Origin: Marinicella sp. | GTDB lineage: Bacteria; Pseudomonadota; Gammaproteobacteria; Xanthomonadales; Marinicellaceae | Assembly: GCA_965230295.1 (NCBI GenBank) | Contig: OZ246001.1 | Location: forward strand, 3,296,001 to 3,360,000 | Length of the DNA stretch: 64,000 nucleotides | Reading direction: 5' to 3' | Part shown: positions 1-64,000 of the stretch, piece by piece | How the letters are laid out: each line of letters opens with the position of its first letter | How positions within the stretch are numbered: the first letter of the stretch is position 1 | Translations under genes and position numbers: made by a program | The notes under the pieces: model-generated | What the model was told of the DNA's origin: nothing | Database searches by the model: none | The model's input: the letters and a program-made list of their open reading frames with translations, nothing else

Positions 1-124
1 CCACACCTGCATGGGCGGCAATGTCGCTGAAAGAAGCCTCTTTATTGACATTGAGTAGTTCCATTCCTGCCTTCAACAAGGCTTTTTGTGAGCGGATGAT
101 TCTGGCATCCAATTTGGGACTCAT
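1..124 (-). CDS. TetR/AcrR family transcriptional regulator (N-terminal part; runs off window start)
   Basis: Manual translation from ATG at 124 gives MSPKLDARIIRSQKALLKAGMELLNVNKEASFSDIAAHAGV, a TetR HTH start; divergent from the RND efflux operon. Confidence 0.85.
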   Translation of the reverse strand, partial: MSPKLDARIIRSQKALLKAGMELLNVNKEASFSDIAAHAGV

Positions 125-173
125 GGTTAAGATTTTGTGGTTAGCTTGAAAAACTTGTATTCTACCCCAAATC

Positions 174-203
174 TATTTATGATACAAATATGTCTCATAA
201 ATA
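174..203. promoter_or_regulatory. Palindromic operator, probably for the divergent TetR regulator
   Basis: TATTTATGATACA-aata-TGTCTCATAAATA, 13-bp arms with one mismatch, between tetR and the efflux operon. Confidence 0.7.
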
Positions 204-221
204 TTTAATTTTGGAGTTGAT

Positions 222-1334
222 GTGAAAGCTAAAATTTGGAAAACATTGATCGCAACCGGTTTTGTCTTACTGGTGATGTGGATCTTGACTGAGGACCATC
301 ATCAGTCAATAAACTCAGATGAACAGCAAGCCATTATGCTTGTGTCAACCTTAGAAGTTAATCCACAAAACACAGCATTCAGTGTAGAAACAACCGGGGT
401 GACCTGGTCTCGATGGCCAACAGAAACCATTGCTTCTTTCAGTGGTCGGATCAAAAAAATTCCAGATCTGACAGAACCGGGTAATTTGGTTAAAGCCGGT
501 CAATCACTGGTCGATGTATTTAATTCTTCTTATGAATCTGATGTGGCAGCTGTCCAGGCCAGGGTGGCTCGGGCCGAACTGGAATTGTCAAGAATGAAAC
601 ATGAACAACATGTCAAAAAACAAATTTCTGTAGGCACGAAGTTAACTTCATTCGGTCGATTAGAACCCCATGTGAAAGCAACCGAAGCTGAACTGTCGGC
701 AGCCAAATCTGCCCTTATACATGTGCAACAACTGTTAGAGGATACCCTTGTCAAAGCACCATTTGATGCTGTGATTTTGGATAAAAAAGTATCTCCGGGC
801 CAATGGGTTAATAACGGTGATGTGTTGTTAGCTATAGCTGCCAGCAATTTCATTGATGTACAAGTGGAGCTTTCAGCCACACAATGGTATCAATTAGACA
901 ACTTGGCTGTGGGCACAGAAGTCCATGTTACCGACCCCCGTGGTCAAGTGTGGCCAGGCAAAATCCGGTACTTAAGTCCCATCATGAACGCCGCTACACG
1001 ACAACGGAGTCTCATGCTAGAAGTGCCCAACCCTTATGAGGGTGAAGCACCCTTGCTGCCTGGCCAACAAGTGGATGTGAAATTCAAGGGCATGGAACAA
1101 AATGATGTGGTTGTAGCCCCGGCATCTGTGTTGACCCAGGATGGACAGGTGTGGTCAGTGAATGGTGGTGTATTGAACCTTGAAAACATCCAAATACTCA
1201 ATGAACAAGCGGAATCAGTCACTTTTCGTTACCTTCAGAAACCGCAAAAAGCACGTACTTTGGTTTTGTATCCGCTAAGCACCATGCTGACAGGCCAAAG
1301 GGTTAAGGTACAAAAGCGGGAAAATAACTCATGA
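222..1334 (+). CDS. RND efflux transporter periplasmic adaptor (membrane fusion protein)
   Basis: N-terminal TM, lipoyl half-motifs (SGRI...GNLVKAGQ; VKAPFDAVI...VSPGQWV), coiled hairpin; overlaps the RND permease start. Confidence 0.92.
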   Translation: MKAKIWKTLIATGFVLLVMWILTEDHHQSINSDEQQAIMLVSTLEVNPQNTAFSVETTGVTWSRWPTETIASFSGRIKKIPDLTEPGNLVKAGQSLVDVFNSSYESDVAAVQARVARAELELSRMKHEQHVKKQISVGTKLTSFGRLEPHVKATEAELSAAKSALIHVQQLLEDTLVKAPFDAVILDKKVSPGQWVNNGDVLLAIAASNFIDVQVELSATQWYQLDNLAVGTEVHVTDPRGQVWPGKIRYLSPIMNAATRQRSLMLEVPNPYEGEAPLLPGQQVDVKFKGMEQNDVVVAPASVLTQDGQVWSVNGGVLNLENIQILNEQAESVTFRYLQKPQKARTLVLYPLSTMLTGQRVKVQKRENNS

Positions 1335-4300
1335 AAGCAATCACAGAATGGTTTTTAGACAACCCGGTAGCCGCCAACTTGTTGATGGTTTTTATTCTGA
1401 TAGCAGGGTACTTGTCTTTTCAGAATCTACGGGTAGAAAGCTTTCCACAAATACCACCCACTCGTTTGGTGGTGGAAGTCACGTACCCAGGTGGCACCGC
1501 CAAACAGGTGGATGAAGGCATCACCCAACGTATTGAGGATGCCATCAGTGGCGTTGCAGGCATCAAAAGTATCAACAGCCAATCCAGCCGGGGAGGCGCC
1601 ATCGTCAGGGTTGAAAAGAATACCGGAATCAAGCTGGATCGGTTGATAGAAGATGTTCGCAACCAAGTCGAAGGGATTGTGGGATTTCCCGAGAACGCCC
1701 ACCGCCCGCGAATATACCGTGATGAATACGGGAACCTGGCTACATTTGTGATCATCTATGGTGGCAATGACCCAGACACACTACAAACTGTATCCGGGCG
1801 AGTACAAAATGCCCTGAAAGGTCACAAAAGTATCTCTCATGTGGCCAATCTGGGAAAACGTCAGCGTGAATTGGTGATCGAACCCAACACCGAAGCACTG
1901 AAAAAATATGGCTTGAACGCACAAGCCCTGGCCAACAGCATCAGCCAATGGTCACTTGAGTACCGCAGCGGACAATTAAAAACAGCTCAAGGCACCATCA
2001 CTTTGAGAGGCGATGGTTATGCCGACAACCTCAGTGAACTGGAAAGCTTGCCAGTGATCGTGACAAACCAATCAATCGTCAGACTTAAAGATGTGGCCAC
2101 CATAACAAGGGGGTTTCGCCAAACTGACAGCATCGTCAGGTTCCAGGGCGAACAAGCCATCGCGCTACTGGTTTCTACCAGTCAGAAAGACAATTTGTTG
2201 AAAATCAGTCAAGCCGTCAAACAAACCCTCAAAGAGGTGCGAACCACACTGCCCGATGACATGGATGCTGTGATGATGGCTGACATGGCTCCTTACATCA
2301 ATGAACAGCTGGACTTGCTGGGTACCAATGCGTGGCAAGGCCTGCTGATTGTGATGGTGTTACTGGGCATATTCCTGGAGCTTAAACTGGCTTTCTGGGT
2401 GGCGTTGGGTATCCCCATTTCTTTGGCTGGTGCTGTTTCGCTGATGGGCTTAGGACCTTTTGATTACAGCATCAATGACATCACACTTTTTGGGATGATT
2501 TTGGTATTGGGGATTTTGGTTGATGATGCAGTTGTGGTAGGCGAAAGCATTCATGAGGCAAGAAAAACAACACCCGACCCCAAAGAAGCAGCCAGCAAAG
2601 GAGTGGAGTCGGTCGCTGTTGCAACTGTATTTGGTGTGCTCACAACCATCGCCGCCTTTTCACCCATGTTGTGGATAGAAAATGAGTTGGCCAAGGTGCT
2701 GGCAGGTTTTTCAGCGGTGGTGATCTTTGCGCTGATTTTTTCCTTGATAGAAAGTAAGTTCATTTTACCCTCTCATCTGAGTTCAGGCCCAAGAGACAGC
2801 AAGAGCCACCTGTTCAAAACATGGCTGCTCAAAATCCGGGGGGGGTGCATCGGGGGACTAAAAAAATTCAATCAAGGCATTTACCAACCAACATTGCGTG
2901 TGGCCTTGACACATAAAGGTGCGTCGTTGTTGTTGTTTTTAACCCTTGTACTGGGTGCTTACGGTGCATTGATGAAGGGCAACATTCGTTCGGTTTTTTT
3001 TCCTGAGATCCCGGGGCGATACGCCACCTTAACTATTACCATGGATCAAGATGCCGCTTTGTCATTAACTCAGCAACATGTGATGCATTTAGAGCGTTCG
3101 CTGCAATTGACCAACGATCACATGAAAGAAGAATTTGGCTTGAATGAACCACCCGTCGAAAAATATTTAATATCCGTGGAGGGAGCCGAATCCCTTGAGT
3201 TAACTGCAGAGCTTTCAAAACAGGCATTGGCCAGTATACCCAGCGAATATTTCTTACAACAATGGCAACAGCAAACCGGTCCTATTGAAGGCAGTTATGC
3301 AGTTAAATACACCTTGGCTGATGAGCCCGCCGGTGGCACGGGCATCACCATTGCAGCCGAAAACCGGGATGTGGCCAGGCATGTGGCACAGATACTCAAA
3401 AAACAATTGGCTTCATTACCAGGGGTGATGAATGTGTATGATGACAGCCAGAGTGGTAAGCGGCAATTGCAGGTGCGATTGAATGATCGCGGGATCCAGC
3501 TGGGTGTTGACCAACAGCAGATAGCGACTTTGGTTGGTGGTGCTTATGGTGAAATAGAGGTTCACAGGTTGCTGGAAGGTGGTGAGGAGAATCTGGTGTT
3601 ACTGCGTTTACCTGAGGCACAAAAGAAAACCGCCGAACAATTAAAGGCCACGCCAGTTTTTATAGATAAAGACAACTATGTCAGTTTAGGAGAGATCACT
3701 CACTTTGAATATTCACGAGAACCTGAAGTACTGTATCGCCGCAATAGGGATGAGGTGGTCAGTGTCTATTGGCGGCAAAACCGTGACATCAGTTCACCGC
3801 AAGAAACTTGGAAAATCATGCAAGCAAACTTTTTGCCAGAACTGAATCAACAGTACCCGGATGTGAAAATTGAAGCAGTAGGCGAGTATGCTGAAATTGC
3901 AGATGTTCAGGATGGCTTTAAAAAGGCAATGATCTTAACCTTGTTATTGATCTATGTTTTGTTGGCCATTCCGCTCAAATCCTACTGGCAACCGTTCATC
4001 ATCATGTCGGTGATTCCCTTCGGCTTTGCGGGTGCCATTTATGGCCATGGCGTGATGGATTTGTCTGTCAGCTTGTTGTCACTGTTTGGGATGATGGCCA
4101 TGACGGGCGTGGTGATCAACGACTCTCTGGTCTTGATGACACGTTTCAATCAACTTCATCGATCTGGTATGGAAGTCAAAGAGGCTCTGATCGAAGCAGG
4201 AAAAAGCAGGCTTCAGGCCATTTTCCTTACCACGGTGACGACGGTTTGCGGCTTGTTGCCGCTGCTGAGTGAAACCTCAGAACAAGCTCAATACCTGAAA

Positions 4301-4417
4301 CCTGCTGCAGTGTCTCTGGTGTTTGGTGAATTATTTGCTACTCCGATCACCTTGATCCTTATTCCTGTGTTGCTCAAGTTTGGTAGATATCAATCAGATC
4401 AAAAAGTGATCAGTTAA
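1331..4417 (+). CDS. RND efflux permease (AcrB/AcrD/AcrF family)
   Basis: 1028 aa, NPVAANLLM start, GILVDDAVVVGE, SRLQAIFLTTVTT motifs, 12-TM layout. Confidence 0.95.
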   Translation: MKAITEWFLDNPVAANLLMVFILIAGYLSFQNLRVESFPQIPPTRLVVEVTYPGGTAKQVDEGITQRIEDAISGVAGIKSINSQSSRGGAIVRVEKNTGIKLDRLIEDVRNQVEGIVGFPENAHRPRIYRDEYGNLATFVIIYGGNDPDTLQTVSGRVQNALKGHKSISHVANLGKRQRELVIEPNTEALKKYGLNAQALANSISQWSLEYRSGQLKTAQGTITLRGDGYADNLSELESLPVIVTNQSIVRLKDVATITRGFRQTDSIVRFQGEQAIALLVSTSQKDNLLKISQAVKQTLKEVRTTLPDDMDAVMMADMAPYINEQLDLLGTNAWQGLLIVMVLLGIFLELKLAFWVALGIPISLAGAVSLMGLGPFDYSINDITLFGMILVLGILVDDAVVVGESIHEARKTTPDPKEAASKGVESVAVATVFGVLTTIAAFSPMLWIENELAKVLAGFSAVVIFALIFSLIESKFILPSHLSSGPRDSKSHLFKTWLLKIRGGCIGGLKKFNQGIYQPTLRVALTHKGASLLLFLTLVLGAYGALMKGNIRSVFFPEIPGRYATLTITMDQDAALSLTQQHVMHLERSLQLTNDHMKEEFGLNEPPVEKYLISVEGAESLELTAELSKQALASIPSEYFLQQWQQQTGPIEGSYAVKYTLADEPAGGTGITIAAENRDVARHVAQILKKQLASLPGVMNVYDDSQSGKRQLQVRLNDRGIQLGVDQQQIATLVGGAYGEIEVHRLLEGGEENLVLLRLPEAQKKTAEQLKATPVFIDKDNYVSLGEITHFEYSREPEVLYRRNRDEVVSVYWRQNRDISSPQETWKIMQANFLPELNQQYPDVKIEAVGEYAEIADVQDGFKKAMILTLLLIYVLLAIPLKSYWQPFIIMSVIPFGFAGAIYGHGVMDLSVSLLSLFGMMAMTGVVINDSLVLMTRFNQLHRSGMEVKEALIEAGKSRLQAIFLTTVTTVCGLLPLLSETSEQAQYLKPAAVSLVFGELFATPITLILIPVLLKFGRYQSDQKVIS

Positions 4418-4473
4418 AGAGGAGCTTGGCATGTTTGCTGCACGAACTGGATTCAAGGTTCAAGCCAGAAGGG

Positions 4474-4512
4474 AAAGGCTGTAAAGGATTGGCTCAATCC
4501 TCACAGCCTTTT
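4474..4512 (+). terminator. Putative intrinsic terminator
   Basis: AAAGGCTGT..AGGATTG/CAATCCT..ACAGCCTTTT hairpin between convergent genes. Confidence 0.55.
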
Positions 4513-4535
4513 AAAATCATCGAGATTAGTTCAAA

Positions 4536-4721
4536 TTATTCTTTGAATTTAGGGCTTACATACCTTTTCCAAATGATATCACCTTCAGTTTTGTCAAAGC
4601 CTCCTGAATATACACTCCCGTCTCGAGTATCGAGAAGAAATGCTTCAAGTAAATTGGATTCTGGGTTAAGCACAACTGTGAATGAATAGGTACCAATTGC
4701 TTGTTCTTTGTTGCTAGTCAT
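4536..4721 (-). CDS. Small hypothetical protein (61 aa)
   Basis: ATG with AGGGGA RBS; beta-rich sequence with an FLLDTRDG motif. Confidence 0.5.
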   Translation of the reverse strand: MTSNKEQAIGTYSFTVVLNPESNLLEAFLLDTRDGSVYSGGFDKTEGDIIWKRYVSPKFKE

Positions 4722-5043
4722 TTTCTATTCCCCTAAAAAAGTTCATTAATCGTTAATAATATGGTCAGCAATTCGTTTTTGGCTTATAAATAATTGCCAA
4801 TAACAGGTGCAGGTATATAGATTAATGAACTTAACAAGCGGAATATCTCATTAAAAATATGCTTTTCTACTGATTTTGTTAAAATTCCTGGTTTTCTTTC
4901 CAACCTTTACTCTCCAAGTGGAGAAAATATATGCTTCGCCGTGGTGACTACCGTTGAATTCCTGTTGTTCATGACTCTTGCAGTATTCATGTGCCTTGAT
5001 GGTGATCTGGGTTTGCAGTATCTTGTCTCAGAATGACCTCAGT

Positions 5044-6177
5044 TTATTGTCCCACCAAAGCCAACAACACACCGGCAGCAACCGCAGAACCAAGGACGCC
5101 GGCCACATTGGGCCCCATGGCATGCATTAATAGGTGGTTTCTGGGGTTGGCTTCGGTGCCCAACTTGTTGGCCACACGTGCCGCCATGGGGACGGCAGAA
5201 ACACCCGCAGCGCCAATCAAAGGATTGATGGGGTCTTTGGACAGTTTATTCATGACTTTGGCCATGATGACTCCTGTGGCGGTTCCAATGGAAAAGGCAA
5301 CAATACCAAGTCCCAGAATTCCTAAGGTCTCCAAATTCAGAAATTGATCAGCGCTGAGTTTTGAACCAACGCCCAATCCTAAAAATATGGTCACAATATT
5401 GATCAACTCATTCTGGGCGGTCTTATTCAATCGCTCAACCACACCAGCTTCACGCATCAGATTGCCTAAACAAAACATCCCGATCAATGGTGTGGCTGCG
5501 GGTAGGAAGAAAATGGTTAGCAGCAGTACGCCCAATGGGAAGATGACTTTCTCTACTTTGGTCACATGCCGCAATTGGACCATTTCAGTTTTGCGTTCTT
5601 GTTCATTGGTCAGTGCGCGCATGATGGGTGGCTGAATAATGGGTACCAAGGCCATGTATGAATAGGCCGCCACTGCAATGGCGCCGAGTAAATCCGGTGC
5701 CAGTTTTGATGCCAGGAAGATGGCGGTTGGTCCATCGGCACCACCAATGATGGCAATGGCAGCGGCATCCTGGATGCTGAACTCTATGCCTGGTACAGCA
5801 TTCAAGGCAATGGCACCAAATAAGGTAGAGAAAATACCAAACTGAGCAGCCGCACCCAATAACAGCATTTTGGGATTGGCAATCAAAGCGCCGAAATCTG
5901 TCATGGCACCGACACCCATAAAGATCAACAAGGGAAATATGCCCGTATCAATGCCGGCATAGTAGATGTAATGCAACAACCCGCCGGCTTCAGTGAAACC
6001 TGCCAATGGAATGTTGGTCAGTAATGCACCAAAACCAATGGGCAACAAGAGCAGTGGTTCGAATTTCTTAACAATGGCTAAAAACAGTAGGCCAAAACCC
6101 ACCACCATCATCACCACCTGGCCCCATTCGAAATTGGCCAAGCCTGTAGATTGCCACAGTGTATTCAAGGTTTCCAT
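5044..6177 (-). CDS. oadB: Na+-translocating oxaloacetate decarboxylase beta subunit
   Basis: [22 protein letters not shown] motifs; follows oadA. Confidence 0.95.
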
Positions 6178-6183
6178 GACTGC

Positions 6184-7965
6184 TTATCCAAAGCTCACTA
6201 AGGCATCACCCACTTTGACATTGTCACCGTTTTTGATGTGAATGGCTGATACGGTTCCAGTGACGGTGGAGACCACTTCGGTTTCCATTTTCATGGCTTC
6301 CAGGACAATCAACACATCGCCTTCATTGACTGAATCACCGACATTGATGTTGATTTTAAAGATGTTGCCGGACAAGGGCGCATCCAATGTTTCACCCGAT
6401 GGAGCTGTTGGTGCAGCGGGCGTTTCTTGCACCTGAGTGATGACACCTGAGGGAGCCACTTGCACTTCATAGACTTTGCCATCAACTGTAACCGAGTAGC
6501 TTTCAATGGTCTGGTTGGCAGTGGGCGTGGTCTGAGGCGAGGAGGCAGGTGCTTGACTCGCAGCCTGCGGGGCTGGTTCAAAAGCCTCTTTGTTGTGACG
6601 ATTTTTAAGGAATTTCAATCCAATTTGGGGGAACAGCGCATAAGTTAAAACATCATCAATGACCTCATCTGCCAAGTCGATGTTTTCTTTTTTGGCCAGT
6701 TCAATAAGCTCTTGGGTCAATGAGTCGACTTCTGGTTCAAGGAGATCAGCAGGTCGGCATGTGATGGCTTCAGCACCCTCTAATACCTTGGCCTGCAGTT
6801 CTTGATTGACTTCAGCAGCGGTGGCGCCGTATTCGCCTTTAAGTACGCCAGCAGTTTCTTTGGTGATGCTCTTATAACGTTCGCCGGTCAAAACATTCAA
6901 CACTGCTTGGGTGCCGACTATCTGCGAGGTTGGGGTGACCAATGGTATATAGCCCAAGTCTTTCCTGACTTTGGGAATTTCAGTCAACACATCATTGAGT
7001 TTGTCTGCGGCCCCTTGTTCTTTGAGCTGGTTTTCCATATTGGTCAGCATGCCACCAGGTACTTGGGCGGTCAGTATCCGGGCATCGATGCCTTTCAGGC
7101 TGCCTTCAAATTGGGCGTATTTTTTGCGTACTTGGCGAAAGTAAGTGGCGACTTCTTCCAATTTTTGTAGGTCTATCCCGGTATCACGGGGCGTGTCTTC
7201 CACAATCGACACAATGGTTTCAGTGGCTGAATGGCCATAGGTCATGCTCATGGATGAGATGGCGGTGTCAATCACGTCAATATCGGCATCAATGGCTTTC
7301 ATGTGAGTGGCCACACTCAGCCCTGTGGTGGCATGGCAGTGTAAAGAGATAGGAATGTCTATGGATTTTTTTAACTCAGTGATCAGTTCAGTGGCGGCAT
7401 AAGGTTTCAGCAGGCCGGCCATGTCTTTGATGCATAAGGAGTCTGAACCCATGTCTTCCAATTGCTTAGCCATGGTTAACCAGCCAGCCAAATCGTGCAC
7501 TGGGCTGACGGTGTAGCTTAAAGTGCCTTGTGCGTGTCCGCCCACCTTATTGGCGGCCTTGATGGCTGATTGCATGTTGCGAACATCATTCATGGCATCA
7601 AAGATGCGAAACACCTCAACCCCATTTTTGTAGGATCGTTCGACAAATTTTTCCACCAAGTCATCGGCATAATGTCGATAGCCCAGTATGTTTTGTCCAC
7701 GGAACAGCATTTGCTGCTTGGTTTTGGGCATCACTTTCTTCAATTCACGGATGCGTTCCCATGGGTCTTCGCCTAAATAGCGAATGCATGAGTCAAACAC
7801 CGCACCACCCCAGGATTCAATCGACCAAAAACCAACCTCGTCAAGCACCGGTGCAATCGGCAACATATCTTCTATGCGCATTCTGGTGGCCAGTAAAGAC
7901 TGATGAGCATCTCTTAAGACCAATTCTGTGATACCAAGGGCTTTAGATTGAGGAGATTCTGACAT
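6184..7965 (-). CDS. oadA: Oxaloacetate decarboxylase alpha subunit
   Basis: [20 protein letters not shown]-terminal biotinyl EAMKM; likely start MSESPQ at 7965. Confidence 0.95.
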
Positions 7966-7987
7966 GGTGTGTTTTCCTGTATTGAGA

Positions 7988-8236
7988 TTATTGCTGGTGG
8001 GTCTGTCGGTATTTGTTGACCGCAACACTGATGGCTGCGATCACTGCTGAAGATGGGTTGTTTGTTTCTGTTTGGGCAGGTGGTGTTGGATCGGGGAAGT
8101 GTCTGGCCAGTGGTGAAATCAACACCTTTATCACCAAAATCAGTAGACTCAAGAATGCAAACACAAAACCCATGCCAACCATCATCAGTACAGCAGCCTG
8201 TGAAAACAGTTCAGTTGAAGCCTCTATTTCTGTCAT
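7988..8236 (-). CDS. oadG: Oxaloacetate decarboxylase gamma subunit
   Basis: [11 protein letters not shown], Pro linker, VIAAISVAV motif; upstream of oadA. Confidence 0.9.
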
Positions 8237-8364
8237 AAAATAATTATAGTTATCAGCAGATTAGTAGATTATTTTCATATTTGGCCTTAAAAGCAATGAT
8301 TAATCTGATTATTTTGTGTTTAGAACCCATTCGTTGGGTCACTGGGTGATGAAACTAAAGACAA

Positions 8365-8384
8365 AGGGCCTGTAAGCAGGCCCT
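8365..8384 (-). terminator. Intrinsic terminator after protease gene
   Basis: AGGGCCTG-TAAG-CAGGCCCT hairpin followed by a T-rich tract on the minus strand. Confidence 0.55.
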
Positions 8385-8411
8385 GGATGATGTATGCCAG
8401 AAAACTTTCAA

Positions 8412-10439
8412 TTATGGACTGTTGCCATCAAATCCGTCTTTAAAGATGGGGCATTCTGGTGGGGTATTGGGTTCTGACACCAAAATGACATCATCTATGG
8501 CTGCTTCAATGATGCTGCCATTGTTGGTATCTTGGGCAATGAAACGGATTTGAAATTGATTGGTGTTGTTGACAAAGTTTGCCACACGAAATTCTTGATA
8601 AACCCATTCTGCAGCTACACCATTGCTGATGGTTTCTACGGTGGTCCAGTTGCCACCTGCATTGTCAGAGACCTGAACCACGAACGTATCATCGCTGTTG
8701 CCGTTATCACCCCACCAGCGCCAGTATGATATGTGTGCTTCGGTACTGCTGGCATCTAAGATGGGTGAAACCAAACGGGTCGCACCGCCATCAACGTCAG
8801 TATTACCGGCAGCATTACCCGTGACATAAGCTGACCCTGATGAATCTGCATCCCATGGTGGGTCTTGTCTGCGACCAAAACCAGCAGGTACGCCTCGTTC
8901 CCAGGATCCGGCGGTTAAACTGGGATCATCATCAACAGTCCATCCCTGATCAGTCTCGAAGGTGTCTCTGAATGTGTCATTGAATGAATTACCCACTCGC
9001 CTGATGAAACGCCTGTTGGCAGAGTTATCTGCGGTAAACGGGTGATGAACAATGCCACCACTGAGGGTTTCCACATCGATTTTAAAGGTCACTTCACTGG
9101 CACAGGCTGAAGCAGGTAGAGTGGCTTCATAGGTGGCTGCTGCTACTGGTGATAACGGAATGGTTACATCACCATTGCCATAATCATAAATCAAGCTGGC
9201 TGAGTTGAAACTGGCCGGTAAGTTATCACGATCAAGGATGTCAACCTGGAAGCTGGTTCCTGACGTAGGTATATCCTGTGCAATGGGTGTAACTTGTTCG
9301 ATCCGAATCTGAGGTGGACCATTGAGGCAAATGCCAATGGGGTTAGCCAGGGCATTGAGTAATCCTGTATTGGCCAATGAAGTGCCATTATTGGCACCGC
9401 CACCAGCAGAACAGCCCGCATTGGTGTGAATACCAATCGCAGTTCCTGTTCCTTCAACTTCGACTGCAGACCCTGAATTACCACCTGTGGTATCAACCGT
9501 GTATTGTAAAGAGGTACCCGATACACCTGTCAGCTCACCGGTGTGTGTGGTTTGTGTTTGGCTCCAGTCTTGCGGAGTCCCTTGGGTACCATCGATCGTG
9601 CCATAGCCGGTGATCCGTATGGTCTCTCCTCCCGGAGTAGCAGGAGGGGCGGCTAAAATAAAGTTGTTGCCTTGCGCTTCAAAAGGTGTCAATCGGGTTT
9701 GGCTGTTGGGAAATGCACCAAAATAAGCCCAGTCATTACCAATACCAGTTAAATCCCATTGCACCGAGCTGAAATCAATGGGGTATTGATTATCTGGAGA
9801 TGCGTGGTTGGTGGATCCATTGGGGTTAGACAAAGGCACATCAAACTCAACCACACTGGCAGCCGCATCGAGGTTACCTTGGGCGTCTTCTACGCAGTGT
9901 CCGGCAGTCAGAAAGCAGCCCTGAACATCGTCAATCAGCCAAGCTGTACACCCAATAGGCATGATGCGAGCCGTCCTTGCATCTGACGCCAGTGTGCGAT
10001 CATCATCAGCACCACAGATTGAACGTGAGTTATCAGTGGGCGGGCTTCCCACTTCACCCACACTGATTTCATCGATTCTGATCCTGGCTGTGTTGCCTGG
10101 ATCACTCAGTAACTCAATTTTGACTGCATCACCGTTGAAATAGGCACTGGTGTTGCGCCACTCTTGTAAGGTTTCGGCATCATGGGTTTGAACAGCGCCA
10201 TCCAACAATGAGGTGATCCTTATGGAAGAAGTTTGACCTAAAACTGCCGTTGAAAAATGTAAGCGAATCCAAGTGGCACCGTCTACTTTAATCTCCTCAT
10301 CAAAAATAACTGCATGTTCTGTACCGAAGTTTTTGACTACCCCAGAGTCCACTTCAATGTCCACCAATCTTGAGGGCAATGGGTTCTTAGCGAATACGCT
10401 TGATGACACCATCAAACAGGTCAAAATGATCAATTTCAT
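8412..10439 (-). CDS. Secreted trypsin-like (S1) serine protease with C-terminal jelly-roll (MAM-like) domain and IFKDGFD tail
   Basis: Signal peptide, LTAGHC, NDWA, GGNSGS catalytic motifs; C-terminus ...CPIFKDGFDGNSP. Confidence 0.85.
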   Translation of the reverse strand: MKLIILTCLMVSSSVFAKNPLPSRLVDIEVDSGVVKNFGTEHAVIFDEEIKVDGATWIRLHFSTAVLGQTSSIRITSLLDGAVQTHDAETLQEWRNTSAYFNGDAVKIELLSDPGNTARIRIDEISVGEVGSPPTDNSRSICGADDDRTLASDARTARIMPIGCTAWLIDDVQGCFLTAGHCVEDAQGNLDAAASVVEFDVPLSNPNGSTNHASPDNQYPIDFSSVQWDLTGIGNDWAYFGAFPNSQTRLTPFEAQGNNFILAAPPATPGGETIRITGYGTIDGTQGTPQDWSQTQTTHTGELTGVSGTSLQYTVDTTGGNSGSAVEVEGTGTAIGIHTNAGCSAGGGANNGTSLANTGLLNALANPIGICLNGPPQIRIEQVTPIAQDIPTSGTSFQVDILDRDNLPASFNSASLIYDYGNGDVTIPLSPVAAATYEATLPASACASEVTFKIDVETLSGGIVHHPFTADNSANRRFIRRVGNSFNDTFRDTFETDQGWTVDDDPSLTAGSWERGVPAGFGRRQDPPWDADSSGSAYVTGNAAGNTDVDGGATRLVSPILDASSTEAHISYWRWWGDNGNSDDTFVVQVSDNAGGNWTTVETISNGVAAEWVYQEFRVANFVNNTNQFQIRFIAQDTNNGSIIEAAIDDVILVSEPNTPPECPIFKDGFDGNSP

Positions 10440-10604
10440 TGGCTTATTCCTCTTTAACTGTTGTTATATTTTTGTATCAGCAAGACATCCTACATCAATC
10501 TGGCTACATTCCCAATTAATAATCATCTTCTGAATAAAAATAACACTGATCTATTACAAATGAACTTGTAGTGACTGATACTTAATCGATGTTTGATGTG
10601 ATCA

Positions 10605-11138
10605 GGAAAGCTGCTGAGCAGCTTGACCCGCCGAGCCGGTTAGGCAAATCATGCAATCATGGCGATTTTGCAAAGCAAAGAAGCCTTGATGTAATGATTG
10701 ATTAGCCGTGAGCTTTTGTTATAGCGGCCGCTATCACTCCTAGCTATCGCGGCAGACCTACATCCATGTAGTCACCTCTGATACCGGCATCCTGCCTCCT
10801 CAGAGGACTTACTTCCATGTAAGCCAATCAGAGGCGAAGAGAATAGCCAATGAACATGTGGCGATTTGACGAAGTCAAGAAGCCTTATGTGAATGGCGTT
10901 ATAGCACAGGCAATGAAAGTTGGGCGGTTTTATCGAAGATAAAGAAGCCCGATTTGAATGCCGCAGTGCGTGCGAGGTAGCAAGTCATGTTCGCCGTGGT
11001 CGTTTTCACTTTTGTCTGGAACAGACATGCAGTGCGAAGCAACTGCTCAGACAATAGTCTGTAAAGGTCGGTTTATTTGCGCAGCAAATATGAAGACCTG
11101 TCAGACCATGAACCAGAATGAAGACCCAAGAACATTCC
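10605..11138. repeat. Modular branched-hairpin non-coding repeat, copy 1 (MITE/REPIN-like; 534 bp)
   Basis: Near-identical to 38366-38784 apart from a 199-bp extra segment and VNTR count; ends GGAA...TTCC; many hairpins. Confidence 0.9.
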
Positions 11139-11266
11139 TTGTATCAATGGGTGTAGTCATATGACCACCAACTTCACAATATCGCAATCTGCTTATGGCT
11201 TATACTATGCGACTGCGTGTGCTGAAAAGCAAAAATAAAAACAATCAAATAGTGGGTGATATTTTT

Positions 11267-11893
11267 ATGAAAACTGCTTTAGAAATTTTTCGAATCCATC
11301 ATGAATCCATCAAAAGGCTGATCAGAGCCAATGATGTGTATGACCTCATTAAAATGTATGCTCAGAGGAAAGACGACATTCTTTTGGATTTGGCCATAAA
11401 TGTGGTCAACAGTGAAGGGATCAGTTCAATCACAGAATCAAAAGACATCTATGGGGCTGATGATGAAATCAGCGAAGTCGAAGAGGGTCAATACTTGGCC
11501 TATGCCTGTGAACAAAGCATCCAATCGACTTATACGGCATTTGAAAAATACTTGGTGAACAAATATTGGGAGTTATTCAGGACCAAAGGATTGGGGTCTT
11601 ACAGTTCTGATGCCAAGCGGTTTATGGGTCTTTCTTCAATTGCCGATATTTATCACAGTAAACTCAACATTGATTTAAAGGCCTTCAGCGATCAACAAAT
11701 TGAGCTGAATGAAGATGATTGGTTTTTTGCAGAAACACCCTGGCATGCCATTGAAATTCTGCAACAGGCAAAAAATGAAATTGCCCATGAAGGCCAGTCA
11801 AGCCGATATCAAATTACTCAGGTGGAGGATGCGTTTTTTGTTCATGTTTTCATAGGGCAGTGGGTCCATGCATTCGATGCTGCGCATACGTAA
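11267..11893 (+). CDS. Hypothetical protein, HEPN-like fold
   Basis: All-helical; TAFEKYL helix and late KNEIAH resembling the HEPN R-x4-H motif with R->K; probable start MKTALE at 11267. Confidence 0.55.
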   Translation: MKTALEIFRIHHESIKRLIRANDVYDLIKMYAQRKDDILLDLAINVVNSEGISSITESKDIYGADDEISEVEEGQYLAYACEQSIQSTYTAFEKYLVNKYWELFRTKGLGSYSSDAKRFMGLSSIADIYHSKLNIDLKAFSDQQIELNEDDWFFAETPWHAIEILQQAKNEIAHEGQSSRYQITQVEDAFFVHVFIGQWVHAFDAAHT

Positions 11894-12098
11894 AAAATAA
11901 GTGACTCAGGGTGTCATATTTGGCTTCTCAGGACGCCTTTATGATTAAATAAATATTTGTTTCAGTGATTCTGAGTTCAAAATAGCCACCTGAATTAAGT
12001 TTGCTGTTTAAAGTTCAGGTATTCCAACTATAATACCCACCTAATTCCGGGCCATGTGCTCAGAGCTTACCCCAACCTAAATATTGATGAGAGATTAT

Positions 12099-15000
12099 AT
12101 GCTTGATATCCGATCTTCTGCGCTTAATAAAATAAGTGCCTTGGCTTTACTTTTGTTGACCAATTGGGCCTATGCCGGTAACACCACATGTGATTCTATT
12201 GCCAGTGGCAACTGGAGCGATGCCAGTACCTGGTCTTGTAACACAGGTTCTGGTATTCCTGTGTCAGATACTAATGTGAACATTCTCAATACCCACACAG
12301 TTTTGTTGGATATCGATGCCAGTGTAACTCGGGTGATTGTGAACCCAGGTGGTGACTTGGATGTGGCCGCCAGTCCTGGTGGACTGGCTTTGTCATGGAT
12401 TTCTAATTCGAGTGACATCAGTGCGGCCAATATTGATTTATTTGGTGATTTCACGATCAATGCCTTAACAGGATCTCCCATTGATTTGATCTTGGGTGCA
12501 GTTGACGGTCCGTTTGATTTAAATCTCAATGCAGAAGGCAATACGCTTATTAATGGCCCATTAGGCGCTATTACACCTCTGAATGGTTTTGATACTGATC
12601 AAGATGGCACCATCACAATTGCTCATACAATCACCACAAATTTTAGCCAGTTTATTGATGATGATGCAGTGATTATTAGTGGTGATGTAACCTTATCAGG
12701 GCTTGGTATTAACATCAGAGGTACTGTAGATGCCGATGTGTTAGCCAGTGACCGAAATTTAGCCATTATTTCAACAGGTGGATCACAATTCATCAACACC
12801 GTTGGTGGGATCACACCTTTGAACTCATTGGTAGTTGATGCCAGTTTCATGACCCTAGAAGCTGATGTGAGTACCACTGAGACGCAAACATACATTGCTG
12901 CAACTCGAATCAGAAGTGCTGTCAACTTGACCGGAACCATTGTCAATTTCAATGGTGAGCTGAATTCAGAATCAGTCACTGCAAATGGATTTGATTTAAC
13001 GGTGACAGGGGATGCCAATTTCACTTCTGATTTGGGCACATTGACCCCAGCTGCATTTGGTGTGATCAACTTGAACAGCATCACAGTCTCAGGAAATGTA
13101 GATTTTAATGTATCTGGTGATGGTGCAGACATCATAACTGATGGCGATCAAGCTTTTAATAGCACGTTAACCGCTCAAACTGATATCAAGTTAAGCAGTC
13201 GAAACTCAGGAGACATTACTTTCAGGGATGACATCTTTGCAATAGGGCAGCATTTAACCATCAATACTGCTGGAACCACCATGTTTACCGACAATGTGTT
13301 TGGCGCTCCTGTCAATGTAGAAGCTGCCAGTATCACCACTGATGCAGCAGGAGTGACTCGAGTTACTTTCAATGCCGACTTCCAGCTGACCAGTGATGAC
13401 ACACCTACCACGTTCAATGATGAATTGCGATTGGGGCCAAGCACCCGTTTTACCCTCAATCAAAATGGTGCAGCCGATACGGTGTTTAATGACGATGTGA
13501 TCCAGATCAGTGGCGGTTCAAAACTGTTGACCGTGAATGATGTCAGTGGTCAAACCATCTTCAATGGATCGGTCAATCTGGGTGAACTGATCACCAATGA
13601 CGGTTCAGGTGATGACAGCACAGTCATCAATACGCCAACGATGACCATCAACCAAGCGGTCTCTAATTCAGGGATCATGACCTTCAATGATCCGGTTGAA
13701 TTGATGCAAGATGTCACCTTCACAGAAAACAACAGTGGCCAGATCATCTTCAACAACACCTTGGATGAGGCGGATGGTGCTGGCAGTGTTGATGTTGTCA
13801 TCAATTCAGACAACGAAGTGGTTTTAGGGCCCGTAGGTACTGTCAGAAGCATCAATTCCATCACCACAGACGCTGGCGGTTCAACCACTCTGAATGGTGA
13901 TGTGTTGGGTAACACGCCCTTTAACTTCAATGATGCTGTTACATTGGGACAAAACTCACGTGTTTCTGCTGAAGACGTGGCGTTTAATGGCGCAGTTAAC
14001 CTACAAACCTTTGATCTAACAGTCAGCGCCTTAGACGCCAGTATGGATGGTGTCATCAGTGGTTCAGGTAACCTGATCAGTCAGGTCTTTAGCGAATTGC
14101 GCTTGACCAATGAGAACACCTACACTGGAGAAACCAGAATCACTGAAGGCAATTTGAGCTTCATTGGTGCCATTTCGAACAATCACATCATCAACTCGAG
14201 TGCCATCATTCTTGAAAATGGCACAACATTGACACCTAATAATTTCACTTTCACCTACAATTTGCCCAATGGGCAAACCCTGTCTGGAGAAGGAACTGTT
14301 AATGACTTTTTCGTCGCTGACTCAGGTTCGATAGTCAGTCCTGGCAGCAGTCCTGGTATCCTGAATTTTGCCAGTTTGTCCATGGCTACTGGCAGCACCT
14401 ATCAAGTAGAAATTGAGGGCTTAACACCTGGCAGCGGTCATGATCAGTTGGTTGCCAATTCTGTGCAGTTGGATGCATTTCTTCCTGGTGGTGCCACTTT
14501 AGAATTGACCCTCAACAGCAACATCACTTTGAATGATGAATTGGTGGTGATTGATAATCTGGGGGTCTCTCCAGTCATTGGTACATTTAATGGATTGTCA
14601 GAAGGATCAATGGTAACGGCTTCCAATGGCACCACTTTCACCATCAGTTATGTGGGTGGTGATGGCAATGATGTGGTATTGACCGGAACTTGTTCCAGTG
14701 CCATCACAGTTACCAATGGAGCAGACAGCGGTGCAGGATCATTTAGAGAAGCAGTTTCGGACATTTGCCCAGGTGGCACCATTGATTTTTCTGGTAATAC
14801 CAGTGTCACATTGAACAGTGAAATTTTGATTGATAAAACCATCAATATTGATGGTACCGGATTCAATGTTGTGTTTTCAGGTAACAGCGCCAATCGCGTG
14901 TTCTATGTTGGAGCCACAGGTGAATTGAACCTGCAATCAGTATTTGTGGTCTTGGGATTCAGTGCCAATGAAGGTGGTGCCATTTTCAATGAAGGGGCCT

Positions 15001-17039
15001 TGTCTGTTATTGAAAGCACCTTTGAAGCCAACTCATCAGCCAGTAATGACTTGGCTGGGGGTGCTATATTTAATGCCAGTACAGGCTCATTGGACATAGA
15101 AAGCAGTACATTCCTCAGTAATACAGGCATTCGCGGAGGAGCGATCTTTAACAGTCAAAATGGCGCCGATGAAGGTGCTGTTGTGATCAGGAACAGTACA
15201 TTTGCCAGTAATGGTAACAATGCTTTGGAAGGCGGAGCCATCAATAACCGCGGTGTGATGATCTCAACCAACAACACCTTTGCCAACAATGGCGGAGCTG
15301 GAACAAACGGTGGTGGTGTGTTTACCTGGGATGGAGACACCACGTTGATCAACACCATAATCGCTGACAGTCCCAGTGGCTCCGATTGTTTCATTGCAAA
15401 CAACAGTGTTGAATCGAATTCGAATAGCTTGATTGAGGGTGGCAATTGTGACGCGGCCTTGACTGATGATCCACAGTTATTGGCATTGGATTTATATGGT
15501 GGCAACACCTTAACCATCGGGTTGAGCTTACAAAGTCCGGCTGTGGACGCTGGTAGTGATGCTTTATGCACCACTGAGGATCAACGCGGTTTGCCAAGAC
15601 CTCAATTGGAGTCATGTGATATTGGCGCCTATGAAACTGAATTTCTAGGCATCATTCATGTGAATCAAAATCCAACGCCAGCTCTTTCTGGTACCTGTTT
15701 ACCAGGTGCCTGTTGGTCCAACGCTTATACAAATTTGCAGGATGCCATAGCTGTGGCCGGTCCGACTTCGGAGATTTGGGTGGCCGAAGGCGTTTACCTG
15801 CCTGATGTTGGACAGAATCAAACAGATGATGACCAAAATTCAAGCTTCGTTTTACCAGAAAGTGTGTTGCTTTTTGGTGGCTTTGATGGCTCTGAAACCG
15901 TTCGAGAACAACGAGACTTTATCAATAACGTCACCATTTTATCCGGTGATATTGATGAAAATGATGTCAATTTGGATGGTAACAACACAGCCGAAACCGT
16001 GGCTGATATCATGGGCCAAAATGCATTCAATATTCTTGAAACAACAGGAGACTCAGTGGTGTTGGATGGCTTTACCATCACTGCAGGGTTTGCCAATGAT
16101 AAGCCAACGAACAGCCGACGTGGTGGTGGTATCAATTGTTCAGGAACGCAAAGTACCAATAACGTGTTTGCGAACAACTTGTGGATTGCTAACTGGGCCG
16201 ATAATAGAGGTGGTGCATCGTATTCATGTCATGGTACCTTCTTAACGTCTCAATTCGTGGCCAACCAATCGGGTGATAATGGAGGTGCAGTTTACGCCGG
16301 TTTTGCAGCCAACCTGGAACAAGTCAGTTTCATCGGCAATGCAGCATCAGGCCAAGCTGGGGCATTGTATGCAGGGATGCTGAATATTGATCGAGGGTAT
16401 TTTGCAGCCAACCAAGCAGGCACATCAGCTGGTGCAGTTTACTCATTCATTGAATCGACCATCACCAACACATTGTTCCGTGGTAATGCTGCAGTTTCTA
16501 ACGGAGGAGCTCTTGAACTTGGAGGTCAAAACGAGTTGGTCAATGTAACTTTAACCGGCAATGTAGCAGGTCAATCAGGTGCCGCCATTTACAGCCAAAA
16601 TGGTCCCATCAGGCAAGGTGGAGACGGCATAGATTTGTCCAATTCCATCATCTGGAATAACCAGGATAACTCTGGTACTGGAACCATTGGAGCGGGTATT
16701 ACCAGTGACATCATACCTTCAGTCACCAACAGCCTGTTCCAAGGCTCAGGTGGCAGCACCAACTGGAATGGGGCTGCAGGCACTGATGGTGGTAACAACA
16801 TCGATCTGGATCCTGAGTTTGTTTTGGATGTGATTCTCTTTGATGTGCCAACGGTATTTGGTAACGCACGCTTAACACCTGGGTCTGTAGCCATAGGTTC
16901 AGGGAATAATAACTTAGTGACCACACCATTCGATTTAGATGGCAATGGCCGCATCAATGGTGGCACCGTTGATATGGGTGCCTATGAATACAGTGACTTG
17001 ATCTTTAAAGATGGTTTTGATCAAAACAGCGGGAAATAA
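12099..17039 (+). CDS. Giant secreted beta-helix/adhesin-like protein with autotransporter-associated repeats, GGAI repeats, two choice-of-anchor-Q-like domains and IFKDGFD tail
   Basis: Signal peptide; ISGSGNL...NTYTGETRITEG; SPGSSPG; GGDGNDVVL; GGAI repeats; DQRG..CDIGAYE and DLDG..VDMGAYE; no beta-barrel. Confidence 0.85.
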   Translation: MLDIRSSALNKISALALLLLTNWAYAGNTTCDSIASGNWSDASTWSCNTGSGIPVSDTNVNILNTHTVLLDIDASVTRVIVNPGGDLDVAASPGGLALSWISNSSDISAANIDLFGDFTINALTGSPIDLILGAVDGPFDLNLNAEGNTLINGPLGAITPLNGFDTDQDGTITIAHTITTNFSQFIDDDAVIISGDVTLSGLGINIRGTVDADVLASDRNLAIISTGGSQFINTVGGITPLNSLVVDASFMTLEADVSTTETQTYIAATRIRSAVNLTGTIVNFNGELNSESVTANGFDLTVTGDANFTSDLGTLTPAAFGVINLNSITVSGNVDFNVSGDGADIITDGDQAFNSTLTAQTDIKLSSRNSGDITFRDDIFAIGQHLTINTAGTTMFTDNVFGAPVNVEAASITTDAAGVTRVTFNADFQLTSDDTPTTFNDELRLGPSTRFTLNQNGAADTVFNDDVIQISGGSKLLTVNDVSGQTIFNGSVNLGELITNDGSGDDSTVINTPTMTINQAVSNSGIMTFNDPVELMQDVTFTENNSGQIIFNNTLDEADGAGSVDVVINSDNEVVLGPVGTVRSINSITTDAGGSTTLNGDVLGNTPFNFNDAVTLGQNSRVSAEDVAFNGAVNLQTFDLTVSALDASMDGVISGSGNLISQVFSELRLTNENTYTGETRITEGNLSFIGAISNNHIINSSAIILENGTTLTPNNFTFTYNLPNGQTLSGEGTVNDFFVADSGSIVSPGSSPGILNFASLSMATGSTYQVEIEGLTPGSGHDQLVANSVQLDAFLPGGATLELTLNSNITLNDELVVIDNLGVSPVIGTFNGLSEGSMVTASNGTTFTISYVGGDGNDVVLTGTCSSAITVTNGADSGAGSFREAVSDICPGGTIDFSGNTSVTLNSEILIDKTINIDGTGFNVVFSGNSANRVFYVGATGELNLQSVFVVLGFSANEGGAIFNEGALSVIESTFEANSSASNDLAGGAIFNASTGSLDIESSTFLSNTGIRGGAIFNSQNGADEGAVVIRNSTFASNGNNALEGGAINNRGVMISTNNTFANNGGAGTNGGGVFTWDGDTTLINTIIADSPSGSDCFIANNSVESNSNSLIEGGNCDAALTDDPQLLALDLYGGNTLTIGLSLQSPAVDAGSDALCTTEDQRGLPRPQLESCDIGAYETEFLGIIHVNQNPTPALSGTCLPGACWSNAYTNLQDAIAVAGPTSEIWVAEGVYLPDVGQNQTDDDQNSSFVLPESVLLFGGFDGSETVREQRDFINNVTILSGDIDENDVNLDGNNTAETVADIMGQNAFNILETTGDSVVLDGFTITAGFANDKPTNSRRGGGINCSGTQSTNNVFANNLWIANWADNRGGASYSCHGTFLTSQFVANQSGDNGGAVYAGFAANLEQVSFIGNAASGQAGALYAGMLNIDRGYFAANQAGTSAGAVYSFIESTITNTLFRGNAAVSNGGALELGGQNELVNVTLTGNVAGQSGAAIYSQNGPIRQGGDGIDLSNSIIWNNQDNSGTGTIGAGITSDIIPSVTNSLFQGSGGSTNWNGAAGTDGGNNIDLDPEFVLDVILFDVPTVFGNARLTPGSVAIGSGNNNLVTTPFDLDGNGRINGGTVDMGAYEYSDLIFKDGFDQNSGK

Positions 17040-17063
17040 CCACTGCCATCTTTGATGATCTGA

Positions 17064-17087
17064 AAAAGGGCGGTTTTCCGCCCTTTT
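17064..17087. terminator. Bidirectional intrinsic terminator
   Basis: AAAAGGGCGG-TTTT-CCGCCCTTTT between convergent genes. Confidence 0.85.
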
Positions 17088-17116
17088 ATTATGGGTAGGT
17101 TAAAAGCTACAACGGT

Positions 17117-17989
17117 TTAGACGGCCTCATTTTTGTCTTGTGTTTTGCTTTCAAAATCACTGGCATCATGGCGTTCATGTAGCTGATCGCCGAGATCACC
17201 CCAGCTGCGATTGACCTTGCGGCCGCGTTGTACAGCGGGTCGGGCGTCAATGGCATGTGCCCAGCGTTGTATATGCTTGTAGTCGTCTACTTGAAGAAAT
17301 TCTGCAGCATCATACAGCCGACCCAATACCAAAGCCCCATACCAGGGCCAATTGGCGATGTCAGCAATGCTGTATTCACTGCCGGCCAAATACTCATTGT
17401 TTGCCAACTGCCGATTCAACACATCAAGTTGTCGTTTGACCTCCATGGTGAATCGATCAATGGGGTATTCCATGGGTTCGGGAGCATAGCTGTAAAAATG
17501 GCCAAAACCACCGCCCAAATAGGGTGCGCTGCCCATTTGCCAAAACAACCAATTCAGACACTCGGTGCGCTGTGCCGGATCATCTGGAATTAAGGTGCCA
17601 AACTTGTTGGCAAGGTGCAACAAGATCGAACCGGACTCAAATACACGGATCGTTTGTTCACCACTGCGGTCTAGCAGGGCAGGGATTTTAGAGTTGGGAT
17701 TGATTTCAACAAAACCACTGCCGAATTGATCACCTTCATTGATGTCTATCAAATAAGCATCGTATTCGGCACCCGTATGGCCAGCCTCGAGTAATTCTTC
17801 AAACATCACCGTCGCTTTGACGCCATTGGGGGTGGCCAATGAATACAGTTGAAACGGGTGACTACCTGTAGGCAGTGTTTGTTCTTGACGGGCTCCTGCA
17901 GTGGGCCGATTGATGTTGGCAAACTGCCCGCCGTTACCCGGATTCCATTGCCACACCTTGGGTGGTGAATAAGTTGTTGATTCTGTCAT
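17117..17989 (-). CDS. yghU: Glutathione-dependent disulfide-bond oxidoreductase (GST family)
   Basis: YSPPKVWQW, INRPTAGA, LYSLATPNGVK, NPNSKIPAL, WLFWQMGSAP; start at 17989 with AGGA RBS. Confidence 0.92.
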   Translation of the reverse strand: MTESTTYSPPKVWQWNPGNGGQFANINRPTAGARQEQTLPTGSHPFQLYSLATPNGVKATVMFEELLEAGHTGAEYDAYLIDINEGDQFGSGFVEINPNSKIPALLDRSGEQTIRVFESGSILLHLANKFGTLIPDDPAQRTECLNWLFWQMGSAPYLGGGFGHFYSYAPEPMEYPIDRFTMEVKRQLDVLNRQLANNEYLAGSEYSIADIANWPWYGALVLGRLYDAAEFLQVDDYKHIQRWAHAIDARPAVQRGRKVNRSWGDLGDQLHERHDASDFESKTQDKNEAV

Positions 17990-18165
17990 GTTTTGTTCCT
18001 GTTGTGGTATTGGGAAGATGAAAAAAGATGACCTGATCTTATGAAATATCATGCAAAAAAAACGTAAAAATGGTTGATACATTTTCAAATCAAATCATGA
18101 GTAAAGTTCAAATTGTCACCAATCAGGTTACAATGCGATGCATTCGGCTTTATTACTGAACAAAC

Positions 18166-20340
18166 ATGGAAATCAAAACCCGCTTTCTTGACAACCTCCG
18201 CGTTGAGGCCATCTTTGATGACTACTCTGTGGTCACCGATCAACCGATACGTTACAAGGGTGATGGATCAGCTCCAAGTCCATTTGACTACTTTCTGGCA
18301 TCATCGGCTTTGTGCGCCGCTTATTTTGTCAAGGTATATTGCAAGGCCCGTGGCATCCCCACGGAAAACATCCGATTGTCACAGAACAACATCGTTGACC
18401 CGGAAAATCGCTATAACCAAATATTTAAAATCCAGGCCGAATTACCGGAAGGCCTGTCTGAGAAGGACCAGCAAGGCATCTTGCGTTCTATTGATCGTTG
18501 TACGGTTAAAAAAGTCATCCAAACCGGGCCTGAATTTCAGGTTGAGGTGGTGGAAAACCTGGAGGAGGACGCGCAGGCGATGCTGATGGATGTGGCTGAT
18601 GATGACAACAGTACATTCATTTTAGGTAAAGACTTGCCCTTGGAACAAACCATTAAAAACATGACCGGTATCTTAGAACAATTGGGCATGAAAATTGAAA
18701 TTGCTTCATGGCGTAATATAGTGCCCAATGTGTGGTCATTGAACATCCGTGATGCCGCATCTCCTTTGTGTTTTACCAACGGAAAGGGCAGCACCAAAGA
18801 AAGTGCTTTGTGTTCGGCATTGGGAGAGTTCATCGAAAGATTGAATTGCAACTTTTTCTATAACGATCAATATTTTGGTGAAGAGATTGCCAACAGTGAA
18901 TTTGTCCATTACCCCAATGAGAAGTGGTTTAAGCCTGGACCCAATGATGAATTGCCCTCAGGAATTTTGGATGACCATTGTTTAAGTATTTACGACCCTG
19001 ATGGTGAACTCAGGGGGTCTCACCTGATAGACACCAATTCAGGCAACCGAGATCGGGGGATATGTTCCATTCCTTATGTTCGGCAATCGGATGGTGAGAC
19101 GGTTTATTTTCCATCAAATTTGATTGAAAATTTATTCCTCAGTAATGGCATGAGTGCCGGTAACAATTGGTTTGAAGCACAGGTACAGTGTTTGTCTGAG
19201 ATTTTCGAGCGGGCTGTCAAAAAGCAAATCATTGAACAGGAAATCGTGTTGCCTGATGTGCCGAAGTCAGTGCTGGATAAATACCCCAGTATTTTGGCCG
19301 GAATTGAAGCACTGGAAACACAAGGATTTCCCGTTGTGGTCAAAGATGCGTCATTGGGCGGCCAGTTTCCCGTGATGAGTGTGACCTTAATGAATCCAAG
19401 AACCGGTGGTGTGTTTGCATCATTCGGTGCTCACCCAAGCTTTGAGGTGGCGCTGGAGCGCAGTTTGACTGAATTGTTGCAAGGTCGCAGCTTTGAAGGA
19501 TTGAATGATGTACCCAAGCCCACCTTCAACACTCTGGCAGTGACTGAGCCCGAAAATTTTGTTGATCACTTTATTGATTCTACGGGCGTGATTTCATGGC
19601 GGTTCTTCAGCAATCAGGCAGAATATGCGTTTGTTGAATGGGATTTCACCGGTAGCAATGAAGAAGAAGCCGATGGTTTGTTCGAAATCTTGAAAGACTT
19701 GAATAAGGAAGTGTATGTGGCTGAATTCAATGTGTTGGGGACCTCAGCTTGCCGCATTTTGGTGCCTGATTATTCTGAAGTTTACCTGGTAGAAGATTTG
19801 ATTTGGGACAACACCAACAAGGCCTTGGATTATCGTGAGGACATCTTAACCATACATGCGCTCAATGACGATGCCCTGAGTGGTCTACTTGAACGCCTCG
19901 AGGAGAGTCAACTGGATAACTACATGGACATCAAAACCCTGATCGGCATTGAGTTTGATGAAAATACGGTGTGGGGACAGCTGACCATATTGGAGTTGAA
20001 AATCATGTTGTACATGGCGCTGGGTGAGCTTGAGGAAGCCATCGACCTGGTGGCTGAGTTTTTACAATACAATGACAACACCGTTGAGCGGAACTTGTAT
20101 TACCAAGCGGTTCATGCCGTGTTAGAAGTTGCTTTGGATGAAGTTATGCAAATATCTGATTTCAGGTACAATTTTGATCGAATGTTTGGATCTGATGTGA
20201 TGGAACGGGTGATCGGTGCCGTTGATGGGACGGTGCGGTTTGATGGCTTGACCCCTACCAACATGAAGTTGGATGGATTGGACAAACATTTGCGTTTGAT
20301 TGAGAGCTATCAGAAATTGCATCAAGCTCGCCAGTTATAG
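18166..20340 (+). CDS. OsmC domain / YcaO domain fusion protein
   Basis: N-terminal OsmC-like (TDQP..GDGSAPSP, two Cys); YcaO motifs NGKG, ALGEFIER, SNGMSAGN, LSEIFER. Confidence 0.9.
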   Translation: MEIKTRFLDNLRVEAIFDDYSVVTDQPIRYKGDGSAPSPFDYFLASSALCAAYFVKVYCKARGIPTENIRLSQNNIVDPENRYNQIFKIQAELPEGLSEKDQQGILRSIDRCTVKKVIQTGPEFQVEVVENLEEDAQAMLMDVADDDNSTFILGKDLPLEQTIKNMTGILEQLGMKIEIASWRNIVPNVWSLNIRDAASPLCFTNGKGSTKESALCSALGEFIERLNCNFFYNDQYFGEEIANSEFVHYPNEKWFKPGPNDELPSGILDDHCLSIYDPDGELRGSHLIDTNSGNRDRGICSIPYVRQSDGETVYFPSNLIENLFLSNGMSAGNNWFEAQVQCLSEIFERAVKKQIIEQEIVLPDVPKSVLDKYPSILAGIEALETQGFPVVVKDASLGGQFPVMSVTLMNPRTGGVFASFGAHPSFEVALERSLTELLQGRSFEGLNDVPKPTFNTLAVTEPENFVDHFIDSTGVISWRFFSNQAEYAFVEWDFTGSNEEEADGLFEILKDLNKEVYVAEFNVLGTSACRILVPDYSEVYLVEDLIWDNTNKALDYREDILTIHALNDDALSGLLERLEESQLDNYMDIKTLIGIEFDENTVWGQLTILELKIMLYMALGELEEAIDLVAEFLQYNDNTVERNLYYQAVHAVLEVALDEVMQISDFRYNFDRMFGSDVMERVIGAVDGTVRFDGLTPTNMKLDGLDKHLRLIESYQKLHQARQL

Positions 20341-20373
20341 GATGTTCACCTGATGGAACGTTTGAATTGAGTC

Positions 20374-21831
20374 ATGTCTATGTCAATATTAAAAAATCTA
20401 AAAGCCTTGGAAAAACAGTGGGCGGTGTTGGAACCTTCTGAGCATACCAGAGATCAGCTGAATAAACAGGTGACAAAGTTCACAGACGCATTTCTGAATC
20501 AGCTTGAACACTTGCCTGCTTACTGCAGTGATGACCAAGTCGGACCCGGGTTGTCAATCGGTGATGAGCCGCCTCAGGACATCACAGGTATTCTTGATTC
20601 ATACCGCAAGGAAGTCATCGATCGAGGCATTGTGGCTTCTTCAGGTGGGCATTTGGGTTATATCCCGGGTGGCGGCATTTATGCCTCTTCCCTGGCAGAC
20701 TATCTGGCTGCTGTGAGCAATGAGTATGCGGGTGTATTCTATGGATCACCAGGGGCTGTTACCATAGAAAATGAATCGATTGAGTGGTTAAAAAATGTAT
20801 TCGATTTTCCAGCCGAGGCGGTTGGTAATTTAACTTCTGGCGGGTCGATAGCCAATTTAATTGCCTTAACAGCAGCCAGAGATCATTTTGGGATCAAGAA
20901 TGAAGTGATCTCTGAATCTGTCATTTATTTGAGCCCTCAAGTTCATCATTGCCTACATAAAGCAGTCAGAATCATTGGGCTTGAAGACATTCAATACCGC
21001 ATAATTGAACTGGATGATGATTCCAAAATGGTGGTGTCAGATTTAGAACAACAAATTCAGAATGATAAAGAACAAGGCCTCAACCCATTTTTGGTTGTTG
21101 CCTCTGCCGGAACCACCGATACGGGTGCCATTGATCCACTGGACGCCATGGCCACAGTGGCTGAAGCTCATGGCTTGTGGTTTCATGTGGATGCTGCCTA
21201 TGGTGGTTTTTTTATCTTGGTTGATAGCAAAAAAGCCGACTTTAAAGGCATAGAAAGGGCAGATTCTTTGGTGGTTGATCCACACAAGGGGCTGTTTTTA
21301 CCTTATGGTCTTGGTGCTGTTTTGGTGAAAAACAGGGCTTCTGTATTGCATTCACACCATTATCTGGCAAACTACATGCAAGATGCCCACCAGAACGGCA
21401 TGACTGACTCACCAGCAGATTTATCTCCTGAATTAACCAAGCATTTTCGCGGGCTGCGCCTGTGGTTACCACTCAAGTTATATGGAACCCAACCATTTGT
21501 GGCCTGTTTAGAACACAAATTGCTGTTGACTCAATATTTCAGGGATCAACTCAAGGCCGTTGGTTTTCAACTGGGACCTCAGCCAGATTTATCAGTGAGT
21601 TATTTTTGGTTCCCAACTGAAAAGAAAACGCAAAATCAATTCAATCAAAAACTTTTGGAGTACATTCTAGCAGATGGTTCGGTGTTTCTCAGCTCTACAT
21701 TGATCAATGACCAATTTGTGATTCGTATGGCCATATTGTCATTCAGAACTGACATCAAAACCATCGACAAAGCCATGGTCATGATCAACCAAACACTTGA
21801 ATTAACCCGAAAAGATTTTGGGCCCAATTAA
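20374..21831 (+). CDS. PLP-dependent group II decarboxylase (aromatic amino acid/glutamate decarboxylase family)
   Basis: TSGGSIAN, AGTTDTGAID, HVDAAYGG, DPHK (PLP lysine). Confidence 0.9.
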   Translation: MSMSILKNLKALEKQWAVLEPSEHTRDQLNKQVTKFTDAFLNQLEHLPAYCSDDQVGPGLSIGDEPPQDITGILDSYRKEVIDRGIVASSGGHLGYIPGGGIYASSLADYLAAVSNEYAGVFYGSPGAVTIENESIEWLKNVFDFPAEAVGNLTSGGSIANLIALTAARDHFGIKNEVISESVIYLSPQVHHCLHKAVRIIGLEDIQYRIIELDDDSKMVVSDLEQQIQNDKEQGLNPFLVVASAGTTDTGAIDPLDAMATVAEAHGLWFHVDAAYGGFFILVDSKKADFKGIERADSLVVDPHKGLFLPYGLGAVLVKNRASVLHSHHYLANYMQDAHQNGMTDSPADLSPELTKHFRGLRLWLPLKLYGTQPFVACLEHKLLLTQYFRDQLKAVGFQLGPQPDLSVSYFWFPTEKKTQNQFNQKLLEYILADGSVFLSSTLINDQFVIRMAILSFRTDIKTIDKAMVMINQTLELTRKDFGPN

Positions 21832-21924
21832 TGTGAGTTTAATGATGGATCCTGGTGTTCAATACCAGGAAGCAAGTGCTGCTATAATGTTGTGTTTCTG
21901 TATCTTGAGAGTCACTCCAAATCC

Positions 21925-22359
21925 ATGCCCAGCCCCAGAAAATTGTTTCACACCATCAGTTATTTACAATACCCCCTGATGTTGGCTGCGTTGGCATTTT
22001 ATGTGCCGTTTGTCATCACGCTGTTCAACAAAGCCCCTGATTGGTCACTACTTAATTATGTACTGATATTATTCGGTGTTTCATTAAGTTTTTCGACCCT
22101 ACAGGACACCACCACGACACAAAATAAATTTTCCAAGAAAATTTGGCAAAACCCCACCAAAGGCAAAGTTGTCTTGACCCTCATTGCACTGATGGCATTT
22201 GTGTTCATTGTGGTCGGGTTATTGGCCTTGCTGATGTTCAAGGCCGATCAAACAGAAAGTGTGGCGGTTGGGGTCACAGTTTTGGGCATTGGCATGCTTG
22301 GCTTGCTCAAAGCAGCGATTGAGATGTTTGAAAATCACCGTTTGGATAAAAATGGTTAA
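21925..22359 (+). CDS. Hypothetical membrane protein (4 TM)
   Basis: Four hydrophobic segments, SFSTLQDTT motif; likely start MPSPRK. Confidence 0.75.
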   Translation: MPSPRKLFHTISYLQYPLMLAALAFYVPFVITLFNKAPDWSLLNYVLILFGVSLSFSTLQDTTTTQNKFSKKIWQNPTKGKVVLTLIALMAFVFIVVGLLALLMFKADQTESVAVGVTVLGIGMLGLLKAAIEMFENHRLDKNG

Positions 22360-22548
22360 CGCTCAGGCCTTGACATCGAAAATATGACACAACGCCCAAA
22401 TAAGCAATTTAATGAGCACAGCCGTTGTCAAAAACACCATCAACACCACCATTCAAGAAACCTGAGATGAACCATCACAGATCATAAAGAATACATGTTT
22501 CAAATCAATGTGATTGGTATTAAGTTATGGTTACACCTGACAATGAGG

Positions 22549-23310
22549 TTAAAAAACAAACCGGGTGTGTGGTGTTTTATGGTTTATGGAATCTAAAATA
22601 AAATTCCTGTTGCCACCATTAACAATCCACATATTGGTTTGACTTCTGGAACAAATCTCTGCTGCTTGTATTTTTGAGGTCATACCACCGGTACCTAAGT
22701 CGTTGTCGTGGTTTTCATCGATGTATTGTCGGCAGGATTCAATGTCATTGATTTCTGGTATCAATTGAGCATTTGGGTCTTTTTGTGGGTTTTTATCAAA
22801 CAAACCATCGATGTCGGAAGCCAACATGAGTAAATCTGCGGCCATGAGGTTGGCTACATACGCCGACAGTTTGTCGTTATCGCCGAAGACGATTTCATCA
22901 ACCGCTATGGTGTCATTTTCATTGATGATGGGAATGAAGTTGTTATTGAACAAGTCATTTAAAGTGTTTTTGATGTTGGATTGGGCTTCAGGGTTATCAA
23001 AGTCACGGTAAGTTAACAGGCATTGTGCGGTGGCGATACCAAAATCCCTGAAAATTTCATTGTATATTTGCATCAAAATGGGCTGTCCAATGGCTGATAA
23101 GGCTTGGCGTGACGCAGACATGTACCAGTTGTTGACTGTGGCGAAATGTTTGGCTGTGGCAATGGCGCCAGATGAGACAATGGCTATGTTGTGAGTGGGC
23201 TGAAGTTGTACCAATTGTCTGGCTATGTCTTCTATCTTGCCTCGGGAAATGCGATCAGAACCTGCCGTGAGTGTTGAGGAGCCGATTTTCAATACCAGGG
23301 TTTTTTTCAT
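22549..23310 (-). CDS. proB: Glutamate 5-kinase (short form without PUA domain)
   Basis: VLKIGSS, VSSGAI, INEND, GDNDKLSA, GTGGMTSK. Confidence 0.93.
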   Translation of the reverse strand: MKKTLVLKIGSSTLTAGSDRISRGKIEDIARQLVQLQPTHNIAIVSSGAIATAKHFATVNNWYMSASRQALSAIGQPILMQIYNEIFRDFGIATAQCLLTYRDFDNPEAQSNIKNTLNDLFNNNFIPIINENDTIAVDEIVFGDNDKLSAYVANLMAADLLMLASDIDGLFDKNPQKDPNAQLIPEINDIESCRQYIDENHDNDLGTGGMTSKIQAAEICSRSQTNMWIVNGGNRNFILDSINHKTPHTRFVF

Positions 23311-23317
23311 GTTAACC

Positions 23318-24499
23318 TCAACCCCTGATGTTGCCGTTACCAGTGATGAACCATTTGTTGGTCACCAGTTCATTCAAGCCAACAGGGCCTCTGAAGTGAA
23401 GTTTTTGGGTACTGATGGCGATTTCCGCCCCTAAACCAAATTCACCACCATCGGTAAAACGGGTTGATGCATTGTGGTAAACGGCAGCACAATCTATTTC
23501 ATGTTGGAATTGTTGAGCTGTTTGTGGGTTGTTGGTGATGATACAGGCTGAGTGACCACCTGAATACCGGTTGATGGTTCGAATGGCCGCAGGCAATTCA
23601 TCGGTGAACGCCAATAAAATTTTCGGTGCTAAAAACTCTTCATAGAAAACAGCTTCACTGTTGATCGGTTGAACGGCTGGATTCAATGATTGAATGGATG
23701 CATATGCCAGTACTTCGATGCTGTTATTCAGCAATGCCTGGACCAAATCAGCCACCTGTTGACGATCCAAATTTTGGTGGATCAAGACTTTATCCAGCGC
23801 ATTGCAAACACTGATGCGTTGCTTGCCATCCAATATGACTGATAGGGCCATATCAAAATCGGCGTCTTGGTCAATATAGAGGAAATTATTGCCCCGACCA
23901 GAAATAATCAAGGGTATGTCGGTGTTTTCTCTGATTGACTGAATCAGTTGTTCACCGCCACGTGGAATGATCACATCAATGTCATGGGTGTTGTCGCTGA
24001 TCAGTGCTTGGGTTTGGTGCCTGTCATAATCTAAATAACTAACCCGGGCGGTGTCTTGGTTGTTTTTAGCCAGTGCTTGTTGCCACAGGTCTACCAGCGC
24101 CCTATTACTCTTTCTTGCCTCTTTTCCACCTTTGAGTAAGATTTTATTGCCTGCTTTGAAGGCAGTGATGGCTGCTTCAATGGTGACATCCGGTCGAGAT
24201 TCATAAATGATCAGAATGGTTCCAAATGGTACGACACGATTTTCAATCAGGAGATCACTGGCTTTTTGATGGCGGTATAGGACCATGCCTTCCGGATCGT
24301 CCATTTGCCTCACTTTTAATACCGATGCTTGCATGCCTTTGACTTTTTCGTCATCCACTTTGAGGCGATCGTAAAGTGCCTCATCTTCTTTTGGGCAGGC
24401 AGCAAGGTCTTGATGATTGGCATGCAAAATGTGATCTTTGTGTTGCTCAATCAAGCTGGCTAAATCTAGCAGTACTTGGTTTTTAATTGCGGTCTCCAT
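23318..24499 (-). CDS. proA: Glutamate-5-semialdehyde dehydrogenase
   Basis: IYESRP, LKGGKEA, IIPRGG, VCNA, NASTRFTDGGEFGLGAEIAISTQKLH. Confidence 0.95.
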   Translation of the reverse strand: METAIKNQVLLDLASLIEQHKDHILHANHQDLAACPKEDEALYDRLKVDDEKVKGMQASVLKVRQMDDPEGMVLYRHQKASDLLIENRVVPFGTILIIYESRPDVTIEAAITAFKAGNKILLKGGKEARKSNRALVDLWQQALAKNNQDTARVSYLDYDRHQTQALISDNTHDIDVIIPRGGEQLIQSIRENTDIPLIISGRGNNFLYIDQDADFDMALSVILDGKQRISVCNALDKVLIHQNLDRQQVADLVQALLNNSIEVLAYASIQSLNPAVQPINSEAVFYEEFLAPKILLAFTDELPAAIRTINRYSGGHSACIITNNPQTAQQFQHEIDCAAVYHNASTRFTDGGEFGLGAEIAISTQKLHFRGPVGLNELVTNKWFITGNGNIRG

Positions 24500-24751
24500 G
24501 GTGCTGATTTTAGCAGTGAATCAGGTTTGTACATAAGTTTGCTTATAACTTTTTTGCATCCAATTCAATTGTTGTCAGATACTGAATGCAAAAGACGTTT
24601 TTTATGGGGTGTACAAGTTCACAAATTTCTTCAGGTATTTTCTGGTAAGATATTAATAAATAACAAAAAGTGGAGGAATTAAAAACAATGATCCCGGTTG
24701 GTTTTTCCATTACTGACCATTGCAAAAACGCACTGCCAGCGAGGTGTGTAG

Positions 24752-26386
24752 ATGGACTATAGCTGGATCACTTTAGCCCTCAATGACTTTTTATGGATTG
24801 GGCTGACCTTTGTGCTGGGGTTTTTGGCCCAGAAAATGGGCTTACCTCCATTGGTTGGTTTCTTAACAGCTGGGTTTATCTTAAGCACGCAGGACATCGT
24901 TTCACAAACGCTGTTAAAAACCATGTCAGATCTGGGTATCACTTTGTTGCTATTCACCATAGGGTTGAAAATTAAAATCAACAACCTGGTTCGGCCTCAA
25001 GTTTGGGGCGTGACGTTGATTCATTCCTCTTTGATGGTTTTGGGTTTTACTGCCATCATCAGTTTGTTGACGTATTTAGGAGCGGCCTTATTCATTGATC
25101 TCAGTTTCAAGAATGCGCTGCTTTTGGCTTTCGCTTTGAGTTTTTCCAGTACCGTTTTTGTGGTGAAGGTCATGGAAGAGCGGGGTGAATACGATGCCTT
25201 ACATGGTCGCATTGCCATCGGTATATTGATCATCCAAGACATCATGGCTGTGGTGTTTTTGGCTTTTTCCGCCAACAAAGTACCAACGATCTGGGCCATT
25301 TCATTGTTGCTACTCATACCATTCAGGTTTCTGTTGCGACGCTTGTTAAACTCAGTGGGCCATGGTGAATTGCTGGTCTTGTTCGGTTTTCTCTTGGCCA
25401 TTGGTGGGGCCGAAGTATTTGAAATCTTGGGGGTGAAGGGTGATTTGGGGGCCTTGATATTGGGAGCTTTACTGGCCAATCACCCCAAATCCATCGAATT
25501 GGTTAAGAAAATGCTCAGCTTCAAAGACTTGTTTTTGTTGGGGTTCTTTCTGTCAATTGGACTGTATGGTCAACCCAATTGGAATGACGTGATGTTGGCC
25601 TTGTTGTTAACCCCACTGGTGATGATCAAGTCTTGGGTGTTCTTTGTGTTGTTCACCAAATTCCAATTACGTGCCAGAACGGCTTTGTTGTCTACCATCA
25701 ATTTAAGCAATTTCAGTGAGTTTGGTTTGATTGTGATTGCCATTGGTGTCAGCCAGTTATGGATTGCAGATACATGGTTAATCGTGATGGCATTGATGGT
25801 GTCTTTTTCGTTCATTGTTTCTGCCATTTTTAGCCGTTTAGCCAATGAAATTTATAACAGGAATCGAAAATGGTTCAAAAAATTTCAAAGCAAGGATCGC
25901 TTGCCTTTTGATCCTGTTTTGAACATTGGTAAAGCAGAAGTCGCTGTGATTGGTATGGGCACCATAGGTACCGGTGCCTACGATCAATTGAGTCAACTAC
26001 ATAAAAAGTTAGTGGTTGGCATAGATGTCAATGTATACAAAGTGCTGAATCATAAAAAAGCCCATCGACATGTGGTTTTGGGTGATCCCAGCGATGCAGA
26101 CTTTTGGGATCGAGTGAAAAAGATGCACCGATTGAAATTGGTGGTGCTGACATTACCCAATTTTGAGACCACCATTGAGGTGGTTAAAATGATGAAAGAA
26201 ATGGGTTACCACGACCGTTTGGTTTCCATTGCGAAATTTCAAGAGGACATTGAGGCACTGGAAGATGCTGGGGTTGATATGGCTGCCAATATTTTCACCG
26301 AAGCTGGGGCCGGTTTTGCCAGTCACATCATGGAAAACAATGATGATGCCAGAAAGGATGGTCTTTACATGCCGATTAAGGGTTAG
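24752..26386 (+). CDS. Cation:proton antiporter (CPA2/Kef-type) with C-terminal TrkA-N domain
   Basis: LPPLVGFL, LLLFTIGL, SFSST, IIQD; GMGTIG Rossmann motif. Confidence 0.9.
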   Translation: MDYSWITLALNDFLWIGLTFVLGFLAQKMGLPPLVGFLTAGFILSTQDIVSQTLLKTMSDLGITLLLFTIGLKIKINNLVRPQVWGVTLIHSSLMVLGFTAIISLLTYLGAALFIDLSFKNALLLAFALSFSSTVFVVKVMEERGEYDALHGRIAIGILIIQDIMAVVFLAFSANKVPTIWAISLLLLIPFRFLLRRLLNSVGHGELLVLFGFLLAIGGAEVFEILGVKGDLGALILGALLANHPKSIELVKKMLSFKDLFLLGFFLSIGLYGQPNWNDVMLALLLTPLVMIKSWVFFVLFTKFQLRARTALLSTINLSNFSEFGLIVIAIGVSQLWIADTWLIVMALMVSFSFIVSAIFSRLANEIYNRNRKWFKKFQSKDRLPFDPVLNIGKAEVAVIGMGTIGTGAYDQLSQLHKKLVVGIDVNVYKVLNHKKAHRHVVLGDPSDADFWDRVKKMHRLKLVVLTLPNFETTIEVVKMMKEMGYHDRLVSIAKFQEDIEALEDAGVDMAANIFTEAGAGFASHIMENNDDARKDGLYMPIKG

Positions 26387-26424
26387 ATATTGATTTAATA
26401 ATGTCGAAAAACAAAGGTTAATAA

Positions 26425-26754
26425 GTGAATCATAAAAAACCAATACATAAAAATTTTGGCTTGTTGATGTCCGGAATGGGTTTGGCTTTGGCGATAGGTG
26501 GTTGGTACATTTACTCAACAGTTGGAACTTTGTATTTTGTTGTGGTTGGTATATTAATTCTGGTCAGTGGCGTGCTAATTAACAGAGGTCTGAAATGGGG
26601 AGCCTATTTATTCATGGCCACATTTACCCTGATGGTGATATGGTCTATTCAGGAAGAAGGCTGGGTCATCGAAAAATTGTTCACGCGTCTGGGTATGGCT
26701 TTGATCATTTTGATTTATATTTTCGCCTCAAAAATTTTTAAAGGTTTGAAATAA
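26425..26754 (+). CDS. Small membrane protein resembling the N-terminal anchor of membrane PQQ glucose dehydrogenase
   Basis: GLALAIGGWY...GTLYF..G..L.SG.L...W...E.GW....L..R pattern; 4 TM. Confidence 0.6.
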   Translation: MNHKKPIHKNFGLLMSGMGLALAIGGWYIYSTVGTLYFVVVGILILVSGVLINRGLKWGAYLFMATFTLMVIWSIQEEGWVIEKLFTRLGMALIILIYIFASKIFKGLK

Positions 26755-26771
26755 ACGGGTCATGATTGAAC

Positions 26772-27995
26772 TCACTTCAGGATTTCAAATGTTACCCCGG
26801 CATGATTGTGCAAACGGTCAATCAATGGATCACCCATCAAGGTGGCAGGTGTCCAGAATCCGCCAGGAACTTCGTCTGATACATCTTCTATCATACAGAC
26901 GGCTGTTTGGCTCATGACTTTTGCAGTGGAGCCGTAGCCTGGATCCATATCACCCAAGACTTTGGTGATGATTTGACCGCCATCCTCAGTGGTGCCGACG
27001 AACCTGAAATCATAAAAGCCATTAATTTGTTCTTCTTTACTGGGACCTTCGCCAGGTTTAGGTAAGACAAATTTTTTCAATATGCTGCGAATGGGTCCAA
27101 TGCCAATGCCCAAGAAAAATGCACCCAAACCCCAGTAAATACTTCTGGCTCGCATCTTGCCTCTGATTCCAGGTCCGGTCATCATGCCTTCGTTGTATTG
27201 GAAGTTTGAACCATAGGCGTTGTCGCTTAAGGCATTGGAACGATGCACTATGCGGGTGTTGATGGATGACATAAAAAAGGGTGCTGTCCATTTTTTGAAT
27301 GTGTCATCAAACTCCAGTTTAACTTCATGCTGTCTGGTTTTGAACCCATGATCTTGGGGACATAGGGAGTAGGGATTCACCAATGTTTTCTTAACTTGTG
27401 GATCGTCTTTGATCTGTTTGGCAATGTTCAAAGCCGTCGCTATGGTGCCACCTGATGCTGCACCACGCATGTTTTTGATGCGAAGTTTCACTTTTGAACA
27501 GTTGGAGCCCAGTCGTTTTTTGGCTTCTCTTTGTAGGTGGTAGACGCCTAAATCTGATGGTATTGAGTCAAATCCTGTGCAATGTACGATGCGGGCGCCT
27601 GATTGCTTGGCAACATGTTCGTATTTATCCAGCATTTTTTTGATCCAATGTGCCTCACCTGTGAGGTCACAGTAATCAGTTCCAGTCTCAACACAAGCCT
27701 GTACCAAAGGTTCCCCATATAAATCATAAGGGCCAACCGTCGACATCACCACTTGTGCTTGTTCACACATGTTTTTCATGGCTGTCAGATCGCTGGCATC
27801 AGCAATGATCAAAGGCATAGCCGAGGCAGATGACCCCAGGCTCTCTTGCAGTTTCTTGAGTTTTGGCTCGGAACGTCCTGCCAAGGCCAATTTCAAATCC
27901 TGGTCTGCAAAGTGCTGCAACATGTATTCACAAATCAGTTCACCCACAAAACTGGTGGCGCCAAATATTACGATGTCATACTTTTTTTTACTCAT
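26772..27995 (-). CDS. Saccharopine dehydrogenase-like / trans-acting enoyl reductase family protein
   Basis: YDIVIFGATSFVG, TVGPY, YCDLTGE, GFDSIPSD, DPGYGSTA. Confidence 0.9.
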   Translation of the reverse strand: MSKKKYDIVIFGATSFVGELICEYMLQHFADQDLKLALAGRSEPKLKKLQESLGSSASAMPLIIADASDLTAMKNMCEQAQVVMSTVGPYDLYGEPLVQACVETGTDYCDLTGEAHWIKKMLDKYEHVAKQSGARIVHCTGFDSIPSDLGVYHLQREAKKRLGSNCSKVKLRIKNMRGAASGGTIATALNIAKQIKDDPQVKKTLVNPYSLCPQDHGFKTRQHEVKLEFDDTFKKWTAPFFMSSINTRIVHRSNALSDNAYGSNFQYNEGMMTGPGIRGKMRARSIYWGLGAFFLGIGIGPIRSILKKFVLPKPGEGPSKEEQINGFYDFRFVGTTEDGGQIITKVLGDMDPGYGSTAKVMSQTAVCMIEDVSDEVPGGFWTPATLMGDPLIDRLHNHAGVTFEILK

Positions 27996-28056
27996 TGTGG
28001 TTACAAAGGTTGAATCCAATTAAGGGTAACACATCAGGTGCAAAGAAAAAAACCAA

Positions 28057-29112
28057 TCAATTGTCATCATCAACCACCAACCCTTTGGCAATGGCACGTT
28101 GTCGCCATTTATCCCTGGCATGTTTTTGCATGTCTTTAACTTGATCGACTTCATCCATGATTTCAAGGCCCAACAAGGTTTCAACGACATCTTCCAGTGT
28201 TACCAAACCTGCGGTGTGGCCATATTCATCGACCACCAATGCGATGTGTTGTCTTTGATTCAACAACAATTCCAACAAGACTGGCATGGTGGTTGATTCA
28301 ATCACCGTGGGGATTTCCCTTTGTATGTCTTTCAGTGGCTTGTTTTCGCCATTGGCTTGGGCCAATAATATGTCTGTTTTCAGTACAAAGGCAGCGATGT
28401 CATCCATTTCTTCAGAGAACAATGGCATGCGCGAAAATTGGGATGTGGCTACGGTTTCAAAAACCGAGTCGACTTCTTCACTGTCAGCTAAACAAAACAT
28501 GACGTTGCGTGGGGTCATGATGTCTTTGGCATAAATGGCATTGAACGTGAATAAATTATCAATGATGCGCGATTCTTGTTCGTCAATGTGTCCAGTTCTG
28601 TGTCCCAGCCCAGCCATGGCGATGAATTCATCCCGATTGAAACCATGGTGACTTTTTCCTTTTGAAATCAATCGGGTAACCAATTCTGAAAGCCAAATTA
28701 TGGGGTATAAAATTTTGATTAAAAAAGACACAAAATAAGCCACAGGATTGGCCAAGCCTTTCCAATAGACCGCCCCTATGGTTTTAGGTATGATCTCTGA
28801 AAAAAACAGGATCAACACTGTGATGATGGCAGAAAATAAGCCAATCCAGGCATCGCCAAAGACATAGGTGGCTTTGGCCCCGGCCACAATGGCACCAACG
28901 GTATGTGCTATGGTGTTTAAGGTTAAAATGGCCGCCAAAGAACTGTCAATCTCTTGAAATCGCAAACGCTTGATCCTTTTGGCTTTTTTCTCATCTGATT
29001 GGATGAGATTTTCAATATATGAGGGTGTGATGCTGAGCAACACAGCCTCAGCAATGGAGCACAAAAATGAAAAAAACAACGCCCCAAAAACATACAACAG
29101 CAATAAAAGCAT
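28057..29112 (-). CDS. CNNM/hemolysin family (DUF21 + CBS pair) transporter
   Basis: SFLCSIAEA, SEIIPK, IMTPR, VVDEYG..GLVTLED. Confidence 0.92.
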   Translation of the reverse strand: MLLLLLYVFGALFFSFLCSIAEAVLLSITPSYIENLIQSDEKKAKRIKRLRFQEIDSSLAAILTLNTIAHTVGAIVAGAKATYVFGDAWIGLFSAIITVLILFFSEIIPKTIGAVYWKGLANPVAYFVSFLIKILYPIIWLSELVTRLISKGKSHHGFNRDEFIAMAGLGHRTGHIDEQESRIIDNLFTFNAIYAKDIMTPRNVMFCLADSEEVDSVFETVATSQFSRMPLFSEEMDDIAAFVLKTDILLAQANGENKPLKDIQREIPTVIESTTMPVLLELLLNQRQHIALVVDEYGHTAGLVTLEDVVETLLGLEIMDEVDQVKDMQKHARDKWRQRAIAKGLVVDDDN

Positions 29113-29181
29113 AGTCAGTCAAATGTCAATTAGGATATATGTATGGACGCCGAAGCACTTTGGCAATGGCTAAATAAAACT

Positions 29182-29211
29182 AGTTGGCTTGAAAATCATT
29201 TCAAGCCAACT
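29182..29211 (-). terminator. Intrinsic terminator after aminopeptidase gene
   Basis: AGTTGGCTTGAAA-atca-TTTCAAGCCAACT hairpin; T-rich tail on the minus strand. Confidence 0.65.
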
Positions 29212-29236
29212 TCTGTCGTGGTCTGCCAAGTTAGGA

Positions 29237-30805
29237 TTATTCAGATTCAAAATTGGTTTTGATGTAGTGGTTTAACAGGCGTATGCCAAATGATGATGAA
29301 CCAGGAGATGCTTTTAGTGGCGCCTCTTTGTCTCCCCAAGCCACCCCAGCAATGTCAAAATGAACCCAAGGGGTGCTATCTCTTACAAAGGTTCCAATGA
29401 AGGCAGCTCCGGCACTGGCACCAGGCGCATCAGGCCCTGAATTCATCACATCGGCCACTTTATTTTCAATGGCCTTGAAGTGGTTGTCATTCAATGGTAA
29501 CTGCCACACTTCTTCGCCACTTTCTTTGCCGGCTTTGATGAAATTGGCCACCAATTCATCATGACGGGTAAGCAAGCCCGCATAATCCTTGCCAAGAGCA
29601 CGTCCAACAGAACCCGTTAAAGTGGCTAAATCTACCAGCAGGGCAGGGTCGTATTTCACATCGCCATAATGAATGCCGTCGGCCAATACCAGTCGACCCT
29701 CAGCATCTGTGGAACGGATTTGGATGGTTTTGCCAGACATGGAAGTGACCACATCACCTGGACGTTGAGCGTTGGCTCCGGGCATATTTTCAGCCAATGC
29801 TGCGATGCCAACTGCGTTGACTTTGGCCTCACGCCCAGCCAAGGCATAGATGGTGCCGATGGTGCTGGCAGCACCTGACATGTCAAATTTCATGTTCCAC
29901 ATGTTGGGTGGGTTCTTTAAACTGATGCCACCGGTGTCAAAAGTGATGCCTTTACCAACAATGACAACGGGTGCATCACCTTTGCTGCCACCCATGTACT
30001 CAACGACCATCAAACGAGGAGGCCGTTGACTGCCACGTCCAACACCATAGAGCGCCCCCATGTTTTGTTGCAAAATGGCTTTTTCATCGTAAACTTTCAC
30101 AGTTAAGTTTTTCAGGCCTTTCAAGTGTTTGTTCCATTGAGAAACGAAACTTTCCGGGTAAATCACATTGGCCGGTTCATTGGACATGTTTCTGGCCAGC
30201 CAAACAGCGTTGGCAACGGGCTCAAGTTCATTGTTATAAAATTGTTCTGTTTTTGTGGCATTCTCGGAAACCAAGGTGAGATCAGACTGGCTTTTGTGGC
30301 GATCACTGTCGCTGTAATATTTGTCAAAATAATAACTTCCCAGTTTGGCCCCAAAAGCCAAATGGGCCATGATCTCTGAATTGTGTTCTGTATCAAAAAC
30401 CAGGGTGGGTACAGTTTTGAATGCTTTGATGGAGGCTTGTACAGCATCTCCAGCTATTTCTTGCCACTGTCGATTGGTTTTGCCCTCATCGCTGTTACCT
30501 AAACCAACCAACAGGATTTGTTCATAGCCAGATCCCATGGGTGCTGTAATGACTTGAGTTTTCATCATTTCAGCTGTAAATCCAGTGGCTTTGATGGCAT
30601 GGCTTAAAGCACCTTGGTTAGAGCTGTCTATGCTTGTGCCATGGGTGCCCAAAACACCATCTTCATAGACTCCTAACACCAAATTTCCTGCATCGGGCAA
30701 AGTTTCAGTGAAGTTGATTTTTGTGAAAGATGGGTCAGTTGCTGCAACAAGGGTGTTGGTTGTGATCAGCAATAAACTGATCAGAAATAGTGATCTGATG
30801 TTCAT
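29237..30805 (-). CDS. Leucyl aminopeptidase (M17) with N-terminal signal peptide
   Basis: VGKGITFDTGG, MKFDM, TDAEGRLVLAD, DLATLTG, WVHFDIAG. Confidence 0.92.
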   Translation of the reverse strand: MNIRSLFLISLLLITTNTLVAATDPSFTKINFTETLPDAGNLVLGVYEDGVLGTHGTSIDSSNQGALSHAIKATGFTAEMMKTQVITAPMGSGYEQILLVGLGNSDEGKTNRQWQEIAGDAVQASIKAFKTVPTLVFDTEHNSEIMAHLAFGAKLGSYYFDKYYSDSDRHKSQSDLTLVSENATKTEQFYNNELEPVANAVWLARNMSNEPANVIYPESFVSQWNKHLKGLKNLTVKVYDEKAILQQNMGALYGVGRGSQRPPRLMVVEYMGGSKGDAPVVIVGKGITFDTGGISLKNPPNMWNMKFDMSGAASTIGTIYALAGREAKVNAVGIAALAENMPGANAQRPGDVVTSMSGKTIQIRSTDAEGRLVLADGIHYGDVKYDPALLVDLATLTGSVGRALGKDYAGLLTRHDELVANFIKAGKESGEEVWQLPLNDNHFKAIENKVADVMNSGPDAPGASAGAAFIGTFVRDSTPWVHFDIAGVAWGDKEAPLKASPGSSSFGIRLLNHYIKTNFESE

Positions 30806-31060
30806 GATTTGAGGGGGTCCTGTTATTAATAAATGTCAGAAAATAATTTGAAATTACCTGTTAAATTGGCAGTTATTCTAATATCTAATCAATCAAAATT
30901 GCGTAGAAAATTTGTTATGTATGGGAAATGCACTGCCCGTGTTTGTTTGTACGAGGTGTTTTGAGAAGAGATTAAATCATGCCGGCGAACCAACCAATGA
31001 CACATTCGGCCACCCTTCAATCAATTTTTACGCAGTTGTTGTTATTATCAGGAGATGATG

Positions 31061-31540
31061 TCATTTTTGTTTGCTCAACCAACGCATTTGTAAAATGAGC
31101 ATGATCAAAAACACCACAAAGATGCCTAGAAATGTCTTATGTAACAGGGGGTCTTTTAAAGAGGATACCATGGGTGTATCCACAGGAAAACGGGTCAGAA
31201 TTTCTGTGGATGTTGGGATTAAGTGGAATAAGATGGTACTGGAATAACACAAGGCCATAAAATATTTGTTCCAGGATTTTAAGAAAACAGTTTTTTCGGT
31301 GATGACTCCAACAACAACGGCCAATAAAGTCAGGATACCCAAACCATGAGCCACATTAAAGCCACCATGCTTGAAAATAGTCAGAGATGAGGCTGCTGTG
31401 ATAACCGTAGCCCAGAGGTAAATTTTTCCGGTTAGCGGTTGAAAACTGATCTGTTTGTTTTGCCACAGTATTTTAAAACCACTGATCAAAGCGACTATGC
31501 CGACGACGGTATGCAAGATACCCATGTTGCTGAGTTCCAT
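31061..31540 (-). CDS. Hypothetical membrane protein (DUF2306-like)
   Basis: GILHT..G, GKIY, HGGFNVAH; 5 TM; start MELSNM with GGGG RBS. Confidence 0.7.
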   Translation of the reverse strand: MELSNMGILHTVVGIVALISGFKILWQNKQISFQPLTGKIYLWATVITAASSLTIFKHGGFNVAHGLGILTLLAVVVGVITEKTVFLKSWNKYFMALCYSSTILFHLIPTSTEILTRFPVDTPMVSSLKDPLLHKTFLGIFVVFLIMLILQMRWLSKQK

Positions 31541-31745
31541 ATGATGCCCCTGTATCTGTGTTGGTAATGAATGTACCATCAGTGTATCTAACTAACCATT
31601 TGTTAACAATCTTTATTGTCATCATCAAGTTGGTCAGGATCTGTGGGCATAATTTGAAACGATTGATCCTTGAAGTATGTTTGGCATGATTATGTTTCAA
31701 ATGTAATTCACTTGGACAGTCAAAAACCTGTTTTATTGCTTTGGG

Positions 31746-32177
31746 TTACTCCCTTATCTCTGGATCTGTAGGGGCTTGATTGCGTTTTGCCAATTCTTGA
31801 CTGACCAATGATTTCTCCTTAATGGATAAAGTTTTGTAACCTCTGAAGTAAGGCCATCCATAAGCCCAGCGGAATCGGGTAGGCAAATAAGGTGTCCCTC
31901 CCACCCGGACACCAGCAAGCATCAATTCAGCAATCATCGGTTTACCCACTTTTGCCACACAAGTTTTTAGGTCTTGGTCTGCTTGATTTCTTTGCTCTGC
32001 GCTGCCGCCTTGCCAATAAGCCAAATCATGTTGAACACAACAGTTTAGCCACAGCTCATTGTCAGCCAAAGTACCATCAGGAAAAGCACTACACCCATCA
32101 GACTCAAATGGCTTGAGGTCTCCAGCTGCAGCCAGTTCCAATATCAACATGAACCACAGAAATATCACTGCTCTCAT
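31746..32177 (-). CDS. Secreted phospholipase A2-like protein
   Basis: Signal peptide; DGCS and CCVQHDLAY (His-Asp) followed by ADQDL, a prokaryotic PLA2-like pattern. Confidence 0.65.
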   Translation of the reverse strand: MRAVIFLWFMLILELAAAGDLKPFESDGCSAFPDGTLADNELWLNCCVQHDLAYWQGGSAEQRNQADQDLKTCVAKVGKPMIAELMLAGVRVGGTPYLPTRFRWAYGWPYFRGYKTLSIKEKSLVSQELAKRNQAPTDPEIRE

Positions 32178-32207
32178 TCCATCAATTAAACAAGAAAAGG
32201 GTTGATT

Positions 32208-33308
32208 TTACAACTGTTCAATCAAGCCGAGTGCATCAGGTAGTCCTAAATAAGCTGACACCAATAACAACGCCAATGCGGCAAGTAAACCCAGCAAAAT
32301 CAGCAGTTTCAATGGGTGACTGATGAACCTCATCATGCTTGGTTGCCATTTTTTTTGCCCGGACCTGATCGCCGGAATAGGATTTGCTGCGGTTAAAAAC
32401 TTCTTCCAAACATTGGGGAAAATTGAATTCAGGTTTTCAGCCTCGAAATAACTGCTGTGACCGTAATCCTTTTCTTGGTGGTGGTGCACATGGATGGTAT
32501 CGTTGAACCCGATTTTACCTGAGGGTCCAGAACCAGGGATGGTGTAATGTGCCAACGGCACGATGTGGTCTTTTTTAGAGTGGTGGCACATGACCTGTTC
32601 CACCCTTTTTGACTGGATGATGGATTGCCAATCATAATCAGGTCTGATGATTGAGCCAACCAAAATGATGCGGCCCAGTTTGATGTCCTGGTAAGATGGG
32701 TCTTTGATGATTTCACTCAACAAAAATGTACCATAACTGTGGGCGACGACATCAGGCTTACCTTCAGGAGCCTGCTTTTGTATTGCCCTGATGGCTGTTG
32801 CCAATTGTTTGATTTGTTTCTTTTGGCTCAACAACAACAGCGGCTTAATTTTGATGTTGCCGTATTTGTAAATATAGACTGGGACAGCATGTTTGTAATG
32901 GTTGGCCAGCAACCAACTGAATTCTTGTTGCCAGGTACCAACCGTGTTCATGCCATGTACCACAAGCATCCAGTTTATGTCTCTGGTTTTGGCTTTAATG
33001 ACAACATAAACCGGGAGATTTTCAACCTCTAAATCTTGATCATCGCCACAATGAACACATGTGTTATTGGATTTGCTTTCTTCATTGACCAGCTGTTTAC
33101 AGTGGAAGCAGTACTCTTGTGTTTGTAATTGAAGTAAACCGGCGTCGACCATCATGGTTAATGCAAAATCCAAGTGTGGTTCAAGCATTCCTGTTAGTTG
33201 ACTGATTTTAGCGGATGTATAAACCCCGGTACCTGCTTGCTTATACCAATTTTTTAAAGTGGAGGCTGGCTGATTAAGCCCTGATTCTATTTCTTGCCAA
33301 ACAGTCAT
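32208..33308 (-). CDS. Zn-ribbon + alpha/beta hydrolase + C-terminal TM protein
   Basis: CFHC/CVHC, VHGMNT oxyanion loop, AHSYG nucleophile, KDHIV Asp, GHSSYF His, hydrophobic C-terminal helix. Confidence 0.8.
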   Translation of the reverse strand: MTVWQEIESGLNQPASTLKNWYKQAGTGVYTSAKISQLTGMLEPHLDFALTMMVDAGLLQLQTQEYCFHCKQLVNEESKSNNTCVHCGDDQDLEVENLPVYVVIKAKTRDINWMLVVHGMNTVGTWQQEFSWLLANHYKHAVPVYIYKYGNIKIKPLLLLSQKKQIKQLATAIRAIQKQAPEGKPDVVAHSYGTFLLSEIIKDPSYQDIKLGRIILVGSIIRPDYDWQSIIQSKRVEQVMCHHSKKDHIVPLAHYTIPGSGPSGKIGFNDTIHVHHHQEKDYGHSSYFEAENLNSIFPNVWKKFLTAANPIPAIRSGQKKWQPSMMRFISHPLKLLILLGLLAALALLLVSAYLGLPDALGLIEQL

Positions 33309-33318
33309 GTCAATGACC

Positions 33319-34365
33319 TCATAAACCGGCCAAGTAATGGATGATTTTTTTCATTTCTTTGGCTGACATTCTGGCTTTGAAATAAAACTTATTGCTGAGT
33401 GCTGAAGCTGACATCTGGATGGTTCTTGGTTGGTTGTTGGGGCCGTTCAGGTGTATGTTGAAGTGTCCACTTTCACCTTCAAAAGCTTCTTCATTCATGG
33501 CTCTTCTGACGTGGCGGATACTTTCAACCTGTTTAAAACCACTGATGTGTTTACTGGCAGTGAATTCAATGGCGGCACCATCAGTTGAAAATTTGGTGCT
33601 GTGAGCCTCTAAATCAATGGGTTGGTCTTGATCAAGCAGGTCCAGGTTATCTAACTTTTTAATCGTATTTGCCAGGTCTTTGACAGAGACAGTTTGTAAG
33701 CCGAACAAATCTGTCATTAAATCTTCTGCGGCTGTCAGTGCCAGTCTGTGATCTTTACCCAGTGGTAACTGTATGAACAAAGCCGCTACATGGAATTTTG
33801 GTTGGAACAGAAACCTCATCACGTTTCTTGATGGTGTTATTCTGAATGCTCGAAACTCATACCAGTCCCCATCAATTTCTCGTTCATCAGGATCATGGCT
33901 GGGTGTGCGCAAACGGTCAGTTGATTTTTGCCGCCAGATGACTTCAAGGCCATCTTTGTTGACCAGGCACTGTTGTAACTGCATGTGATCAGGGAAGGTG
34001 AATGTGGCTTTTTGATTCAGGTAGGAGTGAAAATTTGAATCGTTTACCAGTGTTTTGAGCCTGTTTTCTGAATCAGTTTGGTATTGATGAAACAAGGTAG
34101 AAGGCATGTCATAAAAATAAATGTGCTGCTTACCCCAACCTTCAACTTGACCAATCCATTCATCCAGTTCATTGATTGAAATGAGGTTGTTTGATAAGGC
34201 ATCAGATAAATTTTTGAGGCTGTTGGATTTGGTATTGCCAATGTTAATTGGAAGGCCTGCTTGCTTTTTTTCTCGCAAAAACGATCTGATAAACACCACG
34301 CCTTGCGCTTTGACTATTGCCAATGCATTGTTTATTTGTTTGCGTGATTCGCCCCCAGTGTTCAT
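33319..34365 (-). CDS. Hypothetical protein (possible N-terminal HeH/SAP-like motif)
   Basis: 348-aa ORF; its stop codon overlaps the GAGG RBS of the hydrolase gene; no recognisable catalytic motif. Confidence 0.75.
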   Translation of the reverse strand: MNTGGESRKQINNALAIVKAQGVVFIRSFLREKKQAGLPINIGNTKSNSLKNLSDALSNNLISINELDEWIGQVEGWGKQHIYFYDMPSTLFHQYQTDSENRLKTLVNDSNFHSYLNQKATFTFPDHMQLQQCLVNKDGLEVIWRQKSTDRLRTPSHDPDEREIDGDWYEFRAFRITPSRNVMRFLFQPKFHVAALFIQLPLGKDHRLALTAAEDLMTDLFGLQTVSVKDLANTIKKLDNLDLLDQDQPIDLEAHSTKFSTDGAAIEFTASKHISGFKQVESIRHVRRAMNEEAFEGESGHFNIHLNGPNNQPRTIQMSASALSNKFYFKARMSAKEMKKIIHYLAGL

Positions 34366-34649
34366 TTAATATTTGTTTTTTTGCATAAGGTTAACATGAT
34401 AATTTATAGCTGTGTTTCAAAACAATGCCCAATGCTCATTTTGTGAAAACTAAATGACTGAATGTTGCCTTTAAAATTTGTGACAAACTAACAAATTCAG
34501 CAATGCTTTTTATGTGGAAAACCGGGTTAAATAAATGCAATTGTGTTTTTATTATTGGGGTGTTTGGTGCCCTAAAAAAATCACAGTTGTTCACATGTTC
34601 TTAAGGTAAGGGGTGTTAGCATAAGGCTTTTTTTAATGTGACTTGAATC

Positions 34650-36854
34650 ATGAAAAAACTGCTTAAATGGTTGCTGGGTTTGGTTGTTGTTTTGGTGTTG
34701 TTGGTGGTGTTGGCCATCATTCTTTTGCCTTTGGTATTTGATCCCAATGAACACAAACCACGGATTCAACAAATGGCTGCAGAAAGCATTGGGCGAGAAG
34801 TGGTTCTTAACGGGGCCATTGAATGGTCCGTTTTTCCTTGGGTTGCCATCAATTTAAATGATGTTTCAATTGCCAATGAATCCGGGTTTAAAGGTGAATA
34901 TTTGGCTTCTGTGGCGCAGGTGTCTGCTCGGGTTAAACTGTTACCTTTGCTGAAGAAGCAAATCCAGGTGGGCCAAATTGAGCTCAAAAAGCCGGATATT
35001 AAATTACAAGTGGCTCAATCCGGTAACAGCAATTGGCAATCGATTTTGGATTATTTGGAGCAGGGTAGTGAATCACCTTCATCAGAATCAGGCTCTACGG
35101 ACTTAGAGATACGAGGCGTCAGCTTGACTGACGGTATATTGACTTACACGGATGCTGCGGCTGACCTGCAAATCAATATGGATGGTTTGTCTTTCTTCAG
35201 TGAAGCCATCAAAGCCGATACCCCAACTCAAATGTCTTTACAAAGTGGTCTGAACATACCTGATCAAGAGTTGGCGGGGCAATTAAGCGCTGAATGGCTC
35301 ACCGAGGGTATTACCGGCAATGGCGGTCTTGAGCTGTTGTTTGATCAACTGGCATTCAATGGTCAATCTGCAGGTGTACCTATTAAGATAGTGAACAAAG
35401 GACCTGCTGCTGTTGATTTGGCACAAGATTCGTTGTCTTTTGATGACATGACAATCAATTATGGTGTCTTGAAGATCAATACACCCATCAGTGGAAGAGA
35501 CTTATCGGGTCAACTGGTGCTCAATGGTCAAATGAATATTGATGAATTCGCTTTGAATGAATTATTGACCAGTATGGGTTCACCATTGAAAAACCAAGCC
35601 AACAATGAAATGTCAGGACAACTGGCATGGTCATTGGTTGGTGACCGGCTGCAATTTAGCAACATTGCACTGAAGTTAGATGATTCAAACATATCGGGTG
35701 ATGTGGATATCCGCCAGTTAAGCCAGCTTAGAGGTCAGTTTAACTTGGGTATTGATCAATTGAATCTGGATCTCTACCTACCTGAATCGGAGGATCAAGC
35801 CAAATCTTCATCAAACGAAACATCTACAACCATGAACTTGGGTCAATTGCAGGGCCAAATAACAATGAACCAATTACAAGCGGCAGGAGTTCAACTCAGC
35901 GACATCACCTTGAACATCAGAACAGAAGGTGAAGCATTGACGGTCGAACCTTTGAATGCCGGTTTTTATCAGGGGTTGATCAAAACAGAATTGCATTTGC
36001 AGCCCGGTAAAGCCACAGAGAAACTACAAATCAGCCACCAAATGCAAGATTTTCAAGCTGGTGGCTTGCTGACCGATTTAATGGGTACAGATTATTTAAC
36101 AGGATTGGGGCAATTGAGTGCGGACATCCGAGTAGATGAACCATTCAGTGAACGACCCTTAAAATCTGCCAATGGCAACATCAGTTATCAATTGACCGAT
36201 GGTGACATTGTGGGAATTGATGTTTTTGAAATCATGCAAAGAAGCCTGAGTTTAATGAACAAAGTAGAAGCAGCACAAAGCAATTCAGAATTAAAAACAG
36301 CCTTTGGGTTGATGGACATTCAAGCCGATGTGAGAAATGGTGTATTAAAAACCAACAAACTGCGACTGACTTCTCCTTATTTTGATTTGAAAGGTCAGGT
36401 AGAAATTGATTTGGATCAACAAACCATCAAAGGCAGTATCAAGCCTATGTTAACCAATATTCCTGATGATGTACTTGATAAAAACTTAGCCAAGTTAATC
36501 AACATTCGCATCCCTGTCAGTTTGTCTGGTGATTTATTGGAACCAGGTGTATCTATTGACGTGGCACAATTGATTCTTGAATCTCAAAAAGCCAAGATTG
36601 ATGAGAAAAAAGATGAACTGAAAGAAGACCTTTTTGATGCTTTGCTTGGCAACAAAAAAGACAAGAAAGAGACAAGGCCAGATAACGAGCAATCGAATGC
36701 AGTAGATCAACAGCCTGAAATGACTGATGAACAAAAAAAACGTGCAGAGAAAGACCGCCGCAAGAAAGCGTTGTTAGAAGGTTTGTTCAATTCTATCAAT
36801 GACAAGAATGAAGACAAGGGTGATCAAAAAGATGACAGCGATGGTGATAATTAA
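34650..36854 (+). CDS. asmA: AsmA family protein
   Basis: N-terminal TM, FDPNEHKP, GREV.LNG.I.WSVFP, beta-taco repeats. Confidence 0.88.
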   Translation: MKKLLKWLLGLVVVLVLLVVLAIILLPLVFDPNEHKPRIQQMAAESIGREVVLNGAIEWSVFPWVAINLNDVSIANESGFKGEYLASVAQVSARVKLLPLLKKQIQVGQIELKKPDIKLQVAQSGNSNWQSILDYLEQGSESPSSESGSTDLEIRGVSLTDGILTYTDAAADLQINMDGLSFFSEAIKADTPTQMSLQSGLNIPDQELAGQLSAEWLTEGITGNGGLELLFDQLAFNGQSAGVPIKIVNKGPAAVDLAQDSLSFDDMTINYGVLKINTPISGRDLSGQLVLNGQMNIDEFALNELLTSMGSPLKNQANNEMSGQLAWSLVGDRLQFSNIALKLDDSNISGDVDIRQLSQLRGQFNLGIDQLNLDLYLPESEDQAKSSSNETSTTMNLGQLQGQITMNQLQAAGVQLSDITLNIRTEGEALTVEPLNAGFYQGLIKTELHLQPGKATEKLQISHQMQDFQAGGLLTDLMGTDYLTGLGQLSADIRVDEPFSERPLKSANGNISYQLTDGDIVGIDVFEIMQRSLSLMNKVEAAQSNSELKTAFGLMDIQADVRNGVLKTNKLRLTSPYFDLKGQVEIDLDQQTIKGSIKPMLTNIPDDVLDKNLAKLINIRIPVSLSGDLLEPGVSIDVAQLILESQKAKIDEKKDELKEDLFDALLGNKKDKKETRPDNEQSNAVDQQPEMTDEQKKRAEKDRRKKALLEGLFNSINDKNEDKGDQKDDSDGDN

Positions 36855-36888
36855 CAAAGTAATTAAAATTGCCCGAATATGAAAATAC

Positions 36889-36920
36889 CGTCATCCTCGG
36901 GCTTGACCCGGGGATCCATT
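36889..36920 (+). repeat. CGTC-type palindromic repeat (REP-like), left
   Basis: CGTCATCCTCGGGCTTGACCCGGGGATCCATT; exact reverse complement at 37343-37374. Confidence 0.9.
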
Positions 36921-36941
36921 TTAATCGAATGAATTTGAAAA

Positions 36942-37210
36942 TTAACGTTCTGGCATTTGTTCAATATATTTTTCAGTTAACTCAACATTATTAATCCAGT
37001 TTACTGTTAGTTTTATTAGTATTTTTAGGTCTGATATCTTTCATCTTCCCACTTTCTGGTATAGTGGGTTTCGTCATTTCCTAGCCATGCGGCCCTCTTT
37101 GAACATTGTTTTACATTGGGGTCATCAACATAGCTATCTATACACCTTCCTAATAGCAAATTCCTGATTTCATTTTCTTTATCTGGGTGTTTCTGTATTA
37201 GGAAATCTTT
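36942..37210 (-). pseudogene. Truncated, frameshifted fragment of a DUF4145-like protein
   Basis: Manual translation: KDFLIQKHPDKENEIRNLLLGRCIDSYVDDPNVKQCSKRAAWLGNDETHYTRKWED, frameshift near 37040, then ISDLKILIKLTVNWINNVELTEKYIEQMPER*; no start codon. Confidence 0.7.
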
Positions 37211-37342
37211 TCTTGCTTGTTAATTACAGGAGTCATGTTTTAATTCATATATTTCTCTACTATTCACGTGTGAACTTGTATTTATATAGATTCCTAGAAA
37301 GTGAATTAATCATTTAAAATTGAGATTATTGAAAGCCCCTTC

Positions 37343-37374
37343 AATGGATCCCCGGGTCAAGCCCGAGGATGACG
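37343..37374 (-). repeat. CGTC-type palindromic repeat (REP-like), right, inverted
   Basis: AATGGATCCCCGGGTCAAGCCCGAGGATGACG is the reverse complement of 36889-36920. Confidence 0.9.
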
Positions 37375-37628
37375 ACTGTGTGTTTTAATAAGGTATATCC
37401 AAGGGCATGACTTGCTACCTCGAACTTACATTTTTTGGCTCAGCATGGCTTCGCAAATCGAGTCCGCAAGTCTAACTGTCCGACAGTTCTCCGTCATAAT
37501 TACTACAAAGATTATTTTTCTGCAAAGTAGCTGTTTTTTGAATAATAAATGATGTATTTATTTAGATTATGAAACTAAGTTAACAAGCGCTTTGTCAAAA
37601 TCAAATTCATTTCCAAATTAAGTACAAC

Positions 37629-38360
37629 ATGCGTCAAATCTGTTTGCAAATTATTTGCTTGTTATCAATGAGCTTCGATTCCATAGCTGAAGTGGATAAA
37701 AAGCGCTACTCTGCCGCCAATACCATTACTTTTAAAAATCCTTCAGTCACCAAGGATTTTGTCGGCAGTGGTTTTTTGCTCTCATACAATGAAAAAACCT
37801 ATGCAGTGACTGCCAAACATGTGCTATTGGAAACCATGGACCAAGGCATCAGTCATGTGTATTTGGGTGAGCACATCGAAAAATGGCACCTGAGGCCATT
37901 CAATGAAGACACAGGTGTCGTTGAACTGGGTCGCCTGATCAATACCAACCCCAAAGAACCTGTGGGGATGGCTTCCTTACAAAACGACTGGTTGTTGTTT
38001 GAGGTTTCTGCCAACTACTCTAACTTAAAACCACTGAAGGTGGCCGATCATGTACCGGATGCAGACGATGAAATATCAGTTCATGGATGCAATTACAGCA
38101 ATCAAGACACCTGCCAACAGGAGCGTTTGTCTGGCAAGTATGTCAAATCGACTGAGGTCAACCTGTTAATCAAACTTGAAACGCAGGATATGGGGCAACT
38201 GAGGGGCTTGAGTGGCGCACCTGTACTCAACACCAATGATGAGGTCATTGGTATCGTGTCCAATGTCATTCCTGATCAGGATCGAGGTGGGGTGTATTTT
38301 GCGCCGTTCACGATCCAGCCTGTTATTGAGTTCCTCAAGAAGCTGGATTCTCAAAGTTGA
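37629..38360 (+). CDS. Secreted trypsin-like serine protease
   Basis: Signal peptide; GSGF, VTAKHV, NDW, GLSGAPV motifs. Confidence 0.85.
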   Translation: MRQICLQIICLLSMSFDSIAEVDKKRYSAANTITFKNPSVTKDFVGSGFLLSYNEKTYAVTAKHVLLETMDQGISHVYLGEHIEKWHLRPFNEDTGVVELGRLINTNPKEPVGMASLQNDWLLFEVSANYSNLKPLKVADHVPDADDEISVHGCNYSNQDTCQQERLSGKYVKSTEVNLLIKLETQDMGQLRGLSGAPVLNTNDEVIGIVSNVIPDQDRGGVYFAPFTIQPVIEFLKKLDSQS

Positions 38361-38365
38361 GCAAT

Positions 38366-38784
38366 GGAAAGCTGCTGAGCAGCTTGACCCGCCGAGCCGG
38401 TTGGGCAAATCATGCAATCATGGCGGTTTTGCAAAGCAAAGAAGCCTTATGTGAATGGCGTTATAGCACAGGCAATGAAAGTTGGGCGGTTTTATCGAAG
38501 ATAAAGAAGCCCGATTTGAATGCCGCAGTGCGTGCGAGGTAGCAAGTTATGTTCGCCGTGGTCGTTTTCACTTTTGTCTGGAACAGACATGCAGTGCGAA
38601 GCAACTGCTCAGACAATAGTCTGTAAAGGTCGGTTTATTTGCGCAGCAAATATGAAGACCTGTCAGACCATGAACCAGAATGAAGACCTGTCAGACCATG
38701 AACCAGAATGAAGACCTGTCAGACCATGAACCAGAATGAAGACCTGTCAGACCATGAACCAGAATGAAGACCCAAGAACATTCC
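38366..38784. repeat. Modular branched-hairpin non-coding repeat, copy 2 (419 bp)
   Basis: Matches 10605-11138 with three substitutions, a 199-bp deletion and extra tandem units. Confidence 0.9.
38653..38772. repeat. Tandem repeat, 4 x 28 bp plus partial unit
   Basis: TGAAGACCTGTCAGACCATGAACCAGAA x4 followed by TGAAGACC; only one unit in copy 1. Confidence 0.95.
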
Positions 38785-38805
38785 TTTTGAATAGAGTCTG
38801 GATGT

Positions 38806-40827
38806 TTAAAAAACGGCCGCTTTGATGCGGTCAATTTCATCGCGCAAATCGGCGGCTTTTTCAAACTCAAGATCAGCTGCATGTTGCTTCATTTGCTTCT
38901 CAAGTTTCTTCAGTAAGGTACCGAGTTCTTTGGCTTTTTTCCCGGCATATGGTGTTTCACCTTCGGCAATTTTGACCAGTTCTTTGGGTTCGTTTTGTTC
39001 ATAGGCATCTTGTAAATCATGGATTTTTCTCACCACCGATTTAGGCGTGATGTTGTGCTCGGTGTTGTGGTCGATTTGTTTTTGCCGACGCCGTTCTGTT
39101 TCGCCTATGGCCACTTCCATGGCAGCCGTTATTTTGTCGCCGTATAAAATGGCCTTGCCGTTTAAATTTCGACTGGCCCGCCCAATGGTTTGAATCAATG
39201 AGCTGGTTGAGCGCAGGAATCCTTGTTTGTCTGCATCCAAGATGGCCACCAATGAAACTTCCGGCATATCAAGGCCTTCTCGCAATAAATTGATTCCAAC
39301 CAATACGTCAAAAACACCTTTGCGCAAATCCCTGATGATTTCAACCCGTTCTACGGTTTCAATCTCAGAATGTAAATAACGCACCCGAATGCCCTTATCA
39401 GCCAAGTAATCGGTTAAATCTTCACTCATGCGTTTGGTCAGGGTGGTGACCAACACACGTTCTTGTAATTTGATGCGTTTGTTTATCTCTGACAATAAAT
39501 CATCGACTTGTGTGGCCACAGGTCGTACTTCGATGGTGGGATCGATCAACCCAGTGGGTCTGACTATTTGCTCAACAATTTGTGCCTGATGTTCAGCCTC
39601 ATATTTACTGGGTGTGGCGGAAACGAAAACCATGCGCGGTGTGCGTTGTTCCCATTCTTCGAATTTGAGTGGTCGATTGTCTAAGGCACAGGGTAGGCGA
39701 AAACCGAATCGAACCAGGTTTTCCTTTCTGGAGCGATCGCCTTTGAACATGGCACCAATTTGGGGAATGGTCACATGTGATTCATCGACCACCAGTAAAG
39801 CATCACTGGGTAAATAATCAAATAAACAGGGTGGGGGGTGACCGACAGGCAGCCCAGTCAGGTGTCTGGAGTAGTTTTCGATGCCTTGACAATAACCCAA
39901 CTCCTGCATCATCTCTAAATCATACATGGTTCGTTGTTCTAAGCGTTGGGCTTCCACCAAGCGGTTGTCATCGTAGAGTACTTTCAAGCGGTCTTTGAGC
40001 TCTTCCCGAATGTTTCCAATGGCATTCAGAATACGTTCTCTGGGTGTGGCGTAGTGAGAGGTGGGAAATATGTTGATCATTTCTTCATCACTGATTTTCT
40101 TACCGGTTAACGGGTCAAAAAAGCTCAATGATTCAATTTCATCATCGAACATCTCAATCCGTACAGCTGATTTCTCTGAATCTGCTGGGAACACATCAAT
40201 CACTTCACCCCTGACCCGGAATGTACCCCTTTCCAAGATGATGTCATTGCGGTTGTATTGCAGCTCTGCCAAGCGCCGCAGCAAGGTTCGCTGATCAATG
40301 GTGTCTCCAACATTCAGCGAAATCAACATCTGCAAATACGATTGTGGGTCACCCAGGCCATAGATTGCAGACACGGTGGCCACAATGATGACATCTTGTC
40401 TTTCCATCAGTGATTTGGTGGCAGACAAACGCATTTGTTCGATGTATTCATTGATCGAGGCGTCTTTTTCGATGTACAGATCGGTTGCTGGTATATACGC
40501 TTCGGGCTGGTAGTAATCGTAGTAGGAAACAAAATACTCGACAGCATTGTCTGGAAAGAATTCTTTAAATTCTGAATACAGCTGGGCTGCCAGTGTTTTG
40601 TTGTGGGCCATGATCATGGTGGTTTTCTGCACTTGGTTGATCATGTGTGCAATGGTGAATGTTTTACCTGAGCCTGTGACACCTAATAAGGTTTGTGCTT
40701 TCAAACCATCTTCAAAACCCTGTGACAGCTTTTCAATGGCTTGGGGCTGGTCGCCTGCGGGTTTAAACGGGCTTTTTATTGTGAATGGCTTGGCTGATTT
40801 TTTGATCTGTAGGTTGACTGTTTCCAT
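38806..40827 (-). CDS. uvrB: Excinuclease ABC subunit B
   Basis: [39 protein letters not shown]-terminal UVR domain. Confidence 0.98.
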
Positions 40828-40915
40828 GGCATCTTATGATAGCTTAAATCTACTTTTTGTAGAAGCGTTTATAGATCTGGTCCTGGACCATAAGTCATGA
40901 TTTATCTCATGTTCA

Positions 40916-40964
40916 TTGACTATATATAAAGTGATATAGTATGCTATGTATTAATTTATATAGT
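40916..40964 (+). promoter_or_regulatory. Sigma70 promoter overlapped by two tandem PadR-type operators
   Basis: TTGACT-18-TATGCT; ACTATAT-N8-ATATAGT (40919-40940) and GCTATGT-N8-ATATAGT (40943-40964). Confidence 0.7.
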
Positions 40965-40977
40965 ATTGAGGTAGGTG

Positions 40978-41706
40978 ATGGACTGGTTACATGAAATTTT
41001 CAGAAACACACACATGATTGGCGGGTTTGTGGGTTTGGGTTTGTTTTGGATTCCACTGCTCAGTAAGAAAGGCAGTCCGATGCACAAAAAATTAGGCAAA
41101 ATTTGGATGTGGTTGGCACGTTTGGTGCTGTTAACCGCCTTCTTGGGTATTTTGATGTATGTCCCTGATTTACTGGCAGCAGGAAAAACACCTTTCAGTC
41201 ACCCCAACAGTTATGCTTTTCTCATATTTTTGGGGTATTTATCGATCGTGACATTTGTCATCACCATTTATGCTGTTGACGTGTTAAAGCACAAAACCGA
41301 TGTGAGTCAATTGGCCACTCCTTACATGAAGTCACAGGCCTATGTTTGTATAGCGCTGAGTCTGGTGATTGTGGCTTATGCCTTTATCTATAACCCTGAC
41401 ACTAAAATTGTGTTGTTGGCATTGAGTCCTGTGGGGTTATCCACCGGCTGGGGTATGCTTTCATACATGGCGGGCAAACAACCCAGTAAACGGGCTTGGT
41501 TATACGAACATTTGGGCTCGGTTATTGGCGCCGGTATTGCCTTCCATACGGCATTTGCGGTGTTTGGTATGACCCGCATATTTGACATTGGTTTAACGGG
41601 CGGCTTGGCAGTGATTCCCTGGATTTTACCGGCATTGATTGGCATTCCGGCGTCCATCATTTGGCGCCGACACTACCAAAAGAAATTCAACGAAATACCT
41701 GCATGA
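40978..41706 (+). CDS. DUF2306-like membrane protein
   Basis: H..GG, KKGSPMHKKLGK, WLYEH, HTAF motifs; multi-TM. Confidence 0.75.
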   Translation: MDWLHEIFRNTHMIGGFVGLGLFWIPLLSKKGSPMHKKLGKIWMWLARLVLLTAFLGILMYVPDLLAAGKTPFSHPNSYAFLIFLGYLSIVTFVITIYAVDVLKHKTDVSQLATPYMKSQAYVCIALSLVIVAYAFIYNPDTKIVLLALSPVGLSTGWGMLSYMAGKQPSKRAWLYEHLGSVIGAGIAFHTAFAVFGMTRIFDIGLTGGLAVIPWILPALIGIPASIIWRRHYQKKFNEIPA

Positions 41707-41716
41707 GGGGCAAGGT

Positions 41717-42268
41717 TTGAGTTTAAAACACATATTACTGGGCATATTGCAGCAACCCAAGAGCGGCTATGACGTCAAAAAAATGTTTGATCAAGTGTTC
41801 AGTAATTTTTGGGCCGCTGAGTTGTCGCAAATTTATCCACAGTTAAAACGGTTATCTGATCAGGGCATGCTCACAGTTGAAGCTGAAGAGTCGACCAAAG
41901 GTCCCAATAAAAAGATTTACCATACAACGGCAAGTGGACAACAGGAATTGGTGGACTGGTTAACCCAAGGGCCAGTCACCAATACTGAGAAATTGGCTTA
42001 CCTGGCACAAACTTTTTTCCTCGGGGCAATCAAGTCTCATCAGCAACGGATTAAATTCATGGAAGATTTGTTGCTGCACATGAAATCTTGGCACAACACA
42101 TTGGTGGCCATACAGAATGAAACCAAAGCCGATTACCCCAATTATCCGCATGATCTTCCCGATGAAGAGTTCTACCCAAACCTGACCTTGATGTTGGGGG
42201 TCAAAAAAATCGGTGCCAATGTGGCATGGGTGAAAGAAACATTGGTGCTGTTAAAAGAAAGAAGTTGA
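41717..42268 (+). CDS. PadR family transcriptional regulator
   Basis: TTG start after GAGGGG; SLKHILLG, SGYD, SQIYPQL, KKIYHTT..G. Confidence 0.9.
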   Translation: MSLKHILLGILQQPKSGYDVKKMFDQVFSNFWAAELSQIYPQLKRLSDQGMLTVEAEESTKGPNKKIYHTTASGQQELVDWLTQGPVTNTEKLAYLAQTFFLGAIKSHQQRIKFMEDLLLHMKSWHNTLVAIQNETKADYPNYPHDLPDEEFYPNLTLMLGVKKIGANVAWVKETLVLLKERS

Positions 42269-42300
42269 ACCTAAACCAAAATGTAATGATCTAACCACAT

Positions 42301-42993
42301 ATGAACGGGTGGTTGATAAGAGTGGCATTGATATGGGGGTTTTTATTTCCTCAGTCAGGTAATACTGAGTTCAAAAGTCAGTGTTATGGTGAACCTCATA
42401 ACGGTCTGATCAAACATACCGTACAATTGCCTAAGACCGGCACAAACTTCAAAGCATACAGCCAGTTCGGCTGGTATTTGGGACGAACCTATGTCCATGA
42501 AAAGGTGGCTGCTGTGGTACTAGGAGCTTATGAAAAACTGTACGTGGCAAACCCAAAACATACATTTGTTTATGGTGAAACTGGTTGGCCTGAAGGTGGT
42601 CTTTTCAAACCGCACAAAACCCACCAAAATGGTTTGTCTGTTGATTTTATGGTGCCAGTGATGGATGCCAACAACCACCCTGTATCTTTACCATTAACGG
42701 CTGCTAACCGATATGGCTATGACTTGGAATTTGACCAACAAGGGCAAGGTGAGGGTATGCGTATTGATTTTGAGTTATTGGCTTCTCACATCAAACATTT
42801 ACACCTGCAGGCTAAAACCCATGGCATTGCCATCAAAAGAGTGATTCTGGCTCCGGATTTACAACCCGGGTTATTCGGCACCACCACTGGTGACTACCTC
42901 AACCAACACATCAAGTTCAACACAAACCAGGCCTGGGTCAGACATGACGAACATTACCACGTTGATTTCTCGGTAAAGTGCTTGCCGTTATAA
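42301..42993 (+). CDS. Penicillin-insensitive murein endopeptidase (MepA/M74-like)
   Basis: Signal peptide; GG.FKPHKTHQNGLSVD and HDEHYHV zinc motifs. Confidence 0.8.
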   Translation: MNGWLIRVALIWGFLFPQSGNTEFKSQCYGEPHNGLIKHTVQLPKTGTNFKAYSQFGWYLGRTYVHEKVAAVVLGAYEKLYVANPKHTFVYGETGWPEGGLFKPHKTHQNGLSVDFMVPVMDANNHPVSLPLTAANRYGYDLEFDQQGQGEGMRIDFELLASHIKHLHLQAKTHGIAIKRVILAPDLQPGLFGTTTGDYLNQHIKFNTNQAWVRHDEHYHVDFSVKCLPL

Positions 42994-43102
42994 TCGCTGT
43001 GAGGACATAAATAACAGCTAATGCACACCTTTTATAAGAAAAAGGTTGCGATATAACCACAGTCTCTTATGATAAGCACTTTTTATCGTTGGAACGGTTG
43101 GT

Positions 43103-44305
43103 ATGAGTGAATTTGTTGCTGATTTGGTTAAACGCGTAAAGCCTTCTGCAACCATTGCCGTCAGTATGAAAGCGGCTGAATTGAAAAGGGCGGGTAAAGA
43201 CGTCATTGGCTTGGGAGCAGGAGAACCTGATTTTGATACCCCGGAGCACATCAAAGAGGCGGCCATCGAAGCCATCAGAACTGGACAGACTAAGTACACT
43301 GCAGTCGATGGCACACCTGAGTTGAAGCAGGCCATTATGGGTAAATTGTTGCGTGAAAATCACGTCAGTTACCAACCCAATGAACTGTTGGTTTCTTGTG
43401 GTGCCAAGCACAGTATTTTTAATTTATTGAATGCTGTGATCAATCCAGGTGATGAAGTCATTATCCCAACACCTTATTGGGTGTCATATCCGGACATGAC
43501 ATTATTGGCCGGTGGTCATTCAGTGATTGTAGAAACCACCATTGAAGCCAATTTCAAACTCACTGCTGAGCAATTACAAGCCGCCATCACTCCAAGAACA
43601 AAACTGGTGATGTTGAACTCACCCAGTAACCCAACCGGTAAAGCCTACACAGAAGCTGAGCTGTCAGCCCTGGGTGAAGTGATTAAGGCCAATCCACATG
43701 TGTTGATTGCCACAGATGACATCTATGAACACATTTACTGGGGCCAAGAACCTTTGACCAATTTGGTGTCCTTATTTCCTGAAATGAAGGATCGGGTGAT
43801 TATCATCAATGGTGTTTCCAAAGCCTATGCCATGACTGGCTGGCGTATTGGCTATGCAGCAGGCCCTGCTGACATCATAACGGCCATGCGTAAGATCCAG
43901 TCTCAAAGTACCTCTAACCCATGCTCCATTTCGCAAGCGGCGGCCACGGCTGCTTATAATGGCCCTCAAGATTGCTTGGGTGTGATGAAGGCAGCTTTTA
44001 AAGAGCGTCATGATTATTTGGTTGAGGCGCTGGATGCATTACCGGGGATCAACTGCTCGGAAGGCAATGGCGCATTTTATGCCTTTCCTGATGTAACAGA
44101 AGTGATCAGCCAAATTGATGGTGTTGATGATGATGTTGAGCTGTCAACCTGGTTATTGGAGCAAGCAGGTGTTGCCGTGGTGCCTGGCACGCCATTTGGG
44201 GCTCCCGGGTATGTGCGCTTATCGTTCGCCACATCAATTGATGTTTTGAAAGATGCTGTGGGTCGAATCGAAGATGCACTTCAGTCGGTCTTTAAATCAG
44301 GCTAA
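43103..44305 (+). CDS. PLP-dependent class I/II aminotransferase (aspartate aminotransferase-like)
   Basis: GEPDFDTP, NSPSNPTG, DDIY, SKAYAMTGWRIG. Confidence 0.93.
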   Translation: MSEFVADLVKRVKPSATIAVSMKAAELKRAGKDVIGLGAGEPDFDTPEHIKEAAIEAIRTGQTKYTAVDGTPELKQAIMGKLLRENHVSYQPNELLVSCGAKHSIFNLLNAVINPGDEVIIPTPYWVSYPDMTLLAGGHSVIVETTIEANFKLTAEQLQAAITPRTKLVMLNSPSNPTGKAYTEAELSALGEVIKANPHVLIATDDIYEHIYWGQEPLTNLVSLFPEMKDRVIIINGVSKAYAMTGWRIGYAAGPADIITAMRKIQSQSTSNPCSISQAAATAAYNGPQDCLGVMKAAFKERHDYLVEALDALPGINCSEGNGAFYAFPDVTEVISQIDGVDDDVELSTWLLEQAGVAVVPGTPFGAPGYVRLSFATSIDVLKDAVGRIEDALQSVFKSG

Positions 44306-44307
44306 CT

Positions 44308-45552
44308 ATGCAATACCGAATCACTGTCCATTATGCAGAACTGGCTTTAAAGGGTAAAAATCGCAGCCAATTTGTGAAGCGTTTGCGTCAGAATGTCCGG
44401 CGTAAATTGGCCTCATTGAACTTTGATTGGGAAGTGACATCCATTCATGACCGCATTTTTATCGAAGCGGGCCATGTGGCTTCGACTGATGCAGAGTATG
44501 TGGTCGCTGAAATTGCAAGGATCCCAGGCATAGCCTGGTTAAGCCATGTCCACTGGTTTGGAACCAAGGAATATCAATTCAATCAGCCCAATGCTGACCT
44601 GTCGCCATTACATGCAGTGATCAAAGAAATGGCGATCAAAACCTTTAAGCCAGATCATAGTTTTGCCATGAAGGTCAAACGCAGTGATAAGCAGTTTCCT
44701 ATGACTTCTCAACAGTTGGCCATAGATTTGGCGGGAACTGTTCTCAAAGAGACTCAATGGGAACAGGTTGATCTCAAAGCCGCCGATCAATTTTTCTATG
44801 TCAATATTTCAAACAGGGGCATAGCAGTGCATTCTAATAAGATCAGAGGGACTGGCGGTTTACCGGTATCAACCACGGGTCGGGTACTGACGTTGTTATC
44901 AGGTGGTTTTGATTCCCCGGTTGCTGCTTGGTTGATGGCCAATCGAGGTTGTAACGTTGATTTTGTCCACTTTTCAGCCAGCCACCACAACAGCAAGGAT
45001 GTGGAGGCGTACAAAATTTCCAGGATAGTCAAAACCATCAGTGAGGTGGCAGGTAGGGTCCGGTTATATATTGTGCCTTATACCCATTTCGATATGGCGC
45101 TGATGGAACATGGTTTGAGCTACGATTTGATATTGTTTCGTCGTTTTATGGCGAGGGTTTCAGAAAAACTCATGGAGAGAATCGAAGCACAGGCTTTGGT
45201 TACTGGTGATAATTTAGGCCAAGTGGCTTCTCAAACCCTGGAAAACATTGACTCCATGAATCAATCAATTGCTGCGCCCATCTTACGGCCTTTGCTGACT
45301 TATAACAAAGAACAAATCATAGAACTCTCCAATCAACTGGGCTTATTTGAAGTTTGTTGTGAACCCTATAAAGACTGCTGTGCTCTGATCAGTAAAAACC
45401 CGAAAACCAAATCAAAAGCCGAATTTTTGGAAAAATTAGAACTCAATCACCTCACTCATTATGATGAGTTAATGGAAGACACTTTGGCAGAAATGACTCA
45501 AGTCACCTATAACTTTGGACATTTAGAGCACATCAAACAAGGGGAGGGGTAA
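44308..45552 (+). CDS. thiI: tRNA 4-thiouridine synthase (no rhodanese domain)
   Basis: ELALKGKNR, THUMP domain, GGLP, LLSGGFDS PP-loop, TGDNLGQVASQT, DCC. Confidence 0.92.
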   Translation: MQYRITVHYAELALKGKNRSQFVKRLRQNVRRKLASLNFDWEVTSIHDRIFIEAGHVASTDAEYVVAEIARIPGIAWLSHVHWFGTKEYQFNQPNADLSPLHAVIKEMAIKTFKPDHSFAMKVKRSDKQFPMTSQQLAIDLAGTVLKETQWEQVDLKAADQFFYVNISNRGIAVHSNKIRGTGGLPVSTTGRVLTLLSGGFDSPVAAWLMANRGCNVDFVHFSASHHNSKDVEAYKISRIVKTISEVAGRVRLYIVPYTHFDMALMEHGLSYDLILFRRFMARVSEKLMERIEAQALVTGDNLGQVASQTLENIDSMNQSIAAPILRPLLTYNKEQIIELSNQLGLFEVCCEPYKDCCALISKNPKTKSKAEFLEKLELNHLTHYDELMEDTLAEMTQVTYNFGHLEHIKQGEG

Positions 45553-45561
45553 GCAGATAGC

Positions 45562-46053
45562 ATGCCAACACCAAGCATAAGACTGATCAAACCTGAAGAC
45601 AACAAAGCAGTCAGGGAGCTGGTGTTAGAAACACTTGCTGAATTCGGTTTGTTTGGCGAAGGCTTTGCCGGTGTAGATAAGGAGTTGGAAGACATGCATG
45701 CTGCTTATGCAGATGAGCTGAGTGCTTATTATGTCGTTGAAGTTGATGGCAAAGTGGCAGGGGTGGGTGGATATGCACCTTTGCTTGGTACCAGACGTGG
45801 TACCACGGCTGAGTTAAGGAAAATGTACTTAACTAATGCGTTACGTGGCCAAGGGCTTGGTCAAAGATTGATTGATTTGTGTATCCATGAAGCCACTCAA
45901 AAGAAGTATTCAAACATGTATTTGGAAACTGTGCCTGAAATGAAAGCCGCACAAGCTTTGTACCTGAAGAATGGTTTCAATTACGTTGAGCGTATGGGAG
46001 AGACAGGTCATTGTAACTGCAGTGTAACCATGGTGAGAAAATTGAATGATTAA
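45562..46053 (+). CDS. GNAT family N-acetyltransferase
   Basis: ELRKMY, RGQGLG, YLET, LY.KNGF. Confidence 0.9.
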   Translation: MPTPSIRLIKPEDNKAVRELVLETLAEFGLFGEGFAGVDKELEDMHAAYADELSAYYVVEVDGKVAGVGGYAPLLGTRRGTTAELRKMYLTNALRGQGLGQRLIDLCIHEATQKKYSNMYLETVPEMKAAQALYLKNGFNYVERMGETGHCNCSVTMVRKLND

Positions 46054-47119
46054 ACCATTACTGGTAATAATTCTTATAACGGTCAGCGTCTCTTGTGCTA
46101 ATCAGCAACGCCTAGCCAGTGATCTCCCAGATGAATTACCCATTGCAATCAGCAACAACGCCACAGCTTATTTGAATGTAGATGGTCAGGATCAGTATTA
46201 CAGTTTCAATGGCTTGACGACAGGTAAATCATATCAGGACATCACCAACCAGGCATTCGTCTGGAAAACTGGTGTTTGGCGTGAATTGGAGGTGCCTGCA
46301 GAACAATTACCTGTGTTGGCTTCTGTTGCTGTTGGTGTAGGAAGTTCTGTGTATTTGTTTGGCGGTTATACCGTGGCAGCTGACCACAGTGAAAAATCAA
46401 TACCCAATGTATGGCAAATCAACGGTAAGGATCAAAGTTGGACAGCGTTACCCGCCATGCCCACACCAGTGGATGATGCAGTTGCGCTGGTGTATCAAGA
46501 TCGATACATATATTTGATCAGTGGCTGGCATGATGTTGATAATGTTGACTTGGTCCAAGTATATGACATCAAAAACAAGGCTTGGCAGCAAGCCACAGCA
46601 TTTCCTCTGCCAGCTGTGTTTGGCCATGCCGGTGGTATTGTCGACAACCAAATGGTTGTTTGTGATGGCGTCAAAGTACTTTGGCAAGGGGAGAAAAAAC
46701 AATTTCTTCCATCTCCTGCATGTGCTGTTGGTGTGATCAATCCCAATGACCACACTGACATTGTATGGCAAACCATCGAACACCACAGTGGCATTGCGTA
46801 CTACCGCATGGCAGCCACCAGCGATGAATCAAATCAAATATACTTTGTTGCAGGCAGTGACAATCCGTATAATTATGACGGCATTGGGTACAACAAGGTC
46901 CCATCTGAACCAAGTAACAACATCAGAATATATGAGTTACAACATCACAAGTGGTCAACCATTGACAATTACATTCCCTCATCTATGGACCATCGTTCCA
47001 TGTTAAATACCAAGAAAAATTTTGTCATCATGGGTGGTATGGGAGAAAACCAAGCCGTCCTGGACCGCATCGTATATATCAAAAAATCAGAAATCCGAGC
47101 TGATTCATATAATAATTAA
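46046..47119 (+). CDS. Kelch-repeat lipoprotein
   Basis: Lipobox VSC; VYLFGG, IYLISG, FGHAGG, VIMGG kelch repeats. Confidence 0.82.
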   Translation: MIKPLLVIILITVSVSCANQQRLASDLPDELPIAISNNATAYLNVDGQDQYYSFNGLTTGKSYQDITNQAFVWKTGVWRELEVPAEQLPVLASVAVGVGSSVYLFGGYTVAADHSEKSIPNVWQINGKDQSWTALPAMPTPVDDAVALVYQDRYIYLISGWHDVDNVDLVQVYDIKNKAWQQATAFPLPAVFGHAGGIVDNQMVVCDGVKVLWQGEKKQFLPSPACAVGVINPNDHTDIVWQTIEHHSGIAYYRMAATSDESNQIYFVAGSDNPYNYDGIGYNKVPSEPSNNIRIYELQHHKWSTIDNYIPSSMDHRSMLNTKKNFVIMGGMGENQAVLDRIVYIKKSEIRADSYNN

Positions 47120-47133
47120 GAGAGAGAATATTT

Positions 47134-49683
47134 ATGAAAATCATGACTTTTGTCAGCTGTTTGTTCATGCTGTTTATATTTCAAGCGACACCCAGTTCAG
47201 CAGGCGAGGGCTTGCCGGATGGGGATGGTCCTTGGATCGTGTTGAATCATTACCAAAATAAAGACGATGTTTTGGCACTCAAAGAAGACTATGATTTGTG
47301 GAAAATTGACGAAAAGAATAAGACAGTCTTGATGATGATTGATGAGCCGGCAGCTTATCAAGAACTATTGGATCTTGGGTTCTCACTCAAATTACACGAC
47401 GAATTGATGAGTCAGCAAGCCGAGTTAATGAAGCAAAAGTTCCTTGGGAAAATGCCAATCACTGGCTTTCCTTGTTACCGCACAGTGGCTGAAACCTATG
47501 CGGCTATGACCACCATGCAAAACGATTATCCAGATTTGGTCACATTGATCGATATTGGTGATTCTTGGCACAAAACTGAGCCTGGAGGTTTGGCTGGTCA
47601 TGACATTCAAGTGGTGAAAATCACCAATGCCAATGTGGTTGATCCCAATAAGCCCATTTTATTTGCCATGGGTTCCATTCATTCACGTGAATACCCACCT
47701 GCTGAATTGGTGACTCGTTTTGGTGAACATGTGCTGTCAAATTACGGCTCAGACCCTGACATAACTTGGTTGGTTGACCACCATGAAATTCACTTGCTGA
47801 TGCAGGGTAACCCTGATGGTCGCAACATCTCTGAAAATGAAGCTTCACCCAACCAACGTAAAAACCGCAATGAAAACCATTGTTTTGGGGGGAATCAACA
47901 AGGCGTTGACATGAATCGGAACTTTGATTTCAGATGGAATCAAGGCACTGGTTCCAGTGGCAGTGACTGTAGCGAGGTCTTTCGAGGCGACTCAGCAGTC
48001 AGTGAACCGGAAACCACTGCGATTAATAATTACATCCAAACCTTATTTCCTGATCAAAGACCGGATGACCTGGTGACCGCTGCACCACTGGATAAACCAG
48101 GGGTGTATTTGGATATCCACAATGTGGCGGAGTTGACTTTATTTCCATTTGGTTTTTCTAACAGTGCAGGTCAGGCACCTAACCATGATCAATTGATGAC
48201 TTTGGCCAGACGCATGTCATTCTTTACTGGCTATCGCCCAGAACAATCCAATGCGTCACTGGGTGGTGCCGATGGTGCATCTGATGACAATGCTTATGGT
48301 ACTTTAGGTGTTGCTGCCTATACCATTGAGCTTGGCGAGGGAGGTTTTTACTCCAGTTGTTCTGCATTTGAAAACACCATTTATCCTGATAACCTTGAAG
48401 CCAATATATATGCTGCTAAAGCATCGCGAGCGCCTTATTTAACTGCATCAGGACCTGATGTGATCGATTTGCCACAGAATGTGATTGAAGTTTCAGCTGG
48501 CAATTCTTTTGCGGTCAACGGAACAGCGACAGACACTCGCTTTAATGCATCTAACGGTACTGAGCCCACCCACAACATCACTGCTGTTAAAGCCTATATA
48601 GGCACCCCTTCATGGGTGGGTGGTGCTGTGGCCATCGACATGAATCCAACCGATGGTAATTTCAATAGCAGCGTAGAAGCTTTTAACGGCAGCATAGACA
48701 CAACGGGTTTGGCTGAAGGCCGATACACCGTTTGGTTTGAAGCCACTGATGATGGTTCTGTTGGGGCCTTCAATGGTATCACCGGTGTGCCTGCAGCGAT
48801 TTTTGTTGATGTGGTCAATCCAGCTAATATAGGTACACTTGATGGAACAGTGAGGGATTTATCTGACAATGAAGCTGTCGAACAAGTGTTGGTAGAGTAT
48901 GATGGCAATCAAACATTTACAGACAGTTCAGGTCAATACTCCATACAAACCTCAGCCACAACCGCGGATCTGATGTTTTCTAAGGTGGGGTATGTATCCA
49001 CAAGCATTTCATCAGTTGATGTTTTGGCTGGTATGACAACCACCCAGAACACGTTCTTAGCGCCCTCCTGTGAAACTATATTCTTAAATGATGATGTTGA
49101 AGCTTACAGTGTTATCGGGGAAGCCATCAGTGCAGGCTGGTCTTTGGTGAATGGATCTGGTGCCAGTAACGACTGGCGGGTCGAATCTGGAGATAATCAC
49201 ACGGTTGGTGGAACCAGAGCATTCGTGTCAAGTAATGTAGGTGAAGTTTCTGATAAGAGTCTTGTCACACCAGCCGTAGCGATCGGCGAACAAGCTGAGT
49301 TGACTTTCTGGCATAAACACCAATTTGAATCCAATAATGATGATTACGATGGTGGTGTGATTGAAATCAGTACCAATGGAGGCAGTAATTGGACAGACTT
49401 GGGCAATGACATCACTCAAAATGGTTACAACGGTACCCTCAGCTCCGGTTTCAGTAATCCATTGGGAGGCAGACCCGCTTTTGTGGACAGTTTGGGTACG
49501 TTTACTGAAGTCATTGTTGATTTATCATCATACAGCAACGAGACTGTTTTAATCAGGTGGCGCATGGGCACAGATTCTGACATATCTGCTGGAGATTGGA
49601 AAATAGATGACATCAATCTGATCGCATCTGGCGATTGTCCTGGGCCAATAGACATCATTTTTAAAGATAATTTTGATAATTGA
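47134..49683 (+). CDS. Secreted M14 zinc carboxypeptidase with regulatory-like and jelly-roll domains and IFKDNFD tail
   Basis: IHSREY, NPDG, GVDMNRNF, SEPET, DIH, TIELG; C-terminus DIIFKDNFDN. Confidence 0.9.
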   Translation: MKIMTFVSCLFMLFIFQATPSSAGEGLPDGDGPWIVLNHYQNKDDVLALKEDYDLWKIDEKNKTVLMMIDEPAAYQELLDLGFSLKLHDELMSQQAELMKQKFLGKMPITGFPCYRTVAETYAAMTTMQNDYPDLVTLIDIGDSWHKTEPGGLAGHDIQVVKITNANVVDPNKPILFAMGSIHSREYPPAELVTRFGEHVLSNYGSDPDITWLVDHHEIHLLMQGNPDGRNISENEASPNQRKNRNENHCFGGNQQGVDMNRNFDFRWNQGTGSSGSDCSEVFRGDSAVSEPETTAINNYIQTLFPDQRPDDLVTAAPLDKPGVYLDIHNVAELTLFPFGFSNSAGQAPNHDQLMTLARRMSFFTGYRPEQSNASLGGADGASDDNAYGTLGVAAYTIELGEGGFYSSCSAFENTIYPDNLEANIYAAKASRAPYLTASGPDVIDLPQNVIEVSAGNSFAVNGTATDTRFNASNGTEPTHNITAVKAYIGTPSWVGGAVAIDMNPTDGNFNSSVEAFNGSIDTTGLAEGRYTVWFEATDDGSVGAFNGITGVPAAIFVDVVNPANIGTLDGTVRDLSDNEAVEQVLVEYDGNQTFTDSSGQYSIQTSATTADLMFSKVGYVSTSISSVDVLAGMTTTQNTFLAPSCETIFLNDDVEAYSVIGEAISAGWSLVNGSGASNDWRVESGDNHTVGGTRAFVSSNVGEVSDKSLVTPAVAIGEQAELTFWHKHQFESNNDDYDGGVIEISTNGGSNWTDLGNDITQNGYNGTLSSGFSNPLGGRPAFVDSLGTFTEVIVDLSSYSNETVLIRWRMGTDSDISAGDWKIDDINLIASGDCPGPIDIIFKDNFDN

Positions 49684-49704
49684 TACAGGAAATAAACAGC
49701 TAAT

Positions 49705-50610
49705 ATGAAAGTAATCATTCAATCAAAATTAATTTTGATGTACTTACTGGCTTCAACAGCTTGCTCTGACGAGGTGATCAAATTAACTGATTATCAAGTG
49801 ATGTCTATCAACACCCATCATCCTTTTGAACCCTCAGGATTGACGCTTAAACATGGTCAGTTGTTTACTGTCTGTGATGATTCTAATTTTATCTATCAAG
49901 TCAATATACTGGATGACTCCAATGCTTCAGCAGAACCCGTGATTAAAATTGATCTGGCAGAGCTGGGGGCATCGGAATTGGATTTGGAAGGCTTGACCAC
50001 TGTTGGTGAGGCGTTTTACGCGGTCAGTGAAAAGCACCACAAACTCATTCGTGTTAGCGACCAGGCGGCTTCCTGGGTTCCAGCCAGTGACAGTATTTAT
50101 CAGAATGCTTATGAATCAGGTTTGTTTCAGATGGACAATGCAGGTCTGGAGGCGGCTGCCTATATGGGAGACCAGACATTTTTGCTTACTGTAGAGCGCC
50201 AACCCCGTGGCTTGATCGAAGTGACTTTTGACGACTCTTTTGAGCAGGTGATCAAACAAACCAATCAATTGTTTGATGACAGTAAATACCCGGTCGAATT
50301 AAGCAGAAAACCTGATTTAACCGGATTGTTTATTTATGACGATGTACTTTATGCCCTACACCGCAATGCATACCTGATACATGAATTAATTAAGGATGAA
50401 AATGGTCATTACCAAGAAGGTAAAGCATGGTCATATGAACACATTGTTAAAGCCCCGGAAAATGCCTACCAGGACATGCGCTTTGGCCATGCTGAAGGGT
50501 TGGCTGTCGATGCCGATTATTTTTACCTGATACTGGATAACAACAACAACCCTAAGTTGAAAAATCCAAACAACGTTCAGCCATTATTGATCAAAGTCAA
50601 ACGTCACTGA
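49705..50610 (+). CDS. Beta-propeller lipoprotein (SdiA-regulated/phytase-like)
   Basis: Lipobox-like TAC; repeated EPSGL, DLEGL, GLEA, DLTGL, AEGL. Confidence 0.7.
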   Translation: MKVIIQSKLILMYLLASTACSDEVIKLTDYQVMSINTHHPFEPSGLTLKHGQLFTVCDDSNFIYQVNILDDSNASAEPVIKIDLAELGASELDLEGLTTVGEAFYAVSEKHHKLIRVSDQAASWVPASDSIYQNAYESGLFQMDNAGLEAAAYMGDQTFLLTVERQPRGLIEVTFDDSFEQVIKQTNQLFDDSKYPVELSRKPDLTGLFIYDDVLYALHRNAYLIHELIKDENGHYQEGKAWSYEHIVKAPENAYQDMRFGHAEGLAVDADYFYLILDNNNNPKLKNPNNVQPLLIKVKRH

Positions 50611-52875
50611 TTGGACAGCTGTGACCAGATCAGATTTAATGAATGGTTTTGGTATTTGGTGATCAGGCCTGGGTTCTATGCCAAATTCATCACGTGATAA
50701 CAAATCAGTGCTGTGACTTTGAACTTGCCAATTGATTGGCGTATTAGGATCCAGTTCTATCATAAGCTTGATGTCTTTTTTCCCGTCAAAATAATATTGC
50801 AACATCCGCTGGCCGGCATTGAGGGTAAGTGGTTCAGGCAAAACAGCTGAGCGGCCTTCAATACTTAGCTTATGAATAACCATGGCCGATTGGGTATATA
50901 TTTCTAATATTTCAGTGTTGTGGTGGGCCGAGAATACCACCTCTAAAGTGAGGTTCTCACCTTGTTTCATGGGTTTTGAAATTTCAAAGAGTATGGGCTG
51001 TAATGCCACTGGATCATCTTGCAAGACCAAGTTTTTCAGCGGTTTTTTATACTTATTCCAAAATGAATTCACCTCATCTTTGTTGGAGGTTTTTTCAAAA
51101 ATAGATTCATTCCAACCTGATGTTTCGACATCGTAGTGATAGAAATATCCGCGTTCATCATCAACATCATACAGGTATGAAATACTGGTGGGGTGGGGTT
51201 GTTGTGGGCTGATCGTTGGTTGGCTATAGAAGGGATAAATCAAAATTCCAATCGGTAATAACAGTAAAATCAAACCTTGTTTGGCATTTTTCATTGGGCT
51301 TACAACAGGTACAAATAAAGCCAATATGAACACCAACAAAACGGCTGTCATGGGCAAAGCAGCCATCCCCAGCGCAATGGGTAAATTAATCAACAACATG
51401 CCAACCAGGATGAATGCAATGGCAGCAGTAATGGGTGCGATTTGTTCTGAAATTTTTGGAGCAAATAACACGGCAATCAGGACAATGGCGGCCAGCAGCA
51501 CAGGAATCAACATGATGCCTGCACCGGGTAAATAATAGACCAATGGAGCGGTGATAAATACCCACAACAGAACAGCCACTTGCATCTGCTCCAATCTTTT
51601 ATTTTTGTTGAATAAACCATATGTGGTCATTGTGATGACGGCGGCACCGACAAGTAAACTTAACATGATCCAATGGCCTTGGTAGGGAAAGCCTTGCAAA
51701 ACATCTTTGGTCTCAGGGAACATCACGTTAATTAAATACAACAATAACCAGCACCAACCAGCTGCCAATACGCTGGCTAAGGACAGAGGAAGCAGTCCAG
51801 CTAACAGTCCTTTGATAGAAGTTTTTTGTTCTTTAAACCCATAGGCTATAGACACCAATAATGTCAGTGAGATGGTAAACAGGATGAACCAATTAAAGGC
51901 TGTAGAGTAACTGATGAGGCCCAGTAATGGGATTGTAAAATACACCAAAGAATCATCTGATTTAAGGTGGTTTAAATCAGCTTGTGAAAAATGTTTTACC
52001 ATACTGAAAACCTGAATGGCTTGGTGTGCCAATGTGTCGATGGATAAATTTTTTAAGCTGTCCAGTTGGGTATGGTAATTATGGTGGTCATCAATGAAAG
52101 CAAAATTGAAGCCATTGATTTTTCCTTGTTGATTGAAAGGTGTTAAGTCTGTGTCATTGGGCAACATGCGGTATATTTCATAGTGCAATGAAGTGGTCAC
52201 CGGCAAAGGTACTGAAGCCGCTTCAAAAGCTTCAATCATGGATTTGTTCCCGCTTACAGTTTCAGGCCACATCATGGCAGGTCCGCTGCTGCCGCGGGCT
52301 TCAAGGTTGATGATCAAGCCAATGTCATATTTATCCAACCTTTCGTTGATGAACGCTCGTGCACCCAGCAGGCCGATTTCTTCTGCATCTGTGAACAACA
52401 TCAGAATGTCATTTTTGGGTTTGGGTGCCGTTTTGATGAGGGCATTTATGGTCTCAAGAATAACGGCTACGCCACTGGCATCATCTCCAGCTCCGGTTGC
52501 TGAAAACTTAGCGGCATCGTAGTGAGACATCAATAGCAAATCTTTGGCGTTGGGGTCGGTGCCAGGATAAATGGCCATTATATTGGTGATTGGAGATGCT
52601 GTTTTATTTTTTGGGCTGAAGCTGGTCGTTCTGTGTTTGTTGACTTTTAAACCCATTTTTTGGAGTTCGGTGATCAAATACCGCTGGGCATCTTCATGGT
52701 AATACTCTCCAACAGCCCGTGGCCCCCGAGTCAAATGGTCCACATGTTTGATGACATTTTCTAGAAAGATACCATCGTAAAATAAATCCGGAGGCGTGTT
52801 TGAGGGGAAACTTAACTGGTATCCGCCCCATGAGATCAAGGTAAATAAAGCGATGTAAAATGCATTTTTTAGCAT
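50584..52875 (-). CDS. Membrane-bound M28 family peptidase
   Basis: SHYD, GAGDDASG, DAEEIGLLG, NLEARG, NDTD, YHT; multi-TM central region. Confidence 0.88.
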   Translation of the reverse strand: MLKNAFYIALFTLISWGGYQLSFPSNTPPDLFYDGIFLENVIKHVDHLTRGPRAVGEYYHEDAQRYLITELQKMGLKVNKHRTTSFSPKNKTASPITNIMAIYPGTDPNAKDLLLMSHYDAAKFSATGAGDDASGVAVILETINALIKTAPKPKNDILMLFTDAEEIGLLGARAFINERLDKYDIGLIINLEARGSSGPAMMWPETVSGNKSMIEAFEAASVPLPVTTSLHYEIYRMLPNDTDLTPFNQQGKINGFNFAFIDDHHNYHTQLDSLKNLSIDTLAHQAIQVFSMVKHFSQADLNHLKSDDSLVYFTIPLLGLISYSTAFNWFILFTISLTLLVSIAYGFKEQKTSIKGLLAGLLPLSLASVLAAGWCWLLLYLINVMFPETKDVLQGFPYQGHWIMLSLLVGAAVITMTTYGLFNKNKRLEQMQVAVLLWVFITAPLVYYLPGAGIMLIPVLLAAIVLIAVLFAPKISEQIAPITAAIAFILVGMLLINLPIALGMAALPMTAVLLVFILALFVPVVSPMKNAKQGLILLLLPIGILIYPFYSQPTISPQQPHPTSISYLYDVDDERGYFYHYDVETSGWNESIFEKTSNKDEVNSFWNKYKKPLKNLVLQDDPVALQPILFEISKPMKQGENLTLEVVFSAHHNTEILEIYTQSAMVIHKLSIEGRSAVLPEPLTLNAGQRMLQYYFDGKKDIKLMIELDPNTPINWQVQSHSTDLLSRDEFGIEPRPDHQIPKPFIKSDLVTAVQSVTFDFDQ

Positions 52876-52953
52876 GATGATTGCGTTGGTTAATAAGCAC
52901 AATCACCTTATCACAAATCAGTGCTTTGAAGCAGAGAAGATTGCTGTCTTGCT

Positions 52954-54207
52954 TTATCCTCTTACAATGTGGGTACCCAGTTGATTGAGTTTTTCTTCAA
53001 TGGCTTCATAGCCTCTATCGATGTAATGGATGTCATGGACTTCGGTGGTGCCAGAAGCGGCCAACCCGGCCAATACCAATGATGCAGATGCACGTAAATC
53101 AGTGGCGGTAACGGGGGCTCCACTCAGTCCATCGACGCCTTTTATGATGGCCTGGTTGCCTTCAACATGAATGTTTGCACCCATGCGATTCAATTCTTCG
53201 ACATGCATGAACCTGTTTTCAAACAGCGTTTCAGTAATCACACTGGTACCATCAGCTATGGTGTTCAAGGCACAAAACTGCGCCTGCATATCGGTTGGGA
53301 ACGCAGGGTGAGGTGCGGTTCTGATGTCAACTGGTGTGGGTCTTTTGCCATGCATGTTTAAACTGACTGAATTTTCAGTGGTTGTGATTTCAGCGCCTGC
53401 TTCGGTCAATTTATCAAATACGGCATCTAAATCATTGTTGCATGAGTTGTTGATGGTTATGGAACCACCAGTAATCGCTGCAGCCACTAAAAATGTACCT
53501 ATTTCAATGCGGTCTGGCATCACCGCATGGTGGGTTCCGGTCAATTGCTCTTTGCCTTGAATGTAAATTTTAGAGGTGCCTTCACCTTTGATGTCTGCAC
53601 CCATGGCTTTCAGGTATTTGGCTAAATCCACAACCTCCGGTTCTATGGCTGCATTTTCAATCAAGGTTTCACCTTTGGCTAAACAGGCAGCTATCATGAT
53701 GTTTTCAGTACCTGTTACTGTCACTTTGTCCATCACGATTCGATTGCCTTGTAAACGATCACAAGAGGCCAATATATACCCATCTTTAACATCTATTTGA
53801 GCGCCCATGGCTTGTAGACCCTTGATGTGGAGATCAACTGGCCTGGCTCCAATTGGGCACCCTCCTGGTAAAGACACTTTGGCGCGACCGTATCTGGCTA
53901 CCAATGGACCCAAAGCCAATATGGAAGCTCGCATGGTTTTAACGGTTTCATATGGCGCCGTTTGATTGTTCAAATGATCCGTACAGATGGTGATGTCTGC
54001 GTGGTGATCGACAGTGAGTTCAGCACCCATTTGAACCAACAACTCATTCATGGTGGTTACGTCATGTAAATGAGGTACACGGGATATGTGTGATTCACCT
54101 TGCCCGACAATGGTGGCTGCCAGTATGGGCAGAACGGCATTTTTTGCGCCAGAAGCGTTGATGGTTCCTTGAATGGTATGTCCGCCAGTGATGGTGATTT
54201 TGTTCAT
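52954..54207 (-). CDS. murA: UDP-N-acetylglucosamine 1-carboxyvinyltransferase
   Basis: [36 protein letters not shown]. Confidence 0.98.
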
Positions 54208-54226
54208 GCTGTTGTCCTTTGGGCTT

Positions 54227-54472
54227 TTATTGCTGAGTGACTTGCTGGTACTCTTCAGGTGTTAGGGCTTTGATGCTTAAAGCATGAATGTCTGCTTCCA
54301 TGTGTTTGCCCAGGGCTTGGTATATCATGCGATGACGTTTGATTTTCATCAATCCATTGAATTCGGCAGAAACCACCAGTGCTTCATAATGGCGTTGATC
54401 TTCACCACTGACTTCAAGGTGTTCGCAGTTGATCTGTGCTGAAAGTAATTTTTTGACTTCGTTGGGGTGCAT
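54227..54472 (-). CDS. ibaG: BolA/IbaG family protein
   Basis: VVSAEF, KRHRMIY, IHALSIK; directly upstream of murA. Confidence 0.88.
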
Positions 54473-54634
54473 GAATCGTAATTGTTTGTTTGTTGAGGGC
54501 GCATTATCTTGTAAAATAGATCGTTTATAAAGTAGTTGTCATCATTTTTTTTAACCAATGATGATTTTGTGTGCTCCACCCTCTAACCATATTGAGGGTT
54601 TGGAACTCTAAAAATAAGGATAAAACTAAAAATT

Positions 54635-55603
54635 ATGCTGGAATCTTCACTTTATTTAGTGGCTGGTCTTGCCTTACTCATTTATGCCGCTGATAAGTTT
54701 GTATTGGGAGCAGCATCAACTGCCAAACACATGGGTGTGTCTACCATGTTGGTGGGTCTGATTATTGTCGGGTTTGGAACCTCTGCCCCGGAAATGGTGG
54801 TTTCAGCCATTGCTTCATTCAAAGGTAACTCGGGTCTGGCATTGGGTAATGCCGTGGGTTCAAACATCACCAATGTGGCTTTGGTATTGGGTGTTGGGCT
54901 ACTGATTGTACCCATGAGTATCAAATCACAAACCATCAAACGAGAAATGCCCATATTGTTATTGGTTACTTTGATGGTGTTGTTCTTGTTGATAGATTTG
55001 AAATTAACTTTTATCGATGGTGTCATCTTAATCACCAGTATGTTCATCGTCACAGGTTTCTTGTTGGTCATTGGTATGAAGAGTGATCGCGATCAATTCA
55101 GTGATGAATTTGAAGCTGAATATGATTTGGACATCAGCTTAAATAAAGCCATTGCCTTTCTGATTTTTGGGATTGTCATGTTACCCATAGCCTCTCAGGC
55201 GATGGTCAAGGGTGCTACTGAGATCGCGCTGTTATTTGGTGTTTCTGATATGGTTATTGGTTTAACCATTGTGGCTTTAGGAACCTCTTTACCTGAATTG
55301 GCCGCCACCATTGCCAGTGCCATGAAAAAAGAACATGATTTGGCCATCGGCAATATTGTTGGGTCAAACATGTTCAACCTGTTAGGAGTCATCGGCATAT
55401 CTGGTTTAATCAGAGAGTATGAATTCACTGCACATTTCATCAAATATGATTATTTTTACATGTTGATGCTGACGGTCTTTTTGTTTTTGGCTTCAGTTTA
55501 TTTTGTTCTTAAAGATCGTTTTATTTCGCGAATGATTGGATTGGTGCTGGTGTTGATGTACATTACTTACATGATCTGGTTGTATTTTAGTGAAGGCATA
55601 TGA
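54635..55603 (+). CDS. yrbG: Calcium/sodium antiporter
   Basis: Duplicated GTSAPE/GTSLPE and GNxVGSN; precedes kdsD. Confidence 0.9.
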   Translation: MLESSLYLVAGLALLIYAADKFVLGAASTAKHMGVSTMLVGLIIVGFGTSAPEMVVSAIASFKGNSGLALGNAVGSNITNVALVLGVGLLIVPMSIKSQTIKREMPILLLVTLMVLFLLIDLKLTFIDGVILITSMFIVTGFLLVIGMKSDRDQFSDEFEAEYDLDISLNKAIAFLIFGIVMLPIASQAMVKGATEIALLFGVSDMVIGLTIVALGTSLPELAATIASAMKKEHDLAIGNIVGSNMFNLLGVIGISGLIREYEFTAHFIKYDYFYMLMLTVFLFLASVYFVLKDRFISRMIGLVLVLMYITYMIWLYFSEGI

Positions 55604-56577
55604 ATTCAATGAATACCGAACAAATTCTTCAACAAGCTCAAACTGTTTTTGCCATTGAGCAGGCTGGCTTACAGACGTTACAACAAAATTTGGGCGACAC
55701 ATTTGTTGATGTGATCAAGACCATGATGGCCTGCCAAGGTCACATTGTAGTGATTGGTATGGGTAAATCTGGTCACATTGGTAATAAGATTTCAGCCACA
55801 TTGGCATCGACAGGCACCCCGGCATTCTTTGTTCATCCGGGTGAGGCCAGTCATGGCGATTTAGGCATGATAACGGCAGGTGATGTGGTACTGGCCATTT
55901 CTAACTCGGGTGAGACTGAAGAGGTTTTAACGATTTTGCCAGTGATCAAGCGCATGGGGGCCAAATTAATTTCGATGACTGGCAAACCTGCTTCTACATT
56001 GGCTAAAAACTCAGACATCCATCTCGATGTTTCAGTGGCCGAAGAGGCCTGTCCATTGGGGCTGGCACCAACCACCAGTACCACGGCAACCCTGGTCATG
56101 GGAGATGCATTGGCAGTGACATTATTGGAACTGAGGGGTTTTACCAAAGAAGATTTTGCCCGATCTCATCCAGCCGGTTCATTGGGCAAGAAACTTTTAT
56201 TGGGAATCAAGGACGTGATGCGAACTGGTGATGCAGTGCCTCAAGTTGATCAAACCGCCTCATTCAGCGAAGCACTGTTGGAAATGAACAGCAAAGGTTT
56301 GGGCATGACTGCTGTCACCCATCAACAATCGGTGGTTGGGGTTTTTACTGATGGCGACTTACGTCGGACATTGAATGAATTTGATCAATTTAAACAAAAG
56401 CCCATTGGCGAATTGGCCACATTAAACCCCGTGATGATAAAACAAGATAAAATGGCTGTTGAAGCAGCACAAATCATGGAAACCCATAAAATCCATTCTT
56501 TGTTGGTGGTGAATGATGACAATCAATTGGTTGGTGCCTTAAATATTCACGATTTATTAATGGCTGGAGTGGTTTGA
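55600..56577 (+). CDS. kdsD: Arabinose-5-phosphate isomerase (KpsF/GutQ)
   Basis: GMGKSGHIG, HPGEASHGDLG, EEACPLGLAPT, CBS pair. Confidence 0.95.
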   Translation: MNSMNTEQILQQAQTVFAIEQAGLQTLQQNLGDTFVDVIKTMMACQGHIVVIGMGKSGHIGNKISATLASTGTPAFFVHPGEASHGDLGMITAGDVVLAISNSGETEEVLTILPVIKRMGAKLISMTGKPASTLAKNSDIHLDVSVAEEACPLGLAPTTSTTATLVMGDALAVTLLELRGFTKEDFARSHPAGSLGKKLLLGIKDVMRTGDAVPQVDQTASFSEALLEMNSKGLGMTAVTHQQSVVGVFTDGDLRRTLNEFDQFKQKPIGELATLNPVMIKQDKMAVEAAQIMETHKIHSLLVVNDDNQLVGALNIHDLLMAGVV

Positions 56578-57107
56578 TGGAGTTCAGTGAAGAAATATGG
56601 GATATGGCCAAGCAGATAAAGCTGGTTATATTTGATGTAGATGGGGTGCTGACAGATGGTGGTTTGTACTTCACTGATGATGGCAGAGAAATCAAAAAGT
56701 TTAATGTGAAAGACGGCTTGGGCATCTCAATTTTAGTTAAGAAGGGCATTGAAGTGGCTGTGATCACAGGCAGAAGTTCTGTCATTGTTGCTGATCGGAT
56801 GAAATCTTTGGGTGTTAATCATGTCTATCAAGGTAGGATGAATAAATTAGAAACCTATGAAAACTTAAAAGTGGCCTTGAATATTTCTGATGATGAAGTG
56901 GCATTTGTTGGTGATGACATCATTGATTTGCCCATCATGTCACGCTGTTCTTTGTCAGTAGCGGTTGCTGATGCACACCAAGATGTTAAATCAGAAGCTT
57001 GTTTGGTGCTGAACAAACGTGGTGGCATGGGAGCTGCACGAGATGTGTGTGATTTGATCATGAAGGCCCAGGGGTTGGCCCATGATTTTTGTCAAAGCCA
57101 ACAATGA
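56577..57107 (+). CDS. kdsC: KDO 8-phosphate phosphatase
   Basis: FDVDGVLTDG, ITGR, VGDDIID. Confidence 0.95.
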   Translation: MEFSEEIWDMAKQIKLVIFDVDGVLTDGGLYFTDDGREIKKFNVKDGLGISILVKKGIEVAVITGRSSVIVADRMKSLGVNHVYQGRMNKLETYENLKVALNISDDEVAFVGDDIIDLPIMSRCSLSVAVADAHQDVKSEACLVLNKRGGMGAARDVCDLIMKAQGLAHDFCQSQQ

Positions 57108-57658
57108 TTGATGCCGCTAGATTTAAACAGCTGTTGCTGTTTAGCTTGTTGACAGTCTTGAGCTATGGCGTCTATGAACGCTTTTTCAATTTATCGACCA
57201 ATGACAAGTACAAAGCATTTACCAAAGGCTATGCCCTCACTGGTGTAGTGATCAAGTCCACTGATGAAACGGGAGCAGTGGTCACCACAGTACAATCACC
57301 AGCCATCACCCACTATGCAGACTCGGAAGTGACTGTGATTGAGCAGCCAAACATCACCTTGCATGAAGCCCAGGGAAATTGGGTGTTCACTTCAGAATCA
57401 GGTCAAATCAACCCGGATAAAACAGAAATATATTTTCCCGAGCAAGTGGTTGTTAATTTAGACAGTGAATCGGAAAATCCTATCACCATCACCACCAGTG
57501 CTTTAGAAGTCAATGTAATTGATAAAATTGGTAAAACCAAAGCGGAATTGAAGCTGGATGAAGTGGGAACCATGTTGAAAGGTTTGGGTGCGGTGATTAA
57601 CTTTAATCAACAAGAAATAGAAATATTGAGTGAGATGTATGCAGAATTTGAAAACTAA
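57104..57658 (+). CDS. lptC: LPS export periplasmic protein LptC
   Basis: N-terminal TM, beta-jellyroll pattern, canonical position. Confidence 0.8.
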   Translation: MIDAARFKQLLLFSLLTVLSYGVYERFFNLSTNDKYKAFTKGYALTGVVIKSTDETGAVVTTVQSPAITHYADSEVTVIEQPNITLHEAQGNWVFTSESGQINPDKTEIYFPEQVVVNLDSESENPITITTSALEVNVIDKIGKTKAELKLDEVGTMLKGLGAVINFNQQEIEILSEMYAEFEN

Positions 57659-58124
57659 TTTAACATTGGCTTTGTTGTTTTCTTCAACAGGACTATGGGC
57701 ACTGGACAGTGACAGAGCGGCCAAGATTGTGATCCAGGGGCCGGGTTGTGTCACTAAACTTAAGGACAACCAAACTGAGTGCAATAATGGGTTGACCATT
57801 GAACAAGGTTCCCTGTTGATAAAATCCACTTATGGCATGATCAATCACAAAAACAAGGGCATAGAAAGTGTTTTGATGAAAGGTGATCAAGTCTATATGG
57901 AGCAAATGATGGAAGATCAGGACAAAATGATCATCAAGGCCAACCAAATTGATTACCGCAAAGAGGCCGAAAAAGTTTACTTGTCTGGTAACGTCAGCAT
58001 CAAAAGTTCTATTGGTGTCACTACCGGTGAGAATATTGAATTCGACTTAAAAACACAGGAAATCATTTCAGCCGGAAACGATAACAAACAATTCAGAATG
58101 GAAATTGACCAAAAAGATGATTGA
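57639..58124 (+). CDS. lptA: LPS transport periplasmic protein LptA
   Basis: Signal peptide, ALDSDR, IEQGSL, L.GNV; canonical position. Confidence 0.82.
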   Translation: MQNLKTNLTLALLFSSTGLWALDSDRAAKIVIQGPGCVTKLKDNQTECNNGLTIEQGSLLIKSTYGMINHKNKGIESVLMKGDQVYMEQMMEDQDKMIIKANQIDYRKEAEKVYLSGNVSIKSSIGVTTGENIEFDLKTQEIISAGNDNKQFRMEIDQKDD

Positions 58125-58836
58125 AGCATTTAACATTGTTAAGAGCTACCAGAAAAGGCAGGTCATTTCTGACGTTTCATTCAAAGTCAATCAAGGAGAA
58201 GTGGTTGGTTTGCTGGGACCCAATGGCGCAGGTAAGACCACTTGTTTTTATATGGTGGTGGGCTTGATTCCTGTGGACAGTGGTCACATTATCATAGATT
58301 CCATTGACTCTACAAAGTTTGGCATGCATGAGCGTGCCAAATTAGGCTTGGGCTATTTACCTCAAGAAGCATCGGTGTTCAGAAAACTGTCTGTTAAGGA
58401 CAACATCATGGCTGTGCTTGAGCTCAGAAAAGACCTGAGCAAATTGCAAAAAGAAAGCCGGTGTTTGGAGTTGTTAGAAGAACTCAATGTGGAACATGTC
58501 AAAAATCAATTGGGCATCAGCCTTTCTGGTGGTGAGCGCAGAAGGGTGGAAATTGCCAGGTCTTTAGCCATGGAACCCAAATACATACTGTTGGATGAAC
58601 CCTTTGCTGGTGTGGATCCTGTTTCAGTGATTGACATACAAAAGATAGTCTATCATTTGAAAAGTAAAAACATCGGAGTGCTGATTACTGATCACAATGT
58701 CAGGGAAACACTGGGGATTTGTGACCGTGCTTATGTGCTGAAGGAGGGCGGGATGCTTGCCAAGGGTAAACCAGAAGAAATCATCAGTAATCCAGATGTT
58801 AAGCGTGTGTATCTGGGTCAAGATTTTTCGATGTGA
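58117..58836 (+). CDS. lptB: LPS export ABC transporter ATP-binding protein
   Basis: GPNGAGKT, YLPQE, LSGGERRR, LLDEPFAGVDP, ITDHNVRE. Confidence 0.97.
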   Translation: MIEAFNIVKSYQKRQVISDVSFKVNQGEVVGLLGPNGAGKTTCFYMVVGLIPVDSGHIIIDSIDSTKFGMHERAKLGLGYLPQEASVFRKLSVKDNIMAVLELRKDLSKLQKESRCLELLEELNVEHVKNQLGISLSGGERRRVEIARSLAMEPKYILLDEPFAGVDPVSVIDIQKIVYHLKSKNIGVLITDHNVRETLGICDRAYVLKEGGMLAKGKPEEIISNPDVKRVYLGQDFSM

Positions 58837-58897
58837 TAAATGGTAATTGGGTTGAATTTGACTGCTGTTTTGGTTATATTAATAAAGCAGGAGAAAA

Positions 58898-59113
58898 ATG
58901 AAAATAATTACTCGAGTCCAGTTGCCTAAAGCCCCTCTTAAAGTTCTTCTCTCTTGCGTCAATCTAATTCACAAAGGCATTGCAGCAGGACTGGTTATTC
59001 AAATTCAGCTTCTCATTGAATCCATAAGCACCCAATCAAATGACATTGTATTTGAATCGGTACCTGTACCATTGTTGCCTACTGTGGGTAACATCAATGA
59101 GAAATTCCATTAA
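58898..59113 (+). CDS. Possible small hypothetical protein (71 aa) at the usual rpoN position
   Basis: Strong AGGAG RBS before ATG; no recognisable family. Confidence 0.3.
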   Translation: MKIITRVQLPKAPLKVLLSCVNLIHKGIAAGLVIQIQLLIESISTQSNDIVFESVPVPLLPTVGNINEKFH

Positions 59114-59150
59114 GTTGAGCCACATGGCTCAAAGAATGAGGTTAAGTAAT

Positions 59151-59477
59151 ATGCATTTAACAATCACTGGTCACCAACTAGAAGTCACTGATCCTATCAA
59201 AGAATACATCGAAACTAAATTTGAGCGAATAAAAAGGCATTTTGATCAAGTATTGAATGCACATGTGATCATCAGTGTAGAAAAAGTGAGACATAAGTCA
59301 GAAGCGACAATGCATATAGGGGGTAGGGATTTTTTTGCAGACTCTACCGAAGATCATTTGTATAAATCGATTGATTTGTTGGTGGATAAACTGGACAAAC
59401 AAATCAGACGTCATAAGGATAAAATGAGCAATCATCATCGAGAAGAAGTGTTCAAAATGAATCAAGCCAGCTATTAA
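59151..59477 (+). CDS. hpf: Ribosome hibernation promoting factor
   Basis: MHLTITGHQLEVT, DHLYKSID.LVDKLDKQIRRHK; GAGG RBS. Confidence 0.95.
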   Translation: MHLTITGHQLEVTDPIKEYIETKFERIKRHFDQVLNAHVIISVEKVRHKSEATMHIGGRDFFADSTEDHLYKSIDLLVDKLDKQIRRHKDKMSNHHREEVFKMNQASY

Positions 59478-59503
59478 ATAAATTAATAGGTTTGAATTTT
59501 AAT

Positions 59504-59532
59504 AAAGGCTTAACATGGCGTTAAGCCTTTTT
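59504..59532 (+). terminator. Intrinsic terminator after hpf
   Basis: AAAGGCTTAAC-ATGGC-GTTAAGCCTTTTT. Confidence 0.75.
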
Positions 59533-59543
59533 AGTGGTTAACC

Positions 59544-60011
59544 ATGAAAATAATTGATATTTTAGAAGAGGATAAAATGGTGCTGAACCACCATTTTATC
59601 AGCAAGAAAAGGTTGTTTGAAACCATGGCTCAGCTGTTGGCTGAAAATAATGCTGAAGCCTTGAATATTTACCACAGTTTCGTTGAAAGGGAAAAGTTAG
59701 GCAATACCTCATTAGGTAATGGTGTGGCAGTTCCACACGGAAAGTGCTTGCCAGAAAATGACATCAGAGCCTGTGTTATCAAAATGTCGCAACCTGCTGA
59801 TTATGAGAGCATTGATGATGTTAAGGTCAGTGTGGTTATTGGCATTGCTTTTCCTAAATTGATTAACAAATATCACCATGCACTGATGAAGGATACCGCT
59901 TTCCTGTTTCGTCAACACCGGCTGTTCAAGAACCTCATATTGGCAGACACCAAGGAGCAACTCACCGAAGAAATATTAAAAGGCTTTCAGCTATGCAACA
60001 ATTGGTCATAA
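59544..60011 (+). CDS. ptsN: PTS IIA-like nitrogen regulatory protein
   Basis: SKKRLFE, EREKLG.T.LGNGVAVPHG. Confidence 0.85.
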   Translation: MKIIDILEEDKMVLNHHFISKKRLFETMAQLLAENNAEALNIYHSFVEREKLGNTSLGNGVAVPHGKCLPENDIRACVIKMSQPADYESIDDVKVSVVIGIAFPKLINKYHHALMKDTAFLFRQHRLFKNLILADTKEQLTEEILKGFQLCNNWS

Positions 60012-60853
60012 TTACAGGGTTATCAGGCGCAGGTAAAACTGTGGCACTGCGTTCAATGGAGGATATGGAGTTTTATTGTGTTGATAACTTACCAGTTAAT
60101 ATGTTGCAGCAATTCTCACAACACATCAGTTCTGATAAAGAGTTTTATCCCAAAGTGGCTGTGGGGATTGATATCAGAAGTAACAACAAAGACTTAAGTG
60201 CTTTTAAGGATTTAATTGCAAATATCGATCAAAGTGTACTGAATATAAAGGTAATTTTCCTATCAGCTGACCCCAAAACAGTTCTCAAGAGGTACTCAGA
60301 AACCAGACGAAGGCACCCATTATCAACAGATAATCATAAATACAGCCTGACAGAAGCGATCAAAATTGAAAATGAGTTGATGAGTGATTTTAAATTACAT
60401 GCTGACTTGATCATCGACACCAGCCAACTAAAGATTCAGCAACTCAAACAACAAATTTGGCAAATCATGAGTCAGCCCAATAAACACGTTTCTGTCATCG
60501 TTAAATCTTTTGCATTTAAGCGTGGCGTTCCTTTTGATGCTGATTTTGTATTTGATGCCCGTTGTTTACCCAATCCATATTGGCAGCATGAGTTGCGCAC
60601 ACAAACGGGACGTGATGAAGCTGTCAAAGAATTTTTAGGTCAGAAGCATATAGTCAAAGAATACTTGGATGATTTGTGTTTCTTTGCAAAGAAGTGGATC
60701 AGTCAATTCGAGGCCAATGACCGAAGCTATATCACCATTGCCATTGGATGCACAGGCGGTCAACATCGTTCAGTCTATTTGGTGGAAGCATTGCATGAGT
60801 TTTTAGAAAAAAAATCCATCAAGAATATGATGCAGCACCGGGAACTGAGTTGA
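59993..60853 (+). CDS. rapZ: RNase adapter RapZ
   Basis: ITGLSGAGKT, CVDNLP, RYSETRRRHPL, IGCTGGQHRSV. Confidence 0.96.
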   Translation: MQQLVIITGLSGAGKTVALRSMEDMEFYCVDNLPVNMLQQFSQHISSDKEFYPKVAVGIDIRSNNKDLSAFKDLIANIDQSVLNIKVIFLSADPKTVLKRYSETRRRHPLSTDNHKYSLTEAIKIENELMSDFKLHADLIIDTSQLKIQQLKQQIWQIMSQPNKHVSVIVKSFAFKRGVPFDADFVFDARCLPNPYWQHELRTQTGRDEAVKEFLGQKHIVKEYLDDLCFFAKKWISQFEANDRSYITIAIGCTGGQHRSVYLVEALHEFLEKKSIKNMMQHRELS

Positions 60854-61342
60854 TTAAGGTTCAACACCTGTTTTTTCATAAAAAATAAAATCAAACTCAA
60901 ATTCTTTGTTTTCGGCGGATATGGGGTTGTTGGTGATTCGATTGATTTTCCATTGCTGCCAATCTACTTTAGGGAAAAAGGTGTCACCTTCAAATGAAGC
61001 TTTAAGTTGGGTAAGTATCAATTGGTTGGCAAGGGGGAGCATCATGGTATATATCGCAGCACCGCCAATGACCATAATCTCATCTTCATCTTTAATTAAT
61101 TCCAGTGAATCAATGACTTCAAAGCCTTTCCTGGCAAAGTTTCTATTGCGACTTAATACGATGTTCCTGCGCTTGGGTAAGGCGAAGGGTAAAGACTCGC
61201 AGGTTTTACGACCCATTAATAGCGTCTTCCCCATGGTTTGTTGTTTAAAAAACTTCAGATCTGCTGGTAGGTGCCAAGGCAGATTATTGTCACAGCCAAT
61301 CAGTTGATTTTGATCCATGGCTGCAATCAAGGTTATTTTCAT
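60854..61342 (-). CDS. folA: Dihydrofolate reductase
   Basis: [24 protein letters not shown]. Confidence 0.96.
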
Positions 61343-62133
61343 ACTGCCACAAGTCCTTTGATGTGTGGATGAGCTTGGTAGTTTACCAATTCAAAATCTT
61401 CAAATTTAAATGCAAACAAGTCCTTCACGTCAGGATTAATTTTCATTTGCGGTAATTCATAAGTTGAGCGACTCAGTTGTTCATTGATTTGGTCCATGTG
61501 ATTGCTGTAGATATGTGCATCACCAAAAGTATGAACAAAGTCTCCAGCCTCTAAATCACACACTTGTGCCATCATCATGGTGAGTAGGGCATATGACGCA
61601 ATGTTGAATGGTACACCGAGGAAGACATCTGCACTCCTTTGATACAGTTGGCATGACAGTTTGTTGTTGGCGACATAGAATTGGAATAAACAATGACAGG
61701 GAGGCAAAGCCATGTCATCAACTTCTGCAACATTCCAGGCACTGACTATATGTCTTCTTGAATCGGGTTTGGTTTTTATTTGCTCAATCAGAAGTTTAAT
61801 TTGGTCGACAGTTTGGCCATTCGGAGTTGGCCATGACCTCCACTGGTGCCCATAAACGGGTCCTAAATCACCATTTTCATCGGCCCATTCATCCCAAATT
61901 CTAACGCCATTTTCTTTCAAATACTTGATGTTGGTATCGCCAGCAATGAACCACAGCAATTCGTGAATGATGGATTTGAGGTGAAGTTTTTTGGTCGTCA
62001 ATACTGGAAAACCTTGCTGCAAATCAAAGCGCATTTGATACCCAAAAACACTCGTGGTTCCGGTGCCGGTGCGGTCAGATTTTTCGACACCGTGATCAAG
62101 TATATGTTGGGCAAAATTTAAGTACTGGCGCAT
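61339..62133 (-). CDS. thyA: Thymidylate synthase
   Basis: [26 protein letters not shown]. Confidence 0.98.
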
Positions 62134-62175
62134 AAAAAAACCTTGTTATAAATGCAGTAATTATAACAAGGTTTT
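62134..62175 (-). terminator. Terminator-like hairpin abutting the thyA start codon
   Basis: 15-bp stem AAAACCTTGTTATAA/TTATAACAAGGTTTT; T7 tract runs directly into ATG. Confidence 0.65.
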
Positions 62176-62196
62176 AAATTTTATTGATTCAATTAA

Positions 62197-63498
62197 TCAG
62201 GCAGTTAACAGTTTTTGTACGATATTCCTGTTGTTGAAGCTGCTGATGATTTCATCCACATTGATATCCAAGCTATCCGCTTTCAAAGCGCCTGTGATAC
62301 AAGGTCTTTCTTTGTTCGAAAACATGGCTTTCTTAGATAAGTCTATGAATTTAGGTTTTTCAAGTAATTGATCTTGGTTGTCTTTAACCAACAACACTTC
62401 AGGTTTCAAGCGTTTCTCTTTGTTGTGAGACAAAACCAACCCGGTTGAGCCATCAGACAACTGAACCACTGAGCCAGCAGGGTATAAACCAATGGCTTGA
62501 ATAAACTCATCAACCAATTTACCACTGAATAATTTATTGCGCTGTTTGAACAACCACTCCATGGCGTGTGATGAAGTATAAACTTTACCATAAGGTTTTT
62601 TACTGGTCATGGCGTCGAATGTGTCAACAATACCTGCAATCTGACCAAATGCAGGGATTTCATCGCCAACTAAACCGTATGGATAGCCACTGCCATCAAA
62701 TCGTTCATGGTGCGTTTCAGCTATAGTTAATATGTTGTGATCCAGTGTTTTGTCTTTGGCCAGCATTTCAACACCCAACTCAACATGTGATTCGAACATC
62801 TTGCGTTCTTCTGGGGTCAATGCTTCGTTTTTCTCAAGTAATTTGCGGCTCAGTTTGGTTTTACCAATGTCTGCCAGCAGCACACCTGAAACTAAAATTT
62901 CTAATTGCTCTTCTCTGATACCTAAGTGACGACCAAAAACAGCCGATAATATAGCTGATCGTAAAGAGTGACCATAAATGTATTGGCCTTTTTCTTTTAA
63001 TTGGGTCAACCAAACCAAAGTATTTGGGTTGCGAATAACAGAGCTGACCACTTGTGAGGCAATTTGTTTGGTTTTCTTGATGTTTAAACCTTTGCCAACA
63101 CGCAGATTAAAACTGGTTTCTTCAATGGCTGTGTTTAAATCAATCATTAAGTTATGGGCAGGACCAAATTCTTTCTTGATTGGTTTTAATGCTTGGGTGT
63201 AGTAATCATGCTTTACAACAAAAGGTTTAATTCGGCCGCGGTACTTATTGCCAACTTCTTTTTTGCGAAGCAAAGGAGAAGGTTTGGAAATCTCAGTTTC
63301 GGTAGAAAGTGATTTACCTTTTTCAACATCAATATAAACGTGTTCACAGAAAGCTCTTAAATCTCTGATCTCATTTTTACTTCTGATGTAGAAACCTTGA
63401 AACGGGAATGGTGTATCAAGCCAAGATCTGTCAAGCTTGCACACATACATGCCAACCTTCAAAAACTTAACCGATATTTTTTCTTTTTCGATATTCAT
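62197..63498 (-). CDS. HD-GYP domain protein with N-terminal DUF3391-like domain
   Basis: LKVGMYV..LDRSWL.TPFPFQGF; LLADIGK; HHERFDGSGYP; DTFDAMTS. Confidence 0.9.
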   Translation of the reverse strand: MNIEKEKISVKFLKVGMYVCKLDRSWLDTPFPFQGFYIRSKNEIRDLRAFCEHVYIDVEKGKSLSTETEISKPSPLLRKKEVGNKYRGRIKPFVVKHDYYTQALKPIKKEFGPAHNLMIDLNTAIEETSFNLRVGKGLNIKKTKQIASQVVSSVIRNPNTLVWLTQLKEKGQYIYGHSLRSAILSAVFGRHLGIREEQLEILVSGVLLADIGKTKLSRKLLEKNEALTPEERKMFESHVELGVEMLAKDKTLDHNILTIAETHHERFDGSGYPYGLVGDEIPAFGQIAGIVDTFDAMTSKKPYGKVYTSSHAMEWLFKQRNKLFSGKLVDEFIQAIGLYPAGSVVQLSDGSTGLVLSHNKEKRLKPEVLLVKDNQDQLLEKPKFIDLSKKAMFSNKERPCITGALKADSLDINVDEIISSFNNRNIVQKLLTA

Positions 63499-63692
63499 GT
63501 TACTCAAACAATTATTATAGTTATGCCCAGTGTTGATATTAACACGGTTTTAAAAGGTTTTGAGTGATGAAGTTCACATTTTTTACAAATCTGTGACTTT
63601 TTTTGTCACATTTTTGTGGAGAAGTTGCTTTTTTTGGGGATTACTGACAATTGATGTCAGGATTTGGGGGATTTTTACTTGCAATAAAAAGT

Positions 63693-63720
63693 ACACACCA
63701 AGCGGGTTTGCCTGGTGTGT
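63693..63720 (-). terminator. Terminator after rpsT
   Basis: ACACACCA...TGGTGTGT hairpin followed by a T tract on the minus strand. Confidence 0.6.
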
Positions 63721-63738
63721 GGACCGCTGCACAATGAA

Positions 63739-64000
63739 TTATTTCATTGCTTTAATTTTTGCATTCAAACGACTTTTATGTCTTGCGATTTTGTTTTTGT
63801 GGTACAAGCCTTTTCTGGCCACACCATCAACCACAGGAACCATCTCTTTGAACAGTTCTTGTGCAGCTGATTTATCACCACTTTCAATGGCCGTAATTAC
63901 TTTTTTCATTGATGTGCGTGCTTTTGAACGCAAGCTCATGTTATGCTGCCTACTTTTAACAGCCTGTCTAACGCGTTTTCTTGCAGATGCTGAATTTGCC
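63739..64000 (-). CDS. rpsT: 30S ribosomal protein S20 (start codon cut by window end)
   Basis: Frame extends to the window end: [25 protein letters not shown]...[12 protein letters not shown]. Confidence 0.97.

What the first reader, a model, noticed from the sequence alone, without database searches (positions are those of the whole stretch)
10605..11138. Modular branched-hairpin non-coding element, repeated in the window, with ssDNA-type GNA caps
Seen: a 534-bp intergenic element recurs at 38366-38784, and both copies have the same sharp ends (GGAAAGCTGCTG...AGAACATTCC). It is built from a repeated arm: stem, internal loop, GGC stem, GRT/GAA internal loop, capped stem. The capped stems differ in sequence but keep their pairing: TTTGC-AAA-GCAAA (arm 10647-10699), TTGAC-GAA-GTCAA (10846-10897), TTTATC-GAA-GATAAA (10904-10969) and TATTTGC-GCA-GCAAATA (11066-11098). 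There is also a multi-hairpin junction with TGTCTG-GAA-CAGACA, GC-GAA-GC and CAGAC/GTCTG (10997-11108). Known: C-GNA-G triloops are exceptionally stable in single-stranded DNA, and structured ssDNA is the substrate of HUH/Y1 enzymes such as RAYT and IS200/605. Inference: this is selected secondary structure in a non-autonomous mobile element or a large structured ncRNA/ssDNA family. I cannot assign it to a named family, and its partner enzyme is not in the window.
Basis: partly seen in the sequence, partly recalled or inferred. Interest (0 to 1): 0.8.

Follow-up and report, generated by a model that had tools for sequence, protein, structure and literature searches.

The report
Folded modular mobile DNA repeat family
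This is one copy of a gene-less, hairpin-rich DNA repeat found more than a hundred times in a marine bacterium, which seems to move as a folded single strand although no known transposase gene accounts for it.

Summary
The window carries two full copies (10605-11140 and 38366-38786; the true right end includes two more T) and a third, shortened copy (37390-37492, minus strand).

- **Family size:** the 4.0-Mb genome has 68 copies with both ends, 125 right ends and 84 covariance-model hits. The family occurs in 18 of 23 genomes of the genus (probably Marinicella) and in 0 of 17 outside it.
- **Structure:** the basic unit is a 149-nt core. Across 62 sequences from 11 genomes, 91% of cells pair and 28 of 49 pairs carry changes on both sides. 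Optional hairpin arms sit at fixed sites.
- **Mobility:** contigs of a roughly 99.5%-identical relative lack two copies exactly, with no target duplication or footprint. C lies four bases before both cut sites.
- **Context:** copies are intergenic. Their orientation follows replication (79 of 122), not neighbouring genes.
- **DNA or RNA:** DNA-type GNA mini-hairpins lie almost only on one strand, and RNA-type loops are nearly absent.
- **Enzyme:** Y1/RAYT, IS91, IS110, TnpB and reverse transcriptase are absent or do not co-occur. No Rfam family matches.

Best reading: a non-autonomous element moved as folded single-stranded DNA by an unidentified enzyme. It is a new variant of a known kind.

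The parts
10605..11140 (+). Copy 1, full composite element (536 nt including the terminal TT): core plus arm 1, a middle module, arms 2 and 3, and a 3' junction module
   Evidence: The right end is extended by TT on the evidence. Module limits were worked out by hand from the rulers.
10605..10641 (+). Left end of the core: GGA (pairs with TCC at the right end), hairpin H1 (7-bp stem, TGA loop, 10608-10624) and the 5' strand of long-range helix P2
   Evidence: Five of the 7 H1 pairs and 11 of the 17 P2/P3 pairs change on both sides. This stretch is shared by 69 left ends in the genome.
10642..10707 (+). Arm 1: long imperfect hairpin that replaces the tip of core helix P3. Cap TTTGC-AAA-GCAAA at 10667-10679, with the GA/GAA internal loop next to a GGC/GCC stem
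   Evidence: Fold (pairs 10647-10699). The same arm occurs in other copies.
10708..10825 (+). Middle module: GC-rich palindrome and three hairpins whose loops are pyrimidine-rich on the top strand. Its mini-hairpin motifs lie on the bottom strand, as if it were a module in inverted orientation
   Evidence: GCGNNAGC occurs 0 times on the top strand and 81 times on the bottom strand in the 62 own copies. Related units occur on their own, partly in tandem, in genomes that lack the core (G018, G003).
10826..10841 (+). Core segment: 3' strand of P3 and part of the 3' strand of P2
   Evidence: Alignment of copy 1 with the 147-nt copies; pairs.
10842..10902 (+). Arm 2, inserted within helix P2; cap TTGAC-GAA-GTCAA
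   Evidence: The same arm is present in the 211-nt and 298-nt copies at the same site.
10903..10968 (+). Arm 3; cap TTTATC-GAA-GATAAA
10969..11023 (+). Core 3' domain, 5' half: the strand that pairs with the right end (ATGTTC with GAACAT) and the start of the terminal hairpin
   Evidence: Five of the 6 pairs of helix 86-91/143-148 change on both sides.
11024..11117 (+). 3' junction module that replaces the 3' strand of the terminal hairpin. It holds hairpins G-GAA-C, GC-GAA-GC, CAGAC-AATA-GTCTG and C-GCA-G, and one 28-nt unit (11090-11117)
   Evidence: The module is present in the 234-nt class (6 copies).
11118..11140 (+). Right end, ending CCTT. It is the most widely shared part of the family
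   Evidence: 125 right ends in the genome. C four bases before the end is invariant in 62 of 62 aligned sequences.
38366..38786 (+). Copy 2 (421 nt including TT). It has the same ends, one chimeric arm (start of arm 1 joined to the end of arm 2), arm 3, the core 3' domain and the junction module
38652..38772 (+). Tandem array of the 28-nt unit, 4.3 copies and 100% matches (1 copy in copy 1)
37390..37492 (-). Copy 3: diverged sub-family core with the terminal hairpin deleted (103 nt), intergenic
   Evidence: Covariance model R1, 31.8 bits, E about 2e-5.

Best explanation
The element is a member of a genus-wide family of non-autonomous mobile DNA.

Anatomy. The unit is a 149-nt core running from GGA to CCTT. 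As a single strand it folds into a closed, three-part structure:
- hairpin H1;
- a long-range helix P2 that encloses a small hairpin P3;
- a 3' domain in which the right end pairs with a stretch about 55 nt upstream.

Hairpin arms built on one plan (stem, GGC, G-R/GAA internal loop, capped stem) are added at fixed places.

Proposed mechanism. A trans-acting, probably single-copy, host-encoded enzyme recognises the folded top strand. It cuts four bases after a C at both borders (flank C-N-N-N, then the element; element ...C-C-T-T, then the flank). The element leaves and enters without target duplication or footprint, preferring intergenic C-W-W-W^W-W-T sites.

What is shown: the fold, the borders, recent presence/absence, the target preference, the strand bias of the hairpin motifs and the orientation bias.

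What is inferred: the single-stranded intermediate, the cutting rule as an enzyme property and the existence of the enzyme. Its identity is unknown.
For: **Family and fold**
- The own genome has 104 merged BLAST loci, 62 to 68 copies with both ends, 125 right ends and 84 model hits.
- With the 534-nt query, 18 of 23 genomes of the genus match and 0 of 17 outside it.
- On 62 sequences (59 distinct) from 11 genomes, 91.3% of cells pair, against 33-41% when the partners are slid. 28 of 49 pairs change on both sides, against 6-10 when slid. 0 of 500 shuffles reach the covariation score.

**Mobility and borders**
- On a 20-kb stretch holding three copies, an 18,373-nt contig of run X1 skips one element plus five bases and has three other letters there. 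It shows 0 differences over 3,329 nt on one side and 42 over about 8.6 kb on the other. X2 shows the same joint.
- A second X1 contig joins across exactly 149 nt, which is the element plus TT.
- No target duplication: the last and first 4 flank bases agree in 0 of 62 copies.
- C at -4 of the left flank occurs in 46 of 61 own copies and 44 of 59 copies in relatives. T at +3 occurs in 44 of 61 and 35 of 59.
- C at -4 from the right end is invariant in 62 of 62 sequences.

**DNA, one strand**
- In the 62 own copies, GNA triloops on stems of 4 bp or more number 112 on the top strand and 10 on the bottom.
- GCGNAGC occurs 77 times on top and 0 on the bottom. CGNAG occurs 226 times on top and 3 on the bottom.
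- Triloop hairpins number 258 and tetraloop hairpins 127. Of the tetraloops, 0 are GNRA and 1 is UNCG-type.
- Passages of PMC13037366 state that GCGNAGC/GCGNNAGC mini-hairpins are far more stable as DNA than as RNA.

**Context**
- 3 of 122 right ends lie inside predicted genes, although 87.5% of the genome is called coding.
- Orientation against flanking genes is even: 19, 16, 15 and 12 in the four classes, and 63 against 59.
- Orientation against replication is biased: 46 of 62 and 79 of 122, binomial p 0.0014. dnaA lies at 1.72 Mb, at the minimum of cumulative GC skew.
- No promoter or terminator excess.
Against: **No enzyme**
- The own genome has one Y1 gene, a RAYT-like gene flanked by a different hairpin family.
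- Y1 genes were not found in G019, G021 (99% complete) or G016, which are rich in the element. They are present in element-free G017, G010 and G012.
- No IS91 Y2, IS110, TnpB, reverse transcriptase or DDE_Tnp_1 gene is in the own genome.
- No protein family has more than two close paralogs.

[quoted passage not shown] In that paradigm the active strand lies on the lagging-strand template (abstract of PMC5027513).

**The strand evidence from pairing is mixed**
- G-T against A-C cells number 257 against 26 over all pairs, but the structure was derived from the top strand.
- Among covarying pairs, my tally from the table gives 25 against 17: 12 against 0 in the 3' domain and 13 against 17 in the 5' domain.
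- Both strands fold equally well as DNA (z -4.2 each).

**Other limits**
- The empty alleles come from assembled contigs, not reads. Insertion in one strain cannot be told from precise loss in the other.
- No RNA data could be consulted.
- Gene calls are my own crude ones.
Confidence: 0.6

Rival explanations
1. It is a family of structured non-coding RNAs. The covarying fold serves an RNA (a regulator, a scaffold or a ribozyme-like molecule), and the DNA copies are its genes, spread by some unrelated means.
For: - The fold is multi-helix, with long-range pairs, conserved unpaired stretches and tandem G-A motifs, as in functional RNAs.
- The RNA fold of copy 1 has the best z-score, -5.7.
- G-T wobble cells in the 3' domain lie on the top strand only: 12 against 0 by my tally from the table.
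Against: - No Rfam match, even at E up to 10.
- Upstream flanks are unrelated, and there is no promoter or terminator excess.
- Orientation is unrelated to neighbouring genes, and in 65-74% of copies a top-strand transcript would run head-on to replication.
- Loops are mostly 3 nt, of the DNA-stable GNA kind. Among 127 tetraloop hairpins, 0 are GNRA and 1 is UNCG-type.
- A 2-bp GC stem with a GAA or GTA loop is reported to be much weaker as RNA (PMC13037366, passages).
- An RNA function does not explain the exact borders, the absence of target duplication or the C-at-minus-4 rule.
Confidence: 0.12
2. It is a domesticated cis-acting single-strand DNA site. When exposed at the fork or during DNA uptake, the folded strand excludes SSB and recruits a host factor such as a primase, a restart protein or a site-specific ssDNA nuclease like Ssn. 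Its spread is secondary to that role.
For: - Orientation is tied to replication.
- The family persists across the genus with lineage-specific compensated variants.
- According to passages of PMC13037366, the mini-hairpin motifs are the kind found at single-strand initiation sites and single-strand promoters, and they bind SSB poorly.
- Ssn GIY-YIG nucleases act on dispersed hairpin repeats in ssDNA (PMC11893778: abstract and sections 6, 7 and 10). This genome has four small GIY-YIG genes.
Against: - Seven of the 23 genus genomes gave no core match, so the element is dispensable.
- Two of three copies in one 20-kb stretch differ between strains about 99.5% alike. That is the behaviour of a mobile parasite, not of a fixed functional site.
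- Three of the small GIY-YIG genes are flanked by their own, different repeats. The fourth is conserved in 21 of 23 genomes, whether or not they carry the element.
Confidence: 0.15
3. It is an unusually elaborate REP/REPIN-type element moved by the genome's RAYT (Y1 HUH) transposase, or an IS200/IS605-derived miniature element.
For: - There is no target duplication and there are no inverted terminal repeats.
- Hairpins lie next to both ends.
- A short flank preference lies on the 5' side, and the two cut sites resemble each other.
- One RAYT-like gene is present in the genome.
Against: - The RAYT gene is flanked by another hairpin family, with about 41 copies against about 7 expected for both orientations together.
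- Its orthologs occur in G023, G003 and G012 only. G003 has no core copies.
- Y1 genes were not found in the element-rich G019, G021 and G016.
- No TnpB gene and no autonomous copy with these ends were found.
- Orientation is opposite to the lagging-template rule.
Confidence: 0.06
4. It is an ordinary MITE moved as double-stranded DNA by a DDE transposase.
For: It is short, non-coding, dispersed and intergenic, and it occurs in size classes.
Against: - The ends share only 4 complementary bases (GGAA/TTCC).
- There is no target duplication.
- The genome has no DDE_Tnp_1 match, one rve match and no multi-copy protein family.
- Covariation spans the whole element, not just the ends.
Confidence: 0.03

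Closest known systems
REP/REPIN elements with single-copy RAYT (Y1 HUH) transposases (PMC3116915, PMC3337134, bioRxiv 10.1101/2021.07.10.451892; search listing and abstract starts only)
   Same: Both are gene-less hairpin repeats in tens to hundreds of copies. Both are intergenic, persist within one lineage and evolve with it, and lack a multi-copy transposase. This points to a single-copy trans-acting enzyme.
   Different: The unit here is a 149-nt multi-helix fold with long-range pairs and added arms, not a short palindrome or a doublet of two. The genome's RAYT-like gene is flanked by a different repeat and does not co-occur with the family.
IS200/IS605 single-strand 'peel and paste' transposition and its miniature derivatives (PMC5027513 abstract; PMC3201880 and PMC6006769, listing only)
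   Same: Both lack target duplication and inverted ends. Both have hairpins next to the ends, cuts at a short distance from recognised structure and a preferred short sequence on the 5' flank. In both, orientation is linked to replication.
   Different: No Y1 or TnpB partner and no autonomous relative were found. The whole element is structured, not only its ends. The hairpin-rich strand lies mostly on the leading-strand template, which is the reverse of that family's rule.
Integron attC sites (PMC5371416: abstract and section 6)
   Same: Both are folded single-strand recombination substrates in which structure is conserved more than sequence. In 25 of 30 sedentary integrons the recombinogenic strand is kept on the leading-strand template, which matches the sign of the bias seen here.
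   Different: attC sites sit in cassette arrays beside an integrase and carry defined core sites. This family is dispersed and without cassettes. Reading the ends showed no such core sites.
Ssn GIY-YIG single-strand nucleases with NTS/SRM hairpin repeats, and Neisseria mosaic intergenic elements (PMC11893778: abstract and sections 6, 7 and 10)
   Same: Both involve hundreds of dispersed hairpin repeats that act as ssDNA and are tied to a small host nuclease. This genome has four such small GIY-YIG genes, and three of them are flanked by dispersed repeats.
   Different: Those repeats are single hairpins of about 30 nt with a tag sequence. The GIY-YIG genes here are flanked by other repeat families, not by this element. 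No transposition activity is described for Ssn in the parts I read.
Modular repeats such as pneumococcal BOX and E. coli BIME (recalled; no call)
   Same: Fixed end modules enclose a variable number of internal modules, and the elements are intergenic.
   Different: No sequence relation was looked for or seen. Those families are not known (recalled) to have a covarying long-range fold or exact excision borders.

Membership tests
REP/REPIN-RAYT system | Unit is a short palindrome (about 20-40 nt) or an inverted doublet forming one hairpin | tested here: not met
   The core is 149 nt with five helices, including long-range pairs.
REP/REPIN-RAYT system | The cognate RAYT gene is flanked by the repeat | tested here: not met
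   The RAYT-like gene (L032 1300-1863) is flanked by GACTTCAGTC-type hairpins, not by this element.
REP/REPIN-RAYT system | Repeat and RAYT co-occur across genomes | tested here: not met
   Y1 was not found in G019, G021 or G016, which have 32-42 core matches. Y1 is present in G017, G010 and G012, which have 0-1.
IS200/IS605-derived miniature element | No inverted terminal repeats and no target duplication | tested here: met
IS200/IS605-derived miniature element | Insertion just 3' of a conserved tetra- or pentanucleotide | tested here: inconclusive
   Only C at -4 is conserved (46 of 61 own copies, 44 of 59 in relatives); -3 to -1 are A or T.
IS200/IS605-derived miniature element | Ends shared with an autonomous element that carries tnpA (Y1), with or without tnpB | tested here: not met
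   No autonomous copy. The one Y1 gene is unrelated in its flanks, and there is no TnpB gene.
IS200/IS605-derived miniature element | Active strand lies on the lagging-strand template | tested here: not met
Classical MITE (DDE-mobilised) | Terminal inverted repeats and a target site duplication | tested here: not met
   The ends share 4 complementary bases. No duplication was seen in 62 copies or at 2 empty sites.
Any described RNA family (Rfam 15) | Match to a covariance model | tested here: not met
   0 matches at gathering score over the whole window and 0 at E up to 10 over 10550-11200.
Ssn-related motif (SRM/NTS) repeats | Tagged hairpin of about 30 nt that flanks a small GIY-YIG ssn gene | tested here: not met
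   Three small GIY-YIG genes are flanked by other repeats and one by none. Only a 40-nt remnant of this element lies about 170 nt upstream of one of them.
Integron attC | Paired core sites, cassette array and an adjacent integrase | tested here: not met
   Copies are dispersed singly between ordinary genes. Reading the ends showed no such core sites. No integron integrase model was run.

The most novel reading that the evidence does not exclude
This may be a new class of single-strand DNA transposon. The whole 149-nt body, not just its ends, is the recognition structure, and it is moved by an enzyme family not yet known as a transposase. Candidates are one of the small Ssn-like GIY-YIG nucleases working with host ligation, or an unannotated protein. 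The enzyme would cut four bases after a C at both borders. The orientation bias would then reflect either insertion on, or survival on, the leading-strand template.
Probability: 0.3. Interest if true: 0.85.

Novelty: new variant of a known kind. Interest (0 to 1): 0.68.

Why it matters
How short hairpin repeats spread in bacterial genomes is known for only a few systems, such as REP with RAYT and IS200/IS605 derivatives.

This family has several features that make it a clean test case:
- more than 100 copies in a genome that is almost free of insertion sequences;
- exact borders, and evidence of recent movement between near-identical strains;
- a fold supported by many compensatory changes;
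- a clear one-strand DNA signature;
- none of the enzymes known to work without target duplication.

Finding the enzyme could add a new route of single-strand DNA mobility. It could also yield a new structure-specific ssDNA enzyme. The orientation bias, opposite to the IS200/IS605 rule, bears on how folded DNA behaves at the replication fork.

Tried and rejected
- **RNA evidence:** no RNA holder was listed for window 9800-12000, so expression could not be examined.
- **Empty sites in sister species:** flanks of copy 2 were searched across the genus. Only the downstream gene is conserved, at 70-81% identity, and synteny on the other side is lost, so no alignment was possible.
- **Paralogous empty sites:** flanks joined in a script and searched against the own genome gave 1 spanning hit of 62, which was an artefact of an adjacent remnant.
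- **Autonomous copy:**
  - The single orphan left end (near 2,098,400) is a 40-nt remnant. The copy at 576,904 has a variant right end.
  - Genes lying between inverted right ends are ordinary: a BamB-like propeller and a small membrane-like ORF.
- **Viral contigs:** 0 matches to a core pattern. The 14 metagenome loci found were not analysed further.
- **Insertion next to gene ends:** 19 of 61 copies lie within 10 nt of an ORF boundary, against 15.2 +/- 2.6 for random placement in the same spacers. This is no enrichment.
- **Link between the variable P3 loop and the three variable flank bases:** none was seen by eye on the 147-nt copies.
- **Literature:** of 134 papers with the term Marinicella, the 25 listed titles include none on repeats. 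A six-term search on GIY-YIG and repeats listed nothing relevant among 15.
- **Earlier findings of this scan:** nothing was found by sequence or for this genome.
- **Strict hairpin-based search for left ends**: it missed known complete copies, so its counts are not used.
Full report
**1. What is in the window**

Copy 1 folds better than all 100 dinucleotide shuffles in each of three tests: top strand as DNA (z -4.2), bottom strand as DNA (z -4.2) and RNA (z -5.7).

A covariance model built later found a third copy at 37390-37492 on the minus strand. It belongs to a diverged sub-family and has lost its terminal hairpin.

**2. Size and spread of the family**

The window lies at 3,296,001-3,360,000 of a single 4.008-Mb contig with 44% G+C.

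Counts in the own genome:
- The 534-nt query gives 82 matches.
- BLAST with both copies gives 501 pieces, which merge into 104 loci.
- Pairing of end probes gives 62 copies with both ends, 147 to 631 nt long. The commonest lengths are 147 nt (14 copies), 234 nt (6) and 631 nt (6). One of the 62, at 3,614,341, is doubtful.
- Looser probes give 69 left ends and 125 right ends, hence 68 pairs.
- Many of the 57 unpaired right ends belong to sub-families with other left ends. About 18 by eye are solo right ends of some 25-30 nt.
- The covariance model finds 84 matches at E up to 0.01; 150 of 1,644 candidates were scored.

An exact 30-nt match to the left end lies in a Marinicella gelatinilytica record, so the genus is probably Marinicella. 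The 534-nt query matches 18 of 23 other genomes of the genus and 0 of 17 genomes of other genera of the family and order. The 147-nt core matches 16 of 23 at E up to 1e-5.

**3. Anatomy**

The 147-nt copies are the core. Longer copies carry extra modules at fixed places:
- at the tip of helix P3;
- inside helix P2;
- between the 3' domain's outer helix and its GG(T)C stem;
- in place of the 3' strand of the terminal hairpin.

Arms share one plan: an outer stem, a GGC/GCC stem, a G-R/GAA internal loop, a T-rich/A-rich stem and a 3-nt cap.

Copy 1 is made of the core, arm 1, a middle module, arms 2 and 3, and a 3' junction module. Copy 2 lacks the stretch from the middle of arm 1 to the middle of arm 2. 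It also has 4.3 copies of a 28-nt unit where copy 1 has one.

The middle module has its mini-hairpin motifs on the other strand. Related units stand alone in genomes that lack the core. The composite therefore looks like modules of more than one kind joined together.

**4. The fold is supported by covariation**

I aligned 2 own cores and 60 from ten other genomes. On a structure of 49 pairs:
- 91.3% of 2,883 cells form standard pairs, against 33-41% when the 3' partners are slid by 1-3 columns.
- 28 pairs change on both sides, against 6-10 when slid.
- 0 of 500 shuffles reach the covariation score. The measure 'further pair types' is weaker, reached by 10 of 500.

By helix:

| Helix | Pairs changed on both sides | Cells paired |
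|---|---|---|
| H1 | 5 of 7 | 97% |
| P2/P3 | 11 of 17 | 88% |
| Right end with the stretch about 55 nt upstream | 5 of 6 | 98% |
| Inner 3' domain | 6 of 16 | 92% |
| Terminal GGA/TCC closure | poorly supported (third pair fails in 30 of 59) | 79% |

The sequences are related copies, so cell counts overstate the number of independent events. The same compensated variants nevertheless recur as lineage-specific types.

Within the own genome, differences among the 14 near-identical 147-nt copies cluster in loops.

**5. It moves, and the borders are exact**

I laid contigs of four coded runs on a 20-kb stretch of the genome that holds three copies.

- **First copy.** An 18,373-nt contig of X1 has 0 differences over 3,329 nt to the left and 42 over about 8.6 kb to the right. 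It skips the first element plus five flank bases and has three other letters there. X2 has the same joint. Read with one flank substitution, the absent unit is the element plus TT.
- **Second case.** Another X1 contig joins across exactly 149 nt, which is a 147-nt copy plus TT.

There is no duplication and no footprint. This fits the flanks of all copies. The last and first 4 flank bases agree in 0 of 62 copies, and T follows the old end in 62 of 62 and 57 of 62.

Reconstructed target sites read C-W-W-W^W-W-T:
- C at -4 in 46 of 61 own copies and 44 of 59 in relatives;
- T at +3 in 44 of 61 and 35 of 59.

In the first case the C is present in the empty allele, so it belongs to the target. The base four before the right border is also C, invariant in 62 of 62 sequences. 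Both borders therefore follow 'C, three bases, cut' on the top strand. That this reflects one enzyme is my inference.

These are assembled contigs, not reads. Gain cannot be told from exact loss.

**6. Context**

- Only 3 of 122 right ends lie inside my predicted genes, which cover 87.5% of the genome.
- Orientation is unrelated to neighbouring genes: 19, 16, 15 and 12 in the four classes, and 63 against 59 for the gene next to the right end.
- Orientation is related to replication. dnaA lies at 1.72 Mb, beside the minimum of cumulative GC skew; the maximum is at 3.84 Mb, and 61% of genes are co-oriented.
- The top strand reads against fork movement, so it is the leading-strand template, in 46 of 62 two-ended copies and 79 of 122 right ends (binomial p 0.0014). 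The bias is strongest in the origin-proximal half of each replichore and close to even in several terminus-proximal bins, for example 0-0.4 and 2.8-3.2 Mb.
- Copies are not enriched next to ORF ends.
- There is no excess of promoter-like or terminator-like sites.

**7. DNA or RNA, and which strand**

In the 62 own copies:

| Feature | Top strand | Bottom strand |
|---|---|---|
| GNA triloops on stems of 4 bp or more | 112 | 10 |
| GCGNAGC | 77 | 0 |
| CGNAG | 226 | 3 |
| GCGNNAGC (middle module) | 0 | 81 |

- Triloop hairpins (258) outnumber tetraloop hairpins (127). Of the tetraloops, none is GNRA and one is UNCG-type.
- In the cross-species cores, GCGNAGC or GCGNNAGC occurs 46 times on the top strand and never on the bottom.
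- A review of mini-hairpin DNA (PMC13037366, passages seen) reports three relevant points. These motifs melt far higher as DNA than as RNA. They occur at single-strand initiation sites and single-strand promoters. They bind SSB poorly.

Pairing data are mixed. G-T cells outnumber A-C cells 257 to 26, but the structure was derived on the top strand. Among covarying pairs, my tally gives 25 to 17, with all the asymmetry in the 3' domain.

I read the whole as a structure selected in single-stranded DNA of the top strand, with moderate confidence.

**8. The partner enzyme is missing**

In the own genome:
- one Y1 match, which is RAYT-like;
- no TnpB, reverse transcriptase, IS110, IS91 Y2 or DDE_Tnp_1 match;
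- one rve match and eight tyrosine-recombinase matches;
- only nine pairs of close paralogs. The six pairs with Pfam matches are ordinary proteins and the other three have none.

The RAYT-like gene is flanked by another hairpin family, with 41 sites against about 7 expected. Its orthologs are in G023, G003 and G012 only. Y1 genes of any kind were not found in G019 (94% complete), G021 (99%) or G016 (89%), which have 32-42 core matches. Y1 genes are present in element-free G017, G010 and G012. G019 has near-identical copies, so activity there looks recent.

**9. A lead from earlier notes of this scan**

Earlier notes pointed to small GIY-YIG nucleases and to the Ssn paper. Ssn proteins are site-specific ssDNA nucleases tied to dispersed hairpin repeats that flank their genes (PMC11893778: abstract and sections 6, 7 and 10).

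- The own genome has four small GIY-YIG genes besides uvrC.
- Three are flanked on both sides by dispersed repeats. Each has its own set of matching sites, and none is this element.
- The fourth has unique flanks. It has orthologs in 21 of 23 genomes, including element-free ones.
- A 40-nt remnant of this element lies about 170 nt upstream of one of them. I give this no weight.

The lead therefore stays open. These enzymes show that the genus has several repeat-plus-ssDNA-nuclease pairs, but none is tied to this family.

**10. Reading**

The best-supported account is a non-autonomous mobile element that is recognised and cut as folded single-stranded DNA and moves without target duplication. 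It is driven by an unidentified, probably single-copy, enzyme.

- It works like REPIN/RAYT and IS200/IS605 derivatives, but it fails their membership tests.
- The sign of the orientation bias is the reverse of the IS200/IS605 rule (abstract of PMC5027513). [quoted passage not shown] This suggests that copies which fold less often are the ones that stay. That is inference.
- A functional RNA and a domesticated single-strand site remain possible. The second is not exclusive of mobility.

**11. Limits**

- Gene calls are my own simple ones.
- Model E-values are rough.
- No RNA data could be consulted.
- The supplements of the Ssn paper were not read and could list homologs from this genus.
The module limits in 'parts' were worked out by hand.

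Noticed in passing
window 37346-37376 (minus strand), next to copy 3: A tagged hairpin repeat (GTCGTCATCC...GGATCC) that closely resembles the repeat lying just downstream of the small GIY-YIG gene at G000 3,082,096-3,082,386. It looks like an Ssn-related motif.
   Followed up: partly
G000 1,617,932-1,618,222; 1,943,920-1,944,216; 3,082,096-3,082,386: Three 96-110-aa GIY-YIG genes are each flanked on both sides by dispersed repeats, each with its own set of matching sites (about 8 to 28 BLAST hits per flank). These look like Ssn/SRM-type nuclease-plus-repeat pairs. A fourth small GIY-YIG gene (840,616-840,939) has unique flanks and is conserved in 21 of 23 genus genomes.
   Followed up: partly
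L032 1300-1863 (G000 1,669,261-1,669,821): A single RAYT-like Y1 gene is flanked by GACTTCAGTC-type hairpins. These occur 41 times in the genome, against about 7 expected for both orientations. It is a separate REP/RAYT-like system.
   Followed up: partly
G000 about 1,313,018-1,313,526: A head-to-tail array of about five diverged core-like units, each 122 nt long and each ending in a right-end-like sequence.
   Followed up: no
G000 701,206-701,372: An element of about 170 nt bounded by two right ends in inverted orientation. It is a variant with true inverted termini. The same internal module occurs in other copies, for example those ending at 759,882, 1,049,393 and 2,855,577.
   Followed up: no
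G000, about 18 sites (for example right ends at 205,252, 918,538, 1,195,501, 2,100,562, 3,144,787): Solo right ends of about 25-30 nt that all start near the same internal point. Two of them form an 8-bp palindrome with the terminal CATTCCTT. Only one solo left end was found. The asymmetry is unexplained.
   Followed up: partly
G021:C4:87585-88418: In another species, a copy lies beside the 3' end of the ortholog of the gene downstream of window copy 2, but in the opposite orientation. This looks like an independent insertion at a similar place.
   Followed up: no
G000 577,480-577,640 and many other sites: Another dispersed repeat built of inverted CTGAGCGGAGTCGAAGCC-type halves lies just downstream of the copy at 576,904. 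It is the family that flanks the GIY-YIG gene at 1,617,932.
   Followed up: partly
whole genome G000: The genome is very poor in insertion sequences. It has no protein family with more than two close paralogs, no DDE_Tnp_1, IS110, IS91 or TnpB match, and one rve match. Yet it carries several abundant non-coding repeat families.
   Followed up: partly

Follow-up and report, generated by a model that had tools for sequence, protein, structure and literature searches.

A nine-residue tag on exported Marinicella proteins matches the strand missing from a single-copy jelly-roll protein, its candidate acceptor

In the 4.0-Mb genome of Marinicella sp. (G000), 130 of 3,375 proteins, or ≈ 4% of the proteome, match the nine-residue tag D-x-I-F-x-[DNS]-[GDSN]-F-[ED] at their C-terminus, as scored with a PSSM for this genome. 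Sequence comparison identifies the tag as strand 1 of a jelly-roll domain that is Cip1-like and uncatalogued. The same genome encodes an exported copy of that domain without exactly that strand, so the peptide likely plugs enzymes into an adaptor. We consider it quite likely that the tag is a donor strand that completes this single exported, headless jelly-roll acceptor and thereby keeps enzymes and adhesins that bear the tag on the cell surface. We also lean towards the broader reading of a general display pathway, in which more than 100 cargoes would each present a donor strand of nine residues that completes one Ca2+-clamped jelly-roll adaptor, tied by a dockerin/cohesin/exosortase anchor, with tag dialects that differ between lineages and a related longer form found in other phyla.

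The window, which is the whole stretch of 64,000 nucleotides analysed here, encodes three tagged proteins, identified by their open reading frames and a domain scan. The largest is an exported cargo of 1651 aa with a PATR repeat and choice-of-anchor Q domains (12084..17039, plus strand). Its tag, DLIFKDGFD (16995..17021, plus strand; PSSM score 29.6), is the predicted donor strand and is followed by five residues and the stop codon. An exported trypsin-like protease of 675 aa with a MAM/choice-of-anchor J domain (8412..10439, minus strand) bears the tag CPIFKDGFD (8427..8453, minus strand), in which Cys replaces the leading Asp and which lies four residues before the stop. The third is an exported M14 carboxypeptidase of 849 aa with a choice-of-anchor J domain (47134..49683, plus strand); a single residue separates its tag, DIIFKDNFD (49651..49677, plus strand), from the stop. 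Thus, the original prediction of IFKDGFD at 17001-17021 (plus strand) and 8427-8447 (minus strand) and of IFKDNFD at 49657-49677 (plus strand), on three exported proteins with different domains and without a C-terminal beta-barrel, was borne out. The PATR repeat was the only match of that kind and no barrel family was found on the three proteins, for which reason an autotransporter (T5SS) was rejected. A T9SS C-terminal domain was likewise rejected, since no CTD family of ∼ 70 aa matched any of them.

Scanning the last 19 residues of all proteins with a regular expression retrieved 95 of the 3,375 genes, as compared with a mean of 0.35 and a maximum of 3 in 200 shuffles of the tails. A PSSM trained on these 95 tails gave 146 matches genome-wide, 130 of them within 15 aa of the C-terminus, a zone that holds 4.6% of positions, and 16 internal. 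Using a crude test, we detected a signal peptide in 98 of the 130 tagged proteins versus 804 of the 3,245 others; twin-arginine leaders were present on two tagged proteins. The expected enrichment at C-termini and among signal-peptide proteins was thus obtained. The motif had been described as C-terminal and seven residues long. It is real and genome-wide, but the leading Asp, present in 74 of the 95 regex matches, makes it nine residues long, and it is not strictly terminal: it forms the very end of 70 of the 130 proteins, and a few tags lie directly behind a signal peptide or at domain boundaries. As predicted, no transmembrane helix follows it (0 of 130 after residue 70); this and the 70 proteins that end at the motif led us to reject a tripartite C-terminal sorting signal. 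The tagged proteins fall into 64-76 sequence groups. A homologue search with a 90-aa tagged protein as query returned no matches.

Two further features of this proteome were noted. Three large proteins (G000:C1:1502239-1506363, 3172793-3178705 and 1421560-1424421) combine an internal tag with similar tails of ∼ 88 residues ending in D-x-D-G-D-G. At G000:C1:2409700-2410783, an ECF sigma-like gene adjoins a gene for a small membrane protein whose tail consists of three degenerate tag-like repeats, and this membrane protein might sense free acceptor.

To what extent the tag behaves as a separable element can be seen in the M14 family. The tails of 120 homologues comprised 67 with the tag, 15 of a YLPLV type and 38 others; that is, the tag occupies a slot in which homologues bear other tails, as had been supposed. 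Shortened homologues that are devoid of the last domains still keep it, and both Phe residues are at least 90% conserved in 69 homologues. In the AF2 model of the M14 carboxypeptidase the tail is unstructured, with pLDDT falling from 65 to 49, and the fold-back onto its own domain that would have spoken against a tag was not seen. The YLPLV-type tail looks like an uncatalogued tag in the same slot; it is found in homologues P0073, P0081, P0084 and others, some of them named Chloroflexi or Anaerolineae.

The candidate acceptor was recognized by homology. When metagenomes were scanned for the long motif form, 98 matches were readable, namely 84 terminal ones, 4 cut by contig ends and 10 internal ones, and several of the internal motifs open a domain of ∼ 200 residues. 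This domain is homologous (BLAST E 2e-14; hhalign probability 99.6%) to a single-copy protein of 248 aa with a signal peptide, encoded in G000 outside the window (G000:C1:1802183-1802929 = L389:1477-2223, minus strand). The homology begins after the motif, the first strand being absent, and the best tag score within the acceptor itself is -0.2. No family was matched in Pfam and NCBIfam scans of the protein, and a PDB sequence search with its profile gave nothing convincing. This headless jelly-roll protein is our candidate for the cognate partner that the original prediction had proposed to find by profiling.

Searching a library with the acceptor profile yielded 2,045 representatives at E ≤ 0.001. 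In the best 150 matches, the start of the domain scored at least 12 with the G000-tail PSSM in 105 of the 127 copies that are fused and in none of the 77 that stand alone, 32 partial matches having been left out. An acceptor fold that lacks the strand supplied by its partner, as donor-strand pairing demands, is therefore seen at the sequence level. The intact first strand, in rows picked by regular expression, has the consensus D-L-I-F-A-D-G-F-E, equal to that of the tag. All 30 of the first orthologues have the same layout of signal peptide, Cys, Trp and domain without tag strand, and so have nearly all of 65 further loci; the exceptions are two paralogues, the copy in G172 and a few cut or split copies. 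In the two paralogues (L487:892-2070 and L488:1011-2114) a tag-like strand stands behind the headless domain and is followed by another domain, an apparent self-complementation and an apparent circular permutation. One headless protein, with the source label Vicinamibacterales, has no Cys. The codon adaptation of the G000 acceptor gene, computed with 31 reference genes that are mostly ribosomal, reaches the 97.9th percentile, which fits the need for a stoichiometric partner. Two loci are unusual: in L511:1408-2883 (G060) the acceptor is fused to a long, distinct C-terminal region that had no Pfam match and in which a dockerin is absent, and L509 (G107) carries a tandem pair of 273-aa ORFs at the acceptor locus, with a second acceptor fragment on another contig.

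In the Atlas, an acceptor homologue groups with Cip1-like and polysaccharide-lyase-like jelly rolls; it resembles Cip1 with a feature score of 0.95 and a TM of 0.69, a likeness below the bar for naming. The Pfam scan of the acceptor was empty, PF21340 (Cip1-like) included. In Cip1, strand 1 spans Ile2-Asp4, and the ligands of Ca2+ include Asp206, the side chain of Glu7 and the carbonyl of Asp5 (PMC3764139). By analogy, the G/D/S/N/R position of the tag would correspond to Asp5, its last E/D to Glu7 and the invariant Asp of the acceptor to Asp206, a mapping taken from this fold likeness and not from an alignment. It would explain why the first of these positions is variable, the last E/D is fixed and the acceptor Asp is invariant.

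If tag and acceptor act together, they should occur together. Strict tags in named genome records belong almost all to Marinicella, Dokdonella, Rudaea, Ahniella, Aquimonas and similar genera or to unclassified organisms, among the 122 matches listed. In 298 other Gammaproteobacteria the tag is near background (14 genomes with 1-2 matches, versus 7 control matches), and over 221 genomes of the order its distribution is patchy. The loosest pattern matched all 20 genomes of family f8, with many chance matches in housekeeping genes, and was therefore left out of the counts. Two profile rounds over the 221 genomes placed the acceptor gene in 133 (of these, the match in G172 is weak and probably another domain, the copy in G178 is split and that in G194 is partial). 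Tags were present in 129 of these 133 genomes versus 16 of the 88 acceptor-negative ones. Of the remaining four acceptor-positive genomes, two have Ser/Ala variants of the tag, and G171 and G214 are without real tags. The acceptor-negative set consists of 72 untagged genomes, 4 with 1-2 matches and 12 that are tag-rich; all 12 are fragmented assemblies of 110-820 contigs. Retesting five of these recovered one gene cut at a contig end, and the other four remained empty. Within families the pattern recurs: the 8 acceptor-positive genomes of f12 are its 8 tag-rich ones, none of the other 23 being tag-rich; the only one of 32 f2 genomes with an acceptor is the only tagged one; and in f8 tags occur in 10 of 10 acceptor-positive versus 3 of 21 acceptor-negative genomes. 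Related genomes are not independent, and we therefore give no P value for this co-distribution.

The acceptors of relatives suggest how the complex could be anchored. They end in a dockerin-like module except in families f3 and f12 and most of f1; Dockerin_1 matched six of nine acceptor proteins scanned, three of them over the cut-off. A cohesin-like gene lies downstream in 45 of 98 acceptor loci, and the next long downstream gene ends in an IPTL-like membrane tail at 17 of 18 dockerin-type loci and at neither of two dockerin-less loci. Among 17 downstream anchor proteins, TIGR04174 was over the cut-off in five and choice-of-anchor D was found in nine. Cohesin matched 5 of 12 such proteins, one over the cut-off, with at most one cohesin stretch each; both dockerin and cohesin scores in the relatives are mostly near or below cut-off. 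Many loci carry in addition a small stand-alone cohesin-like gene between the acceptor and anchor genes (e.g., L526:9603-10070 and L523:8595-9077), for which Pfam gave no match in three of three scanned. The acceptor of G171 has, by eye, a direct IPTL-like membrane tail, which matched no family. From these modules we predict that the adaptor is surface-tethered in the relatives. The G000 acceptor has neither a dockerin nor an anchoring tail, no cohesin was found in G000, and the domain scan gave no dockerin on the three cargoes of the window. Neighbouring the G000 acceptor are genes for a sulfotransferase and a glycosyltransferase, and similar glycan genes flank several orthologues; our guess is that a sulfated surface glycan made by these neighbouring genes is the anchor.

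G000 has two type II secretion systems, and the one with a PDZ-GspC (T2SS-B) tracks the tag: at least three tags are present in 127 of 137 secretin-positive versus 4 of 84 secretin-negative genomes. In tagged lineages the gspCDE(F) genes with PDZ GspC are syntenic, and in one same-genus pair G109 has both T2SS-B and tags and G094 has neither. The model of GspC confirmed the domain layout only. Strand addition by the tag to GspK was rejected, both G000 GspK proteins keeping a C-terminal segment of their own, and GspK-B was not found in three of three g26 genomes searched. The second system, of the xps type (L123, G000:C1:855496-868615), adjoins an exosortase H-associated gene and ABC-transporter-like genes, and its locus also encodes an unannotated exported protein of 473 aa with codon adaptation at the 99.9th percentile; it is possibly an S-layer export locus.

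The association with T2SS-B, together with G000-type acceptors devoid of an anchoring tail, is what one would expect if the tag completes the headless protein but the latter does not serve display: at least where acceptors are without a dockerin, it would be a periplasmic chaperone or an adaptor for export, passing cargo to the T2SS. We regard this as unlikely, since in most families a dockerin-like tail ends the acceptor and a cohesin-like IPTL anchor gene follows it, one acceptor copy has the direct IPTL-like tail, and acceptor and tags persist in f8 genomes without T2SS-B.

A different division of labour, in which GspC (PDZ) or the N0 domain of GspD of the ancestral T2SS-B reads the tag directly, as a linear type II secretion signal, would likewise account for the co-occurrence, the synteny and the G109/G094 pair. 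The PDZ domain selects some T2SS substrates in Vibrio (PMC12369372). The genomes without T2SS-B secretin speak against a direct signal. Among these 84, ten have acceptor and tags, none has an acceptor without tags, four have tags without an acceptor (1-2 matches each) and 70 have neither, so that the acceptor is present in 10 of 14 tagged genomes that lack the secretin; of the ten, G153 has GspK-B, and the acceptor of G172 is the doubtful one. G149, of family f8, has several real terminal tags, yet neither GspD-B nor GspK-B was found in it.

Genus g8 provided a natural variation on the tag. In 14 of its 17 genomes Arg replaces the Gly of the tag in 5-44 matches each, whereas no other genome has more than five. 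That unrelated genes have shifted together suggests a single reader. GspD appeared to be a candidate: all 49 other genomes have Gly93, whereas 13 of the 14 with the Arg dialect have a different residue there. However, 16 Arg tags coexist with an unchanged Gly93 in G206, and every T2SS-B subunit of g8 is acid-shifted; we therefore demoted the Gly93 change in GspD N0 as confounded by a general acid shift. On the acceptor side, an Asp two residues before the invariant Asp is found in 12 of 13 g8 acceptors versus 3 of 72 others, a charge match that comes from a single lineage with acceptors of higher overall acidity (14.7% versus 8.9%). The g8 GspK proteins (L184, L185, L229-L233) are without three otherwise conserved acidic residues, at positions 84, 158 and 167, which possibly form the calcium site of GspK. 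A directly read secretion signal also leaves unexplained why a co-distributed protein should lack just the strand that the tag equals, and we consider such a signal quite improbable.

We find it scarcely credible that the tag was left behind, without a function, by a C-terminal domain since lost, or that it belongs as an ordinary strand to the domain before it. Its homology to strand 1 of a genuine domain would fit such a reading, but it is kept on 64-76 unrelated groups, its two Phe residues are conserved in an unstructured tail, and a whole genus has shifted one of its positions in concert.

The tag had been proposed to be a short secretion or surface-attachment peptide that needs no membrane segment. 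This is supported, and the evidence favours docking over a secretion signal. In the display mechanism that we propose, cargo and acceptor would meet after export by Sec or Tat, and the tag would insert as a donor strand and so complete the sheet of the acceptor. Ca2+ would clamp the pair via the last Glu/Asp of the tag and the invariant Asp of the acceptor. The complex would probably exit through the PDZ-GspC type II system where this is present, and in the relatives, where cohesin-like, Ig-stalk and IPTL-CTERM-like sequences are encoded, dockerin-cohesin binding may tie it to an exosortase-anchored stalk. If true, this is bacterial protein sorting without a membrane anchor or a processing enzyme on the cargo, and cohesin-dockerin and IPTL-CTERM modules would gain a function in Gammaproteobacteria. 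The proposal names a single candidate receptor for the tag, and it predicts a minimal, position-independent peptide-catcher pair that would be useful for protein display. We found no description of the motif or the system in searches of the openly accessible literature.

Several known systems share elements with the proposed one. In chaperone-usher pili, a beta-strand from one chain completes the sheet of another. Archaeal cannulae are joined in a similar way, with Ca2+ reinforcing the joint (bioRxiv 10.1101/2024.12.30.630787). Pili and cannulae are polymers of like subunits, whereas here a single acceptor would receive strands from many unrelated cargoes. The combination of groove and donor strand on one subunit was not found in the acceptor (tag score -0.2, as above), and since the acceptor is without a donor strand of its own, no polymer is expected. 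Closer in geometry is PilC/PilY1, a large exported protein of which ∼ 10 terminal residues complete the sheet of PilK (PMC13533445); that case involves one adhesin and a pilin partner, the present one ∼ 130 cargoes and a jelly-roll acceptor. The Cip1-like or polysaccharide-lyase-like jelly roll (PF21340; PMC3764139) resembles the acceptor in predicted fold and in an N-terminal acidic-aromatic Ca2+-binding strand, but the acceptor lacks that first strand and has no Pfam or NCBIfam match. The tripartite signals (PEP-CTERM, IPTL-CTERM with exosortase H (TIGR04174), GlyGly-CTERM) occupy the same C-terminal slot, and an IPTL-type tail ends the putative anchor of the relatives; the tag differs in having no transmembrane helix or basic tail and in occurring also N-terminally or internally. 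Finally, the arrangement is reminiscent of the cellulosome (PF00404, PF00963), in which many enzymes are collected on an anchored scaffold by way of a small module, and dockerin- and cohesin-like sequences, mostly near or below cut-off, lie in the acceptor operon of relatives. The cellulosomal hallmark of dockerins on the enzymes and a multi-cohesin scaffoldin was not found on the three window cargoes and the anchor proteins scanned, and neither module was found in G000. Here the enzymes bear a nine-residue strand, the dockerin sits on one adaptor, and a single cohesin-like domain lies N-terminally on the anchor.
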